Assembly: GCA_022791315.1 (NCBI GenBank)
Contig: JAAVYW010000060.1
Location: forward strand, 12,290 to 76,289
Length of the DNA stretch: 64,000 nt
Source of the DNA: Oscillospiraceae bacterium
GTDB taxonomy: Bacteria > Bacillota > Clostridia > Oscillospirales > Ruminococcaceae
Direction of reading: 5' to 3'
Below the pieces are notes generated by a model. It did no database searches. It was not told where the DNA came from and was given only the letters and a program-made list of their open reading frames with translations. Below are positions 1-64,000 of this stretch, piece after piece. Both the position numbers and the translations under genes were made by a program. Each line of letters opens with the position of its first letter. The first letter of the stretch is position 1.

Positions 1-2
1 CC

Positions 3-542
3 GAGGAGATGGAGGAGCTCTCCTCCGCGGGCAAAATCGGGGTCAGCTGGGCCTCCTCTGGCGGTGAGGCCGCCGCCCTCCTGGGCGACAACTACCTGGC
101 CGCCGACGGCATCGAAAACGTCATCAAGGTGCTGGAGGATTTGGAGGACGACAAGTTCACCGACCTGGACTTTGTGGAGCTCAACGCCTGCTCCGGCGGC
201 TGCGTGGGGGGCGTGCTCACGGTGGAAAACCCCTATGTGGCAAAGGCGCGCCTAAAAAAGCTGCGGAAATATCTCCCCGTGGCTATGAACCACGCCGAGA
301 GCCTCATCCCCGAAATCCAGTGGGACAAAGAGCTGGAATACGCCTCTGTCCTCAGCCTGGACGACGACTTCCAGGCAGCCTTACATAAGATGAATGAGCT
401 GGAACGCATCGCCGGGGACCTCCCGGGCCTGGACTGCGGTTCCTGCGGCGCCCCCTCCTGCCGCGCCCTGGCCGAGGACGTGGTGCGGGGCCTTGCCAAG
501 GAGAGCGACTGCATCATGAAACTGCTGCGCAACGGGGAATAG
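3..542 (+). CDS. [FeFe]-hydrogenase-like protein, C-terminal part (N-terminus upstream of window)
   Basis: The frame is open to the window edge. The translation has an H-cluster-type NACSGGCVGG motif and a C-terminal CGSCGAPSC Fe-S motif. Confidence 0.6.
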   Translation, partial: EEMEELSSAGKIGVSWASSGGEAAALLGDNYLAADGIENVIKVLEDLEDDKFTDLDFVELNACSGGCVGGVLTVENPYVAKARLKKLRKYLPVAMNHAESLIPEIQWDKELEYASVLSLDDDFQAALHKMNELERIAGDLPGLDCGSCGAPSCRALAEDVVRGLAKESDCIMKLLRNGE

Positions 543-573
543 CAGCCCGGCATAGAAAAGGAGGAAACAACCC

Positions 574-903
574 ATGACAATCCGAGAGATGAGCGAGAAA
601 CTGTCCCTGGAAATTGCCTGCGAGGGGGACGACCTGGAGCGGGAGGTCACAAAGGTCTATTGCTGCGACCTGTTGAGCATCGTAATGGGCCGTGCCCCGG
701 CCGACAGCGCCTGGGTCACGGTGATGGGGAACATCAACGCAGTGGCAGTGGCGGTGCTGTGCGATGTCTCCTGCATCGTGGTGGCCGAACATATGGAGTG
801 CGACGCCCAGATGCTGCAAAAGGCCGAAACCCAGGGCGTAACGGTGTTAAAGAGCCAGCAGCCCATCTATGAGACCGCCGCCGCCATCGGCCAGCTGTTA
901 TGA
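574..903 (+). CDS. DRTGG domain-containing protein
   Basis: 109-aa ORF with AAGGAGGA SD upstream. Its sequence type and its position between hydrogenase-like and PHP genes are typical of DRTGG proteins. Confidence 0.55.
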   Translation: MTIREMSEKLSLEIACEGDDLEREVTKVYCCDLLSIVMGRAPADSAWVTVMGNINAVAVAVLCDVSCIVVAEHMECDAQMLQKAETQGVTVLKSQQPIYETAAAIGQLL

Positions 904-1619
904 CCGCCTACTACGACTTACATATGCACTCCTGCCTCTCCCCCTGCGGCGACGACGACATGACCCCCGGCAACATTGCAGGCATGGCCTATCTCAACGG
1001 CCTCAACGTGGTGGCCCTTTCCGACCACAACACCTGCAAAAACGTCCCTGCCCTCGTCGAGGCTGCCCGGCAGTATGAAAACCTGCTCATCGTCCCCGCC
1101 ATGGAGCTCACCACGGCGGAGGAAATCCATGTCCTCTGCCTCTTCCGCTCCCTGGAAGGCGCCCTGGCGTTCGACGCCTACGTGGAGCAGCACCTAATGC
1201 AGGTGGAAAACGACGTGGAGATTTTCGGCCACCAGGTCATCATGGACGGGGAGGATAACCCCACCGGCGAGTTCCCCTACCTGCTCATCAATGCCACCGA
1301 CATCTCCATGGAAGAGGTCTTCCCCCTGGTATCCTCCTTTGGCGGCCTTGCCGTCCCCGCCCATATTGATAAGCAGGCCAACAGCTATCTCTCCCAGTAC
1401 GGGTTCATCCCCCCCGACGCCCCCTTCCCCTGCTACGAGATGGCCGACCTCTCCCACCGGGAAGAACTCACAGCCGCCAATCCCGTGCTGGCGGGCAAAT
1501 TTTTCCTCAGCGATTCCGACGCCCACTATCTCCACCATATCCGGGAGCAGCTCTATTCCCTCAACCTGCCCTCCCTCACCCTGGAGAGCTTCTTCGCCGC
1601 CCTGCCTGTGTCAGAGTAG
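900..1619 (+). CDS. PHP (polymerase/histidinol-phosphatase) domain protein
   Basis: N-terminal YDLHMHSCLSPCGDD metal-binding motif. ATGA start/stop overlap with the upstream gene. Confidence 0.65.
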   Translation: MTAYYDLHMHSCLSPCGDDDMTPGNIAGMAYLNGLNVVALSDHNTCKNVPALVEAARQYENLLIVPAMELTTAEEIHVLCLFRSLEGALAFDAYVEQHLMQVENDVEIFGHQVIMDGEDNPTGEFPYLLINATDISMEEVFPLVSSFGGLAVPAHIDKQANSYLSQYGFIPPDAPFPCYEMADLSHREELTAANPVLAGKFFLSDSDAHYLHHIREQLYSLNLPSLTLESFFAALPVSE

Positions 1620-1774
1620 CCGTAAAAGCGTAAAAAGTAAACACCATCTTGAAAGCGCGTACGGGGAACCCTCTCTCCCTGTGCGCCTTTTTGCCCCCTT
1701 TTCCCCAATAAATCCTTTATTCCATTTGTTTTATAGATAAAATCACGAACTATCCCAAGAAAGAAGGGTATACC

Positions 1775-2959
1775 ATGAAAAAGCAGCTTCTTGCCGCCAT
1801 CGCCGGGATGCTCTGCCTCTGCCTGGTCTACAGCGGCTGCTCCTCCGGCTCTGGCTCCGCCTCCTATGACAACAGCGCCAGCGCCCCCTCTGCCAGCCAG
1901 GACACCAGCTCCTCCCCCAGCTATAGCATGTCTGAGGACGGGGGCGTCTCTGGCTGGGACGAGAAGGCGGAATGGGGGGAAGACATCGCCTGGGATGACG
2001 ACGCGGTAGAACCCACCCCCGGGGAAAGCGGCAGCAATTCCGCCGGAGACTTGGACCGCCGGAAAATCATCCGCAACGCCTATCTCTCCATCGAGACCAA
2101 GGAGTTCGACCAGTCCATTGCCCTCTTAGAGCAAAAGGTGGAGGAATACGGCGGCTTCGTGGAGTCCTCTTCCGTGGAGGGCAATACTTATTCCAGCAGC
2201 TCCCGCCGCAATGCCAGCTACCAGCTGCGCATTCCCGCCGGCAATTTCAGCGCCTTTTTAAATGATACCGGCGGCATTGGCAATGTCTATAACAAGACCG
2301 TGGAGAGCAACGAAATCACCGACCAGTATTTTGACACCCAGGCCCGCCTGGAATCCCTGCGGATGCAGGAGGAGCGCCTGCTGGAAATCCTCTCCAAAGC
2401 CGAGGAACTCACCGCGGTCATCGAGCTGGAGCAGGCCCTCTCCGATGTGCGCTATCAAATCGAAAACCTCACCACCACCCTGCGCAAGTACGACGGCCTG
2501 GTGCAGTATTCCACTGTCCACATCAACCTGGCGGAGGTCTACGAAATCACCCCCGTGGTGGAGATGCCCACCACCCTGGGCGAGCGCATCAGCCAGCAGT
2601 TCGCCGCCAGCACCGAGCGGGTGCGCCACAGCCTGGAAAACCTGCTGGTAGCTGTTATCGGCGGCCTGCCCCTGATTCTCTGGTTCCTGCTGTGGGTGGC
2701 TATCCTGGGCGGCATCATTACCCTCATCGTCTGGCTCTGCACCCGCTCCGCCAAGAAGGCCGCAGCCAAGCGCCCCCAGCCCTATGGCGGCTATCCAAGG
2801 CCTGGGGTTCCCCCTGCCCCCGGCGCAGCCCCCCACTACACCCCCGGCGGCTACGGCGCCCCGGCGCCCGGGGTTCCCACCCCCGGCGCGCCTGAGCCCA
2901 GCCCCCAGGAAACCCCCGACTCCGAAGAGCCAGAAACGCCGGAGGAAAAAGAAGACTAA
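1775..2959 (+). CDS. DUF4349-type lipoprotein with C-terminal TM helix and Pro-rich tail
   Basis: Lipobox-like signal (LVYSGCSS), a DRRKIIRNAYLSIET core typical of DUF4349, a coiled-coil segment, a TM segment, then a PG/PE-rich tail. Confidence 0.6.
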   Translation: MKKQLLAAIAGMLCLCLVYSGCSSGSGSASYDNSASAPSASQDTSSSPSYSMSEDGGVSGWDEKAEWGEDIAWDDDAVEPTPGESGSNSAGDLDRRKIIRNAYLSIETKEFDQSIALLEQKVEEYGGFVESSSVEGNTYSSSSRRNASYQLRIPAGNFSAFLNDTGGIGNVYNKTVESNEITDQYFDTQARLESLRMQEERLLEILSKAEELTAVIELEQALSDVRYQIENLTTTLRKYDGLVQYSTVHINLAEVYEITPVVEMPTTLGERISQQFAASTERVRHSLENLLVAVIGGLPLILWFLLWVAILGGIITLIVWLCTRSAKKAAAKRPQPYGGYPRPGVPPAPGAAPHYTPGGYGAPAPGVPTPGAPEPSPQETPDSEEPETPEEKED

Positions 2960-2971
2960 CCCCGCAGTGCC

Positions 2972-3008
2972 AAAGGGCCCGCCGCAGTGCAGCGGGCCCT
3001 TTGTACTT
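2972..3008 (+). terminator. Intrinsic terminator after the DUF4349 gene
   Basis: Stem AAAGGGCCCGC / GCGGGCCCTTT followed by a T-rich tract. Confidence 0.6.
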
Positions 3009-3025
3009 TCTGGAAAGGAGCCCCC

Positions 3026-4263
3026 ATGTCGCTCTCAAAATCCATTGATTTCCTGTTGGAAAACGGCGGGGACGTGCTGAAATACCGCCCCCACAGGGAG
3101 ATATTGCAGGACATCTCAAAGCCGCAGGAACAGGCCCTGCTGGAAAAAGTGCTGGAGACCCCTGCCTACAAGCTGCTTGAGCGCTATGTAAAGCCAAACG
3201 GGTATATCGGCATCGGCATGCACTCCTGGGATAAATTCAAGGAAACCCCGCTCCAAGACGGGGAGGCGGCGGCACGGCTCCTCTCCAACTATGCCATTCC
3301 CAAAAGCAGCCCTATTATCAAAAATTTCATTTCTTCCCTAAGAAACGACGAAATTCTTGAAAATGAATTCTCCTAAGAGGCCGCCCGTTTCCGTAACCGG
3401 CACCTGGGCCTTGCCAACGGCGGAGGCCTGATGGTGCTGGTGTATACCTGCCAGGCCCTGCTGGGCTATGGAGACGATGAAGAGGTCCTCCCCCTCCTAC
3501 CGTGCCTTTGAGAGCCTCCTGGGCATCACCTCCCTAGAGGACATCACCAGCTTCCACCCCCGCAGCAAGAAGAAATACAACTACCCCTATCTGGAGCAGG
3601 ACACCTATTTTCCCTGCCAATATAGTCAAAGCACTCCAAAACAGATACTTGTTTTGGAGTGAGCGGGCAGAGCGCGCGCTTTTGACTACGTAATGCGAAA
3701 CAGAGCCGCAAAAGCGGTTCTCTGCGGCCTCAAAGGCTGCAGACTTGAAAAGCACCGCTTTTCAAGTCTTTCGATTATACCACCTGGAAACCCTGGCCCA
3801 CACAAAGTCCTGGCGCAGCGAGGCGACGGTCTCTGCCTTTGCCCAGGCTGTCAACCACCATAGCCGGGTTGTGAAAGAGGGCAGCAACCTGCATGTGAAA
3901 ATTGGGGGCAGCTATTCTGTGCCGCTGTGGGCCTATCGCTATCCCTTCAAACCCTTTGAGCCCGCCAAGCCCGCCGGCACCGCCCTGCGCAAAACCCTGA
4001 CCCATCTGGCCATGGTCGGGGGCAGCCAAATTGACGTGGTGCGCCAATCCGCCGACGCAGTGCAGGAGGCCATCGCGCAGGACGGCGTCCTGCGGGTGAG
4101 GTTTGAGAGCCCCCACCACAAGCGCGTCTTCAAAAAGGCCCTGGAATTCCCCACCCCCTACAGCGAAATCGCCCTGGAACCCTCCCACAAAACCGATACC
4201 GCCCTCTGGTGCGAACTCACCTTCTGGGCCGTGCAGCTCCTGTCCATTCTGGGCGAAACCTGA
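3026..4263 (+). pseudogene. Decayed gene for a hypothetical protein of about 400 aa (in-frame stop, frameshift, hairpin-element insertion)
   Basis: Three ORF pieces lie in three frames (3026-3376, 3468-3662, 3745-4263). The protein-like sequence continues in frame after the TAA at 3374. The frame switches near a C-run at about 3490. The segment of about 150 nt at 3625-3777 is non-protein-like. Confidence 0.6.
3625..3777. repeat. Hairpin-string insertion inside the pseudogene (MITE-like)
   Basis: Consecutive palindromes: CTCCAAAACA..TGTTTTGGAG, AGCGCGCGCT, AGAGCCGC..GCGGTTCT, CTGCGGCC..GGCTGCAG and AGACTTGAAAAG..CTTTTCAAGTCT. The element is bracketed by TATA on both sides. Confidence 0.45.
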
Positions 4264-4402
4264 GCGCCCCTCTTGGCTTCTAGCCATATCCAAAACAAAT
4301 CCTTCTCCCTCTGCCGCCCAGCCCTGTGTATCCCCCGCACGCCAACGCCAGTTCCCCCATCCCCTGGCCTGACTCAATCCATCCGCAAAAGGAGGCATCC
4401 CC

Positions 4403-5215
4403 ATGTCCCACCTTCTGGAACCCTTTTTCCGGCAAAACGGCATCGAGTTTTCCGCCGCCCTGCCCTATGAAGATTCGCTCAAAGTCTTCCCCTGTGCCGC
4501 ATCCCGCCGCATCCCCGCGGGGAGCAAGACGGTTTTCCCCCTGCTGCTTCCCTACCGGGTGGCGGCTTTTTCCCGCCGCAACCTCTCCCTCTACGCCTGT
4601 GTGCGGGATTACCACCAGGTGGCGGCGGAGTTCCTGGGTGGCCTTTGCCGGGAGCTGGAAGCGCAGTATAACCACCCCTTCGCCGCCTTTTCCGACAGTT
4701 CCCCCTTTGACGAGGTATCCCTGGCCCACCGTGGCGCCCTGGGGGTGAAGGGGGAAAACGGTTTAATCATCAATGAGAAATACGGTTCCTATGTCTTTTT
4801 AGCCGAGCTTGTCACCCCCCTCCCCCTGCCGGAATACCCTGCCTACCATCCCGCCAGCTGCCCCGGCTGCGGGGCCTGCCGCCAGTCCTGCCCCGGCGGC
4901 GCACTGACGCCCCAGGGCTTTCTCCCCCAGCAGTGCGCCAGCTTTGTCTCCCAAAAAAAGGGTGCCCTCACCCCCCAGGAGCAGGCCCTCATCCGCCGCA
5001 GCGGCCTGGTCTGGGGCTGTGACCTCTGCCAAGAGTCCTGCCCTCTCAATCAAAACGCCGCCCTCTCCCAGTTCCCCCCCTTCCTCAAAAATCCCCTGGA
5101 ACGCTTCACGCCCCAGGACGCCCCCCGGCTGTGTAAGGAGTATGCCTTCGGGTTCCGCGGCCCGGCCGTCATCTTGCGAAATTACGAAATCCTTAATTGC
5201 GATTCTGATTTTTGA
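4403..5215 (+). CDS. QueG-like (DUF1730) 4Fe-4S epoxyqueuosine-reductase family protein
   Basis: CPGCGACRQSCP and CDLCQESCP ferredoxin motifs. The N-terminal region is of the DUF1730/QueG type. Confidence 0.55.
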   Translation: MSHLLEPFFRQNGIEFSAALPYEDSLKVFPCAASRRIPAGSKTVFPLLLPYRVAAFSRRNLSLYACVRDYHQVAAEFLGGLCRELEAQYNHPFAAFSDSSPFDEVSLAHRGALGVKGENGLIINEKYGSYVFLAELVTPLPLPEYPAYHPASCPGCGACRQSCPGGALTPQGFLPQQCASFVSQKKGALTPQEQALIRRSGLVWGCDLCQESCPLNQNAALSQFPPFLKNPLERFTPQDAPRLCKEYAFGFRGPAVILRNYEILNCDSDF

Positions 5216-5364
5216 GGATAATCTGGCTTTCTCCTGACCCTGCTGCGTACGCTCGACAAAATATCCCTAGGGATAGTGACAATGCGGGCGAAAAAGAGAA
5301 GAGTAGACAAAAAACGAGGATTGTGCCTGCCAACTGGCGGCACCAAAAGGAGGCGCGATAACCC

Positions 5365-7485
5365 ATGCTGGAACAAACACAGATGGAGCAGGAGCAGGTT
5401 CATCTTGCCCAGACCCAGGCAGAAATCGACAAACAGCTCTCCGCCTACGGGGAAGAGGCCGAGCTGTTGCGGCAGACCACCCGGGAGCAGCGCAAGTACA
5501 TCTGGGATAACCGGATTGACCTGGATTCCAAGGAGAGCTATTTTGAGGAAGCCGTGGCCGCCAAGTACACCGAATCCTTTGGCGAGACTTTTAATGAGTG
5601 GGTGCGCCTCAAACGGATGAAACAGAGCCCCTATTTTGCCCGTATCGATTTTGCCGAGCCGGGCGACCCGGCCGAGCAGGTCTATATCGGCTCCGGCTCC
5701 CTGGTGGACGACCGGAGCTTTGATGTCTATATCTATGACTGGCGTTCCCCCATCGCAGGCATGTACTATGATTTCGAGCTGGGCAGCGCCTCTTACCAGT
5801 GCGAGGCCGGGGAAATCAGCGGGGAAATCACCCTAAAACGGCAGTACCGCATAGAGCACGGCGTAATGAAGGAGGCATTTGACAGCTCTGTCACAGTGTT
5901 AGACGAGATTTTGCAGAGCATCCTCTCTGCCGACGCCCAGGAAAAGATGCGCCCCATTGTCACCACCATCCAGCGGGAGCAGAACACCCTCATCCGGGAG
6001 GAGGACTCTGAAATCCTCGTCATCCAGGGGGCAGCAGGCTCTGGCAAAACCTCTGTGGCGCTCCACCGGGTGGCCTACCTGCTCTATCGCCGCCGCAATA
6101 AGCTCAATGAGAGCAACATCCTCATCCTCTCCCCCAATGATTATTTCAGCGAGTACATCTCCGGCGTCCTGCCCGAGCTGGGGGAGAAAAATGTGCGCCA
6201 GCTCACCATGCCCCAGCTGATTTCCGCCGCCACCCCCCGCCAGGAGCAGGAGGAGCTCCCCGCCTATCTGGAGCAGGCCTATACGATTGGATACACCCCC
6301 GCCCAGCTGGAGGAAACCCGGCAAAAAACCTCTGCCCCTTTCACCCGTTTTTTGGAGGAACGCATTGCCCGCCTGACCCAGGAAGGCCCCTCCTTTACCG
6401 ACTTGACAGACGGCGAAGGCACTGTCATCCTCTCCGGGCAGGAGATGCAGGAGATTTTTTGCAGCTGCGTCCCCTCTTTCACCATGGTGCAGCGCCTGGA
6501 AAAAGTCTCCACCTACTTTGTCTCCCGTGCGGAAACCTATAAACAGCGCCGTCTCAGCGTCCTGCGCCAGCGCCTTCTGGCTAAAAACGGGGACAACTTC
6601 TACTTAGACAGCGCCGACCTGGACCGGGATGTGCGCCTGGCTTGGATGCAGCAGTACCATCAGCTCCGGGAAACCTTCTTTTCCTCTATCGCGCTGGACG
6701 AAGCAGCCCTCTATCAAGAGCTCCTCTCCGATTTCTGGGAGCCCAAGACCGGCGAAGCCTTTGCAAAGGCCTATGCCTCCGGCCGCCTCTCCTATCCCGA
6801 CGCCGCGGCCTTTGCCTATCTACGCCTGCTGCTGGGCCTCTGCAAGCCGGACGGGGACATCCTCCACGTGGTGGTGGACGAAGCCCAGGACTACAATTTC
6901 CTCCACTACCGGATGTTGGGCCGCTGGTTTTATAATGCCCGTTTCACCATCCTGGGGGACCCCTCCCAAATCCTCTCCCCCGCCCTCTTTGACAGCCGGG
7001 AGGGCTTCCAGTACATGCTGGACGCCTTCTCCCCCCGCCGCAGCGGCCTGAAAGCCCTGGAAAAACGCTACCGCTCCACCTGGGAAATCAACACCTTTGC
7101 CGATCGGATTTTAGGCCTCCAAGGGGAAAAAGTAGAGCGCCACGGCCCCACTCCCCAGGTGATAACGGTGTGGGATACGGCGGATTACGTCAAGCAGGCC
7201 TTCTCCCAGGCAGACGAGCAGGGCTGTGCCGTCATTGTAAAAACAGGCCGCCAGGCCACTGCCCTCCACCAGCAGCTGCGGGGCATTCCCGGCATCACCT
7301 GCATAGACGGCACTGCCCCCGTCTCCCTGGGCAAGCGCGTGATCCTTCCCGCCTACCTGGCGAAAGGCCTGGAATTTGACCAAGTAATCGTACTCACCCA
7401 AGGCTTTACTTCTCAGGACAATAACCTATTCTATGTCTGCTGCACCCGCGCCCTGCACCAGCTCACCATAGTCACCGAGGAATAA
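5365..7485 (+). CDS. helD: HelD-type UvrD-like helicase (RNA polymerase recycling ATPase)
   Basis: 706 aa with an N-terminal coiled coil, YFARIDF and IYDWRSPIA motifs, Walker A GAAGSGKTS, and a C-terminal UvrD_C-like end. Confidence 0.7.
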   Translation: MLEQTQMEQEQVHLAQTQAEIDKQLSAYGEEAELLRQTTREQRKYIWDNRIDLDSKESYFEEAVAAKYTESFGETFNEWVRLKRMKQSPYFARIDFAEPGDPAEQVYIGSGSLVDDRSFDVYIYDWRSPIAGMYYDFELGSASYQCEAGEISGEITLKRQYRIEHGVMKEAFDSSVTVLDEILQSILSADAQEKMRPIVTTIQREQNTLIREEDSEILVIQGAAGSGKTSVALHRVAYLLYRRRNKLNESNILILSPNDYFSEYISGVLPELGEKNVRQLTMPQLISAATPRQEQEELPAYLEQAYTIGYTPAQLEETRQKTSAPFTRFLEERIARLTQEGPSFTDLTDGEGTVILSGQEMQEIFCSCVPSFTMVQRLEKVSTYFVSRAETYKQRRLSVLRQRLLAKNGDNFYLDSADLDRDVRLAWMQQYHQLRETFFSSIALDEAALYQELLSDFWEPKTGEAFAKAYASGRLSYPDAAAFAYLRLLLGLCKPDGDILHVVVDEAQDYNFLHYRMLGRWFYNARFTILGDPSQILSPALFDSREGFQYMLDAFSPRRSGLKALEKRYRSTWEINTFADRILGLQGEKVERHGPTPQVITVWDTADYVKQAFSQADEQGCAVIVKTGRQATALHQQLRGIPGITCIDGTAPVSLGKRVILPAYLAKGLEFDQVIVLTQGFTSQDNNLFYVCCTRALHQLTIVTEE

Positions 7486-7500
7486 GCCCAATAACGTCCC

Positions 7501-7533
7501 AAAAGGCTCCCTTTTTAAAAAGGGAGCCTTTTT
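7501..7533. terminator. Bidirectional terminator after helD
   Basis: Perfect palindrome AAAAGGCTCCCTTTTT/AAAAAGGGAGCCTTTT. Confidence 0.75.
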
Positions 7534-7601
7534 ATAGTATAGTCTCTAAGTTTAATTCCCATTTATAATAATAATTATATATATTTTATAAACTTTTTTA
7601 A

Positions 7602-7635
7602 AAATACCTCCTACCCTGTGGGATAGGAGGTATTT
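7602..7635 (+). promoter_or_regulatory. Terminator-like hairpin that contains the SD of the XRE gene
   Basis: 11-bp stem AAATACCTCCT / AGGAGGTATTT. The 3' arm holds AGGAGG and runs into TTTTT just before the ATG at 7638. Confidence 0.5.
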
Positions 7636-7637
7636 TT

Positions 7638-8183
7638 ATGACAGTACTAATTACAACCAGAAAAAACATTGTCGCATTACGCAAAGCAAAAGGCCTGTCC
7701 CAAGAACAGCTGGCAGAGTATTCCAATATCAGTTCCCCGCTCCTGCATCATCTTGAAACTGGCTGTCAAAACACTACAATTGACACACTCCGCCGTATAG
7801 CAATTGCCCTGGGTGTCTCTCCGTTGGCCCTCGGCATCCTGTCACTTTCCGACAGTGAAATCCGGTCCGTCATTCAAAAGCCATCGTATACGCCGCCAGA
7901 GGTACGGTCCTTTCAAATCGGGGAAAATATTGCCCTGCTCCGGAAAGCCAAAGGATTCTCCCAGAGAAAGCTAGCGGAACTATCCCATGTGAGCGTTGCC
8001 CGCCTGCGGGACATCGAACACGGCTGCGCAAATGTTTCGCTAGCGCTTTTAGGGCGCATCGCCAAAGGCCTGGAAATCTCGCTGCCGGCCCTCGGCTCTC
8101 TGGGCCTATCTGACGAACAAGTATTGAGCCTGGTTTACCAGGCCAGAGCTGTGCTTGAAAATGGGGCCGCTCAAACAGTTTAA
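7638..8183 (+). CDS. XRE-family regulator with two tandem HTH domains
   Basis: Two internally repeated HTH_3-like units (LRKAKGLSQEQLAE... and LRKAKGFSQRKLAE...), each followed by an LG.L.LSD.E segment. Confidence 0.7.
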   Translation: MTVLITTRKNIVALRKAKGLSQEQLAEYSNISSPLLHHLETGCQNTTIDTLRRIAIALGVSPLALGILSLSDSEIRSVIQKPSYTPPEVRSFQIGENIALLRKAKGFSQRKLAELSHVSVARLRDIEHGCANVSLALLGRIAKGLEISLPALGSLGLSDEQVLSLVYQARAVLENGAAQTV

Positions 8184-8198
8184 CGCACAAACTCCAGA

Positions 8199-8227
8199 TT
8201 GACAAAAAACGACATTTCCTGTAAAAT
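8199..8227 (+). promoter_or_regulatory. SigA-type promoter, family A copy 1 mRNA
   Basis: TTGACA-17 nt-TAAAAT. Confidence 0.6.
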
Positions 8228-8309
8228 AAAGCTGTCCCCTTTTTGGGGGACAAGGCACTGCAAAAACGGTAGGCGGTTGGTCGATAACCTCCGAAAGGAG
8301 GTGAGACTT

Positions 8310-8396
8310 ATGCGGATTACTTTCCATATTGGGCCTTTCAAGGTTACAATCACGATTAGTAAACCGGCAGACAAAAACCGCCACTCGGCCAAGTGA
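8310..8396 (+). CDS. 28-aa peptide MRITFHIGPFKVTITISKPADKNRHSAK (family A, copy 1)
   Basis: GGAGG SD 8 nt upstream, itself paired in a CCTCC-GAAA-GGAGG hairpin. The stop codon lies inside the terminator stem. The peptide is identical in copy 2 despite 2 synonymous changes. Confidence 0.45.
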   Translation: MRITFHIGPFKVTITISKPADKNRHSAK

Positions 8397-8405
8397 CGGT
8401 TTTTA
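8372..8405. terminator. Bidirectional terminator shared by the family A copy 1 RNAs
   Basis: AAAAACCGCCAC-loop-GTGACGGTTTTT, with an A-run upstream and a T-run downstream. Confidence 0.65.
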
Positions 8406-8457
8406 AGATAAATTAAAAATCCACTACCAGGCCAACCGCTTATCGCAGTGCCTTTTC
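8372..8457 (-). ncRNA. Predicted convergent small RNA of about 85 nt (family A, copy 1)
   Basis: Bounded by the minus-strand TTGACA-17-TATAAT promoter and the shared terminator. Only an 11-codon ORF without SD is present. Confidence 0.45.
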
Positions 8458-8463
8458 ATCCTT

Positions 8464-8492
8464 ATTATACCCATATTCGCTTCATATGTCAA
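8464..8492 (-). promoter_or_regulatory. SigA-type promoter for the copy 1 small RNA
   Basis: On the minus strand, a perfect TTGACA-17 nt-TATAAT. Confidence 0.65.
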
Positions 8493-8513
8493 TCCCAAAT
8501 ACTATATCGGGAA

Positions 8514-8542
8514 TTGACAAATCCTGACGAAACAGGTAAAAT
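8514..8542 (+). promoter_or_regulatory. SigA-type promoter, family A copy 2 mRNA
   Basis: TTGACA-17 nt-TAAAAT. The spacer is unrelated to copy 1. Confidence 0.6.
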
Positions 8543-8606
8543 AAAGGCAAGGCACTGCAAAAACGGTAGGCGGTTGGTCGATATCCTCCGAAAGGAGGTG
8601 AGACTT

Positions 8607-8693
8607 ATGCGGATTACTTTCCATATTGGGCCTTTCAAGGTCACAATCACGATTAGTAAACCGGCAGACAAAAACCGCCACTCGGCTAAGTGA
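8607..8693 (+). CDS. 28-aa peptide, identical to copy 1 (family A, copy 2)
   Basis: Same SD-masking hairpin and terminator-embedded stop as copy 1. The only differences are GTT/GTC and GCC/GCT, both synonymous. Confidence 0.45.
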   Translation: MRITFHIGPFKVTITISKPADKNRHSAK

Positions 8694-8703
8694 CGGTTTT
8701 TTG
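8669..8703. terminator. Bidirectional terminator, family A copy 2
   Basis: AAAAACCGCCAC-loop-GTGACGGTTTTTT. Confidence 0.65.
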
Positions 8704-8753
8704 AAATAATAAAAACGTAACTTAAGGCCAACCGCTTATCGCAGTGCCTTTTC
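8669..8753 (-). ncRNA. Predicted convergent small RNA (family A, copy 2)
   Basis: Bounded by the minus-strand promoter at 8760-8788 and the shared terminator. Confidence 0.45.
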
Positions 8754-8759
8754 ATTTTT

Positions 8760-8788
8760 ATTATACCCACACCCGCCTGGTTTGTCAA
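8760..8788 (-). promoter_or_regulatory. SigA-type promoter for the copy 2 small RNA
   Basis: On the minus strand, TTGACA-17 nt-TATAAT. The spacer is unrelated to copy 1. Confidence 0.65.
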
Positions 8789-8882
8789 GCGATAAAATTA
8801 GCCTCACAGCATCAAAAGGCCGGCCTCTTGCGAGACCGGCCTTCAACGCCAACTAGTTCAGCTTCTTCGATAAGAAGTTATC

Positions 8883-10256
8883 TTATTTGGAAGCCTTCTT
8901 GGAAGCAACCAGACCAGCAGCAGCCAGGGACACAACAGCCATAGCTACAGCCAGAGAAATAGCATTGGAGGAACCAGTGCCGGGGTTGTCCTCAATGGGG
9001 TTACCATCTTCGTCAACCAGTTTGTCGTCGTCCTCTACGGGCTCGTCAATCAGGTCATCGTCTTCGATGGGCTCGTCGGTGTCGCCAACAGCCTCGAGGT
9101 CAAGAGCACCCTCAGTAATCAGATATCTGGTCATGGGGCCTTCGAACACTACGTCACCATAGGTGTAGTTGTCAGTGTCCTTAACTTCAACCTCTTCAAG
9201 GGTCATGTCGTCATCATGCATAAGATATACATGAAGATCATCTTTGTTCCAGTCATACTCTACAGAGAAAGTACCAACAACATCCGGGCGATGAGTCACA
9301 AAGTTGAACACCTGATACTCGAAATCGACATCAGTCAGTTGATCTTCCCAGGGACCCTGGTCGCCGTTATAAGCAACATTGATGTGCTTGCCATTGTTCA
9401 GAGCAGTAAATGCTTTCTTATTCAGAGTCAGAGTAGTGTAACCATCAAAATAGGTGGAAGCATTCTCCTCATTGTAAGAAGTCATCTTGCCATTGTCCAT
9501 TACGAAGGTAGCAGTCTCAGAGTTGCCCAGGTTTCTAGCCAAGAAACGAACGATAGAAGAAGGAAGCACAGGGTTACCGCCCAAATCTACATCAAAGTTC
9601 GTCTCATCGTAATTTCTCATAGCATCGAAGTTATTCACAACCTCATCATACAGGTCATCGATGTCCTCGTTGCTATAACCAGCAGAAATGGTTCCCGAAT
9701 CTTTTACAGTTTTCCCCTTCAGGCCGCTTCTGTTGGCAACATCCTTCTTGTCAACACCGTAGTTAATTACCACACCCTTATAATCAGTGGCATCAAGGTT
9801 CGTGGCTTTCAGGGTGAATTTAACATCAAAGGACAAATAAGTTTTGCTACCCGCAGTGTACCATCTAAAGGTTTCCTTGTCGATTTCATCCTTGGTAACC
9901 TCAGCAGGACCCTTTACAGAAATCTTCGGAACAAAATTCCAGTGGTTGTAGGTGATAACATTGCCCTTTGCGTCCTTCTCATTGGCAACAGCAACTACAT
10001 GGTATCTGTAGTTCATAGATTTTCCTGCAGGAATCTCCCATTCCTGGTCGGCTCCATCCAGCTCCAGAACATCAATACCAGTCGTACCAACGGCCTTATC
10101 CAAGGTAACATAGTTATCTGCTCCGATTTTCATTGTTGACAGACTGGCATGAGTTGCATTAGTATCTTTAATCTCATCTTTCATGGCAGCGAAAGATGTC
10201 GCAGCAATGCCCATAGTCATAGCCGCAGCCAGTACTAAAGAAAGTACTTTTTTCAT
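8883..10256 (-). CDS. Secreted cell-wall-anchored surface protein (NPGTG sorting signal)
   Basis: Signal peptide MKKVLSLVLAAAMTMGIAATSFA, acidic D/E-rich stalk, then NPGTG, a hydrophobic segment and a KKASK tail. GC and codon usage are clearly lower than in the neighbours. Confidence 0.65.
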   Translation of the reverse strand: MKKVLSLVLAAAMTMGIAATSFAAMKDEIKDTNATHASLSTMKIGADNYVTLDKAVGTTGIDVLELDGADQEWEIPAGKSMNYRYHVVAVANEKDAKGNVITYNHWNFVPKISVKGPAEVTKDEIDKETFRWYTAGSKTYLSFDVKFTLKATNLDATDYKGVVINYGVDKKDVANRSGLKGKTVKDSGTISAGYSNEDIDDLYDEVVNNFDAMRNYDETNFDVDLGGNPVLPSSIVRFLARNLGNSETATFVMDNGKMTSYNEENASTYFDGYTTLTLNKKAFTALNNGKHINVAYNGDQGPWEDQLTDVDFEYQVFNFVTHRPDVVGTFSVEYDWNKDDLHVYLMHDDDMTLEEVEVKDTDNYTYGDVVFEGPMTRYLITEGALDLEAVGDTDEPIEDDDLIDEPVEDDDKLVDEDGNPIEDNPGTGSSNAISLAVAMAVVSLAAAGLVASKKASK

Positions 10257-10334
10257 TTTACATTCCTCCTATAAAATTTCTTTGGTTCAAGAGAGCGGGG
10301 CGTTGGCGAAACCCCATCCCTCAAGTGCAAACTT

Positions 10335-10363
10335 ACTATAACACATCCTTCCCGGAAAATCAA
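10335..10363 (-). promoter_or_regulatory. Promoter of the surface protein gene
   Basis: On the minus strand, TTGATT-17 nt-TATAGT, about 80 nt upstream of AGGAGGA-ATG. Confidence 0.5.
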
Positions 10364-10640
10364 GCCTTTTTTGCAAATTTTTGTTTCTTTTTTGTAACTT
10401 ATTTTCCGCAGTTGTTACTTTTTTGCACTTTCATCCCCTAAACGTCCCAGCTCCGGTAATTATTGGAGTGTCTTAGTTTTTATTTTAGAAAATTTTTATT
10501 CATGATTGTGACTGGTTTGTTACTAATCGCTTTGGCTCCTCGCTAATGTAGGCCCAGGCCTTCTCCTCTCTCTATTTTTCCATTCCCCCTTTACCTCCCC
10601 CCTCTTTTCCCCTATAATAAAACTGTATTGGAGGGATAAG

Positions 10641-11141
10641 ATGAAAATCCAAAGCATCCGCAAACTGGCCCTATCGCTTCTTTTAGCCCTTTTCTTCCTC
10701 TCCCCCCACGCACCCCAGTGGCAGGAGCAGCGGCAAGCTGCCCAGGAGGTTTCCCTGCTCCTGGCCTCCCACCGGGCCGGCCTGGGCCTCCCCCCTCTTT
10801 CCGGCGACCTTTCCCTGCGGCAAGCCGCATTCCTGCGGGCCCAAGAGCTGGCCCAAACCGGCTCCCTCTCCCACAGCCGCCCTAACGGCAGCTCCTTCAA
10901 CACAGCCTTGGCAGAATCCGGCGCCTCATTCACCTTTGCCGGGGAAAACCTGGGATACTATAGGGACAGCGCCCCCTCCGCCCAGTCCGGCGCCCTTTGG
11001 ATGTCCGGCTGGCTCGCCAGCCCCGGCCATGCCCGCAACCTCTCCGACCCCCATTTCACCCGTTCCGAAACCGTCATCCTCCGCCGTAGCATCGGCGGAA
11101 CCTATGAATACTTCGCCGTCCAGCTCTTTGCCGGTGATTAG
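10641..11141 (+). CDS. CAP/SCP (YkwD-like) domain secreted protein
   Basis: Signal peptide plus HR..GL.PL, AQ..A.....L.H and GEN...SPGHARN motifs. Confidence 0.7.
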   Translation: MKIQSIRKLALSLLLALFFLSPHAPQWQEQRQAAQEVSLLLASHRAGLGLPPLSGDLSLRQAAFLRAQELAQTGSLSHSRPNGSSFNTALAESGASFTFAGENLGYYRDSAPSAQSGALWMSGWLASPGHARNLSDPHFTRSETVILRRSIGGTYEYFAVQLFAGD

Positions 11142-11162
11142 CACACAGAAAGGAGCATCCCC

Positions 11163-12107
11163 ATGTCCTTTGACCGCATTGCCACCCTCACCCTAAACCC
11201 CGCCATTGACCTGTCCCTCCACACCGATACGCTGCGCCATGAGTCCCTGAACCGGGTCTTGTCCGAACGGGAAGAAGCTGGCGGCAAGGGCGTCAATGTC
11301 TCCCGCCTGCTCTCCCGCCTGGATGTACCCAACCACGCCGTTGCCCTTTGCGGGCTGGAAAACCTCCCTTACTATCAATCCCTGCTCCCAGACGAGGTGG
11401 ACTTCCGCCCCATCCCCTTCCCCGGCAAAATCCGGGAAAACATCACCCTCACCAGCGAGGACGGCACGCTTATCAAACTCGACCGCTCCGGCACCTTTTC
11501 CCCCGGAGACGCCCTCCCCCGGTTAGAGGCACTGCTCCTCTCCCTCTTCTCCGGCATATCCTCCGGCCTGCTTCTAGTCTGTGGCAGCCTGCCCAACGGC
11601 TTGGCTGCCCAGGAAGTCTGTGCCCTCCTCTCCCGCATCGCGTCGCTCCACCCGGTGCACCTGGGGCTCGATACCCTGGCCTTTTCCCTCCCACAGCTCC
11701 AAGAGCTCCGTCCCCTCTTCCTCAAACCCAATGAATATGAGCTTGCCAAGCTGCTGGGGATAGAAGGAGGAACCCGGGAGCTTTCTGCGCTCGCCAAGGC
11801 AGCTCGGCGCCTGCCCGCCGCATTTGTCCTGGTGAGCCTGGGAGAACGCGGCCTGCTGGGTGTAAAAGGCGAGGAGGCCTGGCTTGTCCCCGGCCTGGCT
11901 GTCCCCGTCCGCTCCACCGTCGCCGCAGGGGACTCCACTGCGGCGGGCTTCTCCCTGGCCCTGCAGCGGGATATGCCCTTCCCCCAAGCACTGCGCCTTG
12001 CCGCAGCCTGCGGCACTGCCGCTGTCACCAAGCCCGGCAGCGGCATGGGCGGGCCAGAGGAGATAAAAGAGTATTTTTCAAAGCTAACCGTAGAGGCAGT
12101 CCGATAA
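11163..12107 (+). CDS. PfkB-family 1-phosphofructokinase/hexose kinase
   Basis: N-terminal TLTLNPAIDL and GGKGVNVSR motifs. C-terminal GAGDS-like VAAGDS motif. Confidence 0.7.
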   Translation: MSFDRIATLTLNPAIDLSLHTDTLRHESLNRVLSEREEAGGKGVNVSRLLSRLDVPNHAVALCGLENLPYYQSLLPDEVDFRPIPFPGKIRENITLTSEDGTLIKLDRSGTFSPGDALPRLEALLLSLFSGISSGLLLVCGSLPNGLAAQEVCALLSRIASLHPVHLGLDTLAFSLPQLQELRPLFLKPNEYELAKLLGIEGGTRELSALAKAARRLPAAFVLVSLGERGLLGVKGEEAWLVPGLAVPVRSTVAAGDSTAAGFSLALQRDMPFPQALRLAAACGTAAVTKPGSGMGGPEEIKEYFSKLTVEAVR

Positions 12108-12111
12108 AAGC

Positions 12112-12153
12112 AAAATGAGGAGGGGAATCACCTGTTCCCTCTCCTCATTTTTT
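12112..12153 (+). terminator. Intrinsic terminator after the pfkB-family gene
   Basis: ATGAGGAGGGGAA-loop-TTCCCTCTCCTCAT followed by TTTTTT. Confidence 0.7.
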
Positions 12154-12154
12154 G

Positions 12155-12183
12155 TTGCTTTCTGCCGATTCCTATGTTATATT
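12155..12183 (+). promoter_or_regulatory. Promoter, family B copy 1 mRNA
   Basis: TTGCTT-17 nt-TATATT. Confidence 0.5.
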
Positions 12184-12291
12184 AAAAATAGGAAAGATTT
12201 TTCTTTCAGCGCTGTCCATAACGGTAGCGGTTGGCCCTCTTCTCAGGGGGCAGCTTCTGCCCCCTAATCCTCTGGAAAGGGGGGCTGCCTT

Positions 12292-12372
12292 GTGACTATC
12301 TCCGAAGTTTTACAACTTTGTCTAGTCATCATCGCCATCTGCAATTTGTTTTTGCAGAATAAGAAGAAGTAA
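12292..12372 (+). CDS. 26-aa hydrophobic Lys-tailed peptide VTISEVLQLCLVIIAICNLFLQNKKK (type I toxin-like)
   Basis: GTG start 7-8 nt after a GGGGGG SD-like run. One TM-length hydrophobic stretch plus a KKK tail. The TAA lies inside the terminator stem. It resembles the 'holin-like toxin' class of small Firmicutes peptides. Confidence 0.5.
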   Translation: MTISEVLQLCLVIIAICNLFLQNKKK

Positions 12373-12448
12373 CCGCCCCTCTCCAAAAGTGCGGTTACTT
12401 CTCTAACAAGCACTTAGGGTCAACCGTCTATCGGCAGCGCCCTTTCTA
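12358..12448 (-). ncRNA. Predicted convergent small RNA of about 90 nt (family B, copy 1)
   Basis: Bounded by the minus-strand TTGACA-17-TAAACT promoter and the shared stem-loop. Confidence 0.4.
12366..12401. terminator. Shared stem-loop at the 3' ends of the family B copy 1 RNAs
   Basis: GAAGTAACCGC-loop-GCGGTTACTTC. The U-tract is weak on the plus strand and better (TTCTTCTTATT) on the minus strand. Confidence 0.5.
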
Positions 12449-12454
12449 TTTATT

Positions 12455-12483
12455 AGTTTACCCTCTTCCCCTCAGAATGTCAA
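12455..12483 (-). promoter_or_regulatory. Promoter for the family B copy 1 small RNA
   Basis: On the minus strand, TTGACA-17 nt-TAAACT. Confidence 0.55.
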
Positions 12484-12493
12484 GCTAATTTTG

Positions 12494-12522
12494 TTGCTTT
12501 CTGTCGATTCCTATGCTATATT
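12494..12522 (+). promoter_or_regulatory. Promoter, family B copy 2 mRNA
   Basis: TTGCTT-17 nt-TATATT. Confidence 0.5.
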
Positions 12523-12630
12523 AAGAACAGGAAAGATTTTTCTTTCAGCGCTGTCCATAACGGTAGCGGTTGGCCCTCTTTTCAGGGGGCGGCTTCTGCC
12601 CCCTAATCCTCTGGAAAGGGGGGCTGCCTT

Positions 12631-12711
12631 GTGACTATCTCCGAAGTTTTACAACTTTGTCTAGTCATCATCGCCATCTGCAATTTATTTTTGCAGAGTA
12701 AAAAGAAGTAA
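12631..12711 (+). CDS. 26-aa peptide VTISEVLQLCLVIIAICNLFLQSKKK (family B, copy 2)
   Basis: Same layout as copy 1. There are 3 nucleotide differences in the ORF, 2 of them synonymous (TTG/TTA, AAG/AAA) and one N23S. Confidence 0.5.
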   Translation: MTISEVLQLCLVIIAICNLFLQSKKK

Positions 12712-12792
12712 CCGCCCCTACCCAAAAGTGCGGTTACTTCCTTAAAGTAAAAGCATCTTAAGGGCCAACCGTCTATCGGCAGCGCCCTTTCT
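12698..12792 (-). ncRNA. Predicted convergent small RNA (family B, copy 2)
   Basis: Bounded by the minus-strand TTGACA-17-TATACT promoter and the shared stem-loop. Confidence 0.4.
12704..12740. terminator. Shared stem-loop, family B copy 2
   Basis: GAAGTAACCGC-loop-GCGGTTACTTC. Confidence 0.5.
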
Positions 12793-12798
12793 ATTTTT

Positions 12799-12827
12799 AG
12801 TATACCCGTTTCCCGCTAAAATGTCAA
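12799..12827 (-). promoter_or_regulatory. Promoter for the family B copy 2 small RNA
   Basis: On the minus strand, TTGACA-17 nt-TATACT. Confidence 0.55.
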
Positions 12828-12934
12828 CCACCCAACTCAAACTCCAGAGAAGAAAGGGCATCCGGCAAAGCCGGATGCCCTTTTCCTATCATCCCCCAAA
12901 ATCAGGGAGAATCACAATCGCCTTATGGAATCTC

Positions 12935-14080
12935 TTAGTCCAGCACACCAGCCATCAGGCCCTGTACCATGGGAGCAGCAGGCTCCATCGTGGTAGTCAT
13001 ATCGACAAAGCGGTGCTCGGCAGAGGACTTGTTAAAGCTGGTGAGCACTTCGATGACATGCAGGGTCACATCGCTGCTGGCGCGGCGGGCACGGCCGGTC
13101 TCGATGGCCTTTGCCATGTCAGCCAGACCCAGGGCACGGCTGTTATCAGGATAGTCAAACAGCAGCGGGATTTCCTGGAACTTGGGAGGCTCGGGCTTAA
13201 TCAGGGCCGGGTCACCCTTCAAGGGCTTGGGACCTGCGGCGCGGTAGAGGCGCACAGGGCCGCCAAAGGTGTTGGGGTCAGGCACCGAGAGGGTTCCCTT
13301 GGAGCCATAGATTTCAATACGGGGCACCTCAGCCACATAGGCGTCAAAGGTGGTGAAGATGGTACCGATTACACCGCTTCTGAACTGCATCAGGCCGGTG
13401 ATATAGGTGGGCACATCCACATCAATGATGTCGCCGTAGTGGGGGGCGCTGGTGATGGTGCGCTGCGGGAAGGTGATTTTGGACATACCAGCCACAGACT
13501 TCACCGGGCCCAGCAGGTTAATCAGCGCAGTGATGTAATAGGGGCCCATATCCAGCATGGGGCCGCCGCCGAACTTGTAGTAGAACTCGGGGTCGGGATG
13601 CCAGGTCTCATGCCCGCGGCAGACCATGTAAGCGGAAGCGCCCACCACATCGCCGATAAAGCCGTCGTCAATGAGCTTCTTGGAAGTCTGGATACCAGCG
13701 CCCAGGAAGGTATCGGGAGCGCCACCGATGAGCAGGTTGTGCTCCTTGGCATATTTCACCAGTTCCAGGCCCTCTTCAAAAGTGGCGCCCAGGGGCTTTT
13801 CAGAGTAGACGTTTTTGCCGGCCTTCAGCGCGCCCATCGTCACATCAAAGTGCTCATAGGGGCGGGTCAGGTTCAGCACCAGGTCCACCTCGGGGTCGGC
13901 AAACAGCTCGTGCATGTCCTCATACAGCTTGGGGATATTGTATTCCTCCACTGCCTTTTCGGCACGCTCACGAATCAGGTCGCAGACGCCGATGACTTCA
14001 ATCTCCTGGAACATGTTGGTAATGTTCTTGAGATAAATGCCGCTGATAGCGCCAACGCCCACAATACCAATTCTCATCAT
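12935..14080 (-). CDS. Gfo/Idh/MocA family oxidoreductase
   Basis: N-terminal Rossmann motif MRIGIVGVGAISG, and an EKP motif (VYSEKPL). Confidence 0.8.
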   Translation of the reverse strand: MMRIGIVGVGAISGIYLKNITNMFQEIEVIGVCDLIRERAEKAVEEYNIPKLYEDMHELFADPEVDLVLNLTRPYEHFDVTMGALKAGKNVYSEKPLGATFEEGLELVKYAKEHNLLIGGAPDTFLGAGIQTSKKLIDDGFIGDVVGASAYMVCRGHETWHPDPEFYYKFGGGPMLDMGPYYITALINLLGPVKSVAGMSKITFPQRTITSAPHYGDIIDVDVPTYITGLMQFRSGVIGTIFTTFDAYVAEVPRIEIYGSKGTLSVPDPNTFGGPVRLYRAAGPKPLKGDPALIKPEPPKFQEIPLLFDYPDNSRALGLADMAKAIETGRARRASSDVTLHVIEVLTSFNKSSAEHRFVDMTTTMEPAAPMVQGLMAGVLD

Positions 14081-14313
14081 GGGAAATCCTCTCCTTACCT
14101 TGTTTTCATATCATCACCCCGGCCTTTCGGCCAAGGGGATACTCCTAATAATTTTTCATGTTCTATACCCCCGCCCCTTCAGGGCAAAAGTCAGCTGCGC
14201 TGACCTTGACAAGCCGCCGGCTTATCCCTGGCCAGTCCGGCCGCTGGCACCATCTTTTGGAGCTTGGCAGGTCGCTTGTGCCAGGCCCTCCTTCCCCTGG
14301 CGAGGTGATCGCG

Positions 14314-15036
14314 TTAATACATCTGTGCCGTGTTCTCAAAGCGCTCGGTGGTGAGGCCGTGGGCGCGGGCATATTCCCGGCCCTCTGCAGCCCAAACCAT
14401 ACCCCGCTCCATCAGCACAGCGGCGTTAGGGGAGTTGTCAAACACATCGTCGTGGTGGCCCAGGGAGGTATAGAACACCCGCCCGTTGCCCCAGAACTTT
14501 GTCCAGGCCACCGGCATATCCACCGGTCGGTTGGAAATGTGATAATAGGGCACAATGGGGAACCGGGTGGTGGCCAGCACCTCAATCGAGGGGTCAATGT
14601 GGAGATAGTAGTGCTCACTCTTTACCGGGAAATCAGTGAGCCCCTCCACCAGGGGCGAAGAACCGTGGCGGACGTTCACCGTATACTCAATGCCGTCTCC
14701 GCCGGGATGGCTCACCCACTGTCCGCCGGTAATAAACTGCCACTCTGTGCTCTGGCGGAAGGCGTCGCACATGCCGCCGTGGCAGCCGGCCAGGCCCACG
14801 CCCGCCCCCACTGCCTTGGCAATGCTCTGCACCACTTCCCTGGGAATCTCCCCCATGGTCCAGCAGGCCACCAGCAGCTCAAACTGCATCAGATAATCCA
14901 CCTCCGCCATGGGCGCTAAGTCATGGATGATGGTGGCCTCATAGCCGTGCTTCTCCATCATCCCGGCAAACCGAACCGAGGTCAGCTCCGGCTGATGCCC
15001 GTCCCATCCGCCTGCAAATATCAAAACTTTTTTCAT
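14314..15036 (-). CDS. ThuA domain-containing protein
   Basis: 240 aa starting MKKVLIFAGGWDGHQP, glutamine-amidotransferase-like ThuA fold type. It lies between two Gfo/Idh/MocA genes. Confidence 0.7.
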   Translation of the reverse strand: MKKVLIFAGGWDGHQPELTSVRFAGMMEKHGYEATIIHDLAPMAEVDYLMQFELLVACWTMGEIPREVVQSIAKAVGAGVGLAGCHGGMCDAFRQSTEWQFITGGQWVSHPGGDGIEYTVNVRHGSSPLVEGLTDFPVKSEHYYLHIDPSIEVLATTRFPIVPYYHISNRPVDMPVAWTKFWGNGRVFYTSLGHHDDVFDNSPNAAVLMERGMVWAAEGREYARAHGLTTERFENTAQMY

Positions 15037-15078
15037 CTCAAGAACCCTTCTTTTTATGAGGGAAAGACGGTATCTGTA

Positions 15079-16134
15079 TTACAGATAGCACTCCAGCCCA
15101 TGCCCCAGCGCAGCGGATTCAAAGGTCTTGTCAATCACCTTCATCACCCGCAGCGACTGCTCAGGCTTCACAATCAGTTCTGCGCCGTTGTCAATGACAT
15201 CCAGGATATTTTTATAATAGTCCGCCCAGTCGGTCTCCACCTTGGGCAGCTCCAGCTCGGCAGTGGTCTGCTTGGGCCGGGGGGCCATAGTGCGGGTGGG
15301 GCCTGCTTCCGTGTAGACAATCTCGTCGTCCCAGGCCATCTCCTCGTCGGTGTTGAGCTTCACCATCTTGCCGTTGCAGGCCCAGTCCTCTACCACGGCA
15401 GTGCCGTCGTTGCAGGTCACATGCCAGCGGGGCAGGTTGATAAAGCAGTTGGTGGCAATCTCAATGAGATAGGAGACTCCGTTTTCAAACCGCATGAACA
15501 GCTTGAAGTTGTCGTCCACCCCATCGGAGAAAATGTTGAACAGGTGGGCGTCCACCGAAACCACCTTGGAATCAATCAGGTTCATAGCCTGGTCCAGCAG
15601 ATGGATACCCCAGTCATACACCATGCCGCCGCCGTTCACCTTGTGGCCTCTCCAGCCGTGCATGGCCCTCCGGGAGCCCAGCACCCGGCTCTCAATATAA
15701 TAGGGCGTTCCAATGGTGCCCTCTTCCAGAATTTTTTTCACAATGCAGTAGTCCTTATCCCAGCGCCGGTTCTGGTGCACGGCAAAGAGCTTGCCGGTCT
15801 CATCCCGCACCTTGATAATCTCCTCCAGCTCCCCGGCATTGAGGGTCACAGGCTTTTCGCAGATGACGTTTTTCCCCGCCCGCAGCGCTGCAATCGAGAG
15901 CTCCTTGTGGAAATTGTTGGGCACTGCAATCGTAACCAAGTCCACATCCTTGTCATCCCACAGCTCCTGCAGGGAGGCATACACATGCAGCCCCTTCTCC
16001 TTCGCAGACTGGCAGGCCTCTTCCCGGATGTCGTAAATCCCCTTCACATCCAGCCCGTCCACCCGCTCGGTGACATTTTGCCAGTGCCAGGTGCCCATAC
16101 CGCCAAAACCGATAATCGCGTGTTGATGCGCCAT
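15079..16134 (-). CDS. Gfo/Idh/MocA family oxidoreductase
   Basis: Start moved to MAHQHAIIGFGGMG (GGAGAGGA SD). CEKP motif present. Confidence 0.8.
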   Translation of the reverse strand: MAHQHAIIGFGGMGTWHWQNVTERVDGLDVKGIYDIREEACQSAKEKGLHVYASLQELWDDKDVDLVTIAVPNNFHKELSIAALRAGKNVICEKPVTLNAGELEEIIKVRDETGKLFAVHQNRRWDKDYCIVKKILEEGTIGTPYYIESRVLGSRRAMHGWRGHKVNGGGMVYDWGIHLLDQAMNLIDSKVVSVDAHLFNIFSDGVDDNFKLFMRFENGVSYLIEIATNCFINLPRWHVTCNDGTAVVEDWACNGKMVKLNTDEEMAWDDEIVYTEAGPTRTMAPRPKQTTAELELPKVETDWADYYKNILDVIDNGAELIVKPEQSLRVMKVIDKTFESAALGHGLECYL

Positions 16135-16346
16135 AGGTATCCTCTCCTCTCCCGCCACGCCCAAAAAGCGCGGCGCGCTGCCCATGCCCCATAGGCATCT
16201 AAAAAGCAGCTTATCACATTTAACTATATCTTAGCACAAAAGCAAGCGGTAGCCTGTGCATTTTTTTGATTTTTTCTGGACAAATATTGCTGTATTGATT
16301 ATAATATACACAGAAAACTCACCGGTTTTTTGACGGAGGCAGCGGA

Positions 16347-17135
16347 ATGTTTTTTTATGAATCCAGGCACGACCCTATTTCCATTTATCACGGGCACTTA
16401 ATCTCCTTTCCCCAGCATCTCCACCAGCACATTGAAATCCTCTGTATCCTGGACGGGGAGATGAAGGTGACGAATGACGAGGTGACGAACTACCTCCACC
16501 GGGGGGATATGAGCATCTCCTTCCCCAACACCCTCCACAGCTACGAGGCCACCGGCCCCTGCCACGACCTGATGTGCATCTTTGACGATTCCCTCGTCCC
16601 CTATTTTAAGGATAAGCTCACGAAATACCGCAGCGTCAGCCCCTTTATCCTGGATTCCCCTGCGGCAGTGGAGATTCTCCGCTATCTGGGCAAGGCCAAG
16701 GAGCTCTTGGACCAGCGCCGCAGTGTGGACCTGGTGGCAGGCTATATCAATCTCGTCATGGCCCTGGTGCTGGAGCAGCTCACCTTGGTCCGGCGGGAAG
16801 GGGGCAGCAAGTACTCCGAATGGTTTGTGGAGGTCCTCACCTATATCTCCCACCACTACACCGAAAAAATCACCCTGGCCGACCTGGCCGAGCGCATCTC
16901 CATCAGCCCCTACTACCTCTCCCGCAAATTCACCGAGCACATGAAATGCAATCTAAACGAATACGTCAACCAAATCCGCGTCAGCAGCGCCGTCACAGCG
17001 CTGAAGGGCACAGACAAGACCATCACCGAAATCTGCTACGAGTGCGGCTTTGACAACATCCGCTCCTTCAACCGGGCCTTTAAGGCGATTACCGGGGAAA
17101 CCCCTACCCAATACCGGAAACGGGAGGACGAGTGA
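16347..17135 (+). CDS. AraC-family transcriptional regulator (cupin + HTH)
   Basis: C-terminal double HTH (LADLAERISISPYYLSRKF...ITEICYECGFDNIRSFNRAFK). Divergent from the sugar operon. Confidence 0.8.
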   Translation: MFFYESRHDPISIYHGHLISFPQHLHQHIEILCILDGEMKVTNDEVTNYLHRGDMSISFPNTLHSYEATGPCHDLMCIFDDSLVPYFKDKLTKYRSVSPFILDSPAAVEILRYLGKAKELLDQRRSVDLVAGYINLVMALVLEQLTLVRREGGSKYSEWFVEVLTYISHHYTEKITLADLAERISISPYYLSRKFTEHMKCNLNEYVNQIRVSSAVTALKGTDKTITEICYECGFDNIRSFNRAFKAITGETPTQYRKREDE

Positions 17136-17181
17136 CAAAGAGCCCTGCCGGAACTGCGCTCCCACCCCCGGAAAGAAACCC

Positions 17182-17210
17182 TTGACATCTCCCGCTTCCC
17201 ATGCTATACT
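17182..17210 (+). promoter_or_regulatory. Promoter of the ABC-F gene leader
   Basis: TTGACA-17 nt-TATACT, about 230 nt upstream of the start codon. Confidence 0.55.
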
Positions 17211-17387
17211 ATCCCCATCTCAAACAGAAATGGGTGAAAAGATGCGTCTGTAAAATCTAGTTTTTCCGCTGTAAACAACAAAAGCCGCCTTGCAATTGGG
17301 CAGGGCAAGCCTTTTGTGGCGTGAAGACGGATTTTGCGGCCATCAGGGAGCAGTGTATCTGTGCGCTTTCCTGTCCTTTTGTCCTGC

Positions 17388-17419
17388 AAGCCGTCCTCTG
17401 CCAAGGGGGCGGCTTTTCT
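17388..17419 (+). promoter_or_regulatory. Terminator-like hairpin directly upstream of the ABC-F SD (candidate attenuator)
   Basis: AAGCCGTCC...GGGGCGGCTT followed by TTTC. AAAGGAGG and the ATG follow within 25 nt. Confidence 0.4.
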
Positions 17420-17443
17420 GATGCCAAAAGGAGGGGACGTATC

Positions 17444-18973
17444 ATGCTGCAAGTAAAGAACCTCACGTTAATCCACAAAAAGGACCTCACCACCCTTATC
17501 GAGGGCCTCACCTTCACCCTGGCCCCCGGCGACCGTGCCGCCATTATCGGGGAAGAGGGCAACGGGAAATCCACCCTGCTCAAGCTCCTCTTTGACCGGG
17601 AATCCGTAGACCCCTATGTGGAGTGGACAGGCGAAATCCAGGACAAGGGCCTGCGCAAAGGCTACCTGGCCCAGGAGCTCACCCCCGGGGAACTCTCCCT
17701 GCCGGTGTGGGAGTTCTGCCAGAGGAATCCCGCCTGGGCAGAGGCCAACCCCAAGGAGCAGGAGCGGGCCGCCCGCCAGGTAGGCCTAACCAGCGCCCTG
17801 TTCTGGGACGAGCGCCCCCTGGGCACCCTCTCCGGCGGCGAGCGGGTCAAGCTGCGCCTTGCCCTGTTGCTCCTAGACAGCCCCGATGTCCTGCTCTTAG
17901 ACGAGCCCTCCAACGACCTGGATGTCCCCACCTTAGAATGGCTGGAGGGCTTTCTCCTCCGCTGTCCCGCCCCGGTGCTCTATATCTCCCACGACGAGAC
18001 GCTCCTCTCCCACACCGCCAACCTCATCCTCCACCTGGAACGTCTCCGCCGCCGCACACTCCCCCGCTGCACCGTGGCCCGCAGCGACTATTCCTCCTAT
18101 GTGTCCCAGCGCCAGGCCGGCTTTGCCCGCCAGGAACAGCAGGCCCGCAAAGAGCAGGCCGAGTTCAACGCCAAGATGGCCACCTACCGCAAAATCCGGG
18201 ACAAGGTAGACCATCAGCAGAGCACCATCTCCCGCGCGGAACGGGATGGCCCCGGCCGTCTCTTAAAAAAGAAAATGCACTCCGTGCTCTCCATGGGCCG
18301 CCGTTTTGAGCGGGAAAAGGAGAATCTGACCGAGATGCCCGAATGGGAGGAAGCCATCCTCACCTCCTTTGACCCCGCCCGCTCTGCCATCCCCTCAGGC
18401 AAAGAAATCCTGCGCCTGGACCTCCCCCAGCTCACCGCCGGCAACCGTCTTTTGGCGGAACACCTGCGCCTATGGGTGACAGGCCCGGAACGCATCGGCA
18501 TCGTCGGCGCAAACGGTGCCGGCAAATCCACCCTGCTCAAACGCGTGGCAGAGGAACTGCTGTCCCGCCGCGACATCCGCGCGGCCTACATGCCCCAGGA
18601 CTACGGCGACTCCCTCCTGGGGGACAAAACCCCTGTAGACCTTCTGGCCCCCTCCGGCCAGAAAGAGGACATCACCCGCGCCCGCACCCTCTTAGGCTCC
18701 ATGAAATACAAAGCCGAGGAAATGGACCACCCTGCCGCAGCCCTTTCCGGCGGCCAACGGGCCAAGCTCCTCTTTCTCGCCATGGCCTGGGGCGGGAGCA
18801 ACGTCCTTCTTCTGGACGAACCCACCCGCAACTTCTCCCCCCTCTCCGCCCCTGTTATCCGCCAAGCTCTGGCCACCTTTCCCGGCACCATCATCAGTGT
18901 CTCCCACGACCGCACCTACTTGGAACAGGTCTGCACCCGTGTGCTGGAACTCACTCCCCAGGGCCTGCTCTAG
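17444..18973 (+). CDS. ABC-F family ATPase (two ABC domains, no TM; ARE/ribosome-protection-like)
   Basis: Start moved to MLQVKNL (AAAGGAGG SD). Two Walker A motifs (GEEGNGKST, GANGAGKST), two LSGG signatures, and a basic helical interdomain linker. Confidence 0.8.
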   Translation: MLQVKNLTLIHKKDLTTLIEGLTFTLAPGDRAAIIGEEGNGKSTLLKLLFDRESVDPYVEWTGEIQDKGLRKGYLAQELTPGELSLPVWEFCQRNPAWAEANPKEQERAARQVGLTSALFWDERPLGTLSGGERVKLRLALLLLDSPDVLLLDEPSNDLDVPTLEWLEGFLLRCPAPVLYISHDETLLSHTANLILHLERLRRRTLPRCTVARSDYSSYVSQRQAGFARQEQQARKEQAEFNAKMATYRKIRDKVDHQQSTISRAERDGPGRLLKKKMHSVLSMGRRFEREKENLTEMPEWEEAILTSFDPARSAIPSGKEILRLDLPQLTAGNRLLAEHLRLWVTGPERIGIVGANGAGKSTLLKRVAEELLSRRDIRAAYMPQDYGDSLLGDKTPVDLLAPSGQKEDITRARTLLGSMKYKAEEMDHPAAALSGGQRAKLLFLAMAWGGSNVLLLDEPTRNFSPLSAPVIRQALATFPGTIISVSHDRTYLEQVCTRVLELTPQGLL

Positions 18974-19016
18974 CGCTTTTGGCTTCCCCTCTCCCGGCGT
19001 CACTCCCAGCTTGGTT

Positions 19017-19222
19017 CTATCGCGCCGTAGGCAAAGTAAAGTTTCCGTTCACCCTTTTCAAAGGGTGGTGAAGACCAACTACGTTGGTCTGGCAAGAATC
19101 GCCTTGCGATTCTTGAAAGTCAAGCCGCAGGCTTGACTTTGTCGAGGGGCAAAGCCCCCGTCGCTCACCACAGTGAGCGAAATTCCCTTCTCCCAGGCGG
19201 CGTATTGATAACAAACCAAGGC
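19017..19222 (+). repeat. Mosaic hairpin element, copy 1 (conserved arms, 6 internal hairpins)
   Basis: The arms match 59031-59167. The core holds six abutting stem-loops with 5-11 bp stems. Confidence 0.7.
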
Positions 19223-19289
19223 TACCTCCCAGCCAACACGCCGCCTTCCACCCAGTTCCCCCTATCGCCATCACATCGCAACCTCTCGC

Positions 19290-19451
19290 CGCCTTTGCCA
19301 ACGGCAAACAGGCCCAGGCTTCATCTCGGCCTAGTCTTGTCGGTTCCCGCACCGACAAGCGGCTTCCTTGCCTTGCCGCAGGGAAGCGAAAGGCCCATAG
19401 GGGCAAGCCCCTATGTATAATCTGTATAGGAGCAAAGCTCCTATACAGATT
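19290..19451. repeat. Array of unrelated near-perfect palindromes
   Basis: TTTGCC-AAC-GGCAAA; CTTGTCGGT..ACCGACAAG; GCTTCC..GGAAGC; CATAGGGGC-AA-GCCCCTATG; and AATCTGTATAGGAGC-AAA-GCTCCTATACAGATT (15 bp). Confidence 0.7.
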
Positions 19452-19745
19452 TGGCAGTATCGGTAGGGGTCACTCGGGTGTCGGCGGACGCTCCGGTTGT
19501 TAGCGTTCTCCCCCTTTAGCAGTGACAAGGCCAGGTGAAGCGGGCTCGGTGCGGCCCCGATGTTAGTTCGCCTCGGCTCATTCGGGGGCAGACATGCTTT
19601 CACTAAGCCTCTCTATCCCCCCGCCCCCGCCCTTTTGGGGAAAGGGGGCCGCTTTTCCCGGGCTCCCTTTCCCTCTGTAAAGTTAGAATGCTGGCGCCGG
19701 CAAGTACCTAGAAAGATTTCGCTCTAGCCCCCATCCGGGCAAACC

Positions 19746-19787
19746 AAAAGGCCCTCTCCCGTGCTGCCGCACGGGAGAGGGCTTTTT
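19746..19787. terminator. Bidirectional terminator after the M23 peptidase gene
   Basis: AAAAGGCCCTCTCCCGTG-loop-CACGGGAGAGGGCTTTTT. Confidence 0.75.
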
Positions 19788-19791
19788 CCTT

Positions 19792-20616
19792 CTATTCTTT
19801 TCCCATCGTCGTCATGGGGTCTACAAAACCGCCGTCCTTTTTCATGGCAAAGTGCAGGTGGGTTTCCAGCGCCACCTCGGCGGTGATTTTTTCCGCCACC
19901 GAACCGATGGTCTGCCCAATCTCCACTGTGTCCCCCGCCTTTACGGCCAGCTCATCGTTGAGGCCGCAGTAAATGCTGGTTACACCGTCGGGATGGAGGA
20001 TTTCCACTGTGTTCCCCCACATGCCGTCCTTGTAGATTTTCGAGACCTTCCCGCCTCCGGCCGCCTTCACGGGTGTGGCGGCGTCGGCCTTGATGTCGAT
20101 GCCGTCATGGGTGCGCCAGTCTCCCATAGTGGGGTTTTTCACCAGCTCGCCGCCACTGAATGTCCCGATAATGTCACCGGATACCGGCAGCATATAGAGC
20201 ACGTTTTGCGAGGAGACGGATTGCGCCGGCTCTCCTGCACTCTCTGTAGAAACGGAAGAGGAATCCGAGGACTGCGCAGAGGAAGAGGCAGTCGAGGAGG
20301 AATCCTGCGTATCCGCCTTTGAAGTAACGGGCACATTGTCTGATTTTGTGTCTGCTTCCTGTAAACTTGGGGATGACCATTGGCTCTCCGCCTCCCGATT
20401 CAAATCCAGAATTTCCTGCGGGGTAAGGGTGTCCGCATTAGAGGTCAGCGGTTCCAGGGATTTGCTCTCAGGCGCCTCCTCCAAATCCTTCACCGTGGAG
20501 TTCACGGCAATCCACGCCGTCACGCCCGTTCCCACCAGGCACAGGGCCAGCGCCGCGTAAAAACCCTTCCCGCCAAATCCCCGGCCCCCATTTTCTTTTG
20601 TATTCATTGTTCCCAT
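19792..20616 (-). CDS. M23 (LytM) family metallopeptidase with N-terminal TM anchor (SpoIIQ-like architecture)
   Basis: Start moved to MGTMNTKE (AAGGAG SD). TM segment FYAALALCLVGTGVTAWIAV, S/T-rich linker, and a C-terminal M23 domain (HDGIDI ... LHFAM). Confidence 0.7.
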   Translation of the reverse strand: MGTMNTKENGGRGFGGKGFYAALALCLVGTGVTAWIAVNSTVKDLEEAPESKSLEPLTSNADTLTPQEILDLNREAESQWSSPSLQEADTKSDNVPVTSKADTQDSSSTASSSAQSSDSSSVSTESAGEPAQSVSSQNVLYMLPVSGDIIGTFSGGELVKNPTMGDWRTHDGIDIKADAATPVKAAGGGKVSKIYKDGMWGNTVEILHPDGVTSIYCGLNDELAVKAGDTVEIGQTIGSVAEKITAEVALETHLHFAMKKDGGFVDPMTTMGKE

Positions 20617-20865
20617 GGCCTTTGCACTCCTTATGAAAAATTTTGAGCCCATCCGTTGCCCGGGCGCGCGCAAAGCGGCCCGTCCGCAACCGCAGGGGCC
20701 ACAGCACAGAGCCGTCAGACACACTGTCCGGCCGTCTGCGGATGAGCTCTTGGCTTGGTTTCCTGCCTGCTATCCCTATTGTGAACCGGAAACCGCATTT
20801 TATGCAAAAGTGCCTGTGCAAAGCGATGTCCTCTTAAAACCAAAATCAATTTTTTCCGCATACTG

Positions 20866-20906
20866 CAAAAAACAGGCAGGCCGCGTTCTCCCGCAGCCCG
20901 CCTGTT
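20866..20906 (-). terminator. Intrinsic terminator after the sigma-4-like gene
   Basis: On the minus strand, AACAGGCGGGC-loop-GCCTGCCTGTT followed by TTTTTT. Confidence 0.6.
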
Positions 20907-20920
20907 TCCAGTTTCCCCTC

Positions 20921-21235
20921 TCAATCCATAAAATATCCCAGCACTTCCCCCAAGCTCCGCTTGGCCGCCGCCAGCCCCCGCTGCACCGAGGACTTGTTCA
21001 CCTGCAATTCCCTGGCAATACAGGGGATACTCTTCCCCTCAAAAAAATAGAGGGTGATGTACTCCCGCTGCCTGGGGGTGAGCACCCCCTCTAAAATGCG
21101 CGGCAGCCGCTTGCGGGCCAGCTGCAGCCCGCTGAGGTAGCTCTCCTGCTCCTCCGGGTCCTCCCACTCTCCACCGGTGCAGAGCCCGTTGCGCAGCGCA
21201 AAGTGCTCCAGCTGTTCCAGGCTGAGCTGCGTCAC
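20921..21235 (-). CDS. Small sigma-70 region-4-like HTH protein (about 104 aa)
   Basis: GTG start with AGGAGGAGG SD. C-terminus LTPRQREYITLYFFEGKSIPCIARELQVNKSSVQRGL. The longer G/E-rich N-terminus in the ORF track overlaps the upstream gene out of frame. Confidence 0.55.
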   Translation of the reverse strand: MTQLSLEQLEHFALRNGLCTGGEWEDPEEQESYLSGLQLARKRLPRILEGVLTPRQREYITLYFFEGKSIPCIARELQVNKSSVQRGLAAAKRSLGEVLGYFMD

Positions 21236-21498
21236 GATACCGCCTCCTCCTGCTGCACAAGGCCGCTCACCCGGCAGCCCGTGGGCTTGCTCCCCCTGTT
21301 TTCCACGCCTAAGTAGTCCGCCATCATTGCCAGCGCCCCTCTCATCTCCCGTATCTCCTGCTGCAAAATCCGGTTCCTGGCCTCCAGCTTGTCCCGTTCC
21401 ACCCCCGGTAAAAGGGCCGCCATTTGCTGTTCCAGCTCCCCGCTCCGCTCCTTTAGCTTCTCCATCGTCTCCCGATAGCTCTCCATCATCTTCTCCAT
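21232..21498 (-). CDS. 88-aa coiled-coil protein, function unknown
   Basis: Heptad-like charged sequence (MEKMMESYRETMEKLKERSGELEQQ...). GTGA start/stop overlap with the downstream HTH gene. Confidence 0.5.
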   Translation of the reverse strand: MEKMMESYRETMEKLKERSGELEQQMAALLPGVERDKLEARNRILQQEIREMRGALAMMADYLGVENRGSKPTGCRVSGLVQQEEAVS

Positions 21499-21749
21499 CC
21501 GGTGCCCTCCTCATCCTATAAAACATATGTTCTTTTCTATGTCTTTATCTTACCACGTTTTTCTCCCTATGTCAAGTATTATTTTAGAGTAAACTCTATA
21601 TTTGTTAGAACTTAAAGCAACAGTAGAAAAATTTCTTGCCAGCATGGGAAAGCCGTGGTATCGTAAGGAGGGAATGGCAGATACTAGGTATCGGGCCGCA
21701 AGGCCAAACCGAGACCATCCCTCAGCTGGAGGGATAGAAGGGGGCTGCT

Positions 21750-22424
21750 ATGGACTTCATTACATTAGAAAAGGTGAGCAAAACCTATTACGCAGGCACC
21801 ACGCCGGTAGAGGCGCTGTCAGAGGTGAACTTCACGGTATCCCAGGGGGATTTTGTGTCCATCATCGGGCGTTCCGGGTCGGGAAAATCCACGCTGATGA
21901 ACATCATCGGCTGCCTCGACCAGCCCACTAGCGGGCGCTATTGTTTTGCCGGCGAAGATGTAACAGCGTTTTCCGACGAACGCCTTTCCCGGCTCCGGGG
22001 CCGGGAAATCGGCTTTGTCTTCCAGGGCTTCCACCTGGTTCCCACCCTCACAGCCCAGGAAAACGTAGAGCTGCCGCTGCTCTACCGGGGCGTCCGGGAA
22101 AAGCAGCGGCAGGAAATGGCAAAAAAGGCGTTGGCAAAAGTGGGGCTCTCCGGGCGGCGGGACCATCGGCCCCAGGAGCTGTCTGGCGGGCAGCAGCAGC
22201 GGGTGGCAATCGCCCGGGCCATTGCTATGGAGCCCCGCCTTCTCCTGGCTGACGAGCCCACCGGCAACCTGGATGAGCGCTCGGGCCAGGGGATTTTGCA
22301 GATTTTGCGGGAGCTGCACGACAGCGGCAAAACTATCCTGCTCATCACCCACGACAGCACCGTGGCAAAAGCTGCCGCCCGCCAAGTCCTCATCTCCGAC
22401 GGCGTGCTGACCCAGGTGGGATAA
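21750..22424 (+). CDS. ABC transporter ATP-binding protein (MacB/LolD-type), no adjacent permease
   Basis: Walker A GRSGSGKST, signature LSGGQQQR, Walker B LLLADEPT. Confidence 0.8.
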   Translation: MDFITLEKVSKTYYAGTTPVEALSEVNFTVSQGDFVSIIGRSGSGKSTLMNIIGCLDQPTSGRYCFAGEDVTAFSDERLSRLRGREIGFVFQGFHLVPTLTAQENVELPLLYRGVREKQRQEMAKKALAKVGLSGRRDHRPQELSGGQQQRVAIARAIAMEPRLLLADEPTGNLDERSGQGILQILRELHDSGKTILLITHDSTVAKAAARQVLISDGVLTQVG

Positions 22425-22497
22425 CCGGGATAAAATCCCTCCCTGCCAACGCCGCAAAACGGGCAAAATTTGCGTCCTCAGAGAAAGGAGCCGTCCC

Positions 22498-23268
22498 ATG
22501 CAGAAAATACTCAGCGCCATGCGCAAGGCGATTACCGACTATCAAATGATTGTGCCAGGGGACCGGGTTGCCGTGGGCATCTCCGGTGGGAAGGACTCGC
22601 TGGTGCTCTTCGAGGGGCTGTGCAGGCTGCGGGCATTTCTGGACATCCCCTTCTCCCTAGTGGGCATCACCCTGGACATGGGCTTTTCCCCCCGCCCAGA
22701 CTATGGCCCTATCCACTCCCTGGCAGAATCCCACGGCGTGCCCTATCTGGTGAAGGACACCGGCATCGGCCCCATCATCTTTGAGGTGCGCCAGGAGGCA
22801 AACCCCTGTAGCCTCTGCGCCCGGATGCGCCGGGGTGCGCTGCACGACGCAGCCAAGGAGCAGGGCTGCAACAAAATCGCCCTGGGCCACCACATGGACG
22901 ATGCCGTAGAGACCTTTTTCATGAACCTCTTTCACGAGGGCCGCATCGGCTGCTTCTCTCCCGTGAGCTACCTCTCCCGCAAAGAGCTCACCCTCATCCG
23001 CCCCCTCCTCTATTTGGAGGAATCCCAGGTCTCCGGCTGCGCGGCGCAGCAGCATCTCCCCGTGGCCAAGAGCCGCTGCCCGGCCGACGGTGTCACGGCC
23101 CGCCAGGCTGCCAAGGAATTCGTCTCCTCCCGCTGCCGGGAGGACAAGGGCTTCCGCCGCCGCATCTTCGGCGCAATCCAGCGGGGCCAAGTCTCGGGCT
23201 TCCAGCCCCCCGCCCAGCCGGGACCCCACAAAGGGGCAAGCGCCCACAAAGGGGCGCGGGAGAAATGA
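22498..23268 (+). CDS. TtcA-family PP-loop tRNA thiolation ATPase
   Basis: SGGKDS PP-loop, CSLCARMRRG motif, and HH.DD motif. Confidence 0.7.
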   Translation: MQKILSAMRKAITDYQMIVPGDRVAVGISGGKDSLVLFEGLCRLRAFLDIPFSLVGITLDMGFSPRPDYGPIHSLAESHGVPYLVKDTGIGPIIFEVRQEANPCSLCARMRRGALHDAAKEQGCNKIALGHHMDDAVETFFMNLFHEGRIGCFSPVSYLSRKELTLIRPLLYLEESQVSGCAAQQHLPVAKSRCPADGVTARQAAKEFVSSRCREDKGFRRRIFGAIQRGQVSGFQPPAQPGPHKGASAHKGAREK

Positions 23269-23618
23269 AAGCGAAAAAATACATAACCCTCGCCTGCTTA
23301 GGCCTTGTCCTGCTGCTCCTCATCGCCCTGCTGCGGTGCTGCGCCCTGTTTTTCGGGTATCATGAGGAGGAAACCTATACCTCCCCCGCAGGCACAAACA
23401 CCATTGTTGTCAAGTACGACATGCTGTGCCGCCCCGATGTGTTCCAAAAGGGCCTGTTGTGGGACAAAAAAATCTGGAGCTACCCTGGCTCCGGCTTTAT
23501 GGAAACCGTCCACTTCGGCGTAGAGTGGCTCTCAGAGACTGAAATCCTCCTCACCTACGAGGACATCCGCCACGACGAATTCAACGAAGCCTACCGCATC
23601 ACCCTCCCCGCCTCCTAG
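23265..23618 (+). CDS. Membrane-anchored hypothetical protein
   Basis: ATGA overlap with the upstream gene. One N-terminal TM segment. No recognised motif. Confidence 0.45.
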   Translation: MKAKKYITLACLGLVLLLLIALLRCCALFFGYHEEETYTSPAGTNTIVVKYDMLCRPDVFQKGLLWDKKIWSYPGSGFMETVHFGVEWLSETEILLTYEDIRHDEFNEAYRITLPAS

Positions 23619-23652
23619 AAAACCGGCCCCGGAAAACACCGGGGCCGGTTTT

Positions 23653-24300
23653 CTAATCCAGATAATCCAAGGCCTCCAGCGGCCAGCAAATGAGCTGGGC
23701 AGCGCCGTTTTCCAGCAGCTCCTCCCGCTCCCGGAACCCCCAGAGCACCCCAATCGCCAGGCAGCCCGCGTTATTGGCCGTGCGCATATCCACCCCGGAA
23801 TCCCCCAGATAGAGGCACTCCCCAGGGGAAATCCCCAAATCCGCCAGGTGGGGCAGCATCCCAGCGGGGTCGGGCTTTTTGGGCATCCCCTGCCCCATCC
23901 CCTGCACAAAGGCAAACCGCTGCCCGGGAAAGAGCGCCTCCACAATCCGCGCGGCAAATCCATGGTCCTTGTTGCTGAAGACAGCCGCCCCCACCTCCCG
24001 CTTTTCCAGCTCCTCCAGCAGCTCCAGGATACCGGGATAGGGGGCCGTGGTGTCCAGGCACCGGATTTCGTATTCCCGCGCAAAGAGGTCATGTACCTCC
24101 CGGATTTCCTCTTCCGATGTCCCCTGGGGCAAAATACGCCGGATGAGCTTGGGGATGCCTCCCCCCACAAAATAGCGGTAGAGCTCCCTGGGATGGGTGG
24201 GGAACCCCCGCTTCTCCAAGGCAAAGTTGGCGCTGTCCGCCAGGTCGCCCAGGGAGTTCACCAGAGTGCCGTCCAAATCAAATACGCATAGCCGCTTCAT
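23653..24300 (-). CDS. HAD-family hydrolase (phosphoglycolate phosphatase-like)
   Basis: Start moved to MKRLCVFDLDGTLVNS (DxDGT motif). C-terminal GDSGVD motif. Confidence 0.75.
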   Translation of the reverse strand: MKRLCVFDLDGTLVNSLGDLADSANFALEKRGFPTHPRELYRYFVGGGIPKLIRRILPQGTSEEEIREVHDLFAREYEIRCLDTTAPYPGILELLEELEKREVGAAVFSNKDHGFAARIVEALFPGQRFAFVQGMGQGMPKKPDPAGMLPHLADLGISPGECLYLGDSGVDMRTANNAGCLAIGVLWGFREREELLENGAAQLICWPLEALDYLD

Positions 24301-24467
24301 CACAATCCCCCTCGCCCCCGCTGCCGCAAGGGCTTCCCTTCTCAAATTTCCCCTATTATACCCCTTTTCCCCCAATTTGGCAATCCGCCTGGCCGGATTC
24401 TCACTCTGTGTCCTGTCCCTTCCCCTAAAATTATGGTAGGTTAAAAGCCGAAAGGAGGATTTTCATC

Positions 24468-24974
24468 ATGGATATGGCAAAGACCGGCGCCCTCCTCAAG
24501 GAACTGCGCCGGGAAAAGGCCCTCACCCAGGAACAGCTGGCCGAGCAGCTGGGCGTCTCCGGCCGCACGGTTTCCCGCTGGGAAACCGGCCGTACCCTGC
24601 CCGACTTTGACTTGCTCATCCAGCTGGCCGACTATTATGCAGTGGAACTCAAAGAAATCCTAACCGGCGAAAGGAGCCAAAAGCCTATGGCCCAAGACAC
24701 CAAAGGCACCTTAAAAGACATCGCAGACTACAACAACAGGGAAAAACAGCGTCTAGCCAAGCGCATGTGCAGCTTTTTCATCGCAGGCGCCCTCTCTTTC
24801 CTGGCCTATCTCGCTCTAAACCTTCTGGGCCCCTCCGAGACCTTTATCAACGGCGCCCTCTCCGGCTTCTGCCTGGGCCTCTCCTTCGGTGTGATGCTGC
24901 TGGGCATCCTCTACACCAGCGGCTGCATGGCCAAATTCCGCGCCGCCAAGCAGCGCCTTTTGCACCGGAGATAG
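24468..24974 (+). CDS. XRE-family HTH regulator with C-terminal TM segments
   Basis: The HTH is LTQEQLAEQLGVSGRTVSRWETG. Two predicted TM helices lie in the C-terminal half. Confidence 0.7.
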   Translation: MDMAKTGALLKELRREKALTQEQLAEQLGVSGRTVSRWETGRTLPDFDLLIQLADYYAVELKEILTGERSQKPMAQDTKGTLKDIADYNNREKQRLAKRMCSFFIAGALSFLAYLALNLLGPSETFINGALSGFCLGLSFGVMLLGILYTSGCMAKFRAAKQRLLHRR

Positions 24975-25027
24975 TCAAGTCCCCCTGGACGTCTGGGATG
25001 TCCAGGGGGATTCCCGCTTCCGGCACA

Positions 25028-26836
25028 TCAAAGTGCCGCTTCCGCCGTGTTCTGCCGGTACCACTGCTCCTGTGTCTTGTACATCCGGGCATATTCGCCC
25101 CCCGCTGCCAGCAGCTCCTCATGGGTGCCGCTCTGGCAGATTCTCCCCTCCTTCATCACCACAATCCGGTCGGCCAGCTTGGCGGAGCCCAGCCGGTGGG
25201 TGACAATCACCGCAGTCTTCCCCTGGGCCATCTTGGCAAAGCGGTGAAACACCTTGGTCTCCTCGTCCGGGTCGATGGCCGCCGTGGGCTCATCCAGCAC
25301 AATCAGGGAATGGGGCCGCCGGAACCCCCGGGCAATGGCTACCCGCTGCCACTCCCCGCCGGATAAATCCACCCCGTCAAATTCCCGGGAGAGCATAGTG
25401 TCCATGCCCTGGGGGAAATCCCGGTCCGCCGGGTCCACATCTGCCAGGCGGCAGGCCGGGGCCAGGCTCTCGTCGTCCCGCTTCCCGCCCGGCAGGCTGA
25501 TGCCGATATTCTCCCGCAGCGTCATCTGGTACCGCTGGAATTTCTGGAACACCCCCGAAATCCGGGAAAACACCGTGCCCATGGAAAGGGTGCTCACGTC
25601 CGCCCCGCCAAAGCGCACCGTGCCCTCCTGCGGGGAATAGAGCCCGGTGAGCAGCCGCACCAGGGTGGATTTCCCCGAGCCGTTCTCCCCCACGATTGCC
25701 AGCGTCTCCCCGTCTGCGATTCTCAGGCTCACCCTGTCCACCGCCCGTTTCTCCCCGTGGGGATAGGAAAAGCTCACGTTGTCCAGCACCACGTCAAAGT
25801 GTTCCGGCACTTCCCCCTGCTGTCCGCCCCGTTCCGGCATATCCAGGAACTTCACGAAATTGTGTACCGTGCCCAGGCTCTGGGTAATCTGCCCGACGTG
25901 CCTGCACACCACTTCCCGCATGATGCCAAAGAGCATCCCAATAGAGCCAAACACTGCCGCAAAAGCCCCCACCGTAATCTCGCCCTTTAACAGCGCGTCC
26001 AGCAGCAACAGGAGGATACCTACATACCCCAGCGCCGCCAGCAGGTTCATGCCCATTTCCAGCAGCCCGGTTTTCACCTGGGCCGACCATTCCTTTTTCT
26101 GGAGCTTCGCCAGCGTATCCCGGAACAGCTTCCAGAAATGGCCGAACGCCCCCAGAAGCCTGGTTTCCTTGAAAAACTCCCGCCCCCCGATGCACAGGGC
26201 ATAGTGGTCCGTCTCCCTCCGCAGCGGCGCGGCCTCGTCCTCCACCTTGGCAAACACCTTGGTCTTCACCATCTGCGAAAGCGCCACCGGTACAAACACC
26301 AGCACAATACTCGCCGCCAGAATGGGCTTGAGGGTGAAGAGATACCACCCCATGGCAAAGAAGTACACCCCGTAAAAGCACACCGCCATAATCAGCATCC
26401 CGACGAAAAAGACAGCGTTGTCCTTCCCCTTCAGGGCCTTCTCCATGGCATCCAGCTTTTCCGTGTCCTCAAAGTCCGCCGGGGCCAGCCGGGAGGCCTT
26501 GTCATGGAATATTTTTTGCAGCTTCCCGGCCACCTTTTCAAAATACACATTCATAAGATAGTTGTCAATCCCGTTCATGGCCTCCCGCAGGATGCCCGCT
26601 GCCCCCACCAGCAGCAGCCCCCACAGCGCATAGGGCAGCCCCGCCTCCCCCTGGGCCAGCGCCGTCACCCGGTCAAAGCAAATCTGGTTCACTGGCACCG
26701 AAACCATCTGCGCCAGAGAATGGAGCCCCGCCAGCAAAATCATCCATACCGACAGCACCGGCGCTTGCCGAAATACCAAGGGTGTCAGCCGTCCCACCAT
26801 GGGCAGCATCCGGATTTGCTCTTTTTTCTCCCTCAT
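25028..26836 (-). CDS. ABC exporter, fused permease/ATPase (heterodimer partner B)
   Basis: Six-TM N-terminal half. Walker A GENGSGKST, signature LSGGEWQR. Confidence 0.85.
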   Translation of the reverse strand: MREKKEQIRMLPMVGRLTPLVFRQAPVLSVWMILLAGLHSLAQMVSVPVNQICFDRVTALAQGEAGLPYALWGLLLVGAAGILREAMNGIDNYLMNVYFEKVAGKLQKIFHDKASRLAPADFEDTEKLDAMEKALKGKDNAVFFVGMLIMAVCFYGVYFFAMGWYLFTLKPILAASIVLVFVPVALSQMVKTKVFAKVEDEAAPLRRETDHYALCIGGREFFKETRLLGAFGHFWKLFRDTLAKLQKKEWSAQVKTGLLEMGMNLLAALGYVGILLLLLDALLKGEITVGAFAAVFGSIGMLFGIMREVVCRHVGQITQSLGTVHNFVKFLDMPERGGQQGEVPEHFDVVLDNVSFSYPHGEKRAVDRVSLRIADGETLAIVGENGSGKSTLVRLLTGLYSPQEGTVRFGGADVSTLSMGTVFSRISGVFQKFQRYQMTLRENIGISLPGGKRDDESLAPACRLADVDPADRDFPQGMDTMLSREFDGVDLSGGEWQRVAIARGFRRPHSLIVLDEPTAAIDPDEETKVFHRFAKMAQGKTAVIVTHRLGSAKLADRIVVMKEGRICQSGTHEELLAAGGEYARMYKTQEQWYRQNTAEAAL

Positions 26837-28611
26837 TGATACCAGCTCCTTTGGCTCTCAAACATCCGGGCATAGATGCCCCCCAGCGCAATCAGTTCAT
26901 TATGACTCCCCAGCTCTGCCGCTCTCCCCTCATCCAGCACCACAATGGTGTCTGCCAGCCGGGCAGCCCCCAGCCGGTGGGTGATAAAAATGGTGGTGTG
27001 CCCCTTGCTCATCTCCCCAAAGGTCTCATACACCCGGCTCTCTGCCATGGGGTCCAGCGCCGCTGTGGGCTCATCCAAAATCCGCACCGGCGCGGGGCTC
27101 TGCAAAGCCCGGGCAATGGCTGCCCGCTGCCATTCCCCACCGGAGAGGTCCACGCCCCCTTCCCTGGCCTTTCCCAGGTCGGTGGCAATCCCCCTTGGCA
27201 GCGCGGCAATCCGCTCCGCCAGCCCCGCCTGCTCTGCTGCGGGCAGGGCGTCCCGGTCCATGTGGGCCGCATCCCCCAGCCGGATATTCTCCTCCAGCGA
27301 AATCTGATACCGGGCAAAGTCCTGATACACCACCGAGAACATGGCCTTGCGCTTTGGCAGCGGGATTTCCCGCAGTTCTTTCCCGTTCAGCCGGATGCTC
27401 CCCTCATAGTCAAACATCCCCGTGAGCAGCTTTGTCACCGTGGTCTTTCCCGCCCCGTTCACCCCCACAAAGGCATAGTGCAGCCCCGGCGTGACTGAGA
27501 GGCAAAAGCCCTTTAAAATATAGTGCTCGCTGCCGGGATACCGGAAAGACACATGGTCAAATTCCAGCAGACGAAGCTCCTCTCCCCCTGCCGGAAGGGC
27601 CAGCGCATCCTCCTGCCGCTCCAGCGCCAGGAATTTGTTCACATCCTTCAAAAATTCCCGCCCGTTTGCCATCTCCTTGGCGTAGTAGGCCAGCCCCCAG
27701 GAGAGCAGACTGTATAAGCTCCCCAGCGCTGTCAGCAGCCCGATAAAGGCCCCCGCCGTCATGCTTCCCCTGGCCACCGGTGCCAGCAGCAGCCCGCAGA
27801 TCAGCGTGGTAAACGCCACCGCCGCCAAAGACCCGGATTTCATCCGGATAAAGTATTTCATATCAACCTTCAGCTGGGTTTTCCGGGCCTGCTCAAATTT
27901 CTCATACCATTCCCGGTTTATTTCTCCCCCGTATCCAAAGAGGGCCCGCTCCTCCACGCTCTCCCGCCCAGAGAGTACCTTGGCCAGATAGTCGGCCCGG
28001 CGCCGGTGGCGCTCGGCCTCCACCTGTCCCTGGTAGGTGGCTTTTCCCCCCTTCAGGGCCAAAAACAGCAGCGGCACAAAGCACGCCAGCATCACCGCCC
28101 CGATCCACCAGGCCTGGGCAAAAACAATCCCCATCACCGACACAATCTGGAAGACAATGCCCGCCAGTTGTACCAGGCTGTCAAACCCAATCCGCATCCG
28201 CTCCGGCAGCTTATCCGCCGTGCGGGTGATCAGATCCCATGTATCATTGTCCTCCACGTACCAATATTTCAGTGCCGCCCGCTGTTCCAGCGCCCAGCCC
28301 CTGCAAGCCCTGTCCACCCGCAGCCGGATGCGATCCGTCAGCAGCTGCCCCAGCGTCCCCGAGAGGTTGTCATAGAGCATCAGCACCAGCAGTACCAGCA
28401 GGCTCGGTATTAACGCCTCTGCCCCCACCCGCCCCGCAAACAGGGCCAGCGCCATATCCACAAAGGCCGCCGTAGTCAAAGCCTGCACCGCCGGCAGCAC
28501 AGACGATAGGATTGTTACACCTACCTTCGCCAACACCGGCGCCGGGCAAATCCGCAATGGCCCCGAAAAATAGTCATAAAGCCTGCAATTCCGCTCTCGC
28601 ATCCCCATCAC
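26833..28611 (-). CDS. ABC exporter, fused permease/ATPase (heterodimer partner A)
   Basis: 4-nt overlap with the partner gene. Walker A GVNGAGKTT, signature LSGGEWQR. Confidence 0.85.
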   Translation of the reverse strand: MMGMRERNCRLYDYFSGPLRICPAPVLAKVGVTILSSVLPAVQALTTAAFVDMALALFAGRVGAEALIPSLLVLLVLMLYDNLSGTLGQLLTDRIRLRVDRACRGWALEQRAALKYWYVEDNDTWDLITRTADKLPERMRIGFDSLVQLAGIVFQIVSVMGIVFAQAWWIGAVMLACFVPLLFLALKGGKATYQGQVEAERHRRRADYLAKVLSGRESVEERALFGYGGEINREWYEKFEQARKTQLKVDMKYFIRMKSGSLAAVAFTTLICGLLLAPVARGSMTAGAFIGLLTALGSLYSLLSWGLAYYAKEMANGREFLKDVNKFLALERQEDALALPAGGEELRLLEFDHVSFRYPGSEHYILKGFCLSVTPGLHYAFVGVNGAGKTTVTKLLTGMFDYEGSIRLNGKELREIPLPKRKAMFSVVYQDFARYQISLEENIRLGDAAHMDRDALPAAEQAGLAERIAALPRGIATDLGKAREGGVDLSGGEWQRAAIARALQSPAPVRILDEPTAALDPMAESRVYETFGEMSKGHTTIFITHRLGAARLADTIVVLDEGRAAELGSHNELIALGGIYARMFESQRSWYQ

Positions 28612-28852
28612 TCCTCTCGCGTTTCCAATATAATAACATTGCTCCGTTACATTGTCAAGCCCCTAATTCAACTCTGTTACGCCCATCGCCAGGCAAACAG
28701 GCCTTCCATCTCCTAGAACTCTTTTTCTTTTATGTAAATTTATTTTACTATATATCCATAAAAATGTCAACAAAATAAAAATTCGTTTGGTAATTTTGGA
28801 TTTCGGGTCTCTTCCGCAGGCGCACCCACGCCGGGTAAAAGCCCGGCCAAAC

Positions 28853-28878
28853 AAAAAAAGAGAGCCCAAAGGCTCTCT
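28853..28878 (-). terminator. Intrinsic terminator about 250 nt downstream of tRNA-Val
   Basis: On the minus strand, AGAGAGCC-TTTG-GGCTCTCT followed by TTTTTTT. Confidence 0.65.
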
Positions 28879-29127
28879 CAGCTTGTCAAAAAAACCATTC
28901 CCACGCCCGCAGGTGAGCGTCTCATTGTAATTCCCCGCAGCGGGCAAATTTTCCGACAACACACACATCGGAAGTTTTCTTCTATTCTGCAAGTGTGGCC
29001 CTCCTCCGCGGGCTGCGCGCAGCAAAGCGAAGGGACAACGGCCCGGAGCGAACCTCTTAGACTATAGGCTCTCTTTCAAAATCCGGGCAAAAAAATGCCG
29101 CCCCCACTATTGCAGGAACAGCACCCC

Positions 29128-29203
29128 TGGTGGACAATAACGGACTCGAACCGCTGACCCTTCGCACGTCAAGCGAATGCTCTACCAGCTGAGCTAATTG
29201 TCC
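29128..29203 (-). tRNA. tRNA-Val (anticodon GAC), CCA encoded
   Basis: Hand-folded cloverleaf: acceptor GGACAAT/ATTGTCC, D stem GCTC/GAGC, anticodon stem TTCGC/GCGAA with loop TTGACGT, T arm AGCGG-TTCGAGT-CCGTT, 76 nt. Confidence 0.9.
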
Positions 29204-29233
29204 ATATTTAGTTTTCTCAAAGGGACAAGAGGT

Positions 29234-29262
29234 ATTATACACGATTCTTTTTCATTTTTCAA
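29234..29262 (-). promoter_or_regulatory. Promoter of tRNA-Val
   Basis: On the minus strand, TTGAAA-17 nt-TATAAT, about 30 nt upstream of the tRNA 5' end. Confidence 0.6.
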
Positions 29263-29557
29263 GATTTTCTTCACAAAAAATTCAAAAAAATCCCTCTGGG
29301 AATGAAGAGATTTTCTCCCCTTTCTTTGTGCAACCTGCCCAAAACCTCGGCAAAATGTCCCAAAAGACCGGATACCATTTTGGGCGTAGCTATGATATAA
29401 TATGCGCAGGGCAAGATAGCTTTGCTATCTTGTGCCCGCTGTCAGCGGGCTGTGCATGTTACACCACAACCGATGAATTGGCCTATGGCTATGATTCTGA
29501 TATAGTAAGAATATGCAAAAGCCAGGACAAGCATTCCATCAAAAGGAGGGCAAGCGC

Positions 29558-30058
29558 ATGGTTATCCTGGGCATCGACCCCGGCTATGCCATTGTGGGCT
29601 ACGGCTGCATCGACTATCGGGGCGGGGCCTATCGGGTGCTGGGCTACGGGGCCATCACCACCCCTGCCGGCCAGCCCTTCCCTGCCCGGCTCCAGACGAT
29701 TTACCGGGACATGGATTTCCTCATGAAAAAGTATTCCCCCCAGGTGATGTCCATTGAGGAGCTGTTTTTCACCAACAACCAGAAAACCGGCATTGCCGTG
29801 GCCCAGGCCCGGGGGGTCATCCTCCTCAGCGCCATGGAAAACGAAGTGGAGGTGGCGGAATACACCCCCCTCCAGGTCAAGCAGTCCGTGGTGGGCTATG
29901 GCCGGGCTGAGAAAAAGCAGGTGATGGAAATGACCCGCAGCCTCCTCAAGCTCCGGGAAGTCCCCAAGCCCGACGATACCGCCGACGCCCTGGCCCTCAC
30001 CATCTGCCACGCCCACGCCTCCGGCTCCCAGCTCCGGAGCATCCGGGCCGGCCTCTAA
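29558..30058 (+). CDS. ruvC: Crossover junction endodeoxyribonuclease RuvC
   Basis: Start moved to MVILGIDPGYAIVGYG (AAGGAGG SD). Followed by ruvA and ruvB. Confidence 0.85.
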   Translation: MVILGIDPGYAIVGYGCIDYRGGAYRVLGYGAITTPAGQPFPARLQTIYRDMDFLMKKYSPQVMSIEELFFTNNQKTGIAVAQARGVILLSAMENEVEVAEYTPLQVKQSVVGYGRAEKKQVMEMTRSLLKLREVPKPDDTADALALTICHAHASGSQLRSIRAGL

Positions 30059-30286
30059 CTGTTTCTTTCGGGGGAAAACCGTACCCAGGCCCCCTCTTCA
30101 AGGGAGCCCCCGCCCGCAGGCGCCTTCATAGCCTGCGAAGCAGGCATTCTTTCTCCAAGTGTGCAAATGGGCCAATGCCCCATATGTGCAGTGTCAACTC
30201 CGCTGGCACGGGAGAAATGAAGCGCCAACAAAAGGCCGTAGGCCTAGCGGGGCTTTCGGCCTTGCCCAAAGAAAGGAGCCACACGC

Positions 30287-30892
30287 ATGATTTACAGTAT
30301 AACAGGAAAACTGATGGTAAAGGGCATGGATATGGCGGTGGTGGAGTGCTCCGGCGTGGGCTTCAAGTGCTTCACCAGCCTCACCACCCTCGGCCGCCTC
30401 CCCGCCATAGGCGATACCGTAACCCTCTACACCTATTTAAATGTCAGGGAGGATGCCCTGGACCTCTACGGCTTCTCCGGCCAGGACGAGCTGGCCTGCT
30501 TTAGGCTGCTGCTGTCGGTGAGCGGAGTGGGGCCCAAGGCGGCGCTGGGCCTGCTCTCCACCATGTCGCCGGAGAAATTCGCCCTCTGCGTGGCCTCCTC
30601 CGACATTAAGTTCATCACCACCGCCCCCGGCATCGGCCGCAAGACCGCCGAGCGCATCGTGTTGGAGTTAAAGGACAAAGTGAGCAGCCAGGAAATTGCG
30701 GGAGGGTTCTCCCCCGCTGCCTCGCCCCTCCCCGCCGCCGGGGCAGGCAACCTAGGGGAGGCAGTCAGCGCCCTTTTGGTGCTGGGCTATTCCCAGTCCG
30801 AGGCCGCCCAGGCCCTAAAGGGCTGCGGCGAAGAGGAGAGCGTGGAGGATTTAATCCGCCAGGCCTTAAAAAAGCTGGCAAAGCAGAAGTAA
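30287..30892 (+). CDS. ruvA: Holliday junction branch migration complex subunit RuvA
   Basis: MIYSITGKL... the N-terminal OB domain, HhH motifs and the C-terminal domain are all recognisable. Confidence 0.9.
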   Translation: MIYSITGKLMVKGMDMAVVECSGVGFKCFTSLTTLGRLPAIGDTVTLYTYLNVREDALDLYGFSGQDELACFRLLLSVSGVGPKAALGLLSTMSPEKFALCVASSDIKFITTAPGIGRKTAERIVLELKDKVSSQEIAGGFSPAASPLPAAGAGNLGEAVSALLVLGYSQSEAAQALKGCGEEESVEDLIRQALKKLAKQK

Positions 30893-30926
30893 CACACCGC
30901 CGACCTGACGCAAAGGGGGAAAGGCC

Positions 30927-31967
<1,041 letters not shown>

Positions 31968-32032
31968 TTTTCCCCGGGATTCACCTGTTTTCCCGGGAAA
32001 ACATAACATAATAGAGAAATGAGGCCCCCAAA

Positions 32033-32425
32033 ATGACCTATGCCAGCCTGGAACAGCGCATGGCAGCCGCCTATCCCGCCATGCTGCCGCCCTTCCGTCC
32101 CAAGGAGGATGCCCCCGTCTCCCTGGGCCTGTGCATCCCCCACGGCCTAAAGCCCTACCTCTCCCACTTTGACGCCATGCCCGGGCCTCTAAGGGAGTTC
32201 ATCCTGTCCCGCACCAAGCAGTGCGACGGCTGCCGCTACTGTGTCCAGACCGACAGGCAGGGGACCCGCCCGCTGGCCCGCGTCCCTGTCCGGCACCAGG
32301 GGAAGGGGCAGTTTCTGTGCCCCCTCTTCCCCGGCTACGGCTACAGCTGGACGGATTTGGACGATGCCCTGGCCGACAACCTGATTGCCTTTTTAACATT
32401 TATGGACAGCCATGCACCAGCATAA
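32033..32425 (+). CDS. Hypothetical Cys-containing protein
   Basis: 130-aa ORF with normal codon usage and a CDGCRYC motif. No family recognised. Confidence 0.45.
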   Translation: MTYASLEQRMAAAYPAMLPPFRPKEDAPVSLGLCIPHGLKPYLSHFDAMPGPLREFILSRTKQCDGCRYCVQTDRQGTRPLARVPVRHQGKGQFLCPLFPGYGYSWTDLDDALADNLIAFLTFMDSHAPA

Positions 32426-32438
32426 GGAGGCCTGCACA

Positions 32439-32870
32439 ATGGAGATTCTCAAAACCACGCCGGAAGACCCCCGTGCCCTGGCGCTCTTTTCCCGGCACGA
32501 CGATTTCATGATTGATTTCCTGGGCCCCGACCAAAAATACTACACCCGCTACACCAGCCAAGAGGCCATTGAGGCTGTCTGGCTGGCCCTGGAAGACGGC
32601 CAGCCCATGGGCTGCATCGCCTTCCGCAAAAAGGACGATACCACCGGCGAGGTCAAGCGCCTCTTTGTGCAGGGGGGCTTCCGGGGAAAGGGCGTCTCAA
32701 AGCCCCTTCTGGCCGCCCTGCGGGCCCACGCCCTGGCCGCAGGCTGCCGCAAGCTGTTTTTAGACACCCGCATCACCCTGGAGCCCGCCGCCTCCCTCTA
32801 CCAGCGGATGGGCTTCCGGATTACCTATCAGCAGGGCCTCTATGTACAGATGGAACTGACACTATTATAA
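32439..32870 (+). CDS. GNAT family N-acetyltransferase
   Basis: Start moved to MEILKTT (AAGGAGG SD). Acetyl-CoA motif FRGKGVSKPLL. Confidence 0.75.
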   Translation: MEILKTTPEDPRALALFSRHDDFMIDFLGPDQKYYTRYTSQEAIEAVWLALEDGQPMGCIAFRKKDDTTGEVKRLFVQGGFRGKGVSKPLLAALRAHALAAGCRKLFLDTRITLEPAASLYQRMGFRITYQQGLYVQMELTLL

Positions 32871-32903
32871 TTTAAATGCGTGAAGGAGAAGGGAAGGATT
32901 CAT

Positions 32904-34256
32904 ATGGGTAGATTATTTGGAACAGACGGGGTGCGAGGCGTAGCAGGCACCGAGCTCTCCTGCGAGCTGGCAATGGAGCTGGGCCGTGCGGCGGCCTTTG
33001 TGCTCACCAAGCACGTGAGCCACCGCCCCAAGGTCATCATCGGCAAGGACACCCGCATCTCCTCCGATATGTTGGAGGGGGCGCTGCTGGCGGGCCTGTG
33101 CTCCGTGGGCGCGGACGTGGAAATCCTGGGCGTTGTCCCCACCCCCGCCGTGGCCTACCTGGTAAACCGCTACGACGCCGACATGGGCGTCATGATTTCC
33201 GCCTCCCACAACCCGGTGGAGTACAACGGCATCAAGCTCTTCAACCACGAGGGCTATAAGCTCTCCGACAGCATCGAGGATGAGATTGAGGCCATCATCC
33301 TGGGCGAGCACAAGCCCTATACCCTCACTGACGGCCTGGCCCTGGGCCGGGTCTCCCACAGCCAAAAGGCCGTGGAGGACTATGTTTCCCACCTGCTGGG
33401 CACTATCCCCGGCGACCTGTCCGGCCTGCGCGTGGCAGTGGACTGCGCCAACGGCAGCGCCAGCGCCACAGCAGGGCTCCTCTTTGAGAAGTGCGGTGCA
33501 GCCGTCACCTTCCTCCACAACACCCCCGACGGGGGCAATATCAACCTAAACTGCGGCTCCACCCACATGGATTCCCTCCGGGCCGAGCTGCAAAAGGGCG
33601 GCTACGACGCCGGCGTGGCCTACGACGGCGACGCCGACCGCTGCCTGATGCTGGACAGCCAGGGCAGCCTGGTGGACGGCGACCAGGTCCTGGCCATTGT
33701 GGGCCAGCATCTTCAGCAGCAGGGCAAGCTCCCCGGCGGCGCGCTGGTGGTCACCATCCTCTCCAATATGGGCCTCACCGCCTTTGCCAAGGAGCAGGGC
33801 ATGACTACCGTAGCCACCAAAGTGGGGGACCGGTACGTGCTGGAGGAGATGCGGGAGAATGGCTACGCCATCGGCGGCGAGCAGTCGGGCCACACCATCT
33901 TCCTCGAGCACGCCACCACCGGCGACGGGGAACTCACCTCCCTGCAAGTGCTCCACATTGTCAAAGAGAGCGGCAAATCCCTGGAAACCCTGGCAAACCA
34001 GATGAAAAAATACCCCCAGCAGTCCGTCAACATCAAGGCCGACGCCGCCCAAAAGCAGCTCTTTGAATCTGACCCCGAAATCCAGTCCCAGGTCCAAAAG
34101 GCCGAGGACTCCCTTCAGGGCGAGGGCCGCATCATTGTCCGTGTCTCCGGCACCGAACCCCTCATCCGCGTCCTGGCCGAGGGCAAGGACGAAACCAAAA
34201 CCAGAGAAACCGCCACAGCCCTGGCCTCTTGGATTGAGCAGCGAATTAAAAAATAA
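32904..34256 (+). CDS. glmM: Phosphoglucosamine mutase
   Basis: MGRLFGTDGVRG start, active-site SASHNP, GDGDADR. Confidence 0.9.
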   Translation: MGRLFGTDGVRGVAGTELSCELAMELGRAAAFVLTKHVSHRPKVIIGKDTRISSDMLEGALLAGLCSVGADVEILGVVPTPAVAYLVNRYDADMGVMISASHNPVEYNGIKLFNHEGYKLSDSIEDEIEAIILGEHKPYTLTDGLALGRVSHSQKAVEDYVSHLLGTIPGDLSGLRVAVDCANGSASATAGLLFEKCGAAVTFLHNTPDGGNINLNCGSTHMDSLRAELQKGGYDAGVAYDGDADRCLMLDSQGSLVDGDQVLAIVGQHLQQQGKLPGGALVVTILSNMGLTAFAKEQGMTTVATKVGDRYVLEEMRENGYAIGGEQSGHTIFLEHATTGDGELTSLQVLHIVKESGKSLETLANQMKKYPQQSVNIKADAAQKQLFESDPEIQSQVQKAEDSLQGEGRIIVRVSGTEPLIRVLAEGKDETKTRETATALASWIEQRIKK

Positions 34257-34401
34257 TCCCAGCGGCACCCAACTCGTCTCGCCGTCAGGCCCTAACCTTC
34301 CGGCGCGGCCCCCGGCCGCCGCTGGAAGCCCCACCGGCGCAGCCCGAACCGCTGCACGCCCCAGACACCCCCAGACCATCAACAGAAAGGACATCCCCAC
34401 C

Positions 34402-35328
34402 ATGAGAACCGCTTCCCACTGGCAAGACTACGAAATCCTGGACACCGGCGACGGCGAAAAGCTGGAGCGCTGGCAAACCGCCCGCCTGGTGCGCCCCGAC
34501 CCTCAAATCATCTGGCGCACCCCCCGTTCCCCCCAGTGGGCTGCGGCCGACGCCGCCTATCTCCGCTCCAGGGAGGGGGGCGGCCACTGGGAATTCCGCA
34601 AAAAACTGCCTGAGAGCTGGGTCATCCAGTACAAGGGCCTGTCCTTCCGCATCCGCCCCACCGGCTTCAAGCACACCGGCCTCTTCCCCGAGCAGGCGGT
34701 CAACTGGGATTTCCTGCAATCTGTCATCCGCAGTGCCTCCCGCCCGGTCAAGGTGCTGAACCTCTTCGCCTATACCGGCGGGGCAACCCTGGCCTGCGCC
34801 GCGGCAGGGGCCAGCGTCTGCCACGTGGACGCCTCCAAGGGCATGGTCTCCTGGGCGAGGGACAACGCCGCCCTCTCCGGCCTGGAAAACTCCCCCATCC
34901 GCTGGATTGTGGACGACTGCAAAAAGTTCGTGGAGCGGGAGCTGCGCCGGGGCAATTCCTACGACATCATCCTCATGGACCCCCCGTCCTATGGCCGCGG
35001 CCCCGGCGGCGAGGTCTGGAAGCTGGAGGAGCAGGTCTTCGACCTGGTGCAGCTGTGCGCCGGGGCCCTGTCCGATACCCCGCTCCTCTTCCTGCTCAAC
35101 TCCTATACCACCGGACTCTCCCCCTCTGTGATGTCCTATGTGCTGGAAACCACTGTGGGCCGCCGCTTCCCCGGCTCTGCCGCTGCCGACGAGCTTGGCC
35201 TGCCGGTGACCTCCTCCGGCCTTCCCCTCCCCTGCGGCAGCACCGCCGTCTATGCCTTCCGCCCTGAAACCCTGGCCGCCTTCCGGGCAGGCCAAGCCCT
35301 GCCGGGCCAAACCCCAGAAAGGGAGTGA
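34402..35328 (+). CDS. Class I SAM-dependent (RlmI/YwbD-like) methyltransferase
   Basis: Start moved to [26 protein letters not shown] motif and [11 protein letters not shown] motif. The upstream 113 codons of the track ORF look non-coding. Confidence 0.7.
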
Positions 35329-35333
35329 ACCAC

Positions 35334-36203
35334 ATGGAGCCCATCATCCACACCGAAAATTTGACCTTCTCCTACCCCGCCGAAGAGGGCAAGGAGGCCC
35401 CTCCCGTCCTGCGGGGGGTGAGCCTGGACATCCCCGCAGGCCAGTTCCTGGCTGTCCTGGGCCACAACGGCTCGGGCAAGTCCACCTTTGCCAAGCACCT
35501 CAACTCCATCCTCCTCCCCATGGGAGGCAAGGCCTATGTAGACGGCATTGACACCTGCGACGAGGAGCGGGTGTACGACATCCGCCAGCGCATTGGCATG
35601 GTATTCCAAAACCCTGACAACCAAATCGTCGCCACTGTCGTGGAGGAGGACGTGGCCTTTGGCTTAGAAAACCTAGGGCTCCCTCCGGCGGAAATCCGCC
35701 GGAGGGTCGATGAATCCCTCAAGGCCGTAGACATGTTCTCCTACCGGGAGCACGCCCCCCACCGCCTCTCCGGCGGCCAAAAGCAGCGGGTTGCCATTGC
35801 GGGCGTCATCGCCATGCGCCCCAAGGTCCTGGTGCTGGACGAGCCCACCGCCATGCTGGACCCCAGGGGCCGCAAGGAGGTGATGGCAACCCTGCAAAGC
35901 CTGAAAAAGGAGTACGGCATCACCATTGTCCTCATCACCCACTACATGGACGAGGCCGCCCAGGCCGACCGGGTAGTGGTGATGGACGACGGCCGCGTTT
36001 TGCTGGACGGCACCCCCTATGAGGTCTTCCAGCAGGTGGAAACCCTCAAATCCGTGGGCCTGGATGTCCCCCAGGCCACCGAGCTCCTCCACCTGCTGCA
36101 AAAAGGTGGCTGCCGCCTCCCCGGCCACGTGCTCCCCGGCCACGTGCTCACCGCCCAGGAGTGCGCCGATACCCTCCTGGCCTATTGGCGCTCCCTCGCC
36201 TGA
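35334..36203 (+). CDS. ecfA1: Energy-coupling factor transporter ATPase EcfA1
   Basis: Walker [10 protein letters not shown], signature LSGGQKQR. First gene of the ecfA-ecfA-ecfT order. Confidence 0.85.
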
Positions 36204-36306
36204 TTCCCCAAAAAATCCCTCTTTCCCCCTTGCACATTCCCGCCCCACAGAGTAAAATTGGACTGGCCCTCTGCGGCCCGGTCCCGGACAAATCGCTTGA
36301 AGAAGG

Positions 36307-37185
36307 ATGATTCCATTGCCATACGCCATCGAAACAGAACATCTCACCTATATCTACGGCCAGGGCACGCCCTTTGAGCTGCACGCGGTAGAGGATGTGT
36401 CCCTGCGCATCAACGAGGGCGCCTTTGTGGGTGTCATCGGCCACACCGGCTCGGGCAAATCCACCCTCATCCAGCACTTCAACGGCCTGCTAAAGCCCAC
36501 CTCCGGCCGCATCCTCATCGGCGGCCAGGACATGTGGGCCGAGCCCAAGAAAATCCGCTCCTTCCGCTTCCAGGTGGGCCTGGTATTCCAATACCCGGAA
36601 TACCAGCTCTTTGAGGAGACCGTCTATAAGGACATGGCCTACGGCCCCAAGAACATGGGCCTCAAAGAAGAGGAGATTGACAAGCGGGTGCGCCAGGCGG
36701 CCCAGTTCGTGGGCTTAAAAGAGGAGCTGCTGCAAAAATCCCCCTTTGAGCTCTCCGGCGGCCAAAAGCGCCGGGTTGCCATTGCGGGCGTCATTGCCAT
36801 GAACCCCAAGGTCCTGGTGCTGGATGAGCCCACCGCCGGCCTGGACCCCAAGGGCCGGGACCGCATCCTAGGCCAGCTGAAGGAGTACCACCAAGAGGAG
36901 AAAAACACCATGCTCTTAGTCTCCCACAGCATGGAAGACGTGGCAAAGTACGCCGACGAGGCCCTGGTGATGAACCGCTCCCGCCTCTACTGTCACGACA
37001 CCGTGGAAAACGTCTTTGCCCGTGCCGGGGATATGGAGTCCCTAGGCCTCTCCATCCCCCAGGTGACAAAGGTGTTCTCCCTGCTAAAAGCCCAGGGGAT
37101 GCCGGTAAGCGGCAGCATCTACACCGTGGAGCAGGGGGTCAGGGAACTGGAAAGGCTCTTTGGAAAGGAGGTACACCATGCTTAA
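36307..37185 (+). CDS. ecfA2: Energy-coupling factor transporter ATPase EcfA2
   Basis: Walker A GHTGSGKST, signature LSGGQKRR. Confidence 0.85.
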   Translation: MIPLPYAIETEHLTYIYGQGTPFELHAVEDVSLRINEGAFVGVIGHTGSGKSTLIQHFNGLLKPTSGRILIGGQDMWAEPKKIRSFRFQVGLVFQYPEYQLFEETVYKDMAYGPKNMGLKEEEIDKRVRQAAQFVGLKEELLQKSPFELSGGQKRRVAIAGVIAMNPKVLVLDEPTAGLDPKGRDRILGQLKEYHQEEKNTMLLVSHSMEDVAKYADEALVMNRSRLYCHDTVENVFARAGDMESLGLSIPQVTKVFSLLKAQGMPVSGSIYTVEQGVRELERLFGKEVHHA

Positions 37186-37990
37186 AGACATCACGCTGGG
37201 CCAGTTTTTCCCCGGCTTCTCCCCCGTCCACCGGCTGGACCCCCGCATCAAGCTCATCCTCACCGTCGCCTATGTGGTGATGCTGTTCTTAGCCAATAAC
37301 CTGGTGGGCCTGGCCTTTGGCATCCTCTTTTTCCTGGGCGCCTATTTCCTGGCCCGCATCCCCTTAAAAATGATGCTCAAGGGCCTCAAGCCCGTGCTAC
37401 CCATTATCCTGTTCACCTCTGTCCTCAACATGTTTTTCATCACCGGCGACCCCCTTTTCTCCTGGTGGGTCATCACCATCACCCGCCAAGGGGTCTACAC
37501 AGCGGTGATTATGTCCATCCGCATTGTGTGCCTCATTGCAGGCACCTCCCTCCTCACCTATACCACCTCCCCCATCTCCCTCACCGACGGCCTGGAACGG
37601 CTGATGGGCCCGCTGAAAAAGCTCCGCTTCCCCGTCCACGAGCTGGCTATGATGATGACCATTGCCCTGCGCTTTATCCCCACCCTCATTGAGGAGACGG
37701 ATAAAATCATGAACGCCCAAAAGGCCCGCGGCGCGGATATGGAGACCGGCTCCCTCATCGACCGGGTAAAGGCCCTGGTGCCGGTGCTCATCCCGCTGTT
37801 TATCTCCGCCTTCCGCCGGGCCGACGAGCTGGCCCTTGCCATGGAGTGCCGCTGCTATCGCGGCGGCGAGGGCCGCACCCGCATGAAGCAGCTCCACCTT
37901 GGCTCCCGCGACCTGATTTCCTGCGCCGTCATGGCCCTCTTCCTGGCTGGCGTCATCCTCTGCAATCTGCTTTTGCCCAGCCTGCTGTAA
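37178..37990 (+). CDS. ecfT: Energy-coupling factor transporter transmembrane protein EcfT
   Basis: Start moved to MLKDITLGQ (AAGGAGG SD). Multi-TM protein with the ARG motif region (QKARGAD). Confidence 0.85.
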   Translation: MLKDITLGQFFPGFSPVHRLDPRIKLILTVAYVVMLFLANNLVGLAFGILFFLGAYFLARIPLKMMLKGLKPVLPIILFTSVLNMFFITGDPLFSWWVITITRQGVYTAVIMSIRIVCLIAGTSLLTYTTSPISLTDGLERLMGPLKKLRFPVHELAMMMTIALRFIPTLIEETDKIMNAQKARGADMETGSLIDRVKALVPVLIPLFISAFRRADELALAMECRCYRGGEGRTRMKQLHLGSRDLISCAVMALFLAGVILCNLLLPSLL

Positions 37991-38199
37991 CCCCCCCTTT
38001 TTTCAGCCCCCTCCCCACCGACAAAGGCCAGATTCTCTGGCAAAGGCCGACTCCACCGGCCTTGAAAATTGCCTGTGGCGAGGATGGCCCTGCCCAAATC
38101 CGGCCGCCGGCTCCCGTGTCTTTGCGGGCCGCTTTGCAGGCGCGCCCGCCCCGAAGCCTCAAGCCCTCCCGGCTCGTTTTATGAAAGGCGGTGAATCCC

Positions 38200-38934
38200 A
38201 TGCGCAACCTCAAGCTCACCCTCAGCTTCCTCGGCACGGCCTATCACGGCTATCAGGTGCAGCAAAACGCCGTCACCGTGGCGGGCACGCTGCAAAGCGC
38301 CATTACCGCCGTCACCGGGGAGCGGGTGGAACTCAAGGGCTGTTCCCGCACCGATTCCGGCGTCCACGCCAGGGCCTATGTGTGCAGCTTCCGCACCGCC
38401 TCTCCCATCCCCTGCCAAAAGCTCCCCCTGGCCCTAAATAGCCATCTCCCCCCCGACATCGGCGTCCTCTCCTGTGAGGAGGCCCCGCCTGATTTTCACG
38501 CCCGCTATAGCGCCAAGGGCAAGGAATACCAGTACGACATCTACAATTCCCCCCTGCGCAACCCCTTTTATGAGGAGACCGCCTGGCGCTTCGCCCCCCG
38601 TCTGGACGAGGGCAAGCTGAACGCCTGGGCCGGGGAATTCCTGGGCCGCCAGGATTTTTCCGCCTTCCGGGCCGCAGGCGGTGCGGACATCGACCCGGTG
38701 CGCACCCTCACCCGCTTCACCGTCACCCGCCGGGAAAGCCTGGTGCGCTTCCAGGTGGAGGGGGACGGCTTCCTCTACCACATGGTGCGCATCCTGGTGG
38801 GCACGCTGCTGGATCTTCACCAGCACAAGCTCCCCGACGAGAGCCCCCGCCCCATCCTCCTCTCCCGCAACCGTGCCCGCGCCGGCTTCACTGCCCCCGC
38901 CAAGGGCCTTACCCTCAACCGGGTCTTCTATTGA
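38200..38934 (+). CDS. truA: tRNA pseudouridine(38-40) synthase TruA
   Basis: MRNLKLTLSFLGTAYHGYQ, catalytic RTDSGVHA. Confidence 0.85.
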   Translation: MRNLKLTLSFLGTAYHGYQVQQNAVTVAGTLQSAITAVTGERVELKGCSRTDSGVHARAYVCSFRTASPIPCQKLPLALNSHLPPDIGVLSCEEAPPDFHARYSAKGKEYQYDIYNSPLRNPFYEETAWRFAPRLDEGKLNAWAGEFLGRQDFSAFRAAGGADIDPVRTLTRFTVTRRESLVRFQVEGDGFLYHMVRILVGTLLDLHQHKLPDESPRPILLSRNRARAGFTAPAKGLTLNRVFY

Positions 38935-38972
38935 CCTCCACCCCAAGAGAAAGGAAGGTGAACCCCCCACCC

Positions 38973-40595
38973 ATGGCAAAGGTGACAAACCTCAACGACT
39001 ACCGCCGGCAGCGGGAAAAGCAGCGCCGGGCCGAGGAGCGGAAAAAGGGTATCCGCCGTTTTTTCGCCACCATGACAGGCCGCCTGTTCCTGGTAATCCT
39101 CCTGGCCGTGGGGGCCTTCCTCTTCTTCCAATACGCCGACCAGGCCGAGATTCAAACCTATATCAGCGAGAACATCACCGGGTCAAACCGGGGGCTTGGC
39201 TTCCCTGTCACCCTTAGCTCCAAAAACGCCAAGGGCCTGGAAACCCTCTCCGGCGCCCCCCTGGCCCTCACTGAGACCAACCTCCAGGCCTATAGCACCA
39301 GCGGCCGCCTTTTGCGGGATACCCAGCACGGCTATAAGTCCCCCACCCTCAAAGTGCGGGGGAAATACTATGTACTCTACGACCGGGGCTCTGTGGGCTT
39401 CCAAATGGGCACCCGCAGCAGTGTCTCCTTTGAGAAAAAGAGCACCGAGACCATCCTGTCCGGGGCCGTCTCCTCCGGCGGCAAGGTGGGCATTGCCACC
39501 GCCCGGGACAGTTTCGGCAGCAGCCTCACCGTCTACGGCCGGGGCGGCGAGGTGGCCTTCGGCTGGTACACCACCGAGGGCTATATCACCTGCCTGGATT
39601 TGGACGAGAGCCGCGGCCTGGTGGGCACCATCTCCACCGATGCCCAGGGCGCCTATCAGTCCACCATCTACTATTTCAATTTCCGCTCCTCCGACCCCAT
39701 CTTCAAGCTGGACCTCCCCGGCGAAATGGTCTATAGCTGCGTCCTCTCCGGCAATTCCCTGGAGGTTGTCACCGGCCAGAATTACTACCGCTTCTCCCGG
39801 GAGGGCCAGGTGGAGCAGCAGTTCCCCTACGGGGGCATGAAGCTGGTCTCCTTCGCCATGGGCGAGAGTTGTACCGCCCTGGTGCTGGCCGATTCCCTGG
39901 GGGATTACCGCCAGGAGCTCTGCGTCTTCCGCTCCCCCGAGGAGCCCACCCGCTCGGCCTATGAGGTGCGCCAGGTCTCAAAGCTCAAGGTCAGCGGCGA
40001 CCGGGTGCTGCTGATGGAGGGGGGCATGGTCCTGGCCCTGGACGGCAACACCGGCGAGCTTCTCAGCTCCGTCGCCATCGACGAAAGCGACCGGGATATG
40101 GCCCTCCACGGCAACAGCCTCTATATCCTCTCCTCCTCTTCCATTTCCCAGCACGACCTGGGCGAGCGGGTGGAGGAGTCCTACGGCAGCCAAAAGCCCG
40201 ATCGCAAAACCGGCAATTTCTGGGATGATACCGTGAACTTCTTCCGCTCCCTCTTCTTCGTGGAGGAAAAGCCCGCCAATCCCCAGAAGGACCAATCCAA
40301 AGACCCCGTCGAGCCCAGTACCCCCACCCTCCAACAGCCCACCACCCCAGAGAATACAACCCCAGGCCCCGATTCTCCGGCAGACGGCGCCCCTCCAGAA
40401 GAGGATACACCGCCTGAAAACACCCCGGAGGATTCTACGGAGGGCTCCGCGCCGGAGGATCCCCCGCCCGCCTCCTCCGACGACGCCCCCATCCCCCCGC
40501 TGGAATCCTCCCCCCAGGAGGAGCCCTCAGACGATGCGCCCACCGAAGAACCCCTTGACGAGCCCATCGACGAGCCCCTGGAAGAACCCCTCTAA
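38973..40595 (+). CDS. DUF5711-like membrane-anchored protein with acidic Pro-rich tail
   Basis: Start moved to MAKVTNLNDYRR. Basic N-terminus, one TM segment, a long beta-rich domain, and a P/E/D low-complexity C-terminus. Confidence 0.55.
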   Translation: MAKVTNLNDYRRQREKQRRAEERKKGIRRFFATMTGRLFLVILLAVGAFLFFQYADQAEIQTYISENITGSNRGLGFPVTLSSKNAKGLETLSGAPLALTETNLQAYSTSGRLLRDTQHGYKSPTLKVRGKYYVLYDRGSVGFQMGTRSSVSFEKKSTETILSGAVSSGGKVGIATARDSFGSSLTVYGRGGEVAFGWYTTEGYITCLDLDESRGLVGTISTDAQGAYQSTIYYFNFRSSDPIFKLDLPGEMVYSCVLSGNSLEVVTGQNYYRFSREGQVEQQFPYGGMKLVSFAMGESCTALVLADSLGDYRQELCVFRSPEEPTRSAYEVRQVSKLKVSGDRVLLMEGGMVLALDGNTGELLSSVAIDESDRDMALHGNSLYILSSSSISQHDLGERVEESYGSQKPDRKTGNFWDDTVNFFRSLFFVEEKPANPQKDQSKDPVEPSTPTLQQPTTPENTTPGPDSPADGAPPEEDTPPENTPEDSTEGSAPEDPPPASSDDAPIPPLESSPQEEPSDDAPTEEPLDEPIDEPLEEPL

Positions 40596-40717
40596 CCCCC
40601 CTTCGCGGGGATTCGACCCGGAACCTGTGCTATCATCGAAAGTGCGCGCAGGCGGGGAGAGGCCTGCCTATTGGAGCCTATCCATCCCCGCAGCCTGTTT
40701 ACATTTTGGAGGTGCCT

Positions 40718-41431
40718 ATGAAGTACATACCCTGGATTTTGGATTTGATTTGTGTCGCGGTGCTGGCTGTCAACATCCTCTCCTATTACCGCAAGGGCTT
40801 TGTCAAAGTAATCGTGTCCTTTGTGGGGTTTGTGGCGGCGCTGGTGTGCGGCGTCATCGCCTCCCGCTTCCTGGCCGAGCTGGTGTTCCACCGTTTTATC
40901 CGGGAGCACCTGATGGACGCCCTGATGAACTACCACCTGGAGAGCGATGTCACCAAGTCCCTGGCGGAAAACCTCACCCATTCCCTCCAAAGCCTGCCCG
41001 ATTGGGTGTCCGGCCTCCTCTCCCTGTTCTCCATTGACTTGAACCAGGCTGTGGAGCTCATCGACGGCCTAGTCAACCCCGACACCGCCGCCATCGCCCA
41101 GACGCTGACGGAAAACCTCCTCCAGCCCGTGTTCCTCTCCTTCCTGGGTATGGTGTTCTTCCTCTTTGTGTTTGTCATCCTGCTCTTTGTCTTCCGCCGC
41201 CTGGCCGACCTGGCGGGCGGCCTCACCGGCCATATCCCCCTGGTAAGCGGGCTCAACCAAATCCTGGGCGGCGCGCTGGGGGGCCTCAGCGGGCTGCTGT
41301 GGGTGTTCCTGCTCGCCATCTTCGCCTCCCTCTTTCTCCTCATCACCGCCGACAGCGTCTCCTGGCTCAACCGCGGCCTCATCGAGCAGAGCAAGCTCTT
41401 CTCCCTGGCCTTCCACCAAGTGCCGTTTTAA
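40718..41431 (+). CDS. CvpA family membrane protein
   Basis: Start moved to MKYIPWILD (GGAGG SD). Four to five TM segments of the CvpA type. Confidence 0.65.
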   Translation: MKYIPWILDLICVAVLAVNILSYYRKGFVKVIVSFVGFVAALVCGVIASRFLAELVFHRFIREHLMDALMNYHLESDVTKSLAENLTHSLQSLPDWVSGLLSLFSIDLNQAVELIDGLVNPDTAAIAQTLTENLLQPVFLSFLGMVFFLFVFVILLFVFRRLADLAGGLTGHIPLVSGLNQILGGALGGLSGLLWVFLLAIFASLFLLITADSVSWLNRGLIEQSKLFSLAFHQVPF

Positions 41432-41558
41432 GTTCAGGTGTTCATAAAATATTGAAGAACCGTTCACAGGCAGTTTTTCTCTTTCCCCTATTGTTAATTT
41501 AGCGTATCCCTGTCTGCCTAAAAACACACACTTTAAAAAAGAAAGTTTGGTATAAATT

Positions 41559-43892
41559 ATGAGTGCCATGTATTGTACGCGATGCAAAAAGAGATTGGCC
41601 GTGGTGTTCACCTCCCGGCTGGAAAACGGTAAAATGGTCAACGAGGGCCTTTGCCTGCGCTGCGCCAAGGAGATGGGCCTCCAGCCGGTGGACCAGATTA
41701 TGGAAAAACTGGGCCTGGGAGACGAAGAGCTGGACGAGCTGGACCAATACAACGACCAGCTGATGGAACTGCTGGAGTCAAACGACCACGGGGAGGATTT
41801 CCAGCCCGGCGGCTCCCACACCGTGCCGCCCATCTTTTCCGGCATCGCAGGGCTGATGAAATTGCAGGAGGACTCCTCCGGCCTGCCGGAAAAACCCTCC
41901 TCCCAAAAGGAGCCGGGCAGCGAGCGCAAGCGCCGCCTGAAAAAGCCCCCGGAGGAAGACCCCGACCGCAAGATGCTGGGCGCCTATTGCACCAACCTCA
42001 CCGCCCGGGCCGCCGAAGGCAAGCTGGACAACATCATTGGCCGGGATAAGGAGATTTACCGCACCATCCAAATCCTCTCCCGCCGCACCAAGAACAACCC
42101 CTGCCTCATCGGCGAACCCGGCGTGGGCAAAACCGCCATCGCCGAGGGCCTTGCCCAGCGCATCTCCAAGGGGGAGGTGCCCTATAAGCTCTTGGACAAG
42201 GAGATTTACCTCCTGGACTTAACCGCCCTGGTGGCAGGCACCCAGTTCCGCGGCCAGTTTGAGAGCCGGGTCAAGGGCCTGATTGCCGAGGTAAAAAAGG
42301 CGGGCAACGTCATCCTCTTCATTGACGAGGTACACAACCTGGTGGGCGCAGGGGACGCCGAGGGCTCTATGAATGTGGCAAACATCCTCAAGCCCTCCCT
42401 CTCCCGGGGGGAAATCCAGGTCATTGGCGCCACCACCTTTAACGAGTACCGCAAACACATCGAAAAAGATGCCGCGCTGGAGCGCCGTTTCCAGCCCGTA
42501 ACCATCAACGAGCCCAGCATAGAAGACACGGTCCAGGTGCTTCTGGGTATCCGCCATTACTACGAGGCCTATCACGAGGTGCGCCTGCCGGATACTGTCA
42601 TCCGTGCCGCCGCCACCCTCTCCGAGCGGTATATCACCGACCGTTTCCTCCCCGATAAGGCCATTGACCTCATCGACGAAGCCGCCGCCGCCCGCGCCTT
42701 AGAGAGCCCTGCCCATTCCCGGTGTTCCAAGCTGCGGGGCGAGCTCCATATCACCACCCGCGCCCTGGAATTGGCGGAGCAGGACATCGCCTATGTGGAC
42801 TATGAGCAGGTGGCAAAGCTGCGCGCCCAGGAAATCGTCCTGCGGGAGCAGCTCAAGGAGGCCGAGGCCCAGGCCTCGGACATTCAGGTGACAGAGGACG
42901 ATTTGGCCAAAGTCATCGAGCTGTGGACCGGTATCCCCGTCTCCAAAATCCGGGAGAGCGATCTGCAAAAGGTAGCCAACCTGGAAGGCACCCTGCGCAA
43001 GCGCATTGTGGGCCAGGACGAAGCCGTGGAGCTGGTGTCCGCTGCCATCCGCCGCAGCCGGGTGCAGGTGAGCGCCCGCAAGCGCCCCGCCTCCTTTATC
43101 TTTGTGGGCCCCACCGGCGTGGGGAAAACCGAGCTGGTAAAGGCCCTCTCCACCGAGCTCTTTGACAGCGTGGAGCCTCTCATCCGCTTGGACATGTCCG
43201 AGTTCATGGAAAAGCACTCGGTATCCCGCATTGTGGGTTCCCCTCCCGGCTATGTGGGCTATGACGAAGCGGGCCAGCTGACAGAGAAAGTCCGCCGCCG
43301 CCCCTATTCCGTGGTGCTCTTTGACGAAATCGAAAAGGCCCACCCCGACGTGATGAACATCCTCCTCCAAATCCTGGACGAGGGCAAAATCACCGACGCC
43401 CATGGCCGCACCGTGAATTTCCAAAACACCGTGGTGGTGATGACCTCCAATGCCGGCTCCCAGTTCAAGGACACCGGCGTGGGCTTTGCTCGGGACCAGG
43501 CCGCCTCCACTGCCGACCGGGCCCGCAAGGCCCTGTCGGAATTCCTCCGCCCGGAATTCCTCGCCCGGGTAGACGAGGTCGTGGTCTTCCGTCCCCTCGC
43601 CAAGGAGGATTACCAGCGCATCGCCGGCCTCCTCTTGGACGACCTGAAATCCCCCCTGGCCGAAAAGGGTATCACCTTCACCTATGACGAAGCCGCCCTG
43701 GCCTGCATCGCCGAAGAGGCCTTTGGCAAAGAGAGCGGCGCCCGCGACCTCATCCGCGTCATCCGCAAAGAGGTGGAAGACCCTGTGGCTCGCATCCTGG
43801 TAGAGCAAAACCAGTGCCCCCCCGCCCTGCTCCATCTGGGCTGCCTGGACGGCCATCTCCTGGTCAGCTGCCCTGTGGGCGTGATGGTATAA
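41559..43892 (+). CDS. ClpC/ClpA-class double-AAA+ unfoldase with N-terminal CxxC..CxxC zinc-ribbon instead of a Clp_N domain
   Basis: Two Walker A motifs ([16 protein letters not shown]), a UVR-like [12 protein letters not shown] segment, a VGF ClpP-loop tripeptide, and an N-terminus CTRCKK...CLRCAKE. Confidence 0.8.
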
Positions 43893-43924
43893 TACGAAAG
43901 GCATTGGCCCCTTTGGCGGCCTGC

Positions 43925-43968
43925 CAGCATCCGCTGGGAAATTCCTGTTTCCGGCGGATGCTGTTTAT
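43925..43968 (+). terminator. Intrinsic terminator after the Clp ATPase gene
   Basis: CAGCATCCGCTGG-loop-CCGGCGGATGCTG followed by TTTAT. Confidence 0.6.
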
Positions 43969-43994
43969 CATGGGCTAAACGGAAATTGGAAGCT

Positions 43995-44423
43995 ATGCAG
44001 AGGGCTAGTATGCTTGATACGATACCAGGCAAAGAGGAGCTGGCAGCTTTCGTCGGGGATTCTCTCTATGATGTATGGAACCGGCTCTGTGCCTTAGTTG
44101 ACGAAACATATGATATGGACTGTCTGTGGGGGAAAGGCGGTAAAGCCTGGACCTATGAATATAAATACCGCCGGGGTGGCAAAACACTGTGCGCCTTATA
44201 TGCAAGAGAGAACTGCGTGGGTTTCCTGGTTATCTTAGGGAAAGCCGAACGGTTAAAATTTGAGGCAGATAGGGAGCATTACACGAAAGAAGTACAAGAA
44301 CGATACGACGAAGCGCAAACCTACCATGACGGGAAATGGATGATGTTTCAGCCAGTGGATACCTCACTGTTCCCCGATTTCATCAGGCTGTTGGGCATCA
44401 AAAGAAGGCCAAACAGAAAATAA
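43995..44423 (+). CDS. DUF3788 domain-containing protein
   Basis: About 142 aa. The KAWTYEYKYRRGGKTLCALY core is typical of DUF3788. Lower GC than neighbours. A TTG at 43986 is an alternative start. Confidence 0.6.
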   Translation: MQRASMLDTIPGKEELAAFVGDSLYDVWNRLCALVDETYDMDCLWGKGGKAWTYEYKYRRGGKTLCALYARENCVGFLVILGKAERLKFEADREHYTKEVQERYDEAQTYHDGKWMMFQPVDTSLFPDFIRLLGIKRRPNRK

Positions 44424-44605
44424 ACCTGTTTCACAGGCACCTTCTCCGAAAGTGTCCTAGTGAGTTGCACAACATAAAAGGGCAAGGCAAACCACCATGG
44501 TCTGTCTTGCCCTTTTCTTCTTCCCAGCGCGCACCCCTACACTTTCCTAAGGCAAAGCGGCCCTGCCTTCCAATATGGAAACCCCGCCCATAGGGAGCGC
44601 CCCCA

Positions 44606-44648
44606 TAAAAAGAAGAGCCCCGCGCCGTCTTTCCCAGCGCGGGGCTCT
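44606..44648 (-). terminator. Intrinsic terminator after htrA
   Basis: On the minus strand, GAGCCCCGCGC-loop-GCGCGGGGCTC followed by TTCTTTTT. Confidence 0.65.
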
Positions 44649-44661
44649 CCCCATCGAATCC

Positions 44662-46212
44662 CTATGCCCCCCGGTCCTCCACCAGCGGCACCGTGACTTC
44701 AAAATACTTTTCAATCCCGTTCTGCTGCCGGCGGTAGAGCCGTACCTTCACCTGGTCCCCAGGGTCAAATTCCTTTAGCAGCCCTGCCAATACCTCCGTG
44801 TCGGCCACTGCGGTCCCGTTCACCTCCACAATCACATCGCCCACAGCCACATTGCTGCCCACAAAACTGCTGTCCTCATCGATTCCCACCAGCATAATCC
44901 CGGTGGGGATGTTGTTATACTTCGCCAGCGTCTCGTCGATGGGCACCACCTGCACCCCCAGCTTCACCCGTCCGGTGACATAGCCGTATTGGATAAGCTC
45001 ATCAATGATGGGCTTGGCCTCCGAGATGGGGATGGCAAAGCCAATGCCCTCATAATCGGTCTCGGCAATCTTAGCGGAGTTGATGCCCACCACCTGTCCA
45101 AATTCATTCACCAGCGCGCCGCCGGAGTTGCCGGGGTTGATGGCCGCGTCGGTCTGGATGCTATTGATGGTGTAGCTGTCCCCCTTTAGCTGCCGGTTGA
45201 TGGCGGAGACAATCCCCTTTGTCATGGAATTTGCCAGGCTCAACCCATAGGGGTTGCCAAAGACATAAACCGTCTCCCCCTGCTTTAATTCCGAGGAATC
45301 CCCGAATTCCGCATAGGTGAGGTTAGAGGCGTTAATTTTAATCACCGCCAGGTCGGTCTTGCTGTCCGAACCCACGATTTCCGCCTCATATTCGTCCTCG
45401 TTGTCCAAAATCACCTTCACCCCATAGGCCCCTTCAATTACATGGGCATTGGTGATGATATACCCATCCTCCGACATGATAATGCCGGACCCCAGCCCCG
45501 AGGCCTGGAAGGGCAGCGCGCTGTTCCCGGAGGAACCAAACCCGTTTGTGGGCGCATAGGTCACAATCCCCACAATGCTGGGCCGCACCTTTTCTGCAAT
45601 CTCCACTGCGCTCAGTTCCCCTGTGGCGCTGGGCTCTGCCAGCGGCTTGCTGGAAGCGGGCTTGTTGTGCAAAATCAGCTGGGCGTTGTTCTCCGGCTCA
45701 CTGGGAATCCCTTCCCCCTCCCCGCCCAAACTGTCCAGGGGGCCGCTGTCCTGGATTTCGCCTCCCATCGCCATGGAGTACACGCCATACCCCGCAAACC
45801 CTATGACCCCCAGGGCGAAAATCCCGCACATCAGCGCGGCAAACACCTTGAGCCCCCGGTTTTTCTTTTTGGGCTTGCTGGCAGCGCCGTCTCCCGGCAC
45901 GCTGTATTCCTCAAAGTCCCAGCGGTACTCCTCCCCCTTTTTGGCGTCGGCCGGCTGCGCCGGTTTTTTATAGCCATAGCTTGGGGTGCTGTCCTGGGGA
46001 TACTGCCCATACTGGTTCTGGTTGTAGGAATAGCCTCCATAGGGTGCCTGGTATCCGGGGTCCTGCCCGTAACTGTAGCCGCCGTTTTGGGGTGTCCCCT
46101 CCGGGGGTGCTGCCCCCTGCTGGGGGGGATAGCCCCCCTCCGGGCTGTTCAGGTTGTCCTGCCGCTCCGGCCCCTCCTGCTGTCCTTCAAACTGACGGTA
46201 ATCACTCATCAC
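44662..46212 (-). CDS. htrA: HtrA/DegP-family serine protease with PDZ domain
   Basis: Q/Y/P-rich cytoplasmic N-terminus, TM segment, trypsin-like domain (catalytic-Ser motif GNSGGAL), and a C-terminal PDZ domain. Confidence 0.8.
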   Translation of the reverse strand: MMSDYRQFEGQQEGPERQDNLNSPEGGYPPQQGAAPPEGTPQNGGYSYGQDPGYQAPYGGYSYNQNQYGQYPQDSTPSYGYKKPAQPADAKKGEEYRWDFEEYSVPGDGAASKPKKKNRGLKVFAALMCGIFALGVIGFAGYGVYSMAMGGEIQDSGPLDSLGGEGEGIPSEPENNAQLILHNKPASSKPLAEPSATGELSAVEIAEKVRPSIVGIVTYAPTNGFGSSGNSALPFQASGLGSGIIMSEDGYIITNAHVIEGAYGVKVILDNEDEYEAEIVGSDSKTDLAVIKINASNLTYAEFGDSSELKQGETVYVFGNPYGLSLANSMTKGIVSAINRQLKGDSYTINSIQTDAAINPGNSGGALVNEFGQVVGINSAKIAETDYEGIGFAIPISEAKPIIDELIQYGYVTGRVKLGVQVVPIDETLAKYNNIPTGIMLVGIDEDSSFVGSNVAVGDVIVEVNGTAVADTEVLAGLLKEFDPGDQVKVRLYRRQQNGIEKYFEVTVPLVEDRGA

Positions 46213-46332
46213 AATTAACCTCCCTGCCGCCTATTCTCTCGGTTCCGGCCTCAGCCGCCGGCCCCGTCTTTTCCTTACAATACAGAGTATAGGCTGCAAA
46301 TATTAACTCCCATTGAACTGGCTATAAACCTT

Positions 46333-47793
46333 TCATTGCATATTTGAACTCTTTTTTAACCGGGTTTGGCTATTTTTAGGCTGCCGCAGGGTCACCAGGA
46401 ACTCGCAGTACTCGTTCTCCACGCTGCGCACCACAATCTCCCCCCCGTGCAGGTTAATCACCGAGCGCACAATGTGCAGCCCCAGCCCCACGCCGGTCTT
46501 GTCCAGGCTGCGGGAGGTGTCGCTCTTGTAAAACCGGTCAAAAATCCGGGGCAGCTCCTCCTTGGAAATCCCCTTGCCGCTGTTGCGCACCCCGATACAC
46601 ACCGAGTTCCCCGAGGGCTGGAAGGAGAATTCCAAATATCCCCCCTGCCCAGTGAACTTCACCGCATTCTCCACCAGGTTATACATGGCCTGGTAAATCA
46701 AATCCTGGTCCCCTTCAATGTACACCTTGTCGCAGTCCAGCCCCCGGATATCCAGGTTTTTTTCCTCAATGCGCTGCTCAAAGGTGAAGATGATGCTGCA
46801 AATCACATCATGGATGTCGATAGAGGCGGGGTTCAGCTCCACCTCGCCCGATTCAATCTTGGCAATCCCCAGCATGGCCCGCACCAGCCGGGAGAGCCGC
46901 TTCACCTCTGAGGAGACAATCCTCAGATAGGCCTCCTGCCTCTCCGGGGGAATGGTGCCGTCCAGTATCCCGTCGATAAACCCACCAATGGTCGTCATGG
47001 GGGTCTTGAGCTCGTGGGACACATTGGCAATAAAGCTGCGGCGCATGGATTCCATCACCGAGAGGGAATCCGCCATGTTGTTAAAGGCCAGGGAGAGCTG
47101 CCCAATCTCATCCAGCCTGTCCACCTTCACCCGCTGGGAAAAGTCCCCCTTGCCAAAGCTCTGGGCCACCCTTGCCATGGTGGTAAGGGGCCTTGTCATC
47201 CGTCTCGTCACAAAGTAGAGCACAATAAACGAGACTGCCATCACCGTCACCGAGGCCAGCAAAAAGAGCTTCAGCGTGTGCATGGAGGAGAGGGTGAGCG
47301 ATTTTGCGCTGGTGGAGGCAAAGACCACCCCCAGCAGCTGCCCGTCCTCCAAAATCACCGGGGAAGCCACTGTGAAATACTGCCCCTTGTAAATCCCCCC
47401 TAAGAACCCCAGGTCAGAAAAAGAGCCGGCCTCGGCCTTTTCCAAAATCCGGTCGGGGATGGTGTAGGAGCGGTGGCGGCAGGCGTGCCCCTCCGTGCAC
47501 AGCAGGGTCTTTCCCTGGGCATCTGTGAGGAAAAACTCCGCATCGCAGGCCCCGGCCAGGATGCTGTAGGAGGCGGTCACAATCTCCCGCTCAATATAGC
47601 TTTGCCCGTTTTCCCAGTAATTATTGAGGGTCAGCGCCGCCGCAATATCCGTGTTCCGCTTAAGGAACTCGTATTTCTCCGCCCGGAAATTGTTGGAGGT
47701 CAGCACCAAAAAAGTGCCGCCTACAAACACCAGCGTCGCCATAATGAGCCCGGCGCAGATGGCAAAGTATTTAGAAAAAAGTGTATTTCTCAT
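46333..47793 (-). CDS. Sensor histidine kinase (two TM, HAMP, HisKA, HATPase_c)
   Basis: H-box FIANVSHELKTPM, and N, G1 and G2 boxes (GVGLGLHIV). Confidence 0.8.
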   Translation of the reverse strand: MRNTLFSKYFAICAGLIMATLVFVGGTFLVLTSNNFRAEKYEFLKRNTDIAAALTLNNYWENGQSYIEREIVTASYSILAGACDAEFFLTDAQGKTLLCTEGHACRHRSYTIPDRILEKAEAGSFSDLGFLGGIYKGQYFTVASPVILEDGQLLGVVFASTSAKSLTLSSMHTLKLFLLASVTVMAVSFIVLYFVTRRMTRPLTTMARVAQSFGKGDFSQRVKVDRLDEIGQLSLAFNNMADSLSVMESMRRSFIANVSHELKTPMTTIGGFIDGILDGTIPPERQEAYLRIVSSEVKRLSRLVRAMLGIAKIESGEVELNPASIDIHDVICSIIFTFEQRIEEKNLDIRGLDCDKVYIEGDQDLIYQAMYNLVENAVKFTGQGGYLEFSFQPSGNSVCIGVRNSGKGISKEELPRIFDRFYKSDTSRSLDKTGVGLGLHIVRSVINLHGGEIVVRSVENEYCEFLVTLRQPKNSQTRLKKSSNMQ

Positions 47794-48482
47794 TCTTTCA
47801 CTTCAAATTTATAGCCCACGCCCCAAACCGTCTTGAGGCTCCACTGGTCCGAGACCCCCTCCAGCTTTTCCCGCAGCCGCTTCACATGCACGTCCACTGT
47901 CCGGGAATCGCCGTAGTACTCAAAGCCCCAAACCTCGTCCAGCAGCTGGTCGCGGGTATACACCCGGTTGGGGTTGCTGGCCAGGTGGAAGAGCAGCTCC
48001 AGCTCCTTGGGGGGCGTGTCCACCACCCGCCCGTCCACTTTTAGCTCATAGCGGGTCATGTTCACCGTCAGCTTGTCATAGCCCACCTCTTTTACCTCTT
48101 CCTCTGTCTTCGCCGGCGAGGTACGCCGCAGCACGGCCTTCACCCGGGCCACAATCTCCTTGGCGTCAAAGGGCTTCACCACGTAGTCGTCTGCCCCCAG
48201 CTCCAGGCCCAGCACCTTGTCAAAGGTCTCGCCCTTGGCGGTGAGCATGATAATGGGCACCTCCGATTTTTTCCGGATTTCCCTGCACACCTGCCACCCG
48301 TCCAGCTTGGGCATCATCACGTCCAGGATAATCAAATCCGGCCCCTCCGAGGCAAAACGGGAGAGGGCCTCCTCCCCGTCATAGGCCAGCGCCACGGTAT
48401 ACCCGTCCTTTTCCATGTAGAGCCGCAGCAGCTCGCAGATGTTCTTGTCGTCGTCCACTATCAGGATTTTATTTGCCGCCAT
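47790..48482 (-). CDS. OmpR-family response regulator
   Basis: Start moved to MAANKILIVDDD. C-terminal winged helix (VWGVGYKF). 4-nt overlap with the kinase gene. Confidence 0.85.
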   Translation of the reverse strand: MAANKILIVDDDKNICELLRLYMEKDGYTVALAYDGEEALSRFASEGPDLIILDVMMPKLDGWQVCREIRKKSEVPIIMLTAKGETFDKVLGLELGADDYVVKPFDAKEIVARVKAVLRRTSPAKTEEEVKEVGYDKLTVNMTRYELKVDGRVVDTPPKELELLFHLASNPNRVYTRDQLLDEVWGFEYYGDSRTVDVHVKRLREKLEGVSDQWSLKTVWGVGYKFEVKE

Positions 48483-48690
48483 CCTTCTCTCACCCTTTCT
48501 GTTTGGCCGTCCGGCCTGTGGGGAAATCCCTATATCCTCTCCTATTATACAAGAATTCCATGTCAGATTAAAAGAGTTTTTGTAACTTTTCTTGAACAAT
48601 CTTTGAACCTTTTGAAGCCGCCCCCTGGCCGCAGAGATCCCAAACCCCAAACCCGCTTCCCGGCCCAGCTGCCCCATGCTCCCGCTCCCC

Positions 48691-49470
48691 CTAGCGGCCC
48701 CCAGCTCGGCCGGCCAAAAGGCACACCAGCCCCCCGGCCTGTCCCCCTCGCTCCTGCAAATACTCCTCCAGGCAAATGCCCCGTTCGTGGATTTCCGTAG
48801 CCGCCTCCACCCCTACATAGCGGTAGTGCCAAACCTCTTCTGCCGTGCCGGTAATCCCGGTCTTGTCCCCGGGATACCGGAAGATAAAGCCGTACCGGTA
48901 GCTGTTCTCCTGGAGCCAAAGATACACGTCATAGGTTGCCCCGTTGATATCCACCGCAGCGCCCAGCTGGTGCTCGCTGCACCCCGGCACAGCCACCCAC
49001 CGCTGCGTCTCCTCCCTGGCCTCCTGCTCCGAATAGCCCTGTTCCAGGTATTGGGCCATCCTGTCCTCATAGATTTCCCGCTGCTCCTCCTGTGTCCGGT
49101 ATCCCGATACCACAATGGGCAGCTGGCCCAGGTTCCCCTCCCTGGCCGCCTCCAGCATCTCCGTCAGGGGCCCGTAAAGGCGGGCGTCCACCTGCTCGCC
49201 CCCCTCCACCGCCACCAGCTCCACCTCATGCCCCTCCGGCACAGGGTTCCACCGGTTCACCAGCGTGAGGGGCCAGCTGCTGTCGCTGCCCTCCTCTCTC
49301 CCCGCCCCCGTATAGGCTGCCGGCGGGATTTTGGCTTTCCCCGCAGCGGCCCCGGCGGGCCTCCCCTGCAGGCTCCCCAGCAGCCCCAGGGCCAGCAGCG
49401 TCGCCAGCACCGCCCCTGCCAAATACCATCCCCGTTCTCTCTGTCTTCTCCTACCCCGTATCCTCTTCAT
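48691..49470 (-). CDS. vanY: VanY-type (M15B) D-Ala-D-Ala carboxypeptidase, membrane-anchored
   Basis: N-terminal TM segment. SEHQLGAAVD and WHYRYVG zinc-peptidase motifs. Confidence 0.7.
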   Translation of the reverse strand: MKRIRGRRRQRERGWYLAGAVLATLLALGLLGSLQGRPAGAAAGKAKIPPAAYTGAGREEGSDSSWPLTLVNRWNPVPEGHEVELVAVEGGEQVDARLYGPLTEMLEAAREGNLGQLPIVVSGYRTQEEQREIYEDRMAQYLEQGYSEQEAREETQRWVAVPGCSEHQLGAAVDINGATYDVYLWLQENSYRYGFIFRYPGDKTGITGTAEEVWHYRYVGVEAATEIHERGICLEEYLQERGGQAGGLVCLLAGRAGGR

Positions 49471-49562
49471 CTTCCTGCTCCTTTCCCGTTTAAAAAACCA
49501 TAGCGTCCTTACCAGTACCCATCCTACCAGATAAGAGCGCCATGGTTTTGAAGGGAAACGCG

Positions 49563-49584
49563 CGAAATTCCTAAGAAAATCCTA
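49563..49584 (-). promoter_or_regulatory. Tandem 11-bp direct repeats upstream of vanY (candidate VanR box)
   Basis: On the minus strand, TTAGGATTTTC TTAGGAATTTC, about 95-115 nt upstream of the vanY ATG. This is a head-to-tail repeat at one helical turn, as for OmpR-family sites. Confidence 0.45.
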
Positions 49585-49602
49585 ATTTTTCATTTTGCAG
49601 GG

Positions 49603-50736
49603 CTACAGGGTTTCCTCCCCCGCCGGGAGCTCCACCGTGAAGGTGACAGCGCCCCCCTTGCTCTGGGCCCGGATGTCCCCGCCGTGCAGCAGGACAATCT
49701 CCTTGGCAATTGCCAGCCCAAGCCCTGTGCCGCCGGTGTCCGATAGCCTTGCCTCATCCAGCCGGTAAAACTTGTCAAACAGCGCCGCCAGCTTCTCGGC
49801 GGGGATTTCCCCCCCTCTGTTCTGGAAGGAGACCGCAACCTTCCCCTCCCGCTGCTGGGCAAAAATCCTGATTTCCGTCCCCGGCTCGCTGTATGCCGCC
49901 GCATTTTTCAGCAGGTTGCCAAACACCCTTGCCAGCTTGTCCGCGTCGGCGCAGAGGGTCAGCCCCTCGTCCGCCTCTATCTCAACGGTGTTCCCCCGCC
50001 GGGAGAGCACCGGCGACAGCTCGTCTACCAGCTGCACCAGCATAAAGCAGAGGTTGAGCGGCTCCTTTGCCAGTGTAATCTGCCGGGAATTGTAGCGCGT
50101 AATCTCAAAGAACTCCCGCACCATCCCCTCCAGCCGGTATGCCTTTTCCAGCGTGATGCGCAGGTATTTCTCCCGCTGTTCCTCCGGCATGTCCGGCGCC
50201 TCTTCCAGCAGGTTCAGGTATCCAATCACCGAGGTGAGCGGGGTGCGGATATCGTGGGCAAGGTACATCACCAGCTCATCCTTCCGCTTCTCTGCCAGCG
50301 CGGCCTCTGCCTTGCGCCGCCCCAGCTCCTGCTTCACCGCGTTCAGCTTACGCTCAAAGGGCAGCATCTCCGGGGAGAGCCGGATTTGTTCCCCCTCGTC
50401 CGCCAACAGAACCTCCACCCCCTGGTTCATCTCTGCGAAATACCGGCTCATCCAGCGGAACAGCCGCCAGAGCAGCAGGAGGAACACCAGCACCATCGCC
50501 GCCGCAAAGTAGACTTCCCGGTATCCGCGGAAATACTCGTGGTAAATCCGAAAAGCCCTCTCGTGGTAAAAGCCCAGCCCCTCCAGCAGCCCCACCACCA
50601 CGTCCCCCAGCCGCTGCTTCCACAAAAACTGATACAGCCCCACCACAATTGCAACCGAAAGCAGGGCGTTGCCGCACACCCGCCGCATAATTTTTGCCCG
50701 GAACGCCGCAAACTCATCTTTTTCACTGTGTTTCAA
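49603..50736 (-). CDS. vanS: VanS-type sensor histidine kinase
   Basis: VMYLAHDIRTPLTSVIGYLNLLEEAPDMP...EFFEITRYN closely parallels my recollection of Tn1546 VanS. Start uncertain: TTG at 50736 overlapping the vanR stop, or ATG at 50688. Confidence 0.75.
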   Translation of the reverse strand: MKHSEKDEFAAFRAKIMRRVCGNALLSVAIVVGLYQFLWKQRLGDVVVGLLEGLGFYHERAFRIYHEYFRGYREVYFAAAMVLVFLLLLWRLFRWMSRYFAEMNQGVEVLLADEGEQIRLSPEMLPFERKLNAVKQELGRRKAEAALAEKRKDELVMYLAHDIRTPLTSVIGYLNLLEEAPDMPEEQREKYLRITLEKAYRLEGMVREFFEITRYNSRQITLAKEPLNLCFMLVQLVDELSPVLSRRGNTVEIEADEGLTLCADADKLARVFGNLLKNAAAYSEPGTEIRIFAQQREGKVAVSFQNRGGEIPAEKLAALFDKFYRLDEARLSDTGGTGLGLAIAKEIVLLHGGDIRAQSKGGAVTFTVELPAGEETL

Positions 50737-51427
50737 TTTTGTACCCCACTCCCCATATGGTCCTGATATACTTGGGCTTGTCCAAAGTGTCCCCCAGCTT
50801 TTCCCGCAAATGCCGGATATGGGCGGTGATGGTGTTGTTGGCCTTGCTGTAGTACTCATCCTGCCAAATCCGGTGAAAAAGCTCCTCTGCCCCCACCACC
50901 TTCCCCCGGTTTTCCAGGAGAATCCGCAGGATGGAGAACTCCGTAGGCGTCAAGGTGACTTCCCTTCCCCCCGCCATACACCGGTGGGCCTCCACATCCA
51001 GCTCCAAATCGCTGTGCAGGAGCACCCCCTTCCCCTCCCCGGGCGAATGCGCCGGGTTATACCGCTTGTAGCGGCGCAGCTGGGATTTCACCCGCGCCAC
51101 CAGTTCCAGCGGCCGGAACGGCTTGGTGACATAGTCGTCCGCCCCCAGGGCCAGCCCGTTGATTTTGTCAGTCTCCCCGTCCTTGGCCGTGAGCATGATG
51201 ATGGGGTACGTGTGCCTCTCCCTGATTTTCTGGCACAGGCAAAACCCGTCTATGTCCGGCAGCATAATGTCCAGCAGCGCCAGATCCAGCTCCGTTGTCC
51301 GGATACACGCCAAGGCCTCCTGCGCAGAATAGAATTTAAACACCGTGTAGTTTTCATTCTGCAAATACACCTCAATCAAATCCGCAATCTCCGCCTCGTC
51401 GTCCACTACCAATATTCTGTCCGCCAT
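50723..51427 (-). CDS. vanR: VanR-type OmpR-family response regulator
   Basis: ILVVDDEAEIADLIEVYLQNENYTVFKF...HTYPIIMLTAK...ITAHIRHLREK parallels VanR. Confidence 0.8.
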   Translation of the reverse strand: MADRILVVDDEAEIADLIEVYLQNENYTVFKFYSAQEALACIRTTELDLALLDIMLPDIDGFCLCQKIRERHTYPIIMLTAKDGETDKINGLALGADDYVTKPFRPLELVARVKSQLRRYKRYNPAHSPGEGKGVLLHSDLELDVEAHRCMAGGREVTLTPTEFSILRILLENRGKVVGAEELFHRIWQDEYYSKANNTITAHIRHLREKLGDTLDKPKYIRTIWGVGYKIETQ

Positions 51428-51755
51428 CCCATTCTCCCCTTTCCCGGTCTTCCCTCCAGTATACCCTCCAATCCCCCCTCTTTCCTCAATTTCCCCATGA
51501 GAAAAAGTGAAGATTTTCTTAAGCCCCCTCCCATTCTATCAAAATCCCCGCAAATAGCAACCTCTGCCCCCCTTTCAGGCCGTTGGGACAATCTGAAATC
51601 TCTCCCTTGCAAAGCGCCCAAGGGCAGGAAAATCCAAACGGTTCATCGGTAACGCCGGATTGATAGGAGTCTGCAAATCCCACCTTGCCCTCTGCGCCGA
51701 TTGGGTGTATAATTGCTTTGAACATCACCGCAGACGAAAAAGGAGCATGAAATCT

Positions 51756-52850
51756 ATGAAACTAGGAATTGTGGGCCTGCCCAACGTGGGCAAGAGCACC
51801 CTCTTCAACGCCATCACCAATGCCGGCGCCCAGAGTGCCAACTACCCCTTCTGCACCATTGAGCCCAACGTGGGCATGGTCACCGTACCCGACACCCGGC
51901 TGGACGTGCTGGCAAAGATGTACGACCCCGACAAATACACCCCCGCCACCATCGAGTTTGTGGACATCGCAGGCCTTGTCAAGGGCGCCTCCAAGGGCGA
52001 GGGCCTGGGCAACAAATTCTTAGCCAATATCCGGGAGGTAGATGCCATTGTCCACGTGGTGCGCTGCTTTGAGGACGACAACATTGTCCACGTGGAGGGC
52101 AGCGTAAACCCCAAACGGGACACCGAAATCATCAACCTGGAACTCATCTTCTCCGACCTTGACATGGTGGAGCGCCGCATTGACCGCGCCGCCAAAGCCG
52201 CCAAGGGGGATAAAAAATTTGCCGCCGAGGCGGAATTTTTTAAGGAATTAAAGGCCCACCTGGAGGAGGGCAAATCCGCCCGCTCCTTCCCCTATACCGA
52301 GGAGCAGCTGGAAATGATGCACGATACCCCCCTCCTCTCCGGCAAGCCCATCATCTATGCCGCCAACCTGAGCGAGGATGACTTCTCCCGCGGCGTGGAG
52401 AGCAATCCCCACTACCAGCAGGTCAAGGCCATCGCCCAGGACGAGCACGCCGGCACCCTGCCCATCTGCGCCCGCATGGAAGAGGAAATTGCCGACATGT
52501 CCTTAGAAGACAAAAAGCTCTTCCTCTCCGATTTGGGCCTGGAGCAGTCCGGCCTGGACCGCCTTATCCAGGAGTGCTATTCCCTCTTGGGCCTCATCTC
52601 CTATCTCACCGCCGGCAAGCAGGAGGTGCGTGCCTGGACCATCACCAAGGGCACCAAGGCCCCCCAGGCCGCTGGCAAAATCCACACCGACTTTGAAAAG
52701 GGCTTCATCCGCGCCGAGGTAGTGGCCTATGACGACCTCGTCTCCTGCGGCACCATGGCCGCCGCCAAGGAAAAGGGCCTAGTGCGCCTGGAGGGCAAGG
52801 ACTACGTCATGCAGGACGGCGACATCGTCCTCTTCCGCTTTAACGTCTGA
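51756..52850 (+). CDS. ychF: Redox-regulated ATPase YchF
   Basis: Start moved to MKLGIVGLPNVGKSTLFN. C-terminal TGS/YchF domain (DFEKGFIRAEV). Confidence 0.9.
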   Translation: MKLGIVGLPNVGKSTLFNAITNAGAQSANYPFCTIEPNVGMVTVPDTRLDVLAKMYDPDKYTPATIEFVDIAGLVKGASKGEGLGNKFLANIREVDAIVHVVRCFEDDNIVHVEGSVNPKRDTEIINLELIFSDLDMVERRIDRAAKAAKGDKKFAAEAEFFKELKAHLEEGKSARSFPYTEEQLEMMHDTPLLSGKPIIYAANLSEDDFSRGVESNPHYQQVKAIAQDEHAGTLPICARMEEEIADMSLEDKKLFLSDLGLEQSGLDRLIQECYSLLGLISYLTAGKQEVRAWTITKGTKAPQAAGKIHTDFEKGFIRAEVVAYDDLVSCGTMAAAKEKGLVRLEGKDYVMQDGDIVLFRFNV

Positions 52851-52976
52851 GCACCGGGAACACGGGAAAGGCCCGGCCCATAAGGCCCCCTTTCCCGCCT
52901 TCTCTTTTTAGAAAAGCACTGCCGGCCAAAAACGTAGAAAGCGCTTTGAACAGAACCAAGCGCTATAAAATCCGAT

Positions 52977-53365
52977 TTGGAGGGGCTCATTGTGAAAATA
53001 ATAGGGCTGCAAGACAGGCCCCCCATCTTGGTGCAGCAGTTATTAGAGGTATGGGAAAAATCAGGAGAGGCAACACACCTGTTCCTGTCAGACTGGGAAG
53101 GATTCAGCACAATGTCCCACAGGCGTTCACTGCTGTTGCACATCTCATCATGGCAGAAAATGAAGATGGGCGCCCGGTTGCTTTCATGGGAAAAGGGCTT
53201 GGGAAATGCCTGATGCAGTACGGTATCGAGCACTACAAGATTCAAGAATTAACCGTAAACGAACAAAATCCACAGGCCAAACGTTTTTGGCTTCCAAGCC
53301 TACAAAAAAGCGAGTACGACCAGCAGGGCCGTCCCTATCCCCTCGTATCTATGCGCCGTCCCTAA
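52977..53365 (+). pseudogene. Decayed GNAT acetyltransferase gene
   Basis: GNAT-like pieces are split between two frames (ORFs 52977-53213 and 52946-53365). The acetyl-CoA-binding segment is truncated (VAFMGKGLGKCL). Confidence 0.5.
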
Positions 53366-53444
53366 CCTGCGATTCCGATATTTTGGCGCATCACTTCAAA
53401 AAGCGGCATTGGCAGCGCCAATCTAAAAAGAAGTTCCCAGCCCC

Positions 53445-53473
53445 TTGACAATTATTAGGTACAGTAATATAAT
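53445..53473 (+). promoter_or_regulatory. Promoter of the EamA-like gene
   Basis: Perfect TTGACA-17 nt-TATAAT. Confidence 0.65.
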
Positions 53474-53504
53474 GAAGGTAAACAGAAGAAGAGGGGATTT
53501 CAAC

Positions 53505-53939
53505 ATGCAGCAGCTTCAAAGTATTTCCTGGATTATCTACGCCGTTCTCTCGGCAATTTTCGCGGCGCTCACCTCCATTTTAGCCAAGGTGGGCATCACG
53601 GGCCTCAACTCCAACTTAGCCACCGCCATCCGCACCGCCGTGGTGCTCCTGATGTCCTGGGGCATGGTGTTCGTGGTGGGTGCCCAGGGGGAAATCAAAA
53701 ACATCACCGGCAAGTCCTGGCTGTTCTTGGTGCTCTCCGGCCTTGCCACCGGCGCCTCCTGGCTTTGCTATTACAAGGCCATCCAGCTGGGTGATGTGTC
53801 CAAGGTAGTGCCCATTGACAAATTCAGTATCGTCCTCACCCTGGCTATGGCCTTCCTCTTCCTCCACGAACCCGTCACCCCCAAGGCCCTCATCGGCGCG
53901 GCGCTCATCACTGCCGGGACATTCGTGATGATTCTCTAA
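53505..53939 (+). CDS. EamA-like (DMT superfamily) small transporter
   Basis: Start moved to MQQLQSISW. Four to five TM segments with an EamA-type pattern. Confidence 0.65.
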   Translation: MQQLQSISWIIYAVLSAIFAALTSILAKVGITGLNSNLATAIRTAVVLLMSWGMVFVVGAQGEIKNITGKSWLFLVLSGLATGASWLCYYKAIQLGDVSKVVPIDKFSIVLTLAMAFLFLHEPVTPKALIGAALITAGTFVMIL

Positions 53940-54047
53940 AAATCAAAATGGCAGCAGCCCAGGAACCCTCCCGGCTGCCGCCATTTTCTGCCAAAATCCC
54001 CGCGTTTCCCCTCCCGGCCCAGGCTGAATGGAATAAAGCAATCCCCA

Positions 54048-54437
54048 ATGAAAGAGAGGCAAGGCTTTGTGGATATATACAAATTTTGGAAAGCTCTTTT
54101 AGGCCAAAATCCAGAGAATATCAGGGCCTACTTTGACAAGGACGCCTACATCAATTGGCACTGCACCAATGAGCATTTTAACGTAGAGGAATTCCTCCTT
54201 GCAAACTGTGAATACCCCGGCACCTGGGACGGTGAAGTAGAAAGAGTCGAAAAAACAAACGATTTATTTATTACAGTAACCCATGTATATCCCAGAGATA
54301 AAACGCTGTCCTTTCATGTAACCTCTTTTATCCAGGTTATTAACGATAAAATTGTAGCAGTCGATGAGTATTGGGCGGATGATGGCATTGCACCGAATTG
54401 GAGGCTGGATAAACAGATTGGAACGCCCATCCGCTAA
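54048..54437 (+). CDS. NTF2-like (SnoaL-type) protein
   Basis: 129 aa, alpha+beta cone-type sequence. Low GC. Confidence 0.5.
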   Translation: MKERQGFVDIYKFWKALLGQNPENIRAYFDKDAYINWHCTNEHFNVEEFLLANCEYPGTWDGEVERVEKTNDLFITVTHVYPRDKTLSFHVTSFIQVINDKIVAVDEYWADDGIAPNWRLDKQIGTPIR

Positions 54438-54518
54438 CTTCCCCGCCCGCCAACAAGCCCAAAAAGGCAGCCGCCCTGTCAAAGCGGCTGCCTTTTCCTG
54501 TCTGTGCCCTTCTTCTCC

Positions 54519-55364
54519 CTATTCTGCAAAGAGGTCAATGGCCCGCTTCCGGTCGCTCCCCTCTTTCAAGAGCGCCTTCAGCTGCCCCGCATCCCCCTCC
54601 GCAATAGCCTCCCGCACCTTCTGTAGGTTCTCTATGATGGTGTCAATCTCATCCAGCAAGGGGCCCTGGTTGCACAAAAAGAGTTCGGCCCACATCACTT
54701 CGTTGAGCCTTGCCACCCGCGTCAAGTCCTTGTAACTCCCGGCGCTGTATCCGTTGTGCCGGTCCGCCTCCGGGCTCTTGATGTAGGCGTTTGACACCAC
54801 ATGGGCCAGCTGAGAGGTAAAGGCAATCATCTTGTCGTGGTTTTCCGCGGTAGTCACCACCACTTTCCCAAATTCCAGCAGCCGGAAAACCCCCTTGAGC
54901 CCCTCCAGCAGGGCCTCGTCTGAGGCCTCAGTGGGCGTGAGAATCATGCTGGCCCCAGTAAAGAGGGAGGAGAGGGTATAGTCATACCCCGAGAACTCCC
55001 TTCCCGCCATGGGATGCCCCCCCACAAACCGCAGCCCCCTATCCGCACAAAACGGCCCCAGCTCGCGGCACACCAGCTGCTTCACCCCGCATAAATCCAT
55101 CACCAGGGTATTGGCCTGCATTGCATGGGCGTGTTGTTTCACAAATTCCACTGTCTGCCTGGGATAGAGGGCAACCATGATAAAATCCGCCTCCAGCACG
55201 GCCTCCACCCCCGCCCGGTCGATGGCCCCATCCCGCAGCGCCTTCTCCTCCACGCCCTTATCCAGGTCATACCCCGCCACCACGCAGTCCGCCATGCACC
55301 GCTTCACCGTCTTGGCCATGGACCCGCCAATGAGCCCCAGCCCCACAATCCCAACCATCTTCAT
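54519..55364 (-). CDS. tyrA: Prephenate dehydrogenase
   Basis: Start moved to MKMVGIVGLGLIGGS (Rossmann motif). GGHPMAG motif. Confidence 0.8.
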   Translation of the reverse strand: MKMVGIVGLGLIGGSMAKTVKRCMADCVVAGYDLDKGVEEKALRDGAIDRAGVEAVLEADFIMVALYPRQTVEFVKQHAHAMQANTLVMDLCGVKQLVCRELGPFCADRGLRFVGGHPMAGREFSGYDYTLSSLFTGASMILTPTEASDEALLEGLKGVFRLLEFGKVVVTTAENHDKMIAFTSQLAHVVSNAYIKSPEADRHNGYSAGSYKDLTRVARLNEVMWAELFLCNQGPLLDEIDTIIENLQKVREAIAEGDAGQLKALLKEGSDRKRAIDLFAE

Positions 55365-55540
55365 GCTCGCCTCTTTCCCTTTGGGTTCCATCTCCATCTA
55401 AACCTCCAATTCCAGGCCATTCTCCCCCACAGGCCTATCGCGCCATAGGAAAAATTTCCGGGCCAGCAAAGGCAAAGCCTGGGGCCGCCCTCCACGCAGC
55501 CCCTCCTCTGCCAGAACCTTTGCCAATGGCAAACAGGCCC

Positions 55541-55945
55541 TCACTCCCCCCTATAGCTCTTCATATGCTCCAAAATATGCCCAATGTTCCCCTCCCCCGC
55601 AAACTTTTCCAGGGAAAAGAAATCCTCGTCCATCCCCAGCCATTCCAGCGGGTTCTCCTCCCCCGCCACAGCAACCTCTTCCCGCAGCGTGCCCGCATAC
55701 ACCTCCAGCCGGCAGCCCTCGTCGTAATAGGTAAAATCCATCATATGGGCCAGGGTAATCTGCTCCCTGGTAATCCCCGTCTCCTCCCAGAGCTCCCGGT
55801 AGGCGGCTTCCAGCCCGTCCTCCCCCGGTTCCAGCTTTCCCCCCACCAGGTTATACTTTCCCCTGTATGGGTCCTTCCTCCGGTGGCAAAAGAGCAGCTT
55901 GCTCTCATCCGGCGTAAACACGGCAATCAAATTGACCTTCCTCAT
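55541..55945 (-). CDS. NUDIX hydrolase
   Basis: Nudix box GGKLEPGEDGLEAAYRELWEETG. Confidence 0.8.
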   Translation of the reverse strand: MRKVNLIAVFTPDESKLLFCHRRKDPYRGKYNLVGGKLEPGEDGLEAAYRELWEETGITREQITLAHMMDFTYYDEGCRLEVYAGTLREEVAVAGEENPLEWLGMDEDFFSLEKFAGEGNIGHILEHMKSYRGE

Positions 55946-56063
55946 CTGTCTTTCCTCCCCCTTGTCCCGTTTTAACCGGAAAAGGGGACGGGCCGCAGCT
56001 GCCGCAAGGGCAACTTGTCCGGCCCGCCCCTCTCAGGCACCCCGCCTGTCTCCCCGTCCGCCG

Positions 56064-56213
56064 CTATTCCTCCGGCTTCCCCTCCACATCGCAGGGGAAC
56101 TCCACATAGTCTGTGCCCAGCTTCTCATAGATTTTGTCAATAAACCGCATCACCCCATAGGCTGCGGCCGCCAGCAACATCAGACCCATTACGAGCTTCA
56201 GCAAAACTTTCAT
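56064..56213 (-). CDS. Small (49-aa) single-TM membrane protein
   Basis: MKVLLKLVMGLMLLAAAAYGVM... The start was chosen at the ATG after an AAAGGAA SD-like site. Confidence 0.4.
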   Translation of the reverse strand: MKVLLKLVMGLMLLAAAAYGVMRFIDKIYEKLGTDYVEFPCDVEGKPEE

Positions 56214-56253
56214 CTTCACCAGTTCCTTTCTCTCCGGCATCGATAGCCCAAAC

Positions 56254-56820
56254 TCAAAACTCCACCAGCTCCATCTCCCCCAGTTCCGGGGCCTTCTCCA
56301 GCCATCCCCCCTGGGGAATTGTGGGATAGAGCGTGCCAAAAAAGGGCTTGTCCCCTCCCAGGCAGGAGGTCACAAGATTCCCCCAAATTGTCCTCCCCGC
56401 CTCCAACGGCCGGGCAAACACCTGCCCCAACCTCTCCTGCCCCAAGCAGTATTTCACGCCCCAGTAAATCCCCTGCAAGTCCTCCCCGGCAAAAGGGGTT
56501 ATCTCCGGCGCTTCCACAGGCGCATCCCCCAGCCAGGCCAGGGCCCGCCCAGTGCTGTCCGCCGTGATGCGCAGCACAGGGGCGCGGCCCCCTTCCCCCA
56601 GCGCCAGGGTAAGGCAGCTGGATTCCGGCACAGAGCCCGCAGCCAAGGGCTTCACCTCAAAGGAGATGAGCTGCACATGCAGCCCCTCCGGGCAAAGGCA
56701 CAGCCTCCCCTGGGCAAAGGGCTTGTAGTCCCGCCGCTCAAAGGGAAAACAGGTGAGCTTGGCCGCATACACCGTCTCCCAATCACAGCTCCTCGCCACC
56801 GTAATCTGATAGTTCCCCAC
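56254..56820 (-). CDS. Hypothetical protein (possibly CBM9-like fold)
   Basis: 188-aa ORF with normal codon usage, first gene of the minus-strand operon ending with tyrA. Confidence 0.45.
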   Translation of the reverse strand: MGNYQITVARSCDWETVYAAKLTCFPFERRDYKPFAQGRLCLCPEGLHVQLISFEVKPLAAGSVPESSCLTLALGEGGRAPVLRITADSTGRALAWLGDAPVEAPEITPFAGEDLQGIYWGVKYCLGQERLGQVFARPLEAGRTIWGNLVTSCLGGDKPFFGTLYPTIPQGGWLEKAPELGEMELVEF

Positions 56821-57168
56821 GCCATCTCACCCTCCTCTTTCTTCCCCTTTATTATACCACTTTTCCCTCGTTTTTCCAAGCCTCATCACAAAGTTTTCCT
56901 TCCCGCTATCGAAAAATCAGGGCAAATCCCCCGAAATTTTGTCACAAATGATAATGATTTTCTTTGTGCAATATGCAGAAAATTATGGTATAATAAGGAC
57001 AATATACGCGGCGCGGGTTTGGCGCATTTGCGCCAAGTGTCTATTCTATCACAGCCTAAAAAGCGGCTGCCCCCGCCAGAACCAAAGCCGTCCGTGGCCT
57101 TGTGTTATGGCATCATAGGCACAAACCTGATAAAGAGCCCAAACCCAAAATAAAGGAGAAACGAGACC

Positions 57169-58989
57169 TTGATTCGCAACGATTTGAGAAACATAGCGAT
57201 TATCGCCCACGTTGACCACGGCAAGACCACCCTGCTCAACGAGATGCTGCGCCAGGGCGGCGCCTTCCGCCAGAACCAGGTGGTAGAGGACCGGGTCATG
57301 GATTCCAACGACCTGGAACGGGAGCGGGGCATCACCATCCTGGCTAAAAACACCTCCATCCACTATGGCGATGTCAAAATCAACGTCATCGACACCCCCG
57401 GCCACGCCGATTTTGGCGGCGAAGTGGAGCGGGTGCTCAAGATGGTGAGCGGTGTTTTGCTGCTGGTAGACGCCGCAGAAGGCCCCATGCCCCAGACCCG
57501 TTTTGTCCTGCAAAAGGCCCTGGAGCTTGGCCACCGCATCATCATCGTGGTGAATAAAATCGACCGTCCCGACGCCCGCTCCCTGGAAGTGGTAGACGAA
57601 GTCCTGGAGCTGCTCCTAGACTTAGACGCCAGCGACGAGCAGCTGGAGAGCCCCATGCTCTTCTGCTCCGGGCGGGACGGCACCGCCACCCTCACCCCCC
57701 AGCAGCAGGGCACGGACCTGCGCCCCCTGTTAGACACCATTGTGGACTATATCCCCCCCGAGCAGGGGGACGAGGCAGGCCCCATGCAGGTGCTCATCTC
57801 CTCCATCGACTATAACGACTACGTGGGCCGCATCGCTATTGGCCGGGTAGAGCGGGGGGTTGTCAAGGCCAATTCCACCGTAGCTGTCACCGACTACCAC
57901 GATAAAGAGGTGGCCTTCCAAGCCAAGCTGGCCAATCTGTACCAAATTGACGGCCTAACCCGCCAGCCGGTGGAGTCCGCCACAGTGGGGGACATTGTCT
58001 GTTTCTCCGGTATCTCTGACATCACCATCGGCAACACCATCTGCGCCCCCGACTGTGTGGAGGCCATCCCCTTTGTCAAGATTTCCGACCCCACTGTGGA
58101 GATGACCTTTGCCGTCAACGACTCCCCCTTTGCCGGCAAGGAGGGCAAGTTTGTCACCTCCCGCCAGCTGCGGGAGCGCCTATACAAGGAGCTGTTAAAG
58201 GACGTCTCCCTGCGGGTGGAAGACGGGGAGAACACCGACAGCTTCAAAGTCAGCGGCCGGGGCGAGATGCACCTGTCCATCCTCATTGAAACCATGCGCC
58301 GGGAGGGCTATGAGTTCTCCGTCAGCACCCCCCGCGTCCTCACCAAGACCGTGGACGGCAAACTCCACGAACCCATGGAGCAGCTCGTCATCGATGTCCC
58401 CGAGAGCTTTGTGGGCTCTGTCATGGAAAAGCTGGGCTCCCGCAAAGGGGAACTGCTGTCCATGGCCCCCATCGGCAGCCGGATGCGCATTGAATTCCTC
58501 ATCCCCGAACGCGGCCTCTTCGGCTACCGCAGCGAGTTCCTCACCGATACCAAGGGCGAGGGCATCCTCAACTCCATCTTCGCCGGCTTCGAGCCCTATA
58601 AAGGCGAGATTCCCAAACGCGCCACCGGCTCCCTCGTCTCCTTTGAAACCGGGGACTCTGTCACCTATGGCCTGTTCAATGCCCAGGAACGGGGCACCCT
58701 GTTCATCGGCCCCGGCGTCCCGGTCTATGAGGGCATGATTGTGGGCTCCTCCCCCAAGGCAGAGGACATCATCGTCAATGTCTGCAAAAAAAAGCACGCC
58801 ACCAACATGCGCGCCTCCGGCAGCGACGAGGCCCTCCGCCTCGTCCCCCCCAAGAACCTGAGCTTGGAGGAAGCCCTGGAATTCATCACAGACGACGAAC
58901 TGGTGGAAATCACCCCCCAAACCATCCGCCTGCGCAAACGCATCCTGGACAAGGCCGCCCGCCTAAGAGCCCAAAGCCAGAAAAAGTAA
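57169..58989 (+). CDS. typA: Translational GTPase TypA/BipA
   Basis: TTG start with [38 protein letters not shown]. Confidence 0.9.
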
Positions 58990-58995
58990 CCCCTC

Positions 58996-59026
58996 AGGGC
59001 TGTTTTCACAACAGCCCTCTCTTTTT
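58996..59026 (+). terminator. Intrinsic terminator after typA
   Basis: AGGGCTGTT-loop-AACAGCCCT followed by CTCTTTTT. Confidence 0.7.
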
Positions 59027-59030
59027 CCCT

Positions 59031-59167
59031 CTATCACGCCGTAGGCAAATGAAAGTTTCCGTCCAACCTTTCCAAAGGGTGGCAGGTCCAGGACAGCGTC
59101 CTGGTCGCTCATCGCAATGAGCGAAATGCCCCTTCTCCCAGGCGGCGTATCGATACCAAACTAAGGC
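59031..59167 (+). repeat. Mosaic hairpin element, copy 2 (same arms as 19017-19222, shorter core)
   Basis: The 5' arm CTATCACGCCGTAGGCAAATGAAAGTTTCCGTCCAACCTTTCCAAAGGGTGG and the 3' arm TCGCTCATCGCAATGAGCGAAATGCCCCTTCTCCCAGGCGGCGTATCGATACCAAACTAAGGC align to copy 1. Confidence 0.7.
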
Positions 59168-59200
59168 GTGCACCCAGCCCACCGAAAGGAGCCCTCCCCC

Positions 59201-60184
59201 ATGCCCACCACCGTCCAAATCGGCCCCCTCACCCTCCCCCGTGGCGCGGCCCTGGCTCCCATGGCCGGGGTGGCTGATTCCCCCTTCCGCCAGCTCTGCC
59301 GGGAATTTGGCGCGATTTTCACCGTATCCGAGATGGTCAGCTCCAAGGGCCTCTGCTACAGTGACCGTAAAACCCCCAGCCTCATGGCCTTCTCCGAAGC
59401 CGAGCGCCCCTTTGCCGTCCAGCTCTTCGGCAATGAGCCCGCCACCATGGCCCAGGCGGCGAAACTGGCAGCCCAAACCGGCGCGGATTTTATCGACCTC
59501 AACATGGGCTGCCCTGCCCCCAAAATCACAAACGGCGGCGGTGGCAGCGCCCTGATGAAATCCCCCCGCCTGGCAGGGGAAATTGTCCGCGCCGTCAAAG
59601 AGGCCGTCTCCCTCCCTGTCACCGTAAAATTCCGCAAGGGCTGGGACGATTCCTCGGAAAACGCCGTGGAATTCGCCTGCATCTGCGCCGAAAACGGCGC
59701 CGACGCCCTCACTGTCCACGGCCGCACCCGCCAGCAGATGTACGCCGGCCAGGCCGACTACGCCTGTATCCGCGCCGTGCGGGCGTCTGTCCCCATCCCT
59801 GTCATCGCCAACGGCGACGTCGCCAGCGGCCCCGATGCCCTGCGGATTTTGGAGGAGACCGGCTGCCCCCTGCTGATGGTGGGCCGGGGTGCCCTGGGCG
59901 CCCCCTGGGTCTTCGCCCAAATCGCCGCCTATCTGGAGGACGGCACCCTCCTCCCCCCGCCCCCTCTGGAAGAGCGCCTCTCCCTCCTCCTGCGCCAGGT
60001 GACAATGATGTGCGCCGAAAAAGGGGAACACGCCGCCCTCCGGGAGGCCCGCAAACACGCCGCCTGGTATCTCAAGGGCCTCCGGGGCGCAGCATCCTAC
60101 CGCCGGGAATCCTCCTCCCTCTCCACCCTGGACGACTTAAAGCGCCTGAGCGAGCGGATTTTAAAAGAGAATCCAGCTGAATGA
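59201..60184 (+). CDS. dusB: tRNA-dihydrouridine synthase (DusB-like)
   Basis: Start moved to MPTTVQIGPL (AAAGGAG SD). LAPMAGV.D..FR, DLNMGCP, VTVKFR. Confidence 0.85.
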   Translation: MPTTVQIGPLTLPRGAALAPMAGVADSPFRQLCREFGAIFTVSEMVSSKGLCYSDRKTPSLMAFSEAERPFAVQLFGNEPATMAQAAKLAAQTGADFIDLNMGCPAPKITNGGGGSALMKSPRLAGEIVRAVKEAVSLPVTVKFRKGWDDSSENAVEFACICAENGADALTVHGRTRQQMYAGQADYACIRAVRASVPIPVIANGDVASGPDALRILEETGCPLLMVGRGALGAPWVFAQIAAYLEDGTLLPPPPLEERLSLLLRQVTMMCAEKGEHAALREARKHAAWYLKGLRGAASYRRESSSLSTLDDLKRLSERILKENPAE

Positions 60185-60319
60185 GCCTCACCTTTCCCTG
60201 AGATTGATGAAAAATATTGACTTCACTACTCTTTCCCAGTATCCTGATATAGGAATTAGGTCTGTCAAACAGTCAGTCTTTTGAGAATTGACTGTTTCTA
60301 TCTTGAGGAGGGCATCATC

Positions 60320-61054
60320 ATGTCAGGCTCAAAGTGCAGAGAACAATCTGGAACCCCCGCTATGAATCGATGGGAACAGTCCATTTTTGATATGTACCTA
60401 CAGTATCATCTTGGCAAGAGCGAGGCCTGTCAACGGTGCCGGCAAGCAAGTACAGGCCTTTCCCGACCCATATCGATATGGCATGTAGGCACTTCCTATG
60501 AGGAAAGCCCCTATAAGATTCTGTTCGTCGGCAAAGCGGCTAGAGGCAGTATCGTGGAAGCGCCCTTCTATATGGATACGGTGGAAGACGCCACCGTTAT
60601 TGCAGCAGATTTGTACTACAATAGCGGCTGGGCCTTTTGGGGGTACACCAGAGCTATCGCCAACGCAGTCTATGGGGAAGAGAACGCTTGGGAGCAAATT
60701 GCTCTTACCAACATGGTTAAATGCAATCGTTCCGATACCGTTGACACCACAATACAGGACGCCAAAATCAGCTGCGCCGAATATCTCCGGCGGGAAATTG
60801 CATTGCTGTGCCCCCGGCATATCGTGTTTTACACCAACGCAGGCTATGATGAAGCAATCCAAAGGGCATTTGACCGGATAGAAGATTCCCAATACCAAGA
60901 CTTCCCCTGCGGCAAAAAGGCCATGCACCTTTGGGCCTTTACCGGCGTTATTGGTGAAAGCCGGATAAAGGCAATCCGCACCGGGCACCCTGAGCGGATG
61001 AAAAAGGGGGATTTTACCAGCCGGATTATTGATTTTATTCTTGGAAAACAATAG
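60320..61054 (+). CDS. Hypothetical protein, uracil-DNA-glycosylase-superfamily-like
   Basis: Start moved to MSGSKC (GAGGAGGG SD). ILFVGKAARG and TGHPERM are loosely reminiscent of UDG family 4/5 motifs A and B. Low GC. Confidence 0.4.
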   Translation: MSGSKCREQSGTPAMNRWEQSIFDMYLQYHLGKSEACQRCRQASTGLSRPISIWHVGTSYEESPYKILFVGKAARGSIVEAPFYMDTVEDATVIAADLYYNSGWAFWGYTRAIANAVYGEENAWEQIALTNMVKCNRSDTVDTTIQDAKISCAEYLRREIALLCPRHIVFYTNAGYDEAIQRAFDRIEDSQYQDFPCGKKAMHLWAFTGVIGESRIKAIRTGHPERMKKGDFTSRIIDFILGKQ

Positions 61055-61183
61055 CGGAATCCAGAGAATCCCAAAATAAAAAGACGTCAAAAAATGTTCC
61101 AGCTGCCCGCTGTGATTCTCCGGAGCAATATCAATGAAAATGGGAAAGCCCCCTCGCTGTATTCCGGCGAGGGGGCTTTTCTC

Positions 61184-62296
61184 TTATTCCCCAAAATACT
61201 CTGCCATTTCCCTCATCCGCCTGCTCTGCTCCACCTGGAAAGGGCAGCGCCGGTCGCAGTGGCCGCAGTCCCGGCAGGCCGAGGCCTTCGTCCCCAGCTT
61301 CCGGTAGTGGTTTTTCGCCATCTCATCCCCAGCCCTTGCCAAATCATAGTACTTGTTCACCAGCCCGATGTCAATGCCCGCAGGACAGGGGTGGCAGTGG
61401 CTGCAATATACACAGTGCCCCTCAATATCCTTGGGCGTAAGCTCCCGGATAAAGGCGTAATCCCTCTCCTCCTGCGCGGCATCGGGAAACGTGAGCAGCT
61501 CGTTTAGGTCGTCCAGCCCCCGCACACCGGGCACAACAGTGAGCACGCCGGGGCAGTCCAGCGCGTATTGGATACACTGGTTCCTGGTCATTGCCCGGCC
61601 AAAGGGGGACTCCCTGGCATCCAGCAGCTTGCCCGCGTGGAAGGGCTTCATCACCGAAATACCCACCCCCTCCTCCTGGCAGCGGCGCAGCAGCGCCGCC
61701 CGCTCCCCGGCGCTTCCCATACCCAGGTCGTCCGAGTACTCAAAATCATAGGCAGCATTGACGCTGAACATCATCATGTCAATAAACCCGGTATCCAATA
61801 TCCGGTTCGCCGCCTGGGGCGTGTGGGAGGAAAATCCAATATGGCGCACCACACCCTGCCGCTTTAACTCCTGCACCAGGTTCACAATGCCGCCCTGCTC
61901 CAGCTTTTCAAAGTCCTCCACCTTATCAATGCAGTGGAGAAACCCCATGTCAATATAGTCCACGCCCAGGGTTTCCATCTCCCAGTCAAAGGTGCGTTTG
62001 ATGCGCTCGGCGTCGGTTGTCCATCCGTAGTTCCCCTCCTCGTCATACACCGCGCCAAAGTGCAGCTGGAAGAAAATCTTCCTCCTGGCCACCGCCCGGA
62101 TTGCCCGGCCAAAGGGCGCATACACATTGGCCGCCCCGCCGCACAGGTCAAAGTAATTCACCCCGTTCACAATGGCCCTCCGCACGGTATGCTCTATTTC
62201 CTCGTCGGGCGCCCTCTGGATGCCCCCCATCCCCAGGCCCAGCACACTGAATTTCTCATTTTTCTCCCCGTGGGGAAGCTGCCGGTATTCCATCAT
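61184..62296 (-). CDS. Aldo/keto reductase with C-terminal 4Fe-4S domain
   Basis: Start moved to MMEYRQLP. AKR core, then CVYCSHCHPCP and CRDCGHCDRRCP. Confidence 0.75.
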   Translation of the reverse strand: MMEYRQLPHGEKNEKFSVLGLGMGGIQRAPDEEIEHTVRRAIVNGVNYFDLCGGAANVYAPFGRAIRAVARRKIFFQLHFGAVYDEEGNYGWTTDAERIKRTFDWEMETLGVDYIDMGFLHCIDKVEDFEKLEQGGIVNLVQELKRQGVVRHIGFSSHTPQAANRILDTGFIDMMMFSVNAAYDFEYSDDLGMGSAGERAALLRRCQEEGVGISVMKPFHAGKLLDARESPFGRAMTRNQCIQYALDCPGVLTVVPGVRGLDDLNELLTFPDAAQEERDYAFIRELTPKDIEGHCVYCSHCHPCPAGIDIGLVNKYYDLARAGDEMAKNHYRKLGTKASACRDCGHCDRRCPFQVEQSRRMREMAEYFGE

Positions 62297-62399
62297 CTTC
62301 CATCTGTCCTTTCCTGTTGGGATGGTTCCATTATAATTCCTCCGCCCCAAAATAGCAAATACCCCGTTTGCATCCCCGGCAATACCCAAAACACATACC

Positions 62400-62864
62400 C
62401 TATCCCAAATACTTCGCCAAAAGCAGGCAGGGATTGGCCTCGTCCCACAGCGTGGGGAATACCTCCAAGGGCCGGAACCCCATGGCATAGTAAAACTCCC
62501 TGGTCTTGGCATACCCCACGTCCTCCCTGGAACTGTCCAGCGTCTTCACCGTGAGGAATTCCATCCCCTTCCCCCGGGCAAAGGCCTCGCATTGCCCCAC
62601 CAGCAGCCGTCCCACGCCCTTCCGGTGGTATTCCGGCCTCACCCCCATCACGCACACCTCCCCTGCATAGGGGCTGTGTTCCAAAAACGCCGCAAACCCA
62701 ATGGCCTTTTCCCCCGCAAAGGCCGCCCAGAGGGGCAGCTTCTTCACTTTCTCCACATAGTCCAGCAGCGATTCCTCAATCCCAAACCACTCCGGCAGCG
62801 CCCGTAGGATGCCCTCACACAGCGCCGCCTTTTCCACCCCATCCTGAATCTCCCTAATTTCCAT
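62400..62864 (-). CDS. GNAT family N-acetyltransferase
   Basis: Acetyl-CoA motif HRKGVGRLLV. Confidence 0.75.
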   Translation of the reverse strand: MEIREIQDGVEKAALCEGILRALPEWFGIEESLLDYVEKVKKLPLWAAFAGEKAIGFAAFLEHSPYAGEVCVMGVRPEYHRKGVGRLLVGQCEAFARGKGMEFLTVKTLDSSREDVGYAKTREFYYAMGFRPLEVFPTLWDEANPCLLLAKYLG

Positions 62865-62877
62865 CGTTTTCCCTCCT

Positions 62878-62912
62878 CAAAAACGGCAGGCCCCACCAGC
62901 GTAGGGCCTGCC
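62878..62912 (-). terminator. Terminator hairpin ending 2 nt before the SD of the GNAT gene
   Basis: On the minus strand, GGCAGGCCC-loop-GGGCCTGCC followed by GTTTTT, then GAGGAGGG and the ATG. Confidence 0.55.
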
Positions 62913-62921
62913 TCAGACTGT

Positions 62922-63167
62922 CGAAAAACCTAATTTTCGGAAAAGTCCCCTATTTTAAAATCATAAAAATCAGGACATGCGCCTGATTTTTATCCGGCGT
63001 GTCGAATCTTCGACACGCTTAACTCGCGCCACAGTGCGCGAAACCGGGGGTATCCATGCCGGTTCTGTAGGAACCGGCATGGTATCTAGGGGGTACCCGG
63101 TACCCTCTAGAAGCGCGTCGAACAAGTTCGACGTGCTTCGGCAGGACCCACGCTGGTGGGTCCTGCC
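62922..63167. repeat. Array of at least 8 abutting palindromes
   Basis: Stems of 6-12 bp, for example ATAAAAATCAGG/CCTGATTTTTAT, GCGTGTCGAA/TTCGACACGC, CCATGCCGGTTC/GAACCGGCATGG, CTAGGGGGTACC/GGTACCCTCTAG, GCGCGTCGAAC/GTTCGACGTGC and GGCAGGACCCA/TGGGTCCTGCC. Confidence 0.7.
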
Positions 63168-63177
63168 TGCATCGATA

Positions 63178-63978
63178 TTATTTCTTTTCCGCCCACACCG
63201 TGGCCCGCCAGGTATCCTCCCGCAGGGGTGTGGGGATGGCCTCCGCCGTGAAGTTGTGGTAGCCGTGGGTCATCGTAAGCCCCGCTTCCTCCAGCCACTC
63301 CTGCACTTCCTCCCAAGCGGGGAGGTATTGGCAGCCGGTCTCCACATGGCAGATCATCTCTTCCCCATTGTTTGCGGTGAGCTCCCAGTGCTCCGCCCAC
63401 ACAAACAGCCGCGTCACCGGGTCGTAGCAGCCGCCGTAGCTGGCCGTGCGCCCCCTGGTGCCGTAGTCGTCGCTCCCCTCAAAGTAGTACATGGGCTCCA
63501 GCGAGGGGAACACCTTCTCGTTGTCCTTATGTAACTCAAAATCCAGATACAAGTGCCCGCCGGGGCGCAGGGCCTTTGCCGCCCGGCGGAGAAAAGCCCG
63601 CTGGGCTCCCTTGTAATCCTCCTCGCCCTCGATGTTCATGAGCACATTTCCGGCCATCACCACCACATCATAGCCGCTGCCCCAGTCCTCTTCGCCGCCC
63701 TCCATCTGGTAGCAGCGGAGGTTGGGCAGCCCCTTCATCCGGGCATAGCAGCGTTCCAGCATGTAGGGGTCCCGGTCAAAGCCCGTGACATCATGCCCCG
63801 CCTTTGCCAGGGGCACTGCAATCCGCCCGCCCCCGCAGGCCATCTCCAAAATCCGCTGGGGCTTTCCCCCGCACTGCTCCTTCAGCACAGAGAGCAAAAA
63901 CTCCACATCATTCGTCTGGTTTTCAAACTGCTCGTACACACTGGCATACCAGTGCCTCATAATAAAATCCCGGTTCAA
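63178..63978 (-). CDS. Class I SAM-dependent methyltransferase
   Basis: SAM motif ILEMACGGGRIAVPLA and acidic loop GFDRD. Confidence 0.8.
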   Translation of the reverse strand: MNRDFIMRHWYASVYEQFENQTNDVEFLLSVLKEQCGGKPQRILEMACGGGRIAVPLAKAGHDVTGFDRDPYMLERCYARMKGLPNLRCYQMEGGEEDWGSGYDVVVMAGNVLMNIEGEEDYKGAQRAFLRRAAKALRPGGHLYLDFELHKDNEKVFPSLEPMYYFEGSDDYGTRGRTASYGGCYDPVTRLFVWAEHWELTANNGEEMICHVETGCQYLPAWEEVQEWLEEAGLTMTHGYHNFTAEAIPTPLREDTWRATVWAEKK

Positions 63979-64000
63979 ATTGTTGTCCTCCTAAAAACCC

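Follow-up and report, generated by a model that had tools for sequence, protein, structure and literature searches.

The window, which is the whole 64-kb stretch of DNA analysed here, carries two segments located behind two translation-factor genes, an ABC-F gene (17441..18973) and typA (57169..58989), both as named in an earlier note on this DNA. Re-reading of the sequence placed the first segment (copy 1) at 19017-19222 and the second (copy 2) at 59031-59167, as described there. Each is in the same orientation as the gene upstream, and their coding content is limited to spurious overlapping ORFs. The spacer holding copy 1 closes with a bidirectional terminator (19746-19787). Copy 2 lies downstream of the typA terminator (58996-59018), as had been noted, and 35 nt separate its end from the start codon of dus (59202). 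The features are listed below, with parts named after the core of a wider family, which runs in the order AAAGTTT, H1 (a variable stem with the apex TTTTCAAA), a variable H2 and a near-invariant H3 (TCGCTCAYCNCARTGAGCGA-AAT). TIR denotes a terminal inverted repeat, R1 a covariance model of the family core, and A2 an alignment.

19007..19222, + strand: copy 1, in a convergent spacer of 820 nt from the ABC-F stop (18973) to an M23 peptidase gene (19792..20724, minus strand)
19007..19021, + strand: 5' terminal inverted-repeat-like end of copy 1, CAGCTTGGTTCTATC, compared with the TIRs of relatives
19038..19044, + strand: AAAGTTT of copy 1, the 5' landmark of the family core
19050..19067, + strand: H1 of copy 1, CACCCTT-TTCA-AAGGGTG, with the family apex TTTTCAAA
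19072..19140, + strand: three extra perfect hairpins of copy 1 with 3-nt loops (19072-19090, 19093-19115 and 19116-19140)
19143..19160, + strand: H2 of copy 1, CGAGGGGC-AAA-GCCCCCG, from the R1 match
19161..19183, + strand: H3 and AAT of copy 1, TCGCTCACCACAGTGAGCGAAAT, the near-invariant family signature
19211..19222, + strand: 3' terminal inverted-repeat-like end of copy 1, ACAAACCAAGGC
19223..19316, + strand: 3' extension of copy 1, to about 19316, common to the typA-locus copies of other strains (alignment A2)
28879..29066, + strand: fourth element, probably degenerate, whose CAGCTTGTCAAAAAA abuts the terminator hairpin of a tRNA gene (28859-28878)
58996..59018, + strand: intrinsic terminator of typA, directly upstream of copy 2
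59031..59167, + strand: copy 2, which consists of one canonical unit and lies between the typA terminator and dus
59052-59058, 59063-59082, 59088-59104 and 59105-59124, + strand: AAAGTTT, H1, H2 and H3 of copy 2, respectively
62914..63139, + strand: third element of the same kind, starting with the exact family TIR CAGACTGTCGAAAAA

Two arms are common to both copies, in agreement with the earlier description, with 89% identity over 53 nt on the 5' side and 85% over 53 nt on the 3' side. Arm-to-arm comparison of copy 1 with copy 2 by nhmmer gave E-values of 1e-7 to 1e-10, and this is the sole such pair of arms in the 64-kb window. For the arm motifs, exactly two occurrences were counted in the 64 kb, and no count as high was obtained in any of 100 shuffles. 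Both copies fold more stably than shuffled sequences (z = -7.6 for copy 1 and z = -3.4 for copy 2), and the hairpins reported at 19072-19090, 19093-19115, 19116-19140, 19161-19180, 59088-59104 and 59105-59124 are all perfect stems. The difference in the first hairpin (H1), which had been read as compensated, is one-sided: the 3' half AAAGGGTGG is the same in both copies and the 5' half alone changes (CACCC in copy 1 versus CAACC in copy 2), so that copy 2 contains an A-G mismatch. True covariation of H1 is seen solely at the level of the wider family. Since the GGGGC/GCCCC hairpin of copy 1 occupies the H2 position of the family, copy 1 has three extra hairpins rather than the four counted previously, and the CCAGGAC hairpin of copy 2, which had been called unrelated, shares this same position.

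The element extends further than was first drawn. In copy 1, inverted-repeat-like ends were found at 19007-19021 and 19211-19222, and a 3' module reaches to about 19316. The first 7 nt of CAGCTTGGTTCTATC are those of the family TIR CAGCTTGTCGAAAAA, and this end pairs with 19206-19222 in the fold. The opposite end, ACAAACCAAGGC, matches the 3' ends CTACAAACTAAGGCG of two copies from other genomes (L139 and L141). The two ends of copy 1 match each other and show a partial match to the consensus TIRs CAGYYTGTCGAAAAA and TTTTTCGACARRCTG. The boundaries of copy 1 are not clean, as the shared 3' extension continues past the TIR-like end. Judged from its sequence, this extension looks like a partial second 5' arm (CTATCGCC ... 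CGCCGCC-TTTGCC-AAC-GGCAAAC), and an inverted match was observed within it at 19294-19306. The 3' end of copy 2 is CAAACTAAGGCG, as in L139, and its outer 5' TIR is missing.

The wider family was characterized through alignment A4, which comprises 33 cores, all from other genomes and with the window sequences excluded, and which served as the source of R1. The alignment contains three helices in which 11 of the 21 pairs covary. Pairing holds in 95.2% of cells, compared with 84% in shuffles and at most 56.5% with slid partners, and double-change cells number 98 versus 35. Because R1 was built without the window and recognises both segments, copies 1 and 2 are members of the family. Copy 2 is matched at full length (59046-59133, 73.9 bits, E = 2e-20). 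Copy 1 is a composite of two units, with matches at 19032-19105 (28.8 bits) and 19110-19189 (49.4 bits), and its hairpin at 19116-19140 (AAAGT + CAAGCC..GGCTTG) is scored as the H1 of the second unit. The H2 type of copy 1 is also present in L144, L190 and L192. These are the only two core-bearing copies that R1 finds in the 64-kb window. The family could be seen only with the covariance model: a search of 80 typA loci from other species by nhmmer, with the window copies as queries, gave weak matches only. Among 80 unselected typA loci, 5 contain copies according to R1.

In the reference genomes, the 3'-arm hairpin pattern TCGCTCAYCNCARTGAGCGAAAT was found in more than 101 stretches among the matches listed. 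Its carriers include Oscillospiraceae, Ruminococcus, Candidatus Merdivicinus and the isolate Anaerotruncus sp. G3(2012), which has at least six loci among the matches listed, with eight aligned. At least 11 H3 loci apiece occur in several MAGs, and many of the matches are at contig ends. The elements are small, at 137-310 nt below the limit of about 600 bp for a MITE, and non-coding. Beyond H3-AAT, approximately half of the copies continue with GGGGTGAAT and two more hairpins. An optional hairpin between H1 and H2 was observed in 8 of the 15 copies of one H1 type, and some copies combine a full unit with a partial one. The strong compensatory covariation of H1 and H2, together with the conservation of H3 across genera, points to selection on hairpin structure, which runs counter to a purely selfish fossil.

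Exact arm patterns were absent from the reference genomes apart from chance matches in coding sequence. The exact 3'-arm 21-mer had one match, inside a coding sequence (L001), and the five matches of the 5'-arm pattern are all antisense of one conserved AIG2/GGACT-like coding sequence (KLYFAYGSNMN). The 5'-arm pattern had no match in viral contigs, and blastn of copy 1 gave none in the plasmid and phage collections. A search of the literature with sequence strings and keywords found no description of the family. The Rfam scan suggested in the earlier note returned no family at or above the gathering threshold for either copy: the whole window gave a tRNA only at this threshold, and both copies gave only noise in the permissive E-value mode. 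Five canonical copies likewise yielded a tRNA only, and L205 yielded noise in the E-value mode. The failure to match a known RNA or repeat family thus held across the Rfam, plasmid, phage and literature searches, none of which gave a named family. Resemblances to hammerhead-like and ZTP-like RNAs, seen by eye, were dropped after the permissive scans.

Well-preserved copies have 15-nt terminal inverted repeats (CAGYYTGTCGAAAAA), and the copies of one H1 type start with CAGCTTGTCGAAAAA and end with TTTTTCGACAGACTG. Among the 69 copies for which both flanks were available, 9 are bordered by direct repeats of at least 12 nt, compared with 1 of 69 mismatched controls. Six of these nine repeats are terminator-like hairpins of 18-31 nt (L117, L120, L159, L162, L173 and L205). 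In L120 and L205, the upstream copy of the hairpin has a shorter T-run or none, and the T-run is kept in the downstream copy. Neither copy 1 nor copy 2 shows a detectable target duplication, and the outer 5' repeat is missing from most members of their subfamily.

Within the window, the TIR motif occurs five times with at most two mismatches, compared with 0.59 expected, and the 5' repeats are near-exact at the elements starting at 62914 and 28879. Inside the third element lie an H3-like hairpin (CGCGC-CACA-GTGCGCG-AAAC) and several palindromes based on GTCGAA. Its flanks carry one hairpin twice, at 62886-62913 and 63140-63167, with 25 of 28 positions identical after reverse-complementing one of them. 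At the fourth element, the sequence just after the right end (29067-29075, AGGCTCTCT) repeats the 3' half of the tRNA-gene terminator hairpin on its left. The occurrence of the motif at 8195 was assigned to a promoter and not to an element end. A search of approximately 800 kb of loci for an autonomous element or a transposase with matching inverted repeats, as repeat pairs 0.6-4 kb apart, was negative, and the plasmid and phage collections likewise yielded no autonomous partner. The lone TIR match among plasmids, 19 nt on a Subdoligranulum variabile plasmid, lies behind a terminator hairpin and has no H1-H3 core; it was set aside.

Comparison of strains revealed exchange of the cores. Among contigs with identical TypA, the typA-dus spacer exists in three versions. 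Version 1 is the window type. Version 2 has 40 nt more on the 3' side, and these resemble the sequence at 19232-19316 after copy 1; the shared element is therefore longer than was reported. Copy 2 of the window strain has a 40-nt deletion of this 3' extension. In version 3 (L007), the flanks are 98-98.7% identical to the window and the core is replaced; the hairpins of copy 1 at 19093-19115 and 19116-19140 recur in the new core, which carries the copy 1 stems GAATCGC and AAAG(C/T)CAAGCC. Two further contexts of the same subfamily were obtained by a metagenome scan with the 5' arm. One copy (L107) precedes a divergent dut gene by 33 nt, and two others (L108 and L109) start 2 nt past the stop codon of prmA. 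L108 and L109 have identical PrmA and different cores, and L109 has the stem GGCCAGC..GCTGGCC in common with the dut copy, with loops that are reverse-complementary (TTC and GAA). All three copies lack the outer 5' inverted repeat, like copy 2, and the contigs of the dut and prmA copies all end within the element. Assembly breaks were also seen at the ABC-F locus, where nine independent Logan contigs stop within the first extra hairpin (19072-19090), and in the third element, where three contigs break.

Empty sites were identified in sister lineages. Between prmA and rsmE, L111 and L112 (PrmA 86% identical) have 19 nt, and between typA and dus, L113 (TypA 92% identical, synteny kept) has the terminator alone. 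Because these sites are empty, the element represents an insertion in the lineage of the window or a loss elsewhere, and not a conserved part of an operon. Presence/absence polymorphism within the species of the window was not observed at three loci, where all strains seen carry elements at the same places; the third element, too, is fixed in every strain seen. A role of copy 2 as a riboswitch or leader for dus was rejected on account of the sister lineage without the element and of the unrelated contexts in which the family is found.

The link to translation-factor genes suggested by the two window copies gained no support from the wider survey. Other copies adjoin dut, prmA, a tRNA gene and a methyltransferase gene, and the copies behind typA in other species (L059 and L073) are reversed, that is, antisense. 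By crude gene calls, the copies are over-represented at convergent gene ends (15 cases) and tandem ones (18 and 9) and under-represented between divergent genes (2), and the upstream gene is co-oriented with the copy in 41 of 66 cases and opposite in 25. The placement of copies 1 and 2 beside two translation-factor genes is most likely incidental. A preference of the family for terminators and gene 3' ends, rather than for translation, would place copies behind ABC-F and typA.

The 15-nt TIRs of intact relatives adjoin terminator hairpins that are duplicated on both sides, which suggests that a transposase acted in trans. Such an enzyme would make staggered cuts around inverted repeats, as has been reported for IS1630 of the IS30 family. 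The arms correspond to conserved modules of the family, namely a 5' leader ending in AAAGTTT, H1, H3 and a 3' tail ending in the terminal inverted repeat, and the variable core to H2 plus optional extra palindromes. Variation in the core may arise by two routes. Hairpins are common to different loci, and recombination or gene conversion between dispersed copies via the conserved arms is proposed. Perfect palindromes may also be gained, lost or inverted in their loops locally, probably by template switching during replication. The stems are nearly always perfect, the loops are often 3 nt long, and loops occur in both orientations; we infer that these traits are more in keeping with the formation and conversion of palindromes at the DNA level than with gradual compensatory change of an RNA. 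The conservation of H3 might reflect a protein-binding site, although this is a guess.

Taken together, we consider it likely that both segments are diverged, probably immobile copies of an apparently undescribed, modular, MITE-like family of non-coding repeats, multicopy in Oscillospiraceae. The earlier note had offered a MITE-like element that gains palindromes and a structured RNA as two readings. The first is favoured by the dispersal of the copies, their TIRs and flanking duplications, the empty sites, the swapping of hairpins and the assembly breaks. In the second, the core (AAAGTTT-H1-H2-H3) would be a functional structured RNA, either a multicopy small RNA or a 3'-UTR module by which upstream mRNAs are protected or regulated, with H2 as an expandable peripheral domain, that spread by duplication or by hitch-hiking on a mobile element; this appears unlikely to us. 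In its favour are the covariation, with pairing well above that of shuffled alignments, and an H3 that is near-invariant across many genera, but maintenance of DNA palindromes would give the same covarying helices, and near-perfect Watson-Crick stems resemble DNA palindromes more than helices evolving through wobble pairs. Wobble counts are divided: G:T exceeds A:C in hairpins with a single mismatch (13 vs 5), whereas the aligned stems show no strand asymmetry (12 vs 11). Similarly, the co-oriented majority of upstream genes (41/66) speaks for an RNA, but the remaining 25 copies face away from the upstream gene, and those at dut, L059 and L073 are antisense. Copy 1 is probably part of a long 3' UTR, since no terminator precedes it; copy 2, however, lies past the typA terminator, and no promoter-like site or terminator was found within either copy. 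The lack of an Rfam match for the window or the canonical copies, the empty sites of the sister lineages, and the exchange of cores between strains with 98% identical flanks also argue against an RNA.

A hairpin-based element moving as single-stranded DNA, either REP/BIME-like with a RAYT (Y1 HUH) enzyme or derived from IS200/IS605, with H3 as the recognised hairpin, is in our view quite improbable. H3 would suit such recognition, being short and conserved including its flanking bases where the other hairpins vary. The GTAG in the 5' arm may resemble REP heads, and the repeated unit of Anaerotruncus sp. G3(2012) runs from AAAGTTT to a hairpin without obvious inverted repeats. Well-preserved copies, however, have 15-nt TIRs and long flanking direct duplications, which IS200/IS605 and REP systems are not known to produce. 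The sequence 5' of the element contains no short conserved target, and REP sequences are normally species-specific, whereas H3 is common to several genera. There is next to no probability left that the two copies resemble each other by chance or stem from a single segmental duplication confined to the window genome, even though the 64-kb window holds only two core-bearing copies and the exact arm patterns are absent from the reference genomes. The earlier note would have regarded the repeat as unremarkable with only two copies and no conservation in relatives; instead, more than 100 related copies occur across Oscillospiraceae genomes, R1 recognises both window copies, and copies of the same subfamily are present at the dut and prmA loci. 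This explanation was therefore refuted by the copies elsewhere and the R1 recognition.

Among known systems, the pneumococcal BOX element is the closest analogue of this MITE-like family in behaviour, and IS1630 the closest in insertion signature. In BOX elements of Streptococcus pneumoniae (boxA, a variable boxB array and boxC), boxA and boxC are conserved, the middle is variable, the length ranges from 67 to 637 bp, and enrichment downstream of genes and variation between strains are described (PMC3049150). The present family is likewise composite: its ends are conserved and its middle varies, base pairing is extensive, and the size is not constant; enrichment downstream of coding sequences, strain differences and TIRs are further parallels, and BOX has a suspected IS partner (PMC3049150). 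In contrast to BOX, with which it has no sequence relationship and whose host belongs to another clade, the middle of the family consists of different perfect palindromes and a homologous variable H2 rather than a tandem array of one unit, and a near-invariant internal H3 and long, hairpin-sized flanking duplications are present. REP/BIME sequences of proteobacteria are similar in that extragenic palindromes cluster behind genes and are combined as mosaics, but the family differs in its terminal inverted repeats, flanking duplications and cross-genus H3. The usual description of bacterial MITEs is of AT-rich elements whose target duplications are short and constant in length. The family resembles MITEs such as Nezha, RUP and Correia in being small, non-coding, dispersed and intergenic, with TIRs, flanking duplications and strong structure (PMC3049150). 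It departs from them in its GC-rich stems, its conserved and covarying multi-hairpin core, and duplications that scale with the target hairpin.

Duplication of a terminator hairpin is, to our knowledge, documented for only a few IS30-type elements. IS1630 is reported to target and duplicate inverted repeats of variable length, with duplications of 16, 23, 25 and 26 bp (PMC3317919, citing Calcutt 1999; PMC7648426). The family appears to show the same duplication of variable-length target inverted repeats. As reported for IS1630 and related IS30-family elements of mycoplasmas, insertion occurs next to or into inverted repeats and the whole repeat is duplicated, over 16-26 bp in those elements and 18-31 nt here. 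IS1630 differs in being autonomous, with a length of about 1.2-1.4 kb, an encoded transposase and 27-bp inverted repeats (PMC3317919), whereas members of the family are non-coding, measure 140-330 nt and have repeats of about 15 nt. The insertion signature is the single tie to IS30, because no IS30-type partner with matching ends was found.

Copies 1 and 2 are ordinary fossils; the family and its terminator-duplicating habit are what deserve description. The analysis removes a tempting false lead, that of a regulatory RNA tied to ABC-F and TypA. It also brings to light an apparently unnamed repeat family that is frequent in Oscillospiraceae and at which short-read assemblies break in a predictable way. 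With a family model, gut metagenome-assembled genomes would be better annotated and binned. The duplications of whole hairpins provide many natural examples for the study of structure-directed target choice and of the effects of insertion on transcript 3' ends, and the strain-level turnover of perfect palindromes with 3-nt loops, inverted loops included, shows cleanly how palindromes arise and are converted in bacterial DNA under natural conditions. We also put forward, as a doubtful possibility, that the family is a terminator-seeking mobile element of a new type, with the H1-H2-H3 core as a functional module, either a platform for a structure-specific transposase or an RNA that remodels transcript 3' ends. 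If this were true, such a transposase could bind to the core and cut the DNA to either side of a terminator hairpin. Alternatively, as an RNA module, the core could, once inserted, remodel the 3' ends of hundreds of transcripts in gut Oscillospiraceae, in their stability, read-through or insulation, in which case the swapping of cores between strains would be a source of regulatory variation.

Besides the two family copies that follow the ABC-F gene and typA, the window contains a third string of hairpins, a probable degenerate element beside a tRNA gene, and further hairpins and tandem units:

8199-8227 (approximate), promoter-like TTGACA-17-TAAAAT
8251-8492 and 8548-8788, first pair of tandem units, about 300 nt each and 95% identical
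12150-12406 and 12489-12745, second pair of tandem units, about 340 nt each and 95% identical
19336-19359, 19396-19415 and 19419-19451, more perfect hairpins in the ABC-F/M23 peptidase spacer (19320-19745)
28859-29075, probable degenerate element
28859-28878, terminator hairpin of the tRNA gene
29131-29203, minus strand, tRNA gene
62886-63167, third hairpin-string element

The third element starts at its 5' side with CAGACTGTCGAAAAA, which matches the inverted repeat of the family exactly. On each side the element is flanked by a near-copy of the same terminator-like hairpin, and the loops of the two near-copies (CAGC vs GCTG) are reverse complements of each other. It sits between two minus-strand genes, one for a methyltransferase and one for a GNAT acetyltransferase. 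At the tRNA gene, half of the terminator hairpin is found again at 29067-29075, and a degenerate element has probably been inserted there, separating the gene from its terminator hairpin.

Within copy 1, the family copy after the ABC-F gene, nine Logan contigs that are independent and come from different runs (L098-L106) all end no more than 8 nt apart (window 19080-19088). The ends fall in the hairpin AGACCAAC-TAC-GTTGGTCT, either in its loop or in its 3' stem, and could be due to another copy, an indel of the hairpin or a polymorphism in which the loop is flipped. In the remainder of the spacer (19320-19745), about 300 nt carry no assigned feature and had no match in Rfam.

Each unit of the first tandem pair encodes a 28-codon ORF (MRITFHIGPFKVTITISKPADKNRHSAK) with a strong ribosome-binding site, and its 5' and 3' ends, ACGGTAGGCGGTTGG and CCAACCGCTTATCG, are complementary; the layout resembles that of type I toxin-antitoxin or small-peptide loci. 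The second pair shares this end-complementarity design, with a hydrophobic ORF of 26 codons ending in KKK (VTISEVLQLCLVIIAICNLFLQNKKK) in each unit, and likewise looks like a type I toxin.

Among the fetched loci, an AIG2/gamma-glutamylcyclotransferase-like coding sequence is nearly identical in five genera (L012-L016; e.g. L013 1000-1200), its carriers being Clostridium leptum, Pseudoflavonifractor and MAGs. An in-frame TGATGA precedes the conserved reading frame, and the start codon is not obvious. This coding sequence probably belongs to an element that has spread horizontally.

On a Subdoligranulum variabile plasmid (OY725836.1; L216 2470-2620), CAGCTTGTCGAAAAAG comes immediately after a terminator hairpin, and the H1-H3 hairpin core of the family is absent beside it; other small elements may therefore use the same end sequence. 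An optional hairpin between H1 and H2 is present in eight loci (L170, L171, L173, L176, L182, L200, L201 and L210), and in four of them (L171, L176, L182 and L210) it contains TCGACAAGCT, the reverse complement of AGCTTGTCGA, the core of the 5' terminal repeat. GTCGAA-based palindromes also occur inside the third window element, at 62997-63018 and 63116-63133. End sequences may be the source of some internal hairpins.
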